Shown: positions 1 through 32,000, counted from the first letter of the stretch. The stretch: DNA of 32,000 nucleotides from Erysipelothrix larvae (GCF_001545095.1 NZ_CP013213.1:1830001-1862000), one strand, 5' to 3'. Made by a program: numbers and translations. Notes: generated by a model from the letters alone, not told the origin.

Positions 1-822
1 ATTTCGAATTACCTTAACACTGTTTTCTACACTTCCTTTTTCATGACCACTTCGTATATTAGTCAGGTTAATTTCAAAATTATAATAGAGTGCCAGTTTG
101 AGGCAATCATCATTAATTTCTTTTTCATAAGGCGTTATAAAGCGCTTCACGACGTTTCTCATATTGTCATATACAACTTCACCCCAAGAGCCTTTAGAAT
201 GCTCAAAGAAGCGAACATGTGCATCTATGAATACTTGTTTGCGTTGGTTTGGATATAAATATGCATACCGATATCCGCTTGCTGGTGATGAGAAAACAGC
301 GAGATAATATGTTCTTAGTTCACCATTAATTAAAAGCTTTACTTCTCCAAAGTCAAACTCTAACCGCTCACCATATCGATAATCTTGTCGAATAAATGTT
401 TCTCGTGAAGCTTGAATTTCATGCACAAAATTTCGTATGGTTGTCTGACCAATATCATGTCCCTCGCTTTTGATAATTTCAAATATTTGAGTGACTGTTA
501 ACTTTTGCTTATGATGTCTTCCTAGTAACATATCTTTATCTTTTTCTGAATCCATAATTTCAATGATGCGTGCTTGAATTTCTTGCGTTAACTTGCGCTT
601 ACCTCGTTTGCTTGCATCATAGTGACGGTCCCCAACAATTTGATCAATGACTTCTACTTTTCTTTCGTCTGATAAATCATGATTATCAATCAATTGTATT
701 TGACATTTATTATATTCCTGAAGATACCGTGCGACCGTCTTTCGGTCTATACCCAATTCAAGGGCAATCTTTCTGTTGGACCATCCTTTCTTTTTTAATG
801 TGATAATTGAATATTTGCTCAT
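1..822 (-). mobile_element. istA: IS21-family transposase IstA, first 274 codons (gene continues past the left edge)
   Basis: Absent from the ORF track because it is open at the window edge. My translation starts at the ATG at 822 (SD-like GGTGAAAGAGGTG just upstream) and reads MSKYSIITLKKKGWSNRKIALELGIDRKTVARYLQEY (HTH) ... GERLEFDFGEVKLLINGE ... VYDNMRNVVKRF. It is uninterrupted down to base 1, and the layout is typical of IstA. Confidence 0.8.
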
Positions 823-883
823 TTGTGATATCACCTCTTTCACCTCCAAAAGCATTATCACACACTTCTGAAGTTATAAAAAT

Positions 884-917
884 AGTGGACCAGTTTTCAA
901 TTGAGAATTGGCCCACT
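884..917. repeat. 34-bp imperfect palindrome upstream of istA, centred on CAATTG
   Basis: AGTGGaCCAgTTtTCAATTGAgAAtTGGcCCACT matches its own reverse complement at 28 of 34 positions. T-runs flank it on both strands. It lies 62 nt upstream of the istA ATG. Confidence 0.6.
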
Positions 918-1485
918 TTTAGATTAACAAATACAACAAGACGACTACTCATGAAAAATTTTAGCACAGAAAACTACAATACACAATCATAGAGTATGAG
1001 CATTAACTAAAATACCTACAATGAACTTTAAGAACTGCTCAATCACTTGCTTAAGACAAACCTAACTGTTTTCTTAACTATTATATACATGGTGTTTGTG
1101 GTTGTAATTTTGCGTAATTCAGGGAACGAATTTTATTCACTTGAGACCTCAAAACCATTTGGCAATCAATAAAGGTTTGGATACCAAAAGATCGTAGCAG
1201 TGACTTCCACCAACAAACTATTCACCGTATGCACCAAGGACGGTTGATTTGGGAACGTCCTTTCATCGTATATATCTTTTAAGGTATAACTACTTCAAAG
1301 ATTTCAAATTTCATCGGAAAAAAGTTAGATATGCTTACCGAACAAAAAACATTTCTAATATCACAAGTGTTGTTAGGTAACATGTATAAGCGTTTCATTC
1401 TAGAATTTTTCTTCAAATCAAACTACCTTATGAGACTAGTTAATTAATTACCTATTCTTTCTGATGAAATCTTTAAAAACATAGT

Positions 1486-2661
1486 CTAGTTTTCCTCAAA
1501 CAAATCACGTGTATAAACTTTTGAAGTAACGTCTATTAAATCATCACTCCATCTATTAGCCAAGATAACATCGGAAATCTTCTTAAACTCCGATACATCA
1601 CTTACTACTCTTGACTTGAAGAAAGTATCTTCTTTCATTGTGGGTTCATATATAACAACCTCAATACCTTTAGCCTTAATTCTCTTCATTATTCCCTGAA
1701 TCGCACTCTGCCTATAATTATCAGAACCTGATTTCATTGTTAGTCGATAAATCCCAACTATCGCAGGATTCTTTTGAATAATCATATTGGATATATGGTC
1801 TTTACGTGTTCTATTAGCATCAACTATTGCAGAAATCATGTTTTGAGGAACATTTTGATAATTTGCTAATAGTTGCTTAGTATCTTTTGGCAAACAATAT
1901 CCACCATAACCAAAAGAAGGGTTGTTATAATGCATTCCAATCCTTGGATCTAAACCAACGCCTTCAATGATTTTTTTTGAGTCTAAATCATTAACTTCAG
2001 CATATGTATCCAATTCATTAAAATATGCGATCCTTAACGCTAAATAAGTGTTTGAAAAAAGTTTAACAGCCTCAGCTTCTGTATTATTCATCAATAATAT
2101 ACTAACGTTCGGTTTTAAACATACATCACTAAGAATATTTGCAAAGTTCACTGCAAATTCGTCATCAGATCCGACGATGATTCTTGAAGGATATAAATTA
2201 TCATACAAGGCTTTACCTTCTCTCAAAAATTCTGGAGAAAAGCATATGTTCTCTTTTCCATATTTAACTTTAATTCTATTTGTATATCCTACAGGAATAG
2301 TAGATTTAATGATGATAGGTGCTTTTGTGTTAAATTGGATCACATCTTCAATTACTGACTCAATTGACTTCGTATCAAAAGTATTAGTAATTTCATCATA
2401 ATTAGTAGGTGTTGCTACAATAACAAGATCTGTATTCTTATAAGCAATTTCTTTGTCAGTGGTTGCTACTAAACTTAAATCTATATTATTAAGATATTCT
2501 ATAATTAAGTCATCATGGATTGGTGATTGTTTATTGTTAATCATATTAATCTTATTTTCATCAATATCCAGTGCTACAACACTATATTTTGTCGAAAGTA
2601 ATGTGGATAATGATAATCCTACATATCCTGTTCCTACAACAGTAATTTTATTTATAGTCAT
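1486..2661 (-). CDS. ugd: UDP-glucose 6-dehydrogenase
   Basis: 391 aa with an N-terminal Rossmann motif, [10 protein letters not shown]. It also has GGYCLPKDT with the catalytic Cys, typical of the UDP-glucose/GDP-mannose dehydrogenase family. The ATG at 2661 overlaps the upstream stop by 14 nt. Confidence 0.9.
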
Positions 2662-3637
2662 AATATGTCACGTACCAATCTGTAAAATGCTGTAATCCAA
2701 TGTTTAATGAAGTTGAGGGTTTGAATCCGGTAATTTTATAAAGTTTATCAGTATTTGCATGCGTAGCTTTAACATCGCCAGGCTTAATAGGTTCAAAAAC
2801 TTTTTTGAAAGAAATTTCTTCTCCTAGACTATTTGAAAGACATGATTCTAATGTATAAATAAAATCCATTAATTTGGTTGGCTGGTTATTTCCAATATTG
2901 AATATTTCATGATTGCTATCAATACTTGTCTTTGATAGTTTAGCAATCCCTTCAACAATGTCGTCAATATATGTAAAATCCCTATATAAATCATATTTAA
3001 AATCACCATTATTATAAATATGAATTGGTTCATCTTTAAAATACCTATCTAAAAAGCTAAAATATGCCATATCTGGTCTTCCCATTGGACCATATACAGT
3101 GAAAAACCGAAGACCATAACATTTAATATCGTATAAATGTGAATAGACTTCCGCCATTAATTCATTTGTTTTCTTAGATGCAGCATACAAAGAAACAGGA
3201 TGGTCAACATTGTCAGATTCTTCAAAAGGAACTTTTTTATTTCCACCATAGACAGAACTGGACGAAGCATATAATAGCTTGTCAATGCCAAATTCCTTAG
3301 ATAGCTTTAAGATGTTATGGAACCCTACAATATTGCTTTCAATATAAGCATCAGGATTTTCTAAAGAATAGCGAACTCCAGCTTGAGCTGCAAGATTAAT
3401 AACCATCGAAATCCTATATGTATCAAAAATTTGCTTTAGTGATTTATAATCACATAAATCAACATTAAAAAAATGAAATTTATCAAAACTATTTAGTCGT
3501 TTTAGACGATCTTTTTTAAGATCTACAGAATAATAATCATTCAGATTATCAACGCCATAGACTGTTTCTCCTCTATCAAGATAATATTTTGCTAGATTCG
3601 AACCAATAAAACCAGCAACTCCTGTAATTAAATACAT
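2648..3637 (-). CDS. NAD-dependent sugar-nucleotide epimerase, UDP-glucuronate 4-epimerase-like
   Basis: Starts [15 protein letters not shown], with the SDR catalytic motif YAASK. It is adjacent to ugd. I chose the ATG at 3637 (SD GGAGGAATTATT-ATG) rather than the track start at 3667. Confidence 0.75.
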
Positions 3638-3663
3638 AATAATTCCTCCATATTTATATGCAA

Positions 3664-4638
3664 TCAAGTCAAACTTGATTGCGCTAATTTCCTTCTTAGT
3701 AAAAAAAGTCTAAACCAATTTTTAAGCCATCTTCTAAATGGTGCATTAACAGCAAGATTTAATAAGGTTTGTATGAAAGGTTTGATTGAACTAGTTGACT
3801 TAATGTTATGTAAGAATTTGAGAAACACTCTTGTATCCTTCTTAAAGTTATCAACCTTCGTTGAATCATTAGCTCCATTATCTTCAAGATAATCTTTTAA
3901 TTCTTCGAGTACAAAGTTTTCAGAAGAAGCTAATTTTTTCCTTGAATACTCTGTACACAGGAATTGGCGCAATAAATTTGTATGTGAAATACCATCTGAT
4001 CTTACCCTATAATGTATCAACACTTCCGGAATATTATAGAACGTCATTCCATTTTTATTTGCCCTAACCCATAAGTCATAATCTTGAGCTGATGGTAGTG
4101 GATTATAACAACCAAGTTCAAGGTATTTTGATTTTTTCATCATAACCGAAGGGTGACATATTGGTGAATCAAATTGAAGGTATTCTTTAATATCTAAATC
4201 AGATATTGCAAGAAAATGTTTTTGTTCAATTGCTTCTCCTTGTTCACCTATTAATGCATAATCAGTACCAACAATATCAAGATTATCATTTATTTTAAAT
4301 GCATGAACCTGTTTTTCCAATCTATCTTTAAGTGATATATCATCTGCATCCATTCGAGCAATATAGTCAAATTTTGAAGCAGTAATTGCTTTATTCAAAC
4401 TTTTAGCAAGACCAATATTTGTTTCATTTGTTAAAACTTTGATTCTTGTATCAAGATTACTAATTCTGTTTAATATATTATTAATTCTTTTTGATTCAGG
4501 ATTGTCGTTAACAATTATAAATTCAAATCGACTAAATGTCTGATTAATCATTGATCGTACTGATTCAAAAATTAATTGTTCACTTTCATCATAAACACTC
4601 ATTATTATAGAAACATCAAATTCTTTTCTGCTAGTCAT
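3664..4638 (-). CDS. Family 2 glycosyltransferase
   Basis: 324 aa. VSIIMSVYDES...IIVNDNP...ARMDADDIS is a GT-A fold with a DxD motif. Confidence 0.85.
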   Translation of the reverse strand: MTSRKEFDVSIIMSVYDESEQLIFESVRSMINQTFSRFEFIIVNDNPESKRINNILNRISNLDTRIKVLTNETNIGLAKSLNKAITASKFDYIARMDADDISLKDRLEKQVHAFKINDNLDIVGTDYALIGEQGEAIEQKHFLAISDLDIKEYLQFDSPICHPSVMMKKSKYLELGCYNPLPSAQDYDLWVRANKNGMTFYNIPEVLIHYRVRSDGISHTNLLRQFLCTEYSRKKLASSENFVLEELKDYLEDNGANDSTKVDNFKKDTRVFLKFLHNIKSTSSIKPFIQTLLNLAVNAPFRRWLKNWFRLFLLRRKLAQSSLT

Positions 4639-4708
4639 AATTATTTTCCTTTCACTTACTGAACTTTTTACAATTGATTATTGAACATAAAAATCCGCGT
4701 AAAAATAC

Positions 4709-5929
4709 TTAAGTATTAATTCTAGAGCTTTTGTAGAAACCGCCAAAATAACTAAAACAGATGTAAAATGAGAAGTGCAAATATTCATTATTATAGTAAT
4801 CAAATTGCGAAGCTAGTAAAAATGTGAAGAAGAAAATTGTAGCTAGTATAGTGTCAGTATTAGTTTTATTAGTTGTATATTTATGAGTTAACCATAGAAT
4901 GTACATATAACTAGCCGAGGCGATTAATCCACCTCTATAGAGTACATCAATAAAAATGTTGTGAGGGTGGTCCATTAACGTTCGAGCTATATCAATTGAC
5001 TGATTAGCAAAACCAACTCCTAGAATAGGATTATTTGTTAGAACGTAATCAATACTTAATTGCCAAACAGTAAATCTATAAAACATGCTTCCCACTTTAT
5101 CCAATTGTTCTGCAATATAATACATAATAAAATTAGATCTTCCAAAGGATAAGAAAATGAATATAGCTAATACAAGTAAAAATGAATTTCTAAAAGTAAA
5201 ATATTTTCTTATTAAGTTAGGAAACTTTTTATATAATATGAGAGCAAAGAACAGGAATACGAGGGAAAAGAATGCAGCAAATGATCTTACATAACCAAAT
5301 GCTGAAGCAGTAATAAAGACTAGTGATATAAAATGCCATTCCTTGTTTTGCCGATACAAATATACTCCGACTAACATCAAAACAGGAATAACCCGAAATA
5401 TCGAACTATTATCAAATCCCCACAGATAGTTGTCTGTTACAATGCTCCCTGCAACTGAAGGAGTTTGGGAATAATCAACTACATACATTCCTTCTGGAAA
5501 AAAAACAAACATAGATAAAACACATAATAATAGCATAGACAATGAAATTGGGAATATTCTTTTTAAAAAATGATTGTATTTAAGCCCAACATCAAACAAC
5601 ATGACTAGCAAAACGATGGATGCAAACTGAACTAAAGACCACCATACTCTACCCTGATTCAATATAGTAGAGGTAAGAAATACAAATTGCATAAAAATAA
5701 TTACATACGAAACTACAGACTTTTTATTATAAAAAATGTAACATGGTAAGATTAAAAGCAAACAAGCAACTTTCATTAAGTCAAATACAATATCGAATTC
5801 TCCTAGTAACTCAGTAGCTGGTTGCAAAAATGTTAACATTGCTAAAGACAAGAAAATAGTATTTTCAAATAGCGCAGCTCTTAACTTACCTATATTAGTC
5901 TTCCAGTCAATATTCATAAAATAGTTCAT
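4709..5929 (-). CDS. wzy: Polysaccharide repeat-unit polymerase (O-antigen ligase/Wzy family membrane protein)
   Basis: 406 aa and hydrophobic throughout, with many predicted TM segments. The Wzy_C-like motif DHPHNIFIDVLYRGGLIA is present. The ATG directly abuts the upstream stop codon. Confidence 0.7.
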   Translation of the reverse strand: MNYFMNIDWKTNIGKLRAALFENTIFLSLAMLTFLQPATELLGEFDIVFDLMKVACLLLILPCYIFYNKKSVVSYVIIFMQFVFLTSTILNQGRVWWSLVQFASIVLLVMLFDVGLKYNHFLKRIFPISLSMLLLCVLSMFVFFPEGMYVVDYSQTPSVAGSIVTDNYLWGFDNSSIFRVIPVLMLVGVYLYRQNKEWHFISLVFITASAFGYVRSFAAFFSLVFLFFALILYKKFPNLIRKYFTFRNSFLLVLAIFIFLSFGRSNFIMYYIAEQLDKVGSMFYRFTVWQLSIDYVLTNNPILGVGFANQSIDIARTLMDHPHNIFIDVLYRGGLIASASYMYILWLTHKYTTNKTNTDTILATIFFFTFLLASQFDYYNNEYLHFSFYICFSYFGGFYKSSRINT

Positions 5930-7069
5930 CTAAATCTCCTCATTTGTATAGTAGCTGTTAAGAATAGAAACCATTCTTTCTACTTTAAATCGATCGCTAA
6001 GACCTTTCATAGTATTTTCACGGTCATTTATTAAATTCTCCTTAATAATCCCCATTATTTCAGTTGTCCATTTAGTTTTATCTTCAGTATCAATAAATAC
6101 AATATTATCAGAAATTTTCACTTCGTCTGGAACATTAGTTGAACATATTACATTAAGCCCAGATACTTGTGCTTCAACAGCAGCAAGTCCCAAACCTTCA
6201 AAAATTGAAGGAAGAATTAATAAATCCGAGGCAGATAATATCTGAGGAACATCAGTTCTATTTTCCAATATTAATATACTATTAGAAATTTCCAGCTTAT
6301 CTGCTGTATCTAGTATTTCCCCTTTTAGCGGTCCAGAACCTACTAGAATTAACTCAAGATTAGTATTTTTGATTAGTAACTCTTTAAACAATTGAAGAGA
6401 AAAACTATGGTTTTTTTCAAAACTAAATCTAGCAAGTTGGATAATTACAAATTTATTCTTTAACGATAACTTATCTCGGTAATCATGCCGAGAAGAGTCT
6501 GAGTATAAATAATCTTCATATTTAATTCCATTAGGAATGATCACACATTCATTTTTAGCTAGTACTTTCTTCCCAAATTTCCAATTAGCTGCTTCTTTCG
6601 AACATGCAAAAAAACGATCAGTGTAGCTCAAAAACGTTCTTTGAGAAATGAATCGAATTACTTTATGTTTAAGATTATCATTTCCTGTTGCATGTGAGTG
6701 AACAAATACTTGTTTTATGCCGATCATCTTCGCAATTTTAGAGCCTTGAGATAAGTTATATATGCTTCCGGAGTGAATATGAGCTATATCAATTGATGAG
6801 GATATATTACTCAATTGCTTTTTTATAGACTTTCTAAAATAAACTTTTCTAAGTCTACTTTCAAACGGTTTTGAATCAAAAAATACCTTTCCACCATTTG
6901 TTTTCACGACGTCTACTAGTTTTTGATTTGTACATTCAAACGGTGTAAGAATATGGTGAATCAAATCAACATTATTGTTATTATCAATTAAGTTCATTAG
7001 AAATGTTTCTTGACCACCAAAATTAAGGGGTTCACCAACTATATGTAAAATGTTAATCTTTTGTCCCAT
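5930..7069 (-). CDS. GT4-type (GT-B fold) glycosyltransferase
   Basis: PSIFEGLGLAAVEAQVSGLNVI is the E-x7-E motif. I chose the ATG at 7069 (SD AAGGTGA), which leaves no overlap with the upstream gene ending at 7071. Confidence 0.85.
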   Translation of the reverse strand: MGQKINILHIVGEPLNFGGQETFLMNLIDNNNNVDLIHHILTPFECTNQKLVDVVKTNGGKVFFDSKPFESRLRKVYFRKSIKKQLSNISSSIDIAHIHSGSIYNLSQGSKIAKMIGIKQVFVHSHATGNDNLKHKVIRFISQRTFLSYTDRFFACSKEAANWKFGKKVLAKNECVIIPNGIKYEDYLYSDSSRHDYRDKLSLKNKFVIIQLARFSFEKNHSFSLQLFKELLIKNTNLELILVGSGPLKGEILDTADKLEISNSILILENRTDVPQILSASDLLILPSIFEGLGLAAVEAQVSGLNVICSTNVPDEVKISDNIVFIDTEDKTKWTTEIMGIIKENLINDRENTMKGLSDRFKVERMVSILNSYYTNEEI

Positions 7070-7070
7070 T

Positions 7071-8000
7071 CTAATCACCTTCTTTAGGAACTTCAACTCT
7101 CGGATTAAAGAATAATCCTTTTATAGAACATCCAAGAATAATTGAAATCCTTTTAATTTTATTATCACATCTTGTCCCTAATACACGTAAGATATGATAA
7201 CCAATCTTAGCAAATTGATAAAGTCTGCCTCTAATTCCATTGTTTTTTGCAATGTACACCTCATTTCGATAAGCATACTTATATTTCCATAATTTACTTT
7301 TATCGTCTTTAGATATATCTGACCCAACATTTGTCTCTGTATAATGAACAACTTTACTTTTGCCAACAACAAACGAATAATTCTTTTTACTAATTCTATT
7401 TGAATATTCAATATCATCTCCCCAAATAAAGAAATCAGATATAGGTAGTCCTACTTCATAAATTGACTTGATTGATGTAAAAAATGACACAAATGTAGCC
7501 CGATCAGTTAAGATTAAACCTTCATCTAGATATTCCATTTTTTTATACCATTTTCTAACAAGCCTCTGCCTGTTCATCTCACAATATTTTCCATTTTTCC
7601 ACAGTACAACACTTGATAAAAAACCAAAGTTATTATTTAACCGGTCAGCTGCATTAATCAGCTCTCTGTGAGCATCTTGTTCAGCGTATGTGTCATCATC
7701 CATCAACCATACATACTTATATTCATTAGAATGATCTAAAACAGTCTTGATCCCAAAGTTAAATCCTCCTGCACCACCGATATTTTCACCTGTATTAAAA
7801 TAAAATACTTTATCTAGTAAGATATTGCTTTCTAAGTATTCGTAAGTTCCATCTGTACTACAGTTATCAATAATAAATAAATCAAAATCACGATTCGATT
7901 GTTGTAGCAATTTTTCTATCGTAGTTACTAATTGATTTTTTCTATTAAACGTCACAACGATAACAGCGGTTGTTTTATTTGATTTAGTCAACTTGAACAC
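7071..8000 (-). CDS. Family 2 glycosyltransferase, possibly a galactofuranosyl or rhamnosyl transferase
   Basis: AVIVVTFNRKNQL...FIIDNCSTDGT...WLMDDD. The start is ambiguous: GTG at 8000, or TTG at 7991 preceded by AGGTG. It overlaps the glf stop. Confidence 0.8.
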   Translation of the reverse strand: MFKLTKSNKTTAVIVVTFNRKNQLVTTIEKLLQQSNRDFDLFIIDNCSTDGTYEYLESNILLDKVFYFNTGENIGGAGGFNFGIKTVLDHSNEYKYVWLMDDDTYAEQDAHRELINAADRLNNNFGFLSSVVLWKNGKYCEMNRQRLVRKWYKKMEYLDEGLILTDRATFVSFFTSIKSIYEVGLPISDFFIWGDDIEYSNRISKKNYSFVVGKSKVVHYTETNVGSDISKDDKSKLWKYKYAYRNEVYIAKNNGIRGRLYQFAKIGYHILRVLGTRCDNKIKRISIILGCSIKGLFFNPRVEVPKEGD

Positions 8001-9099
8001 CTAATTCCTTCTCTACCAATTTAAGAACATTTTCAACAATATGGTGCATGTCATAATATCTGTATTCTGCCAGTCTTCCACCAAAAATAACATTCTCTTC
8101 TTTTTCAGCAAGAGTATAATATTTTTCAAAAATTCTATTGTTTTCATCATCATTAATTGGGTAATATGGTTCGTCACCAAGTTCCCATTCAGCGGAGTAT
8201 TCTTTTGTAATAACTGTTTTGCTTTGAGTTCCAAATTCAAAGTGCTTATGTTCGATAATACGTGTATATGGAACTTCTGCTTCTGTGTAATTTACAACTG
8301 CATTTCCTTGATAATTTTCAACATTATGTACTTCATGTTCGAATTTAAGACTTCTGTATTGAAGGGTCCCAAACTGATAATTATAAAATTGATCTATCAT
8401 CCCTGTAAATAAGACTTTATCAGCTTGCGCATCATATGATTCCCTGTTTTCAAAATAGTCAGCTTCTAATTCTACATCAATGTTTTCCAACCATTTATCG
8501 AAGAACACGTTATACCCTCCTATTGGAATCCCTTGATAGATATCATTGAAGTAGTTATTATCATATGTAAAACGTACAGGTAATCTCTTTATGATAAAAG
8601 ATGGCAATTCAGTGCATTTTCTTCCCCATTGTTTTTCCGTATAGCCTTTAATTAATTTTTCATAGATATCATATCCTACTAAATTAATTGCTTGCTCCTC
8701 GAGATTCTTCGGAGATTCTACATAATGAATACTTCTTTGCTCTTCAATCTTAGCTTTTGCTTCTTCAGGAGTTTTTACATTCCAAAGCTTATTAAAAGTA
8801 TTCATATTAAAAGGTAAATTGTATAATTCATCTTTATAAATTGCTATAGGTGAATTTGTATATCGATTGAATTCTGCAAATTGATTTAAATAGTTCCAAA
8901 CCTCTTTGTTACTTGTGTGAAATATATGTGCTCCATACCAGTGCACGTTTATACCTTCCATAGGTTTGCAATACATATTTCCTCCAACATGATCTCGTTT
9001 GTCTATTACTTTTACTTTTTTTCCTCTTTTCTGAGCTTCATAAGCAAATATTGATCCAAACGGACCAGCACCAACAACTAAATAATCATATTTTTTCAT
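7984..9099 (-). CDS. glf: UDP-galactopyranose mutase
   Basis: MKKYDYLVVGAGPFGSIFAYE...IDKRDHVGGNMY...YGAHIFHT...GRLAEYRYYDM is the classic Glf signature. I chose the ATG at 9099 (SD AAAGGAGA). Confidence 0.93.
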   Translation of the reverse strand: MKKYDYLVVGAGPFGSIFAYEAQKRGKKVKVIDKRDHVGGNMYCKPMEGINVHWYGAHIFHTSNKEVWNYLNQFAEFNRYTNSPIAIYKDELYNLPFNMNTFNKLWNVKTPEEAKAKIEEQRSIHYVESPKNLEEQAINLVGYDIYEKLIKGYTEKQWGRKCTELPSFIIKRLPVRFTYDNNYFNDIYQGIPIGGYNVFFDKWLENIDVELEADYFENRESYDAQADKVLFTGMIDQFYNYQFGTLQYRSLKFEHEVHNVENYQGNAVVNYTEAEVPYTRIIEHKHFEFGTQSKTVITKEYSAEWELGDEPYYPINDDENNRIFEKYYTLAEKEENVIFGGRLAEYRYYDMHHIVENVLKLVEKELGVQVD

Positions 9100-9112
9100 C
9101 AAAATCTCCTTT

Positions 9113-9907
9113 TTAGAAACTCTTCTCATATTTTTCTGAAGTTATCTTTGCCTTTAAGAAACTAGTACCTTTCTTAAGCCAGTTAACTGGTTCAATGTCT
9201 ATTACTGGAATTTCTTTTAAATTTAAATTTTCTAAATCTAGCCATACGTTAAATAATAATTCACTAATTCTGCCATAGAATCTAGCGTGAAACGGAGAAT
9301 ACCGAGAGTTATCAACTCTAAATTCCAAATCACTTAGTATTTCAAATAGCCACTTTAAATACCGGTTCATATCATCCTTCTTTAAAATCATCATATTAAA
9401 CATGTATCCTTCACGCCAAACCTTCAATTTCTCGAATGATTCAAAATACTCCGGGTATTTCTCTTTAATTATCATTCCTGTGATTTCAAGCGGTTCAACA
9501 TGAAGTGTATTCTCATAATGTGAGTATAGTGTTTCTACATAATAATTTCTTTTCTTTGGTACAATACCATCAAATTCATCGAGAATTGACTTTGCTTGTT
9601 CAAGTGTTAATACTGAATTCATTCTGTCTTTTGGATTTTTTGACATCGACTTCTTTAAAGCAAAGTATCTTCTATAGTGTACTAACCCAAGGTAATCAAC
9701 CTCTAAATTCTTCCAAGCCCAGTAAAGTCCTGTCAGCTCACTATAATACGGGTTTTTCTCAGATATATTATCACCACTATTGTCACCCATATATCCTATT
9801 TCACTATTACTATTTCCTTTACCAACGTGAATTGGTAAATAAAGATCATCATTTGGCATCATATATTCTTTATGAGCTGCAATTAATATTTTTATATTTT
9901 TTTTCAT
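9113..9907 (-). CDS. DUF4422-family protein (putative glycosyltransferase commonly found beside glf)
   Basis: MKKNIKILIAAHKEY...LPIHVGK...NPYYSELTGLYWAWKN...VHYRRYF resembles DUF4422. The ATG at 9907 lies directly after the upstream stop at 9909. Confidence 0.65.
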   Translation of the reverse strand: MKKNIKILIAAHKEYMMPNDDLYLPIHVGKGNSNSEIGYMGDNSGDNISEKNPYYSELTGLYWAWKNLEVDYLGLVHYRRYFALKKSMSKNPKDRMNSVLTLEQAKSILDEFDGIVPKKRNYYVETLYSHYENTLHVEPLEITGMIIKEKYPEYFESFEKLKVWREGYMFNMMILKKDDMNRYLKWLFEILSDLEFRVDNSRYSPFHARFYGRISELLFNVWLDLENLNLKEIPVIDIEPVNWLKKGTSFLKAKITSEKYEKSF

Positions 9908-9908
9908 T

Positions 9909-11321
9909 TTATTTTGATCCAATCTTCGCAAATACAACAATTAATGTCTTAAACAAAATTTTGAAGTCTAATACTAATGTAAAGTTATCAATGTACTCTG
10001 TATCTAACCGTACAACTTCTTCAAAGTCTGTTATGTTACTTCTTCCGCTTACTTGCCACATCCCAGTAATTCCAGGTTTCATGCTCAATCTTCGTTTATG
10101 GTGTGAGCTATACTGTTTGAACTCGTCAATTGTTGGTGGTCGTGTCCCAACCAAACTCATTTCTCCCTTAACAACATTAAAGAACTGAGGAAGCTCATCA
10201 ATGCTGGTTGCACGGATAAACTTACCAACTTTTGTAACTCGTGGATCATCTGTCATCTTAAACATATGTCCCTCAACTTCATTTTCTTTTAAGAGGTCTT
10301 TCTTTTGTTGCTCTGCATTGACACCCATGGATCTAAATTTATAAATATAGAAGTACCTTCCATTAAGTCCTACTCTTTTCTGTTTAAAGAATATAGGGCC
10401 CGGTGATTCGAGTTTAATTATTGGCCCTAATATAATAGCCACAAGTAAAGTAATCGCAGAACCAATTAACCCTCCGATAATATCCATAATTCGTTTAAGA
10501 AACAATGTTTCCTCACTTGGAAAGGCTTGTGCATATGAGAGTACAGGGTAATCACCTATGTAGTTTACCTGAGTTTGAACTCCATCATAGAATTCCAACA
10601 AATCAACGCCAAAATTCACTACGACACCCATTGACCAGATTTCACTTACGATTGGCTCAATTTTTGCCCACCAACCGTTATCTACAACAAATAAGAGCGA
10701 ATCTACGATTTCTTTACGAGTAAATTCAACTACAGACTCAAAATTAGAGACTACTTTATAGCCATTAATTGATTCGCCTATGCAATCTCTATCTATAATG
10801 GCAAAACCAACAAACTCATAGTTTGAACCATGTTGAATGATATCTAGTTTCTCTTGTGATTGTGCCTTCTCGTATGTTGTCACGATGATTAATTTTTGTT
10901 TGTTTGCTAAATGACCTTTCAAGTAAAATCGTCTAATAATTAATCTTCCAATAAACCCAACAAAGACATAAATTACTAATGTCAGTAGAAATACTCCACG
11001 AGATACTGACTTACTGTAATTCATAATAAAAACGAATACAGCAAAAAACATTCCCATGAATGCTATGTTTTTTATAATATTGTAAATTTCTTGAACATTG
11101 TTTCTTTTTAGAAACAATCTATTTTTACTAAGCGTTATAATTTCTGCGAAAAAAAGCGACAACAAAAAGATGAGTAAAGTCTGACCAAATGATTGATCAA
11201 AGAAAACTCGTTCATCCTGAAAAATGATAAGATATATAATAGCTGCAAGAATATAACTGATACTCAATGATAGTATATCTGCAATAGTGACCGACAGCTC
11301 TAGTTTCTTAGTCCGATTCAA
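9909..11321 (-). CDS. Initiating polyprenyl-phosphate sugar-phosphate transferase (large WbaP/CpsE-type PGT), copy 1
   Basis: An N-terminal TM region is followed by the C-terminal bacterial sugar transferase domain PGPIFFKQKRVGLNGRYFYIYKFRSM...DELPQFFNVVKGEMSLVGTRPP. I propose a TTG start at 11321 after GGAGGGG. The track ATG at 11393 sits inside a TGcTATAATG promoter box. This start gives 470 aa, the same length as copy 2. Confidence 0.88.
   Translation of the reverse strand: MNRTKKLELSVTIADILSLSISYILAAIIYLIIFQDERVFFDQSFGQTLLIFLLSLFFAEIITLSKNRLFLKRNNVQEIYNIIKNIAFMGMFFAVFVFIMNYSKSVSRGVFLLTLVIYVFVGFIGRLIIRRFYLKGHLANKQKLIIVTTYEKAQSQEKLDIIQHGSNYEFVGFAIIDRDCIGESINGYKVVSNFESVVEFTRKEIVDSLLFVVDNGWWAKIEPIVSEIWSMGVVVNFGVDLLEFYDGVQTQVNYIGDYPVLSYAQAFPSEETLFLKRIMDIIGGLIGSAITLLVAIILGPIIKLESPGPIFFKQKRVGLNGRYFYIYKFRSMGVNAEQQKKDLLKENEVEGHMFKMTDDPRVTKVGKFIRATSIDELPQFFNVVKGEMSLVGTRPPTIDEFKQYSSHHKRRLSMKPGITGMWQVSGRSNITDFEEVVRLDTEYIDNFTLVLDFKILFKTLIVVFAKIGSK
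10132..10187. repeat. 56-nt stretch identical to 24842-24897, the longest perfect run in the PGT gene duplication
   Basis: Direct comparison of the two PGT genes. GTTGGTGGTCGTGTCCCAACCAAACTCATTTCTCCCTTAACAACATTAAAGAACTG occurs in both, in the same orientation. Confidence 0.9.
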
Positions 11322-11391
11322 AATACCCCTCCGTACCTTATAATATCTAAAATTTTGATACATATCAAAATTTCCTATGACTACATAGAAC

Positions 11392-11400
11392 ATTATAGCA
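11392..11400 (-). promoter_or_regulatory. Extended -10 promoter element (TGcTATAAT) for locus 1
   Basis: The minus strand reads aaaaTGcTATAATg about 70 nt upstream of the proposed TTG start. There is no good -35, which an extended -10 can tolerate. Confidence 0.5.
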
Positions 11401-11749
11401 TTTTAATATAGAATATGTTGTTTAAACAGCACTTTCTTATAAAGAATTTTCTCTGTACTGAAACATTTTGCCGAATTTTGAGCATATTGTAAAGATTTTT
11501 CTCTCAAAATATAGATTTTGATAGATTATTATTGAATTTGTGAAATTATTTGCACTATTAAGGGTAAAACAATGATAGCATTGAAAAACTTGTGTATTCT
11601 AGGGTTCTGTTGTATTCAAACCAACACGTGGCCATGGTGAATTGTTGTGAAAATTAAGCGATTGACCATTTATCATTATCATGATGATTAAGATCCAAAC
11701 AGTTATGTCTTGTATTCTCCTATAAATTAAATGTCAGACTACTTCACAT

Positions 11750-11779
11750 GAAAAGACCGAACCCTCAACTGGCTCGGTC
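11750..11779 (-). terminator. Rho-independent terminator (minus strand)
   Basis: The minus strand reads GACCGAGCC-AGTTGAG-GGTTCGGTC followed by TTTTC. This is a 9-bp stem including one G-U pair. It lies about 220 nt downstream of the 318-aa gene and upstream of the locus 1 promoter. Confidence 0.55.
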
Positions 11780-11999
11780 GTATTGTGATCTAATGTACTA
11801 TTTAATATTTCTTTTGTTCTTCACTACTTTTAAGACAAGCAATAGACTTGCGGGGGTGAGTAATAGAATTTGTAGTGCAACATTCCTTTTCTTCTCTTTG
11901 TGTTTCTGTACGTGTTAGCTTGAGTACTTTTCCCCTGCATTATTTTCTCTTCCACAGTCCTTTCCTTACAATAATTAGGTGCTATTATCAAGTATCACC

Positions 12000-12956
12000 C
12001 TATTTCCTTAATTGTAATGTGTTTGGATACAAATGTAATTCTAGTAAGTCTTCATTATTATCAATGTACTCAATAATTGATGTCGTCGTATCAATGACAT
12101 TGCTTGATAAAAAGGAGAATGGATTTCCATATTTTGGTGGTAGATGGCCGTCTAGAAATAATGATTCTTCCTTTGAAAACTCCTCTAAAATGACTGTTCT
12201 AAAATCTTGTAGTGCATGCCCAAGTGCATCGTATTCTTTGAGTCCAGCTAGACTCGCAATCTGTAGACTAAATGCATCTTTGAGATAATTCAAATTATAC
12301 AATGCGACTTCTGCTACATTCTCTTCTTCTTCAAGATTAGACTTTATTGCTGAGAAAAACCGTATATTTTCCTTTGAATCTCTAAACTTCTGTTTCGTTT
12401 CGTAAAGTTGGTTTAATAATAAGTTGTAGGCATTTGTGGACTGTGATAATGATTCAAGATAGAGTGTTTTTTTCACTTCTATATCTTTACTTAATAAAGC
12501 ATAATGATACTTAGCTTGAGCAGCGTGAACCTCTGCATATCGATTCGAATCAAAATTGCGATTTACACTATTAATCTTGTCGCCTAATTCATCTAGTTTT
12601 TGTGTCATCTTTTGCAATTCATTCGTTAAACCCATACTTGCAATTAAAACTCCAAGTTCAAGCGGAATTTCTTTAATTGGCAGCTGTGCAAAAGTTTTCT
12701 TTGATAAAGCATCACGCAATATCCCCACCGCTTCACCTGTTTTTCCTTTTCGGATAAATTCTAGCTCACCACTTGATATCTTATGGGCGAGTTCTCTTGA
12801 TACATTGAAGGCCAAGCTTTTCCCATTCGTAAATTGTTCAATGAGCTGTGGTACATTGAAAAGTTGAGCGGATAGATTGTCAATCAACACAAATGTCTCT
12901 TTCGATTTATTTCTAATAAATGGTTGTTTTCGATTATCAAAAACTTTTAGAAACAA
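12000..12956 (-). CDS. Hypothetical soluble alpha-helical protein, no family recognised
   Basis: 318-codon ORF with a TTG at 12956 and no hydrophobic TM stretch. A well-signalled ATG at 13005 lies in another frame (see findings), so the true 5' end is uncertain. Confidence 0.6.
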   Translation of the reverse strand: MFLKVFDNRKQPFIRNKSKETFVLIDNLSAQLFNVPQLIEQFTNGKSLAFNVSRELAHKISSGELEFIRKGKTGEAVGILRDALSKKTFAQLPIKEIPLELGVLIASMGLTNELQKMTQKLDELGDKINSVNRNFDSNRYAEVHAAQAKYHYALLSKDIEVKKTLYLESLSQSTNAYNLLLNQLYETKQKFRDSKENIRFFSAIKSNLEEEENVAEVALYNLNYLKDAFSLQIASLAGLKEYDALGHALQDFRTVILEEFSKEESLFLDGHLPPKYGNPFSFLSSNVIDTTTSIIEYIDNNEDLLELHLYPNTLQLRK

Positions 12957-13040
12957 CCGGTTTCACAGGTTTTTTCACAAACCCTTCCCCAGACTTTATA
13001 TCCATACACTATCCTCTCAATAATCCCTTTATAAATTAAT

Positions 13041-13049
13041 ATTATAACA
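13041..13049 (-). promoter_or_regulatory. Extended -10 element (TGtTATAAT) upstream of the orphan gene
   Basis: The minus strand reads cagaTGtTATAATatt. It is followed about 25 nt later by the SD GAGAGGA and the ATG at 13005. Confidence 0.5.
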
Positions 13050-13215
13050 TCTGTAATCTTATTATGATACGGGTATTCTAAAAACATAGGTGGTAATTTT
13101 TCTGAGGTGATTGTGTTGGTATGTGGGCTGACCCTAAATTTTTTCACAATGCAAAGGGACACTGTGAATGTGGTGAATTAATGAAATCTAGATATAACGC
13201 GTGTTTGATACTAAT

Positions 13216-13264
13216 CAAAAATGGTCGCAAACCCTTTAAATTAAGGACTTACGACCATTTTTGT
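13216..13264. terminator. Bidirectional-looking hairpin terminator ending locus 2
   Basis: The outer stem is AATGGTCG (13220-13227) paired with CGACCATT (13252-13259). The inner stem is CCTT/AAGG. A-runs and T-runs flank it on both sides. It lies about 60 nt downstream of the rfbD stop. Confidence 0.5.
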
Positions 13265-13319
13265 AGTGTTAGTGTGTTAACCAAATTCGTATTTTATTCT
13301 CGTTAATAATATGCGTGTA

Positions 13320-14159
13320 TTACAGTAATTCAATCATTGCTTCTAAAGCTTCTTCCCACTTACGTGGAACAGTAAAGCCTGCATCAATCAGTGATTGTTT
13401 TGACATTCTTGAGTTTAAAGGTCTTACTGCGCGTGTTGGATATTCACGTGTTGGAATACCCTTTACTTCACAATTGATATTCGCAATCTCGAAGATTTTT
13501 TGTGTAAAGTCATACCATGAACAGAAGCCTTCATTGGTTGCATGATAGATACCATATTTCTCTGTTTGAATCATGTCGACTAAGATTGGTGCTACATCCC
13601 CACAGTATGTTGGTGATCCAATTTGGTCATTCACAACATTCAGTGAATCGCGTTCATTTCCTAAACGAAGCATGGTCTTTACAAAGTTATTCCCATTCAC
13701 ACCAAATACCCATGATATGCGAACAATGAAGTATTTCTCAAGTACTTTTTGGACTTCGAGTTCTCCTTGATACTTCGTAATCCCATACCAGCTTACTGGA
13801 TTGGGTGTGTCTGTAACTTCAAAGGGTTGTGTTCCTTCACCATCAAAGACATAATCAGTACTAATATATACAAGCTTTGCATCAATCTCTTTTGAAGCTT
13901 CCGCAATATAGCGAGTTCCCAATACATTAATCGCTTCTACTTTTTCTTTATCATCTTCTGCTTGGTCTACTGCAGTATATGCTGCACAGTGTATGATTGC
14001 ATCAGGTGCATAATCCCGAATGAGGTTTTTGATTTCTTTTTCGTTTGTGATATCTGCATCTTCAAAGTCTATTGACTTATAGTCTATCCCTGCTTTATCT
14101 AAGGCAAGCTTCACATCATAAGCCAGTTGTCCATTACCACCGGTTACTAATACTTTCAT
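13320..14159 (-). CDS. rfbD: dTDP-4-dehydrorhamnose reductase
   Basis: MKVLVTGGNGQLAYD...IIHCAAYTAVD...STDYVFDG. I used the ATG at 14159, one nt after the rfbB stop. The track ORF extension to 14372 runs inside rfbB. Confidence 0.92.
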   Translation of the reverse strand: MKVLVTGGNGQLAYDVKLALDKAGIDYKSIDFEDADITNEKEIKNLIRDYAPDAIIHCAAYTAVDQAEDDKEKVEAINVLGTRYIAEASKEIDAKLVYISTDYVFDGEGTQPFEVTDTPNPVSWYGITKYQGELEVQKVLEKYFIVRISWVFGVNGNNFVKTMLRLGNERDSLNVVNDQIGSPTYCGDVAPILVDMIQTEKYGIYHATNEGFCSWYDFTQKIFEIANINCEVKGIPTREYPTRAVRPLNSRMSKQSLIDAGFTVPRKWEEALEAMIELL

Positions 14160-14160
14160 C

Positions 14161-15186
14161 TTATTCGCCTCGTTGTCCATACATCGTTTCATAGTAGTTT
14201 TGATATTCACCACTGAGGATTTCTTCCCACCATGGTTTGTTTTCAAGATACCACTTGATTGTTTTCTTAATGCCTTCATCAAAGGTTGTTTCTGGAGTCC
14301 ATCCGAGTTCTGTAGTAATCTTGGTTGGATCAATTGCATACCGTAGATCATGTCCTTTACGATCGGTAACATACGTAATTAAATCTTCTGTCTTGTTCAG
14401 TTCATGAAGGATTGTCTTCACAACTTCTAAGTTTGTGCGTTCATTGTGTCCACCAATGTTATAGACTTCACCAACACGTCCATGCTCAAGAATCATTTGA
14501 ATTGCTTTACAGTGGTCTTCCACATAAAGCCAGTCTCTTACATTTTCACCTTTTCCATATACAGGAAGTTTTTCATCTGCCAGTGCACGACTGATCATTA
14601 AAGGAATGAGTTTCTCTGGGAAATGGTAAGGTCCGTAGTTGTTTGAACAGCGACTGATCGTTACGGGTAATCCAAAGGTACGGTTGTATGCTTGAACTAA
14701 AAGGTCTGAACCTGCTTTAGAAGCAGAATAGGGGGATGATGTATGAATTGGGGTTTCTTCCGTAAAGAAAAGTTCAGGTTGGTCTAAAGGAAGGTCACCA
14801 TATACTTCATCAGTTGATACTTGGTGGTATCGTTTCACATTATATTTACGCGATGCATCAAGCAGTGTTTGTGTCCCTAATACATTGGTTTGTAGGAAGA
14901 TCCCTGGATTTTCAATTGAACGGTCGACATGACTTTCTGCTGCAAAGTTCACAACAACATCAAACTGTTCTTCAGAAAACAGTTGATCAATGAAATCACG
15001 ATCTGCAATATCCCCTTTCACAAACTTAAACTGTGGATGATCCATCACATCTTTAAGTGTTGAAAGGTTTCCTGCATAGGTTAATGCATCAAGACAGACT
15101 ACTTCTATCTCTGGTCGATGTTTTAATACATAGAATACATAATTTGAGCCAATAAACCCGGCTCCACCTGTTACTAAATATTTCAT
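14161..15186 (-). CDS. rfbB: dTDP-glucose 4,6-dehydratase
   Basis: [16 protein letters not shown]...HVDRSI...STDEVYG...YSASKA...[14 protein letters not shown]. Confidence 0.95.
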
Positions 15187-15204
15187 TTTTTATGATCTCC
15201 TTTA

Positions 15205-15750
15205 TTAGAATTTGATATCTGCATCGTTTAGAAACGGTGCAGCTTTGTCTTTATCAGATAATACTGGATTATCAATTCCCCAATCAATATTTAGTTCAGG
15301 GTCATCATAACGAATGCTTCGATCACTTGGATAATCATAGAAGTTATCGGCTTTATATTGTACTTCTACATCATCACTCAGTGTTACGAAGGCATGTCCA
15401 AACCCTCTAGGGATCATGAGTTGTTTTTGGTTCTCTGCACTGAGTTCTACAGAGATCCATTGTTTATAGGTTTTAGAGTCTTCTCTTAGGTCTACGGCGA
15501 CATCTAAGATTGCACCGCGTGTACAGCGTACAAGCTTCGCTTGGGCATAGGGTGCATTCTGTAGGTGAATACCACGCAGTACCCCTTTCATCTTACTGTA
15601 TGAGTGATTATCTTGAACAAAGTCATAGTTTAACCCTAAGCTTTCTACAGTATTCTTAGAATAGGATTCCATGAACCATCCACGATGATCTCCAAATACT
15701 TTGGGTTCAAGAATGACACACCCTTCAAGTTTAGTTTCTGTCTTATTCAT
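15205..15750 (-). CDS. rfbC: dTDP-4-dehydrorhamnose 3,5-epimerase
   Basis: 181 aa with FGDHRGWFMESY...LRGIHLQ...KLVRCTRGAILDVAVDLR. Confidence 0.95.
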   Translation of the reverse strand: MNKTETKLEGCVILEPKVFGDHRGWFMESYSKNTVESLGLNYDFVQDNHSYSKMKGVLRGIHLQNAPYAQAKLVRCTRGAILDVAVDLREDSKTYKQWISVELSAENQKQLMIPRGFGHAFVTLSDDVEVQYKADNFYDYPSDRSIRYDDPELNIDWGIDNPVLSDKDKAAPFLNDADIKF

Positions 15751-16625
15751 TAACGAATCTTCCCTTCACTCACATTTCTTAAATGTTGACCATACGGTGA
15801 CTTACCATACAGTTCTGCAGATTCCAAGAGTTTTTCTTTCGATATCCACCCTTGACGGTATGCAATTTCTTCAGGAGCACTGATCTTAATTCCAGAACGT
15901 TTCTCCATGACTTCTACATATTGTGCTGCTTCTAACAGTGATTCAACAGTACCGGTATCAAGCCACGCAAATCCACGTCCTAGGACTTCAACTTCTAATT
16001 CACCTTTTTCAAGGTAAATTGCATTCAGGTCTGTGATTTCGTATTCACCTCGTGGACTTGGTTTTAAGTTCTTTGCATATTCAACCACTTTATTGTCATA
16101 GAAGTATAACCCAGTTACTGCATAGTTCGATTTAGGTTCAGATGGTTTCTCTTCAATTGAGATTGCTGTACCGTTTTCATCAAACTCTACAACACCAAAC
16201 CGTTCTGGGTCGGTGACATAGTATCCAAATACAGTCGCTCCAGACGTCTTAGATGAAGCATGCTTCAAAGATTGACCAAAGTGACGCCCATAGAAGATGT
16301 TGTCTCCAAGTACCAGGGCTACTGAATCATCACCAATGAATGCTTCACCTAAGGTAAAGGCTTGAGCCAATCCATCAGGAGATGGTTGTACTTTATAAGA
16401 AAGTGATAATCCGAATTGACTTCCATCACCTAAAAGCCTCTCAAAGTTTGGTAAGTCTTGTGGTGTTGAGATAATCAGTATCTCGTTTATTCCTGCAAGC
16501 ATCAGTGTGCTTAATGGATAATAAATCATCGGTTTATCATAAACCGGAAGTAATTGCTTGCTTGTAACCTTTGTCAGTGGATGGAGTCGTGTTCCTGATC
16601 CTCCTGCGAGTATTATACCTTTCAT
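15750..16625 (-). CDS. rfbA: Glucose-1-phosphate thymidylyltransferase
   Basis: [18 protein letters not shown]...[17 protein letters not shown]...GLAQAF. I chose the ATG at 16625 (SD GGGAGGG). There is a 1-nt TAATG overlap with rfbC. Confidence 0.95.
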
Positions 16626-16801
16626 GCTTTTCCCTCCCAAATTTTAAATTTTAAATATTACTACCCTACACTTATACCGTGTTATCTGTATATCAATCTA
16701 TGCATGGTAAAATTGTTAACCATATCTTTTAATAGACTTTATCCACTATGTTTAAAAGCGTGTTCTTGTCATTTTCTTAATATTCTTTTTTTTCATACCT
16801 G

Positions 16802-17833
16802 TTATCGCCCAAATAACAACACCGAACAGATCTTTGACTTTTTAATTTGCTGAGTGATGACATTACACAAGAGAAGCATAATTATTGAAACGATACCTAC
16901 GACACAATAATTAAGTCCTTGTAATGGAGCAAACAGACGCTTAATTAGGAAGATAAACAAGAAGTTTGAAATAATGTAAATCCCCAAAGAATTCTTACCC
17001 ATATCTGATATCCAGTGTTTAATAGAATCTGGCACCCATTTATATATGTGTTTCAATGCAAATAAAGCAAGAAAACAGCCGACAAATCCAATTGCATAAC
17101 GATACATATCATAATAAATAATTGTCTCTGCAGACCGACCCAAAATTGAAAACATGGATATGTAAATTGAAGTGTCGATTGTATACATTTTGAATAGGAA
17201 TCCAAACACGATTAAGCATATACATGCAAGGATTGCTTCTACACGTTTAGACACCTTGAGTGTGTTCTCATATTTATTCGTATAGTATCCAGCTAGGAAA
17301 AACGGAAACATATATTTATGCATATGAAATGAGTACTGATCCAATGAAATAAAGGATAATGCAAATATGATGCAGTAAATCACAAAACTAAGTTTACCTT
17401 TTGTTGTCTTATCTACAAGCATTACAATGAGTGAACAGACTAATACAGACCACAGAAACCAAAACGTTCCCGTAAAGTATTCAAGAACCTCATTTAAGCT
17501 TAAGAGCATTTTACCATTTAGATAATGGTCAATCGTAAACCAGATAAGTGTCCAGATTGTGATTGGAACTAGCAAAGTTCTGATCCTATTTTTAATAATC
17601 GATCCAATGTTTCTTTTCTTGCTCGTAAAACTAAATAGGTATCCACTGATCAGCATGAAGAGGGGCATATGGAATGAATAAATAATAATGAATAATGGAT
17701 TATAAAAAAAGAGGAGATAGTTTGCGAATTCGATGCCACCTGTTAACTGAATACTATGTCCCAATACCACAAATATTATTGCGAATCCTTTTAAAAAGTC
17801 TAAATAATTGTTTCTCACTGTATGTTTTGTCAT
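16802..17833 (-). CDS. Integral-membrane acyltransferase family 3 protein (probable polysaccharide O-acetyltransferase)
   Basis: 343 aa and polytopic. NYLDFLKGFAIIFVVLGHS at the N-terminus is typical of the acyltransferase_3 family. The SD is AGGAGAA. Confidence 0.8.
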   Translation of the reverse strand: MTKHTVRNNYLDFLKGFAIIFVVLGHSIQLTGGIEFANYLLFFYNPLFIIIYSFHMPLFMLISGYLFSFTSKKRNIGSIIKNRIRTLLVPITIWTLIWFTIDHYLNGKMLLSLNEVLEYFTGTFWFLWSVLVCSLIVMLVDKTTKGKLSFVIYCIIFALSFISLDQYSFHMHKYMFPFFLAGYYTNKYENTLKVSKRVEAILACICLIVFGFLFKMYTIDTSIYISMFSILGRSAETIIYYDMYRYAIGFVGCFLALFALKHIYKWVPDSIKHWISDMGKNSLGIYIISNFLFIFLIKRLFAPLQGLNYCVVGIVSIIMLLLCNVITQQIKKSKICSVLLFGR

Positions 17834-17928
17834 TGTATTCTCCTATTAAAGATAATCCATGAATTGCGTATTGATATAATACATACGCATCGCAATCACA
17901 ATATCTAATTTATTACATCCGATGTTTT

Positions 17929-18813
17929 TTATTTGCCTTTCCTTTCAAGAAATTCTTCAAATGATGAATACGTTCTTTTTAAAATAGTCTTACTAACAAG
18001 GAATTGAAAGTATCTTAATAAAACGCCTACCCCTAATTTTTTATAGATATACTTTATTTTTAGTTTCATCGGGATGCCTAAAGATTGCATGTCATCTTCT
18101 GTAAAGAATCCTCTTTTACTAAAATCAATTTCAATCTCATGGGTTTTAAATAAAGGCACAACATCTTCTTCAACCCATTTTCCACGATAAACAGCCCATC
18201 CTCCAGAGTTCTTTCCATACTTAATCGGTGCGTAGTTCAGATCACTGATATATAAAAATGTCTTTTTTGACTGTACTGCTTTGATGTTTCCAAATAACTC
18301 CCAAAGCCAAGGGTTGTCTGCATCATCCCAAAAAGAAAGGAAATCCTGTGTGCGCCATAAACCTGCTTGAAGATTTAACTTATAGGGTGCATATTGAGCT
18401 GTAACATTTAGGTGCATTGCTTCATTATATACTCGTCCAAACTGAAGGTTATCATCAAAGGATATGCATGCAATCGATGGGTCTTCTTTCATCAGTCCGA
18501 TGAGTTGATCAAGCATCCTGTGATCAATCGCTTCTCGAATAAAAAAATCATCGAGAAGAATCAGTACAAATTCACGATCAATACGTGTCAATGCTTTGAT
18601 CATTCTGTTCCCATAAGAACCATGACCTGTCTGTATCCCCTTGATATTGGGTTTAATACTTCCTCCAGATTCACTATTAAGCGATACATTTTCAAATGTC
18701 ATGCCACCAAATTTATTAAAGAGTATTTGAAAAGGTTCCCAAAGATCTTGGTATGCGTCACAAGAATTAATTAAAACGCTTAAATCTTGATAATTTTTAA
18801 GTTGATTTGTCAT
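17929..18813 (-). CDS. Uncharacterised soluble protein, possibly a GT-A-like transferase
   Basis: 294 aa from the ATG at 18813 (SD GGAGAG). It contains VLILLDDFF, a DxD-like motif, but I do not recognise a family. Confidence 0.4.
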   Translation of the reverse strand: MTNQLKNYQDLSVLINSCDAYQDLWEPFQILFNKFGGMTFENVSLNSESGGSIKPNIKGIQTGHGSYGNRMIKALTRIDREFVLILLDDFFIREAIDHRMLDQLIGLMKEDPSIACISFDDNLQFGRVYNEAMHLNVTAQYAPYKLNLQAGLWRTQDFLSFWDDADNPWLWELFGNIKAVQSKKTFLYISDLNYAPIKYGKNSGGWAVYRGKWVEEDVVPLFKTHEIEIDFSKRGFFTEDDMQSLGIPMKLKIKYIYKKLGVGVLLRYFQFLVSKTILKRTYSSFEEFLERKGK

Positions 18814-18910
18814 ATTACTCTCCACATATTTTCTCATATATTAATTGTAATGTGTGTATTGATTGTAGCCTTGATAGCTTCTACATCTACTAAAGTGTTC
18901 TTTCAAAACG

Positions 18911-19927
18911 CTAATCCTTCAACATGGTTTTGAGTGTATCCTTAATTTCATAAAGATCCAACAGTTTCTCTTGAATCTCTTGAATTGATAATTGATAGGT
19001 ATTGTGTGAATTATACTCTTGTTCACTTGTATTCTCTTCACCCTCTACAAAATACTTATCATAGTTTAAGTCACGTTGATCCATCGGTACACGGTAATAA
19101 TTCCCAAAGTCCTCGGATTTCACATACTCTTCTTTGGTAAGCAATGTTTCATAGAGTTTTTCACCATGTCGGGTTCCAATCACACGGGAACCAACCGCTG
19201 ATTTTGTCAGTTCTAAAATCGCATTTGCAAGGTCTTGTATGGTGCTTGCAGGTGATTTTTGAACAAATAAATCCCCAGGTTTCCCATTTTGAAATGCGAA
19301 TAACACAAGGTCAACCGCCTCATCAAGACTCATTAAGAACCGGGTCATATAAGGGTTTGTTAAGGTGAGGGGTTTGCCTTCTTTAATTTGATCTAAGAAG
19401 AGTGGGATTACAGAACCACGTGAAGCCATAACATTTCCATAACGGGTTCCGCAAATAATGGTTGTATCACGAGCCATTCTTGCTTTCGCAACAAAGGTCT
19501 TTTCCATCATGGCTTTTGATATCCCCATTGCATTGATTGGATAGGCTGCTTTATCCGTAGATAAACAAACAACCCGTTTTACACCTTGAGCAATTGCTTC
19601 TTCAAGCACATTATCCGTTCCCAATACATTGGTTTTTACGGCTTCAACTGGAAAAAACTCACAAGAAGGGACTTGCTTAAGCGCAGCAGCATGGAATATA
19701 AAATCTGCACCCCGTACTGCATGGACAATGCTTGAACGATCGCGTACATCCCCAATATAAAATTGAAGACGATCGTCATTGAATTCCTTACGCATATCAT
19801 CTTGTTTCTTTTCATCACGTGATAAGATGCGAATTTCTTTGATATCTTCTTTAATGAAACGACGCACTAACGCATGTCCAAATGATCCGGTTCCACCAGT
19901 TACTAATAATATTTTGTCTTTAAACAT
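18911..19927 (-). CDS. UDP-N-acetylglucosamine 4,6-dehydratase, CapE/FnlA/PseB family
   Basis: MFKDKILLVTGGTGSFGHALVRRF...IRILSRDEKKQDDMRKEF...FYIGDVRD closely resembles the N-termini of Cap5E/FnlA-type enzymes. Length is 338 aa. Confidence 0.82.
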   Translation of the reverse strand: MFKDKILLVTGGTGSFGHALVRRFIKEDIKEIRILSRDEKKQDDMRKEFNDDRLQFYIGDVRDRSSIVHAVRGADFIFHAAALKQVPSCEFFPVEAVKTNVLGTDNVLEEAIAQGVKRVVCLSTDKAAYPINAMGISKAMMEKTFVAKARMARDTTIICGTRYGNVMASRGSVIPLFLDQIKEGKPLTLTNPYMTRFLMSLDEAVDLVLFAFQNGKPGDLFVQKSPASTIQDLANAILELTKSAVGSRVIGTRHGEKLYETLLTKEEYVKSEDFGNYYRVPMDQRDLNYDKYFVEGEENTSEQEYNSHNTYQLSIQEIQEKLLDLYEIKDTLKTMLKD

Positions 19928-19985
19928 TTTTGCTTACTCCTTTACGATTCGTCTTAATCATTCATAAACCTCTTTACCCATAAAT

Positions 19986-20026
19986 ATCGCGAAACATGAA
20001 TGATTTTATGCTAAATTCATCGCGAT
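19986..20026 (-). other. Intergenic bulged hairpin between the GT2 gene and the dehydratase gene
   Basis: ATCGCGA-aac-ATGAAT ...13 nt... ATTCAT-CGCGAT forms two 6-bp helices separated by a bulge of about 3 nt. Confidence 0.35.
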
Positions 20027-20046
20027 ACTGTTGATATACCATCTCT

Positions 20047-20970
20047 TTATCCTTTTAGTACTTTTTTGAGTAGACCCCCCAAACCAATTGTCACCAGTGT
20101 CTTTTTTACTTGATTTACAGTCGATAAATTTTGATATTCAAATACAGCCTTCACTGTTTGGTATTTCATAAATTCATCCTGAACCTTATGTTTATCATTA
20201 ACTTGGTCAATCAATCGAACATAACGATTTAAAAGAATTGAGAATGCTTTATTGATGACGATGTCCTCATCTTCTTTAGTTTCACACACCTCAATTAAGG
20301 TCCTGAAGACTTTATCCAAGTCTGCTAATTCATCAAACTTTAGCTTTGAATTCGTAATTGATTCTGGATTCATATGTTGAATATAAATGTGTTCATACAA
20401 AGCGTGTGGATGATTTACATACGCATAGTATTGAATAAAGAAAAGTAAGTCTTCACCAAAAACGACCTGTTCATCAAACACTATATTTTGATCTCGAATG
20501 ATAGACCCTAAATAGCACTTATTCCATGGCGCATTATACTCATACGAAATTAAGGCTTTATAAAGTTCATGTTTTGTAAAAGCTGGTTTTGTTTTCGCTA
20601 ACGTGCTTTCTGGATCAATATTAAACAAAATCATGTCTGTTTCTTTATCAGCCTCAAGAATTTTATCCAAGTGTTTAAAATAGGATTGATTGACCTCATC
20701 ATCACTATCAACAAAAAGGATATAGTCACCTTTTGACTGTTTAATCCCAACGTTACGAGCTGAAGAAGCCCCCCCATTCTCTTTGCGAACATACTTGATT
20801 GTGTTATGTTCACGGATAATTGTTTCGCATAAGGCTGCAGTGCGATCTATTGAACCATCGTCGACAATGATTACTTCATAATCATCAAAGTTATTTGCGA
20901 TAATTGAAAGTAAACACCGTTCGATATGTTTCTCAGAATTGAAGACTGGGATTATGATTGAATATTTCAA
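20047..20970 (-). CDS. Family 2 glycosyltransferase
   Basis: KYSIIIPVFNSEKHI...IIVDDGSIDRT...FVDSDD. The TTG start at 20970 follows GGAGGAA and makes a TTGA overlap with the upstream stop. Confidence 0.85.
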   Translation of the reverse strand: MKYSIIIPVFNSEKHIERCLLSIIANNFDDYEVIIVDDGSIDRTAALCETIIREHNTIKYVRKENGGASSARNVGIKQSKGDYILFVDSDDEVNQSYFKHLDKILEADKETDMILFNIDPESTLAKTKPAFTKHELYKALISYEYNAPWNKCYLGSIIRDQNIVFDEQVVFGEDLLFFIQYYAYVNHPHALYEHIYIQHMNPESITNSKLKFDELADLDKVFRTLIEVCETKEDEDIVINKAFSILLNRYVRLIDQVNDKHKVQDEFMKYQTVKAVFEYQNLSTVNQVKKTLVTIGLGGLLKKVLKG

Positions 20971-22028
20971 GATTTGGATTCCTCCTTAACCATCATTATG
21001 GATGGGTTTTTATGACGAATACTGTATAGTTTCCCACTCATTGCGAATAAGACCAAGAGTACTAAGCTATATTTCAAAGCTCTTATCTTTTTTACGTGTC
21101 CTTTCCCTAGTTTGCCTTTAAAATATCCACTGTCATCTTTTTTCAGTGACTCATTGAGATACCAATCAGGAAAATAGGATTCAAGAAATTGATATTCTTT
21201 CCAAATTTCTTTCTTTGATTTGAAGATGTGAATTCGATTGAGACGCACGATTTTGGGCAGGGTTCGAAACATAATATTTCGAATAAATAACAACTCCAAA
21301 TCAGACGCTAAGTCATTGTATGTTGGCATAGGTTTAAAGCCTTCATATAATTGTTCCCCGATTTTGTTGATGTCGTATATTTTGTCATTAAATTGACTTG
21401 TTATCTGTCCTTCACGCATTTGTCGATAATAGTATAATGTTTCATCAAGCTTTACGATATGATTTGAATATCCTAACAGGATATAACAGGTTAAATTATC
21501 TTCATAATGAAGGCCAATTGGAAAACGAATGGCATTATCATTGAATAAGCATGTCTTAAAGATTTTATTACATACCATTGCTTCATAAACAATTTTGTCC
21601 CCAATGTTATTGTCACTGACCAACACTTCGTCACCATCCGTGTACTCAACGTAATTACATACAACAACATCCGCGTCTTTTTGATAAGCTGTCGTTAACA
21701 TCGAAGTGTAGATCGGTGCATTCACCCAATCATCAGAGTCTAAAAACGTCACATACTCGCCAGTAACTTGATCAAGTCCATAGTTTCTCGCATCAGATAA
21801 CCCACCATTTGCCTTGGTGTATAATGAAATCAATTCAGGATTCTCATTTACATAGCGTTGCGCAATTTCTTTTGAGTTATCGGTACTCCCATCATTTACA
21901 CAAATTACTTCAAATTCTGTAGGATCAAGTTTCTTGATTGAATCAAGGCAATCACTTAAATACTTCTCTACATTATAAATTGGAATTATGATTGATAGTT
22001 TTTTCCTATCACTTGATATTTTATTCAT
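20967..22028 (-). CDS. Family 2 glycosyltransferase
   Basis: LSIIIPIYNVEKYL...VNDGSTDNS...FLDSDD. I chose the ATG at 22028, preceded by a G7 tract acting as the SD-like element. Confidence 0.85.
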   Translation of the reverse strand: MNKISSDRKKLSIIIPIYNVEKYLSDCLDSIKKLDPTEFEVICVNDGSTDNSKEIAQRYVNENPELISLYTKANGGLSDARNYGLDQVTGEYVTFLDSDDWVNAPIYTSMLTTAYQKDADVVVCNYVEYTDGDEVLVSDNNIGDKIVYEAMVCNKIFKTCLFNDNAIRFPIGLHYEDNLTCYILLGYSNHIVKLDETLYYYRQMREGQITSQFNDKIYDINKIGEQLYEGFKPMPTYNDLASDLELLFIRNIMFRTLPKIVRLNRIHIFKSKKEIWKEYQFLESYFPDWYLNESLKKDDSGYFKGKLGKGHVKKIRALKYSLVLLVLFAMSGKLYSIRHKNPSIMMVKEESKS

Positions 22029-22032
22029 ATAG

Positions 22033-22039
22033 CCCCCCC
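22033..22039. repeat. G7 (C7 on the plus strand) homopolymer at the initiation region of the GT2 gene
   Basis: The minus strand reads ctttGGGGGGGctatATG. Confidence 0.9.
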
Positions 22040-22094
22040 AAAGCATCACATTTATAATGTGATATTCATGCTTTACCCCTTATTACTTGCTTGC

Positions 22095-23348
22095 TTATCG
22101 TACATGTTTACCATTGATGCAAATCGCAATTAAACTATAAAAATATGGTGACACGAGCGTTTCAAAGAAAACATGACCATTAATAAGTGCCAATGAATTT
22201 GAAACAACTAATGCAGTGATTAACATCCATATGTCAAATTTATGATGCGTACGAAACTGTGATAATACTGACTTAAATGCCTTCCAATTGATGGCAAGGA
22301 TAAATATAAAAATAAATATTCCTGAATAGAAGAACGCAGCGAGAAAGTCAATCTCTAACGTCGGAGTCAACCCAAACGATAAGAGCACACTCATAATGCT
22401 TGAATAACCCATACCAAAAATACTGGATACAGTAATCTGCAGTGGGGTTTGTCCTATAAAATGGTTGAATGTTCGAAGTGCCATATGATTTCGATACGAT
22501 AGAATGGCACTCAAAATAGAGTCATAGTTCGTATAATCAGCATTCCTGCTTAAATAATATGAACTTGCAAAAATGCCTATGATGATGAGTACAATCGAAC
22601 AATAAAAAAATATCCTCAGATTTTTCTTTGCTTTTGAACTGATCGAATGATCATAGAATGCGTAGTAAAACACAATCATCGCAATAATTAACAGAATTGC
22701 AATCTGACCTGCACGGGTTCCTGTTAACAGGAGTGCTAATACAGTGATAGCGATGAAACTCTTTTTATATGTAAACATATCCTGATACGAAATAAATAGC
22801 ATTAAGGTAATGAGTAGGAGCTGTGTTATAACATTTCCATGATCAAAATATCCACGATATCCAAATCTCCATATCCATGATTCCAATCCGAAACCAAATG
22901 GACTGATAATAATATTAATTGAGACAATTAGTGAGGCAAACACCAAATTCTTTACTAGAAATTGTGATGTAATCATCTTATTTCTGAGTAAGCAATCCAG
23001 TAGTATTAACACCGAGAAACAATAAGATACTCTCAAGGCATAATTTATATCTAGCATTAAACTTTTTGAAATACCCATAAGTTGATAGATCAATACACTT
23101 AAATATAGAATTAGATTTATCCCTATCCAAAACTTGGTGTGACGCTTCGAGTTATACGCGATAAAAAAAACACATAATATATACATTAATAATCTCATAA
23201 CTTGATTAATCGGGATTCCTAAGTTCATTACACTTCCAAAATAAATGGACATATCAATAAAAGGACTCACAAATATGAGAACACTAACAAACATCCTATT
23301 TGACTTTTGTTTATCCTCCATAAAATTAAACAATCTTGAATTTCTCAT
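22095..23348 (-). CDS. wzy: Polysaccharide repeat-unit polymerase (Wzy-like polytopic membrane protein)
   Basis: About 417 aa from the ATG at 23348 (SD AGGAGGAA), with many TM segments. LLLTGTRAGQIAILLII is a Wzy_C-like loop motif. Confidence 0.65.
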   Translation of the reverse strand: MRNSRLFNFMEDKQKSNRMFVSVLIFVSPFIDMSIYFGSVMNLGIPINQVMRLLMYILCVFFIAYNSKRHTKFWIGINLILYLSVLIYQLMGISKSLMLDINYALRVSYCFSVLILLDCLLRNKMITSQFLVKNLVFASLIVSINIIISPFGFGLESWIWRFGYRGYFDHGNVITQLLLITLMLFISYQDMFTYKKSFIAITVLALLLTGTRAGQIAILLIIAMIVFYYAFYDHSISSKAKKNLRIFFYCSIVLIIIGIFASSYYLSRNADYTNYDSILSAILSYRNHMALRTFNHFIGQTPLQITVSSIFGMGYSSIMSVLLSFGLTPTLEIDFLAAFFYSGIFIFIFILAINWKAFKSVLSQFRTHHKFDIWMLITALVVSNSLALINGHVFFETLVSPYFYSLIAICINGKHVR

Positions 23349-23437
23349 ATTTCCTCCTAAGATATACATTTATGCAATCATCTCTTTCTCGATTAAAAAA
23401 GATCACTGCATCAGCATAGACCTAACTCATGAATCAT

Positions 23438-24604
23438 CTATTCACTTAAGAATAAATGTGAATAGTCATTGACAATCTTATCCCATGAATAATGATCAAT
23501 GATTACTTGTTGCGCATTCAATTGACTTATAACATCCTGGTTTTCTTCAACACGATGGATTTGTTGTTTTAAACTTACACCCTTACTACTCGCAGTTTTC
23601 GACCAATAAATTGCGTGGTCTTTTGCAACTTCACTGTTGAATCCTACATCCAAAAGCAGATTTAATTTCGTTGATGCTAATGCTTCTAAAAGTGATGGAT
23701 TCGTCCCACCTACCTCATGACCATGTAGGTAAGCAAAAGCTTTTTCTCTTATAAACTTTAATAAATCTTGGTCATAAACTGTTCCAACAAACTTAACTCT
23801 TGGATCACTTTCAAATCCCGTTTTATTTTTTAAATGATCATAAAACTTATTCTTCTCGACATTCGTGATGATCACTAAATCTTTCTGTGAATTAGAATTC
23901 ATAAATTCAGATATCATCGTTTCATAATTATTCTCCGGAACAAATCTTCCGACTATAAGATAGTATTGATCAAACGCAACTGAGAATTGTTGAAACCAGT
24001 CTACTACTTTTTGATCCGTTTCTACTAAGGGTGACTTGCTGACATCTGCACCATAAGCAATAAACGTTGTATTTGGTTGAAACTTAGCATAACACGTCTT
24101 TATGTATTCTTCGATCGTAATCGAGTCACACACGAGCAAATCAGCATGCTTTACCATTAACTTTTCAGAGTACTTCCAATACTTTCTAATTAACCAATTC
24201 CATTTAGCTCTTTTCCATTCATGACCATCTGGATTAACAAAAAGTTTGACATTAAGTTTTTCCATTTTCTTTTTGAAATGTCCAATGAATGGTCCAATTC
24301 TACACGCTAACACATAGATGATTGCGTCTTCTATTTTATTGTTTTCGATGTATTTTAACACATGATCTAAAGCAACAATGTCATAATACACAGCTTTTGC
24401 AGGCCCTATGTTTGGTACCTTAACATTAAAACACCGTGCATTATTATGTTCATATTCTTGGTCATTATCGGATAAACACGATACATGATATTTAATTTCT
24501 GTATGATTAACATCATTATATTCCGTTAGTTTTTCAACAAAGGTTTCAAAACCACCATAATTGGATGGAATCCCTTTTGAACCGATAACAAATACATTTT
24601 TCAT
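23438..24604 (-). CDS. DUF1972-type GT4 glycosyltransferase, WchF-like rhamnosyltransferase
   Basis: MKNVFVIGSKGIPSNYGGFETFVEKLTEY matches the characteristic N-terminus of WchF/RgpA-type rhamnosyltransferases. The gene sits second in the locus, after the PGT, and the locus also has rfbABCD. Confidence 0.8.
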   Translation of the reverse strand: MKNVFVIGSKGIPSNYGGFETFVEKLTEYNDVNHTEIKYHVSCLSDNDQEYEHNNARCFNVKVPNIGPAKAVYYDIVALDHVLKYIENNKIEDAIIYVLACRIGPFIGHFKKKMEKLNVKLFVNPDGHEWKRAKWNWLIRKYWKYSEKLMVKHADLLVCDSITIEEYIKTCYAKFQPNTTFIAYGADVSKSPLVETDQKVVDWFQQFSVAFDQYYLIVGRFVPENNYETMISEFMNSNSQKDLVIITNVEKNKFYDHLKNKTGFESDPRVKFVGTVYDQDLLKFIREKAFAYLHGHEVGGTNPSLLEALASTKLNLLLDVGFNSEVAKDHAIYWSKTASSKGVSLKQQIHRVEENQDVISQLNAQQVIIDHYSWDKIVNDYSHLFLSE

Positions 24605-24618
24605 ACTTTCCCCTACCC

Positions 24619-26031
24619 TTATTTTGAACCAATTTTCGCAAACACAACAATTACAGTTTTAAAGAGAATTTTGAAATCCAAAATTAATGTGAAGTTGTCA
24701 ATGTACTCTGTATCCAGTCGGACAACTTCTTCAAAATCTGTAATATTGCTCCTTCCACTTACTTGCCACATCCCTGTAATCCCAGGTTTCATACTGAGTC
24801 TTCGTTTGTGATGTGAACTGTAATGCTTAAATTCATCGACAGTTGGTGGTCGTGTCCCAACCAAACTCATTTCTCCCTTAACAACATTAAAGAACTGTGG
24901 AAGTTCATCAATACTTGTTGCGCGAATAAACTTACCAACCCTTGTGACCCGTGGATCATTGGTCATTTTAAACATATGTCCTTCGACTTCATTGTCTTTC
25001 AGTAACTCTTTTTTCTGCTGTTCTGCATTGACACCCATGGATCGAAACTTATAAATATAGAAGTAACGTCCGTTTAGGCCTACGCGCTTTTGTTTAAAGA
25101 AAATAGGACCGGGTGATTCAAGTTTGATAATTGGTCCCAGTATTATGGCGACTAGTAGTGTGATTGTTGAGCCCACAAGCCCACCAACAATATCAATGCC
25201 TCGTTTAATGAATAAGGACTCTTCACTTGGTACTGTTTCTGAGAAGGATAGTACAGGATAATCCCCGATATGGTTAACTTGTGTTGGATAGCCACTATAA
25301 AATGACAAGAGATCTACCCCTAAATTAACAACAACACCCATTGTCCATATTTCATTAACCATGGTTTCAATGCGTCCCCACCAACCATTGTTTAACATGA
25401 GTAAGACTGAATCAACAATCTGTGAGCGGGTATACTCAACCAATGTATCAAGATTTGCAACCACCTTGAAACCATTAATTGCTTCACCCACACAGTCTTC
25501 GTCTACGATAACCAACTCGATACGATTATCAAGTTGTCCATTTTGAATTATATTCATTTTGTCTTTTGACTGTGCTTTTTCTTTTGTTGTGACGACTAAG
25601 AGTATTTGAGATTTATTGGTCATCCCTTTTTTATATACTGTACGAAGTACCATTCTTCCACAGTATCCAACAAACACATATATAATAATCGTCAACAAAA
25701 AAACACCCCTGGATACGATCATTGAGAAACTTAACGTAAAGACCAGAAGCGCAAAAAACATTCCCATGAATGCTATGTTTTTGATGATATTATACATTTC
25801 TTGTAGATAATCTCTTTTTAGAAATAATTTGTTTTTTCCTAAAGTTATGAGTTCAGCCAAAAACAAGGATAAGATGAACAGAAGATAGGTATGAACAAAG
25901 ATATCCTTAAAAAAGGGCACATTATTTTGAAGTATAATTAAGTATAAAATTGAACCGATTAGGTAGCTCACGCTTAAAGATATAACATCTGTTATTGTTA
26001 CAGCTAATTCGAGCTTTTTATTTCTAGTCAA
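24619..26031 (-). CDS. Initiating polyprenyl-phosphate sugar-phosphate transferase (large PGT), copy 2
   Basis: It is collinear with copy 1 over its whole length, and the C-terminal catalytic domain is nearly identical. No in-frame ATG occurs before the TM region. I propose the TTG start at 26031 after GGGGGGG-A-T run, which gives 470 aa. Confidence 0.88.
   Translation of the reverse strand: MTRNKKLELAVTITDVISLSVSYLIGSILYLIILQNNVPFFKDIFVHTYLLFILSLFLAELITLGKNKLFLKRDYLQEMYNIIKNIAFMGMFFALLVFTLSFSMIVSRGVFLLTIIIYVFVGYCGRMVLRTVYKKGMTNKSQILLVVTTKEKAQSKDKMNIIQNGQLDNRIELVIVDEDCVGEAINGFKVVANLDTLVEYTRSQIVDSVLLMLNNGWWGRIETMVNEIWTMGVVVNLGVDLLSFYSGYPTQVNHIGDYPVLSFSETVPSEESLFIKRGIDIVGGLVGSTITLLVAIILGPIIKLESPGPIFFKQKRVGLNGRYFYIYKFRSMGVNAEQQKKELLKDNEVEGHMFKMTNDPRVTRVGKFIRATSIDELPQFFNVVKGEMSLVGTRPPTVDEFKHYSSHHKRRLSMKPGITGMWQVSGRSNITDFEEVVRLDTEYIDNFTLILDFKILFKTVIVVFAKIGSK
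24842..24897. repeat. 56-nt stretch identical to 10132-10187
   Basis: Same sequence and orientation as in PGT copy 1. Confidence 0.9.
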
Positions 26032-26058
26032 AAAAAATCCCCCCCAAGCAATTTTTTT
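26030..26058. repeat. Cluster of homopolymer tracts in the PGT copy 2 leader (minus strand A7 ... G7-A-T8)
   Basis: The minus strand reads ttgAAAAAAAttgcttGGGGGGGaTTTTTTTTGact. The last TTG of the T-run is the proposed start codon. Confidence 0.9.
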
Positions 26059-26089
26059 CAAATTCAATATTTAATTCATTAATAGAATC

Positions 26090-26098
26090 ATTATAACA
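26090..26098 (-). promoter_or_regulatory. Extended -10 promoter element (TGtTATAAT) for locus 2
   Basis: The minus strand reads ttagTGtTATAATg about 60 nt upstream of the proposed TTG start. The arrangement matches that upstream of locus 1. Confidence 0.5.
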
Positions 26099-26550
26099 CT
26101 AAATCTTGAAATTTAATAAACCTATTTTGCACACATACGGCTAACCTTCAAAATTGAACGATCAATCGTACTATCACTGATACAATATATCAGATTTTTC
26201 TAAAATTGCAAGATAATGAGATATACTCGTATATTATATTATCTACCAAATATAAGCACAACATACTATTCAGCATTTTATCTGCCCTTATGAATCTTGT
26301 CTTCTTAAATAATCCAATCACATCTTCAACTTCAATTTACCAATCGCATCAAATTTAGATTCTCTTATCAATATTGTAGAAAAAGGAAAAATCACTTGTT
26401 GGTTGTTTGCATTATGAACGTCTTTAATAACTAATTCAATTCAAAATGCATCATGTACTCGGTTCCTTCAATGAATTTTACTTGATCCCCAAGTTTCTTA
26501 ACAGTTGTAGCCATTTATTGATATAAATCTAAATAATTCAGATATCGCAA

Positions 26551-27330
26551 TTATAAATCAATTCTGCTACTTATCGAGTTAGATAAGTTGTAAGCTTCTT
26601 CAGCCTTATCATGTGCTTGTTGAGCCATAAATAGTGCTTGACTAGAATCAGATATCGCTTTTTCAGAATTATCAATCGCTTTCTGTATATTTTCGTTTTG
26701 TAATATTATCATTTCTTCAATTTTTTTTCGATGTTCAGCAGCTAATCTCTCTTCATTATCTTTTCTCAGTTCATCAAAATATAGATTAATCGACTCTTTT
26801 ACGGTTTCGACTCTTCCTTCTTCAAAAAGCTCCAGTATAGTTTTAAGCGCTTCAGATGTTCTTATTTTTTCGGGAAATAGAGTTTCACTTCTCCAAGCAC
26901 TTTCCGTTAATACAAAAAGTTCTTGAGAAGCATCCATCTCTAACTTAGCAGATCGAATTTTATGCATTTTTTCTGCATTGTCCTCTTCCATAAGACGTTT
27001 TCTATGACTAGCATATTTTTCATAGTACTCTTTTTCAGCTAATTGTCTTTTGTAATCATAGTGTTTGTTAGCTTCTTCCATGTTTGTTTTACGTTTTTGA
27101 GTATAACTAAATGGATTCCATTTGTTTAAAGCTTTTGGTTTATCACCAACTTGTTCTAGGATGTATTTATCTTTATTCGTTTCATCAAACATTTTCAAAT
27201 TTTTCGGAATATAATGTTCAGCATCTACTAGACTCCTTTTGGCAGAATCCATCCTCTCTAGTGCTACCTCATAGTTTTGTATGATTACAAGCATTCTTCT
27301 GATTTGATTGATAACTTTAGACGGCTCCAT
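26551..27330 (-). CDS. Hypothetical charged, probably coiled-coil protein, no family recognised
   Basis: 259 aa with a strong SD (AAAGGAGATCAATT-ATG). It is rich in E, K and R, and has no TM segment. Confidence 0.7.
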   Translation of the reverse strand: MEPSKVINQIRRMLVIIQNYEVALERMDSAKRSLVDAEHYIPKNLKMFDETNKDKYILEQVGDKPKALNKWNPFSYTQKRKTNMEEANKHYDYKRQLAEKEYYEKYASHRKRLMEEDNAEKMHKIRSAKLEMDASQELFVLTESAWRSETLFPEKIRTSEALKTILELFEEGRVETVKESINLYFDELRKDNEERLAAEHRKKIEEMIILQNENIQKAIDNSEKAISDSSQALFMAQQAHDKAEEAYNLSNSISSRIDL

Positions 27331-27396
27331 AATTGATCTCCTTTACAAATATCACAGATCCTTTTAGATCTATTTACTACTATTATATATCAAATT

Positions 27397-27415
27397 TATG
27401 ACAAATGATGTCATA
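27397..27415. promoter_or_regulatory. Perfect 7-5-7 palindrome TATGACA-aatga-TGTCATA, a candidate operator
   Basis: It lies 67-85 nt upstream of the 259-aa gene start and immediately upstream of a minus-strand TATAAT at 27382-27387. Confidence 0.35.
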
Positions 27416-28061
27416 GTATAAATGTTAATGTAAATATATAAATATACTCATTTCCATTTCCAGGAATGCAAAAATAAATCTTCACTGAAGGGTTAATAGA
27501 CTTTACTTGGATCTTGCTCAAAACACAATATCCTAGGGTAAAGCAATCTTGGGGTCACCTCATACTTTAAAGAGGTTTGGGAATCCCTAATTTATATATG
27601 TTACAATCTCACTATTTCGAATGCTAATTCTACAAAATGTCTATTCTTTTGTTAAGAATCTATAATTGTCTTCATAAGATTCTTTTTTGAAAACCTTGAA
27701 CTTTTCATTTTTTAATAAATATAATGACGTCCAAACTGTTGGATAGTAATTCAAATATTCCACCATACACCTTTCAGTGGAGTAAAAGAGTATAATAAAC
27801 AAATACATACAGAAAATAATTGTGCAAAATCTCAATTAAAATGAGCATTGTTTATAGTTATTGCTCAAATTGAGAGAAATTGATTCTCCGTTGTACGAGC
27901 ACAAGATTACTTTCTCAGCAGTGATAAACACCTTTAGACATTTAATTTTGAAAGTAAACAAAATATTGCCTTTTCCAACTTTCTTACACAACATATATCA
28001 AATCTGGAAACAATAGTCTATAATTATCATTAAGAAAACAATTTAAAGATTGGAGATTATT

Positions 28062-30557
28062 ATGGATAGTTTCAAAAAATGTGACTTACACATGCATTCT
28101 AGTTCCTGCTACAGTAGAGGCTATGACAAAACCAGTTTTATCAATAAATTGAAGAATGAACCACTTTTAGATGTTATTTCAATCACAGATCATAATGTAG
28201 TAGATGTATCGTTGTATAAAGAACTTAAGAAAGAAATCCCAGAGTTATATTTGATAGGTGGCGTAGAACTTAATATAGCAATAGATGAAGAAATAGTTAA
28301 CAAACATAGTTTGTATGTACAGAATAATTATTTTCATGGAATAGTTTGGTTTTCATATGCAGATATAGATATATTTTGGGTTCAACTAAAAAAACTTCTA
28401 GAATCTAAAAATATTGAAGTTGATGAAGCAGATATAAAAACAACCTCAAAGAGGACTGAAGGGATTTACTTCGAACTGAGTTCCATTCAAAATATATTCA
28501 AGAATATTGACTATTACTTGGTTTTTCATGAATGTAAAAGTGATAGAAATTTATCAGATTATTTACCTAATACAAAAGATGGGGAAGCCTATGATCCAAA
28601 CATAAAATATAAACATAATTTATTTTACTATAATAATAAGTATGCTATTGAAGGTGGGAAGAAAACAAGAGTGATTAGCAATTATTTTGAAAATCAATTA
28701 AATACACTTTTGGCGAGATTTTTCTTTTCTGATGCTATAGAATTGAAAGATATCGGAACTAAATTCTCTTGGATTAATTTTGATGGCGAATTTGAATCAC
28801 TTGTTCTTCCTTTATCAGATCCCGAAAGTAGAATTTTCACTTCTTATGATAAGAGTGTTAATCCTCAGTCAAATCGAGAGAATTATTTAGAGGAAATCAA
28901 AATTACCATGAAAAATTCTAAAGACAAAACATCAAAGGAAACTATTCTGACATTTTCCCCATCACTTAACGGGATTATTGGATCAAGAGGATCGGGGAAA
29001 TCACTATTAGGTAGTGTCCTTGGCAACAAAAATGTGGATAATTACAATAACTATGTAGATCATTCTTCAACATTATATAAAGTAAAAGGAAAAAAATATC
29101 AGAATAACTCCCCTAAATCTAAGTACTTGTCTCAAAATAGTTTATTGAATATATATAACGATGGAGACGTTAAGGAAATCGATTTCATTAAAGAATTGTG
29201 CAGCCAAATGGAGGATGATATCTCTAAACAAACTGCTAGTTTTATTGCTAAATCTAAGAAAATGCTTTTAAAAGAAAAAAATCTAATAGATACTATGGAC
29301 ATTAGCAAAATATTTAATTTGGATGATATTTCCTTTCTAGAGAAAAGTGTAAATGATGAATTTATGATACCCACACTAAAAAGAGATGATTTCGAAGACA
29401 ACAAAGAACGAATACGCAAATTTTCTGAGAATAATGTAACACTTATCTCAAATCTTATGAGCACTTTGATAAATGTGAAAAAAATAGAACATCCGAAAAT
29501 TAAATACGTAGAAATGAATGAATTTGATGATATTGTTGATGATTTTAAGGCAACGTTCGCTGATATGGCAACACAGTTAATTGATTATGTCGAAGAAACC
29601 AACACAAAAATTAGTGAATTAAGTTTAGAGAACATTCATGTCAGAGAAAAACTAATTGAGGAGTTAATATCAAAAATAGAATTTGGGAATAAAAAAAGTG
29701 ATTCAGAGGCTCAGGATTTTGTTACATCAAGAAGCAATGCTATAAATCAGTTAAATAAAATTACCAGTTTTAGGACATTTATTCAAGAATCATACGACTA
29801 CATTGAAAATTTAACAGAGGAGTTGAAAAATGAGAAAAGTAGTGGTGAAATAACCGTAAACACAACTGATAAATTGATTATTTCAACTTCAATTGAAGAT
29901 AGCAATAGTTATTGTGATACTATTTCAACTCAATTAAAAATCCAAAACAGCGAGAAATATAATGAATACATGGTAAAAATTCTGCTTTCATATAATGAAA
30001 TTGATAAGCTCAGGGCACATTTTAATGGAAATAAATATAAACCAACTAGTCTTAAATCTTCTTCACAGTACTTGAATAAGTATTTTTCCAATGTCGAGCA
30101 AAGTATTAATTCGGTAAATGAATTTATTTTTAAATTGTACTTTAATGGAAAAGAGTTAAATAATTATTCTCCTGGGAAGAAATCTGAAATTTTACTAGAT
30201 ATATTCTTGGATAAAGCTATATTGAGCCAGGAATATTTATATATTATACTGGATCAACCTGAAGATAATATGGACACAAAAACAATTACTGATAAACTAA
30301 TAAATAGAATAAGACAGTTAAAATTAGATATACAGCTCTTTGTGATAAGTCACTCAGCTGCAGTCATTATCAATGGTGATTCTGATAACCTTATATTTGC
30401 ATCTGAAAATGATAATACTCTATCTTACAGTTCTGGAAGAATTATTGATGCATCAATGAAAAAGAGTATTGTAGATACATTAGATGGTGGAGAAAAAAAT
30501 CTAAAAATGCGTTTAACTAAGTATGATTTCAAACTAAAGGAGACAGTTAATGATTAG
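28062..30557 (+). CDS. PHP-domain phosphoesterase fused to a Rad50/SbcC-like ABC-type ATPase with a coiled-coil insert
   Basis: I used the ATG at 28062 (SD GGAGA 5 nt upstream); the track start at 28050 is a TTG. PHP motifs are CDLHMHS, ITDHN and GGVELN. The ATPase motifs are Walker A GSRGSGKS (28980-29003), signature-like SPGKKSE (30168-30188), Walker B YIILDQPED (from 30240) and H-loop VISHS. About 330 aa of heptad-like sequence rich in K, E and N lies between Walker A and the signature motif. Confidence 0.8.
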   Translation: MDSFKKCDLHMHSSSCYSRGYDKTSFINKLKNEPLLDVISITDHNVVDVSLYKELKKEIPELYLIGGVELNIAIDEEIVNKHSLYVQNNYFHGIVWFSYADIDIFWVQLKKLLESKNIEVDEADIKTTSKRTEGIYFELSSIQNIFKNIDYYLVFHECKSDRNLSDYLPNTKDGEAYDPNIKYKHNLFYYNNKYAIEGGKKTRVISNYFENQLNTLLARFFFSDAIELKDIGTKFSWINFDGEFESLVLPLSDPESRIFTSYDKSVNPQSNRENYLEEIKITMKNSKDKTSKETILTFSPSLNGIIGSRGSGKSLLGSVLGNKNVDNYNNYVDHSSTLYKVKGKKYQNNSPKSKYLSQNSLLNIYNDGDVKEIDFIKELCSQMEDDISKQTASFIAKSKKMLLKEKNLIDTMDISKIFNLDDISFLEKSVNDEFMIPTLKRDDFEDNKERIRKFSENNVTLISNLMSTLINVKKIEHPKIKYVEMNEFDDIVDDFKATFADMATQLIDYVEETNTKISELSLENIHVREKLIEELISKIEFGNKKSDSEAQDFVTSRSNAINQLNKITSFRTFIQESYDYIENLTEELKNEKSSGEITVNTTDKLIISTSIEDSNSYCDTISTQLKIQNSEKYNEYMVKILLSYNEIDKLRAHFNGNKYKPTSLKSSSQYLNKYFSNVEQSINSVNEFIFKLYFNGKELNNYSPGKKSEILLDIFLDKAILSQEYLYIILDQPEDNMDTKTITDKLINRIRQLKLDIQLFVISHSAAVIINGDSDNLIFASENDNTLSYSSGRIIDASMKKSIVDTLDGGEKNLKMRLTKYDFKLKETVND

Positions 30558-30843
30558 AATAAATGAAGATGAAAAAGTAATTATTAGTTATGATAGTAAA
30601 GATTATTGCTTGAAAGATAAGGAACAATATAAACAATTCGTTATTAAGCTAACTGATCCAATTACAGATTTTCACAAAGATAACCTAGAAATAGACGAAA
30701 GTGTCCAAGACCCTAGATTAAAAAGTATTTGTGAAAAGTACAAGCAATTTTTTTCAGCTTATTTGGATGATAAAAATAATATTATTCAGAAAGCGAAATC
30801 CGAATTTTCCAAATTTAAGGAAGAGAATGAGCAAACAAAATAG
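30550..30843 (+). CDS. Small 97-aa charged protein, translationally coupled to the PHP-ATPase
   Basis: Its ATG overlaps the upstream TAG by 8 nt (aATGATTAG). The SD AAGGAGA lies 7 nt upstream, inside the upstream gene. It has no TM segment and I recognise no family. Confidence 0.65.
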   Translation: MIRINEDEKVIISYDSKDYCLKDKEQYKQFVIKLTDPITDFHKDNLEIDESVQDPRLKSICEKYKQFFSAYLDDKNNIIQKAKSEFSKFKEENEQTK

Positions 30844-31195
30844 ATTTTTGAATAATTAATGATTTGATACAAAATTTTTGATCACCTAGAGAGCGGTGGT
30901 AAAAACATATTAGGCAAAATAACCCTGTTTGTTGATTTTGTACCACTCAATATCTGTCAGCATCAAGGTGAAATAATGGAACACAAAGCAGATAAACATA
31001 CCAAAATAAAAGGTATTTGATTATTTTTGATTAATTGACAGATACATTTGTTACTAGAAATATTATAGTTCTCTACAAAACATTCTCAAAAATATCATGA
31101 TTACAAAACTTGTTATATGATATAAAGTCATTCTTTAATGAGTTTTAAATAAATATTTTTACTTCACGGCAAAATTTTTTTTCGATTTGTACACT

Positions 31196-31228
31196 AAAAT
31201 CCCAACCCTTGTGCTTAAGAGTTGGGAC
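31196..31228 (-). terminator. Rho-independent terminator after the 60-aa gene
   Basis: The minus strand reads TCCCAACTCTT-AAGCAC-AAGGGTTGGGA followed by TTTTAG. This is an 11-bp stem with one G-U pair. Confidence 0.65.
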
Positions 31229-31245
31229 TTTATGCATAATAATCA

Positions 31246-31428
31246 CTAGAAGTATTGATTGTTCAATATAGAATCTTCGTCTGGTCTTGAGATATCATCG
31301 AGTCGGTCTGAGAAGAAACAGTAAAGTAGAAATTCTGCTTCAAGTCGTGTGAGCCCAGTTTTGACTAATCGTCTGATGAGTTCTTCTTCTGGTGACTTAT
31401 CAAAAAAATCGAGATTTGACAAATCCAT
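31246..31428 (-). CDS. Small acidic 60-aa protein of unknown function
   Basis: It has a strong SD (AAAAGGAGGTGCTGT-ATG) and its own candidate promoter and terminator. Confidence 0.6.
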   Translation of the reverse strand: MDLSNLDFFDKSPEEELIRRLVKTGLTRLEAEFLLYCFFSDRLDDISRPDEDSILNNQYF

Positions 31429-31513
31429 ACAGCACCTCCTTTTCTATAATAACAATTCGTTTAAAACCTAATCTTATTTTAGGAAGTGCAGTATCAGTTG
31501 TATTTACACCTTT

Positions 31514-31543
31514 ATTTTATCATTAATTTGTTAGGGTGTTCAA
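31514..31543 (-). promoter_or_regulatory. Candidate sigma-A promoter: TTGAAC, 18 nt spacer, TAAAAT
   Basis: On the minus strand the -35 is at 31538-31543 and the -10 at 31514-31519, about 85 nt upstream of the 60-aa gene ATG. Confidence 0.4.
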
Positions 31544-31566
31544 CTGATAAATTAACGCTTTACCGA

Positions 31567-32000
31567 TTATCGATAAAGCGTTAGGTAGTCTTTGCGTACA
31601 CATACGTGCAAGGAGTTTAATCTTCCAGCAAATTCTCCGTCTTTGTTCCACGAGTATTCTCGTTTGGATTCAAAGCGAATATCTTTTCCTTTTGTTTGAA
31701 TAAACAGTTCGTTGTCATATTGCTTCATGACAAGCGATAACAATAGATTTCTGAAGTCCTTGTGTTTCTTGGGTTTTCGAATTAACATCAACTCAAATTC
31801 ACCATCATTAAAGGATACTTCAGGAAGTTGAATCACGGTTCCTAATGAGTTTGAATTTGAAATACCACCAAATACAAACTGACCTTCATACACTTCATCA
31901 TCACAGGTTACTTTCATATCATAGGTTCTAATCTTAAGAAAATAGAATGTGAATATCCCATACAACCAATATGCAATGTGTCCAAAGATATTCTTGAGTT
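31567..32000 (-). CDS. Diacylglycerol/lipid kinase family protein (YegS/BmrU-like), C-terminal part (5' end beyond the window)
   Basis: The frame is open to the right edge: ...LKNIFGHIAYWLYGIFTFYFLKIRTYDMKVTCDDEVYEGQFVFGGISNSNSLG...FNDGEFELMLIR. This is the typical C-terminal half of DagK-family kinases. The track's M at 31965 is an internal TTG. Confidence 0.7.
   Translation of the reverse strand, partial: LKNIFGHIAYWLYGIFTFYFLKIRTYDMKVTCDDEVYEGQFVFGGISNSNSLGTVIQLPEVSFNDGEFELMLIRKPKKHKDFRNLLLSLVMKQYDNELFIQTKGKDIRFESKREYSWNKDGEFAGRLNSLHVCVRKDYLTLYR

Follow-up and report, generated by a model that had tools for sequence, protein, structure and literature searches.

Ppl is said to have been described by Gao et al. 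in 2020 as a single-gene anti-phage protein of E. coli. It is a validated single-gene defense (PMC11482910) and is reported to be an NTP-inhibited ssDNA 3′-5′ exonuclease acting at 3′-OH ends (PMC12904381; PMC11482910). For the TrlF proteins of the same superfamily, a literature search found nothing on function, and the TrlF of tropolone biosynthesis is unrelated to the TrlF family ATPase. Searches for PHP-ABC, PHP-SMC or PHP-ATPase fusions also returned nothing, and Spaf_1101 was found only in the genome paper of S. parasanguinis FW213. More loosely comparable are SbcCD/Mre11-Rad50, in which a metal-dependent, calcineurin-like nuclease acts as a separate subunit with a coiled-coil ABC ATPase, and the SMC-like defense ATPases of Lamassu (LmuB/DdmC) and Wadjet (JetC), which detect foreign DNA with their coiled-coil heads and thereby license a nuclease.

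The locus described here lies in a stretch of 32,000 nt from Erysipelothrix larvae (GCF_001545095.1 NZ_CP013213.1:1830001-1862000), hereafter the window, in which positions are counted from the first letter. This window probably carries a 2.8-kb, horizontally mobile two-gene defense cassette of the Ppl/TrlF superfamily. Its features, with residues numbered along the large protein, are as follows.

28051-28054, plus strand: ribosome-binding site GGAG of the large gene, 7 nt 5′ of the ATG (read from the sequence)
28062-30557, plus strand: large gene AOC36_08520, an 831-aa PHP-ABC ATPase (SMC/Rad50-like, with coiled coil; ORF, 100% match to P0001)
28062-28847, plus strand: PHP phosphoesterase domain, aa 1-262 (family profile, Foldseek, residue counts, TrlF alignment)
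aa 7-13: PHP motif CDLHMHS
aa 41-45: PHP motif ITDHN
aa 66-71: PHP motif GGVELN
aa 222-227: variant of the terminal PHP motif, FSDAIE
28887-29159, plus strand: N-terminal lobe of the ABC ATPase head, aa 276-366 (SMC_N, 1xew, invariant residues)
28980-29003, plus strand: Walker A GSRGSGKS, aa 307-314 (G307, R309, G310, G312 and K313 invariant)
29124-29141, plus strand: Q-loop YLSQNS, aa 355-360 (Q358 invariant)
29181-29828, plus strand: coiled-coil insertion, aa 374-589 (AF2 secondary structure, Foldseek)
29829-30530, plus strand: C-terminal lobe of the ABC ATPase head, aa 590-823 (invariant residues, motifs common with TrlF)
30168-30188, plus strand: signature SPGKKSE, aa 703-709
30240-30275, plus strand: Walker B/D-loop YIILDQPEDNMD (including ILDQPEDNMD), aa 727-738
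30345-30359, plus strand: SHSA of the H-loop ISHSA, aa 762-766
30480-30500, plus strand: LDGGE motif of the C-terminal lobe
30538-30543, plus strand: ribosome-binding site AAGGAG of the small gene, within the 3′ end of the large gene and 6 nt 5′ of the ATG at 30550 (sequence reading)
30550-30843, plus strand: small partner gene AOC36_08525, a 97-aa acidic protein (ORF; the start overlaps the large-gene stop by 8 nt)

A PHP Domain and an SMC/Rad50-Type ATPase in One Chain

The large ORF encodes a PHP phosphoesterase fused to an SMC/Rad50-type ABC ATPase in a single chain. This had been proposed from the sequence alone and is borne out by profiles, by an AlphaFold (AF2) model of the 831-aa protein (pLDDT 86.3) and by Foldseek, both folds being recovered from the predicted structure; every PHP and ATPase motif quoted in the original prediction was found at its place in the protein. 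The ORF as called begins at a TTG (28050-30557, plus strand). The true start is the ATG at 28062, since the GGAG lies upstream of it at the spacing listed above and all homologs open with MDxFxKCD, and the TTG falls within the ribosome-binding site itself. Against the closest relatives, dN/dS of the large gene is ~0.10, with dS saturated. An exact-sequence look-up of the 831-aa protein found no record, and a PHROGs search gave no match for the large protein, for the 97-aa partner or for a neighboring 259-aa protein.

Conservation was counted in an alignment of 101 homologs with 30-69% identity. Identical in 101 of 101 are D43, H44, E69, H156, D224, G307, R309, G310, G312, K313, Q358, S703, G705, D731, Q732, P733, D735 and H764, together with D808, G809 and G810. 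H10, H12 and E811 are each kept in 100 of the 101 and H92 in 98.

The large protein has all motifs of an SMC/Rad50-type ABC ATPase, with a coiled coil between the two head lobes, and the residues supporting this type are invariant (K313, Q358, S703/G705, D731, D735/D738 and H764). Pfam SMC_N matches aa 280-316 below threshold (4e-5), and the PDB SMC head 1xew aligns with aa 280-319. Foldseek matches of the model include an SMC head with coiled coil (5xei, 1e-8), Wadjet JetC (8as8, 9e-7), Rad50 (9q9i, 1e-6) and RecN (4ad8, 2e-5). The ATPase had been thought to be split by about 330 aa of heptad-like sequence; the span from Q-loop to signature is 345 aa, of which the coiled coil takes up ~215 aa (374-589), whereas residues 590-700 belong to the globular C-terminal lobe. 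Within the insertion, AF2 places helices at 374-414, 447-473, 483-518, 523-546 and 548-589, and conserved residues are limited to E484, R528 and N543. This region has no conserved Cys, and thus no zinc-hook (CxxC) motif, and no globular domain that could be a hinge. The catalytic Glu that usually follows the Walker B Asp is also absent, as it is in TrlF proteins: the pair is D731-Q732 in all 101 homologs, and the nearest Glu is E734, two residues on. ATP hydrolysis may therefore be slow or absent.

The logic of SbcCD/Mre11-Rad50, with a PHP fold in place of the nuclease, had been recognized in this architecture. As an analogy for how the protein may work this is fair, and a Rad50 head with coiled coil is a significant structural match, but common descent with SbcCD does not follow from it. 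The nuclease of the large protein is a fused PHP fold and not a separate calcineurin-like subunit, the coiled coil is short and without a zinc hook, and the E. larvae gene is accessory and mobile, not core. No Metallophos (calcineurin-like nuclease) match was found in the large protein, the partner or the neighboring gene. The likeness to Lamassu and Wadjet lies in the SMC-like ATPase, JetC being among the top structural matches, and in the small accessory subunit that Lamassu has beside its ATPase, which is an analogy only. Unlike in either system, ATPase and effector are fused in one protein. The PADLOC matches of the large-protein family included no Lmu or Jet model, and no similarity was found between the partner and LmuC, DdmB or kleisins.

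Loss of Two PHP Metal Ligands

On the large protein alone, Pfam PHP (PF02811) scores below its threshold (2.4e-3, 18.6 bits against 26.4), and a precomputed PF02811 match is present in many of its homologs. A profile of the PHP part of the family matches the PHP enzyme RNase AM in the PDB (9etk, 6e-5), as does the AF2 model by Foldseek (4.6e-5 over 283 columns). By fold and by family profile, the protein thus belongs to the PHP superfamily.

Seven PHP metal ligands are invariant or nearly so (H10, H12, H44, E69, H92, H156 and D224). The nine-ligand set of a trinuclear site is incomplete: the motif-I Asp position is R19 in 97 of 101 homologs, and the terminal His is missing. A caution had already been raised that FSDAIE lacks the His of the terminal D-x-H motif, and it proved justified across the family, position 226 being His in none of the 101 sequences (K in 53, L in 22, I in 5, M in 5, N in 4, V in 3). 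The PHP site of this family is probably binuclear rather than trinuclear, because other residues stand in for both third-metal ligands throughout the family, whereas the remaining seven ligands are kept. With two of the nine canonical ligands missing, the reaction may depart from the chemistry of Ppl.

Because the nearest PHP relative of solved structure is an exoribonuclease, RNA is a possible substrate. One may then suppose that the PHP domain is an exoribonuclease or a nucleotide phosphatase (compare RNase AM and the pAp phosphatases) regulated by the ATPase, and that transcripts or a signaling nucleotide are depleted in conflict. The best PHP match in both sequence and fold is indeed V. 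cholerae RNase AM (9etk); a true TrlF (P0115) also matches RNase RNM (1e-16) and a 3′,5′-nucleoside bisphosphate phosphatase (1e-15); the loss of third-metal ligands suggests altered chemistry; and a phage counter-defense against Ppl resembles the RNA-binding protein Ro60 (PMC11482910). However, the match to RNase AM is a modest one (E about 1e-5) that involves generic PHP motifs only, the ATPase part matches the DNA-clamping heads of SMC, Rad50, JetC and RecN, and E. coli Ppl is reported to be an ssDNA 3′-5′ exonuclease (PMC12904381). An RNA or small phosphorylated nucleotide as the target is in our judgment improbable.

A Clade Distinct from Ppl and TrlF

Homology to Ppl had been suspected from the architecture alone, and profile searches now uphold it. 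The PADLOC Ppl model (PDLC02208) matches the large protein at 3.2e-24 (83 bits in 2 stretches, the better covering model positions 774-889 of 894), and it is the top defense model for all 25 family members tested. NCBIfam Ppl (NF042955) gives 1.1e-29, with 103.1 bits against a cut-off of 1000 and its best stretch at aa 697-818. The best-scoring curated family is NCBIfam TrlF (NF045780), which aligns end to end (aa 4-821 with model positions 5-943) at 6e-59, its 200.6 bits also falling below the cut-off, 350. By comparison, distant TrlF-like matches (P0112, P0113 and P0115-P0120) reach 427-656 bits on the TrlF model. Scores on a family HMM are bimodal, at least 365 bits for 27 family loci versus at most 177 bits for 79 TrlF-like loci. 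Judging from these scores, the large protein belongs to the Ppl/TrlF superfamily as a separate clade distant from Ppl; it would not be Ppl proper and appears nearer to TrlF.

When aligned locally to eight to ten TrlF-like proteins, of which most exceed the TrlF cut-off, the large protein shows the PHP motif set of the superfamily (HxH, DH, E, H, H, SD) and its ATPase motifs, namely G(S/G)RG(S/T)GKS, DQPEDxLD, (T/S)H(N/S)A and (L/M)(D/E)GG...R..KY; the PHP set and the DQPEDxLD and (L/M)(D/E)GG...R..KY motifs are those held in common with TrlF. It is ~50-110 aa shorter than TrlF-type proteins. TrlF genes also adjoin restriction-modification, SLFN/AlbA and KAP NTPase genes, and among the matches listed they come mostly from Proteobacteria, Actinobacteria and enterobacterial conjugative plasmids.

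With Ppl, the large protein has in common an N-terminal PHP domain followed by an ABC-type ATPase in one polypeptide, contexts of the defense-island type and, going by what is reported for E. coli Ppl (PMC12904381), a likely nucleotide-gated nuclease logic. Its similarity to Ppl is mainly in the last ~120 aa, and the third-metal PHP ligands are lost in its clade. Ppl is a single-gene system (PMC11482910), whereas a coupled small partner always accompanies the large gene here.

A Small Acidic Partner Gene

The locus had been ended at 30557, which left out the partner gene at 30550-30843. From the overlap of the two genes and the position of AAGGAG, the small gene is predicted to be translationally coupled to the large one. 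A homologous small gene lies directly 3′ of the large gene in all 26 family loci as well as at L110 and L111 (28 with downstream DNA), where it mostly overlaps the large-gene stop codon by 1-8 nt; it occurs in none of the 79 TrlF-like loci. Pairwise identities of the large and small proteins are correlated (r = 0.95), and the mean identity is 28% for the partner versus 39% for the large protein. The two genes thus form an obligate pair. The view of the locus as a stand-alone single-gene module does not hold, given the conserved small gene at every family locus with downstream DNA. Of the findings that would have spoken against a defense or conflict module, those open to sequence analysis (lack of a PHP or ABC-ATPase profile or fold, or relatives that are core genes in a fixed housekeeping neighborhood) did not appear. 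Since the large gene is always accompanied by a small acidic partner, the locus resembles a bacterial immune system of an established type in a new, two-gene form.

Members of the partner family are mostly of pI 4.1-5.5, with a net charge of -2 to -16 in nearly all. A partner profile retrieved 85 representative clusters, all of stand-alone small proteins except for one weak match to a long repetitive protein. The AF2 model of the 97-aa partner (pLDDT 91.5) comprises three strands, a helix and then a 40-residue helix. A fold search in the PDB and BFVD gave no match (best E-values 1.4 and 0.55), and no family was found in Pfam, PADLOC or NCBIfam.

Such a pair could also be a toxin-antitoxin or addiction module that stabilizes its mobile element, the PHP-ATPase being a toxic nuclease and the partner its labile inhibitor, possibly a DNA mimic, with phage protection as a by-product as in abortive infection. 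The acidity of the partner, its faster evolution, its apparent coupling and the fact that it is never found alone or fused would all suit an inhibitor. Cassettes lie on prophages and integrative elements and beside transposases, and distant TrlF relatives are abundant on conjugative plasmids (plasmid matches to the large protein are all TrlF-type, 660 of the 883 records being conjugative). On the other hand, the candidate inhibitor is 3′ of the candidate toxin, the less common order in type II systems; neither fold nor sequence similarity to known antitoxins or DNA mimics was found for the partner; and Ppl and TrlF, both single-gene relatives, do without an antitoxin. Furthermore, an 831-aa coiled-coil ATPase goes well beyond a simple toxin in complexity, and its fully conserved nucleotide-binding motifs fit a sensor-effector better. 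We regard an addiction module as unlikely, and a defense cassette remains the preferred reading.

Mobility and Distribution

DNA similarity to the closest relatives (72%) is confined to the stretch from 28062 to 30752 or 30809. It runs from the ATG to inside the small gene, and both genes therefore move as a cassette. The flanks of this mobile, cassette-like unit are not conserved even in relatives with 69% identity. It is, as originally noted, the only plus-strand operon in the window, all other plus-strand ORFs of at least 120 aa lying inside longer minus-strand ORFs, and the GC skew changes sign at 28-31 kb. The upstream flank is the polysaccharide locus that had been recognized there. Support for the downstream kinase is weak, its YegS_C match scoring 26 bits with the cut-off at 27. 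No integrase, restriction-modification or other recognized defense gene was found within the 32-kb window, where the neighbors are orphans, the polysaccharide locus and the kinase. A 259-aa coiled-coil neighbor (26551-27330, minus strand) was considered as a part of the system and rejected, no homolog of it occurring in 109 other loci. The islet is not bounded by any convincing direct or inverted repeats; the longest exact matches in direct orientation are one of 16 nt and three of 14 nt, all AT-rich. The window gave no matches in Rfam or tRNA scans. Promoter-like sites numbered 35, against 27.6 ± 5.3 expected, and a terminator scan of the window gave none, both scans being uninformative in such AT-rich DNA.

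Among relatives, the neighbors of the family loci differ in every genome. They include integrases with cI-like repressors; an Eco57I-type methylase with T5orf172/ResIII; HinfI restriction-modification with Mrr, TnpV and a serine recombinase; type I and Alw26I-type restriction-modification; AAA_15-RloB, AbiH, PIN, Gabija GajA/GajB and PD-Lambda-3_B; T4SS/TraG conjugation and prophage tail genes; and IS21, ISL3 and Mu-type transposases. Two family copies are on IMG/VR prophage contigs, and phage genomes show weak, C-terminal-only similarity to the large protein. A scan covered 185,579 species-representative genomes, E. larvae not being among the matches listed; ~10 of the 79 loci among the matches listed are close relatives, full-length or fragmentary. 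The spread is patchy, with Erysipelothrix, Clostridium, Mollicutes, an archaeal MAG and, within the Coriobacteriia, Collinsella, Olsenella, Olegusella and Eggerthella among the matches listed. No other named Erysipelothrix occurs among the homologs.

These observations bear on a role in housekeeping DNA repair, in which the protein would substitute for SbcCD/Mre11-Rad50 in processing hairpins or broken ends of the host chromosome. The combination of nuclease and coiled-coil ABC ATPase follows the logic of SbcCD, Rad50 and RecN are among the structural matches, and in PolX and Pol III the PHP domains take part in proofreading and repair of DNA. Yet the family is rare and extremely patchy among the matches listed; no other named Erysipelothrix appears among the homologs found; its neighborhood is never a fixed housekeeping one and changes in every genome, mostly among defense and mobile-element genes; flanks are not kept even in the 69%-identical relatives; and the zinc-hook or hinge motif is absent. 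A housekeeping function is thus highly improbable.

Proposed Function and Significance

The cassette is most likely an anti-phage or anti-plasmid nuclease system, a prediction based on guilt by association and on distant homology to Ppl (103 bits, mostly in the C-terminal 120 aa). We infer its defense phenotype, its substrate, the ATP switch and a physical complex of the two proteins; the steps of the mechanism are modeled on SMC/Rad50 biology and on the reported behavior of E. coli Ppl. Two ATPase heads would engage upon nucleotide binding, and the coiled coils and heads would clamp or sense foreign DNA, probably at free ends. The tethered PHP domain would then degrade the clamped nucleic acid as a metal-dependent nuclease, with nucleotide occupancy of the ATPase as the switch. 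The small acidic partner is most likely a regulatory subunit made in stoichiometric amounts by translational coupling. Through its long C-terminal helix it could bind to the heads or the coiled coil of the large protein, and it may either restrain the nuclease until infection or adapt it to its target.

More tentatively, and with a good deal of doubt, the clade may be a previously undescribed two-component branch of Ppl/TrlF. In it, the small acidic subunit would gate an SMC-like nuclease by binding its heads or coiled coil, perhaps as a plug that mimics DNA or as a kleisin-like bridge that infection releases, and the PHP site would have been rebuilt from three metals to two, R19 and often Lys 226 replacing the third metal and altering substrate or regulation relative to Ppl.

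Curated NCBIfam and Pfam models leave genes of this family as "hypothetical" or "PHP domain-containing," and the large-protein alignment and partner profile built here could serve for their annotation. Among single-gene defenses, Ppl is one of the less well understood. In Firmicutes, Mollicutes and Coriobacteriia, gut Collinsella and Olsenella among them, the chassis of a PHP domain and an SMC-like ATPase occurs in the form of an obligate two-gene cassette as well. The loss of third-metal ligands and the natural "E-to-Q" Walker B would inform the enzymology of PHP nucleases and ABC switches. The two arrangements provide a natural experiment on how self DNA is spared, by fused or internal control in Ppl versus a separate small subunit here.

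A two-gene cassette on the plus strand

The large gene, which encodes a protein with a PHP domain and an SMC/Rad50-type ATPase, and the small gene for its acidic partner form the sole coding block on the plus strand of the window, and the GC skew flips there. The original prediction had called this block the only plus-strand operon, placed between a polysaccharide locus and a kinase gene. The operon is as described and the polysaccharide locus does lie upstream on the minus strand; the kinase is of the YegS lipid type, but only weakly recognizable.

Features of the window around the cassette
1486-26067, minus strand: polysaccharide locus (capsule or O-antigen-like), ten of its genes scanned
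24619-26067, minus strand: Bac_transf initiating transferase of this locus, upstream of the cassette
26551-27330, minus strand: 259-aa orphan ORF, predicted to be coiled-coil-rich, between the polysaccharide locus and the cassette
28062-30557, plus strand: large gene
30550-30843, plus strand: small partner gene (97 aa, from the ORF listing), beginning 8 nt before the large-gene stop codon
31567-32000, minus strand: YegS/diacylglycerol-kinase-like lipid kinase gene, downstream, open to the window end

The glycosyltransferases of the polysaccharide locus (one DUF1972/GT1 and two GT2) are accompanied by an O-antigen-ligase-like membrane protein, Polysacc_synt_2, Acyl_transf_3 and an RmlA-type nucleotidyl transferase. 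A truncated kinase gene was rejected, since the listed 132-aa ORF is the C-terminal part of a reading frame that is open at the window end. The 259-aa orphan matched no family above noise in Pfam, PADLOC, NCBIfam or PHROGs, and with homologs in 0 of the 109 other loci compared it was rejected as a cassette member. Within the window, no integrase or recognized defense gene was found near the cassette, and no flanking repeats around it.

The large gene is given in the ORF listing as 28050 (TTG) to 30557 on the plus strand. In the sequence, a GGAG at 28051-28054 precedes the ATG at 28062, and all homologs start with MDxFxKCD at the equivalent position; ATG 28062 is the real start. The 831-aa product is 100% identical to E. 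larvae AOC36_08520, annotated as a hypothetical protein. Against its closest relatives the gene shows a dN/dS of ~0.10, with dS saturated.

Domain architecture and fold

Single-sequence Pfam matches of the large protein are below threshold (SMC_N, 4e-5; PHP, 2.4e-3). The curated full-length models identify it more clearly: NCBIfam TrlF (6e-59, aligned over aa 4-821), NCBIfam Ppl (1e-29), NCBIfam Spaf_1101 (5e-23) and PADLOC Ppl (3e-24). An AlphaFold2 model built from an alignment of 101 sequences is confident (pLDDT 86.3, pTM 0.64), and comparison with the PDB retrieves SMC-type heads and, for the N-terminal domain, a PHP enzyme.

Domains in the AlphaFold2 model of the large protein and Foldseek matches in the PDB
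aa 1-262: alpha/beta domain
aa 276-366: ABC head, N-lobe
aa 374-589: long helices
aa 590-823: ABC head, C-lobe
Match: SMC head and coiled coil, 5xei (E 1e-8)
Match: condensin (E 7e-8)
Match: Wadjet JetC, 8as8 (E 9e-7)
Match: Rad50, 9q9i (E 1e-6)
Match: RecN, 4ad8 (E 2e-5)
Match, N-terminal domain: PHP enzyme RNase AM, 9etk (283 columns, E 4.6e-5)

The predicted design, a PHP domain joined to a split Rad50-like ATPase, is therefore borne out, as are all nine of the motifs quoted for it, each at its expected position; the insertion that splits the head is ~215 aa rather than 330 aa. In the 101-sequence alignment and the model, this insertion (aa 374-589) has neither a conserved Cys nor an apex hinge. 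The sequence profile of the N-terminal domain also matches 9etk (6e-5). The match to RNase AM suggests that the activity could be directed at RNA or a nucleotide, a reading that we consider quite unlikely.

Among the 25 family members scanned with PADLOC, cross-matches beyond Ppl were observed to mad3 of the MADS system (18/25, best 1e-14), candidate PDC-M49A (14/25) and AriA of PARIS (13/25). The ABC ATPase part is the probable source of these cross-matches; at E <= 1, the window protein matches none of the three models.

Conservation of the catalytic centers

Conservation was measured in 101 full-length homologs with 30-69% identity to the window protein. Invariant residues (101/101) are D43, H44, E69, H156 and D224 in the PHP part, and G307, R309, G310, G312, K313, Q358, S703, G705, D731, Q732, P733, D735 and H764 in the ATPase part; H10 and H12 are present in 100/101 homologs and H92 in 98/101. 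Since these residues are conserved across the homologs, the motifs are not chance matches.

Alignment with RNase AM and true TrlF proteins indicates that seven canonical PHP ligands are kept (H10, H12, H44, E69, H92, H156 and D224), and that both third-metal ligands are substituted across the family. The Asp position after HxH is R19 in 97/101 sequences, and position 226, where the terminal D-x-H would have its His, carries Lys, Leu or other residues, with His in 0/101. The original prediction had cautioned that this terminal His is missing, which is correct and family-wide; two PHP ligands are absent, however, not one. Some TrlF proteins retain "SDAH." The PHP site of the family may accordingly be read as binuclear, possibly with Arg or Lys standing in for the third metal, and because the remaining ligands are strictly conserved, catalysis is probably retained.

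In the ATPase, Walker B reads D731-Q732-P733-E734-D735 (window 30240-30275, aa 727-738), and Gln follows Asp in 101/101 sequences. The same DQPED, with Gln in place of the catalytic Glu, is found in 10/10 TrlF-like proteins aligned (P0111-P0120). In SMC proteins the "EQ" substitution slows hydrolysis, and the Gln of DQPED is its natural equivalent. This natural EQ-like state points to slow hydrolysis, or to nucleotide sensing alone, throughout the superfamily, and is more in keeping with a switch that senses nucleotide than with a fast motor. Such a switch agrees with the reported inhibition of E. coli Ppl by NTP binding (PMC12904381).

An obligate partner gene

The small gene has its own AAGGAG ribosome-binding site, as read from the sequence, and a gene for 87-116 aa occupies the same position in 7/7 independent homolog contexts. 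Eight partner proteins can be aligned and share the motif Y..F...LT(D/N)P...YxxFL..Y..R. When a partner HMM was searched against all loci compared, a match immediately followed the large gene in 26/26 clade loci with downstream DNA, whereas none was found in the 79 TrlF-like loci. As a control, a 50-200-aa ORF starts near the stop codon in only 16 of these 79 loci, with 0 homologous to the partner; the gene tables of two TrlF loci (L014, L015) likewise hold no such small gene. The partner is present in both of the closest relatives (68-69% identity) as well, again overlapping by 8 nt. The prediction of a single-gene module is thus refuted.

Searching 1.84 billion representative proteins with a partner profile returned 85 clusters, all stand-alone proteins of ~60-130 aa without fusions, the sole exception being a weak match to a long repetitive protein. 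The partners are acidic (pI mostly 4.1-5.5) and diverge faster than the large protein (mean identity 28% vs 39%), and the divergence of the two is correlated (r = 0.95). The structure model is confident (pLDDT 91.5), with a three-stranded sheet plus helix (aa 1-35) and a 40-residue helix (aa 55-95); it has no significant relative in the PDB or BFVD, and the sequence no Pfam family. The tight pairing could also be read as a toxin-antitoxin-type or addiction module in which the small protein acts as the inhibitor, a reading that we regard as unlikely.

Relationship to TrlF, Ppl and Spaf_1101

Scores of the clade HMM are bimodal, at 365-1123 bits for 27 loci vs <=177 bits for the 79 TrlF-like loci. 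Against the TrlF model, the TrlF-like proteins P0112, P0113 and P0115-P0120 exceed the cut-off of 350 bits (427-656 bits), whereas the window protein scores 200 bits. The clade is therefore best placed as a sister group within the superfamily containing TrlF, Ppl and Spaf_1101, and by their curated criteria belongs to none of them. Hallmark motifs shared across the superfamily are DQPEDxLD, (T/S)H(N/S)A and (L/M)(D/E)GG...R..KY. The suggested likeness to Ppl holds as kinship, but not as membership; PMC11482910 describes Ppl as a system of one gene, unlike the two-gene cassette. A literature search found no publication on TrlF function.

The distantly related TrlF-family genes occur on 883 plasmid records, of which 660 are predicted conjugative, mostly from Escherichia and Klebsiella. 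On the one plasmid inspected (L095, NZ_CP022443.1 9731-12412), the TrlF gene lies between IS elements and adjoins a GNAT/DUF1778 toxin-antitoxin pair.

Genomic neighborhoods and mobility

The neighbors of the cassette vary in every genome, and defense and mobile-element genes predominate.

Neighbors of the cassette at homologous loci
L001: integrase, cI-like repressor, Eco57I-type methylase, T5orf172/ResIII
L003: HinfI restriction-modification, Mrr, TnpV, serine recombinase, Bro-N
L006: HATPase_c_3, SNF2
L008: AAA_15-RloB
L009: type I restriction-modification, integrase, NikA-like
L011: integrase, Fic, Mu-type transposase/IstB
L013: PIN, AbiH, C5 methylase
L110 (closest relative): ISL3 and IS240-type transposase fragments

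The window and the closest relatives are similar at the DNA level (72%) from exactly 28062 to 30752 or 30809, where the similarity stops within the small gene, so that the two genes alone make up the conserved unit. The complete cassette is also found on two predicted IMG/VR prophage contigs, L096 (IMGVR_UViG_2788500460_000001) and L097 (IMGVR_UViG_3300011977_000308). The large proteins of these contigs score identically or almost identically to their counterparts in Olsenella sp. An270 (L021) and Collinsella stercoris (L018), so prophages of gut Coriobacteriia probably carry the cassette. Hosts are scattered, comprising, among the matches listed, Erysipelothrix, Clostridium, Bacilli and Mollicutes MAGs, Malacoplasma, Collinsella, Olsenella, Olegusella, Eggerthella, Curtanaerobium and an archaeal MAG; no other named Erysipelothrix was found among the large-protein homologs. 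A housekeeping SbcCD-like repair complex is at odds with this distribution and context, and is highly improbable.

In some loci an XRE-type HTH gene lies directly upstream of the large gene (L009/L010, 6991-7998; L001, 7577-7789; L015, 6852-7034); in L009, 2 nt separate the end of the gene for a 335-aa HTH_3 protein from the large-gene start. This gene may be a lineage-specific transcriptional regulator. No comparable HTH gene was recognized upstream of the large gene in the window.

Proposed function

With its architecture, two conserved catalytic centers, obligate gene pair, cassette-like mobility and defense and mobile-element neighborhoods, the cassette is likely an anti-phage or anti-plasmid nuclease system. 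E. coli Ppl is reported to digest ssDNA as a 3'-5' exonuclease that becomes active at 3'-OH ends once NTP pools drop (PMC12904381). By analogy with this behavior and with SMC/Rad50 biology, the ATPase heads would engage depending on nucleotide, the coiled-coil clamp would recognize foreign DNA, probably its ends, and the tethered PHP nuclease would degrade it, with the small acidic subunit controlling or targeting the nuclease. Of the original interpretation, the PHP plus Rad50-like design, the kinship to Ppl and the defense logic stand, while the single gene and the assignment to Ppl proper do not. The parts worth pursuing are the partner family and the remodeled active sites.
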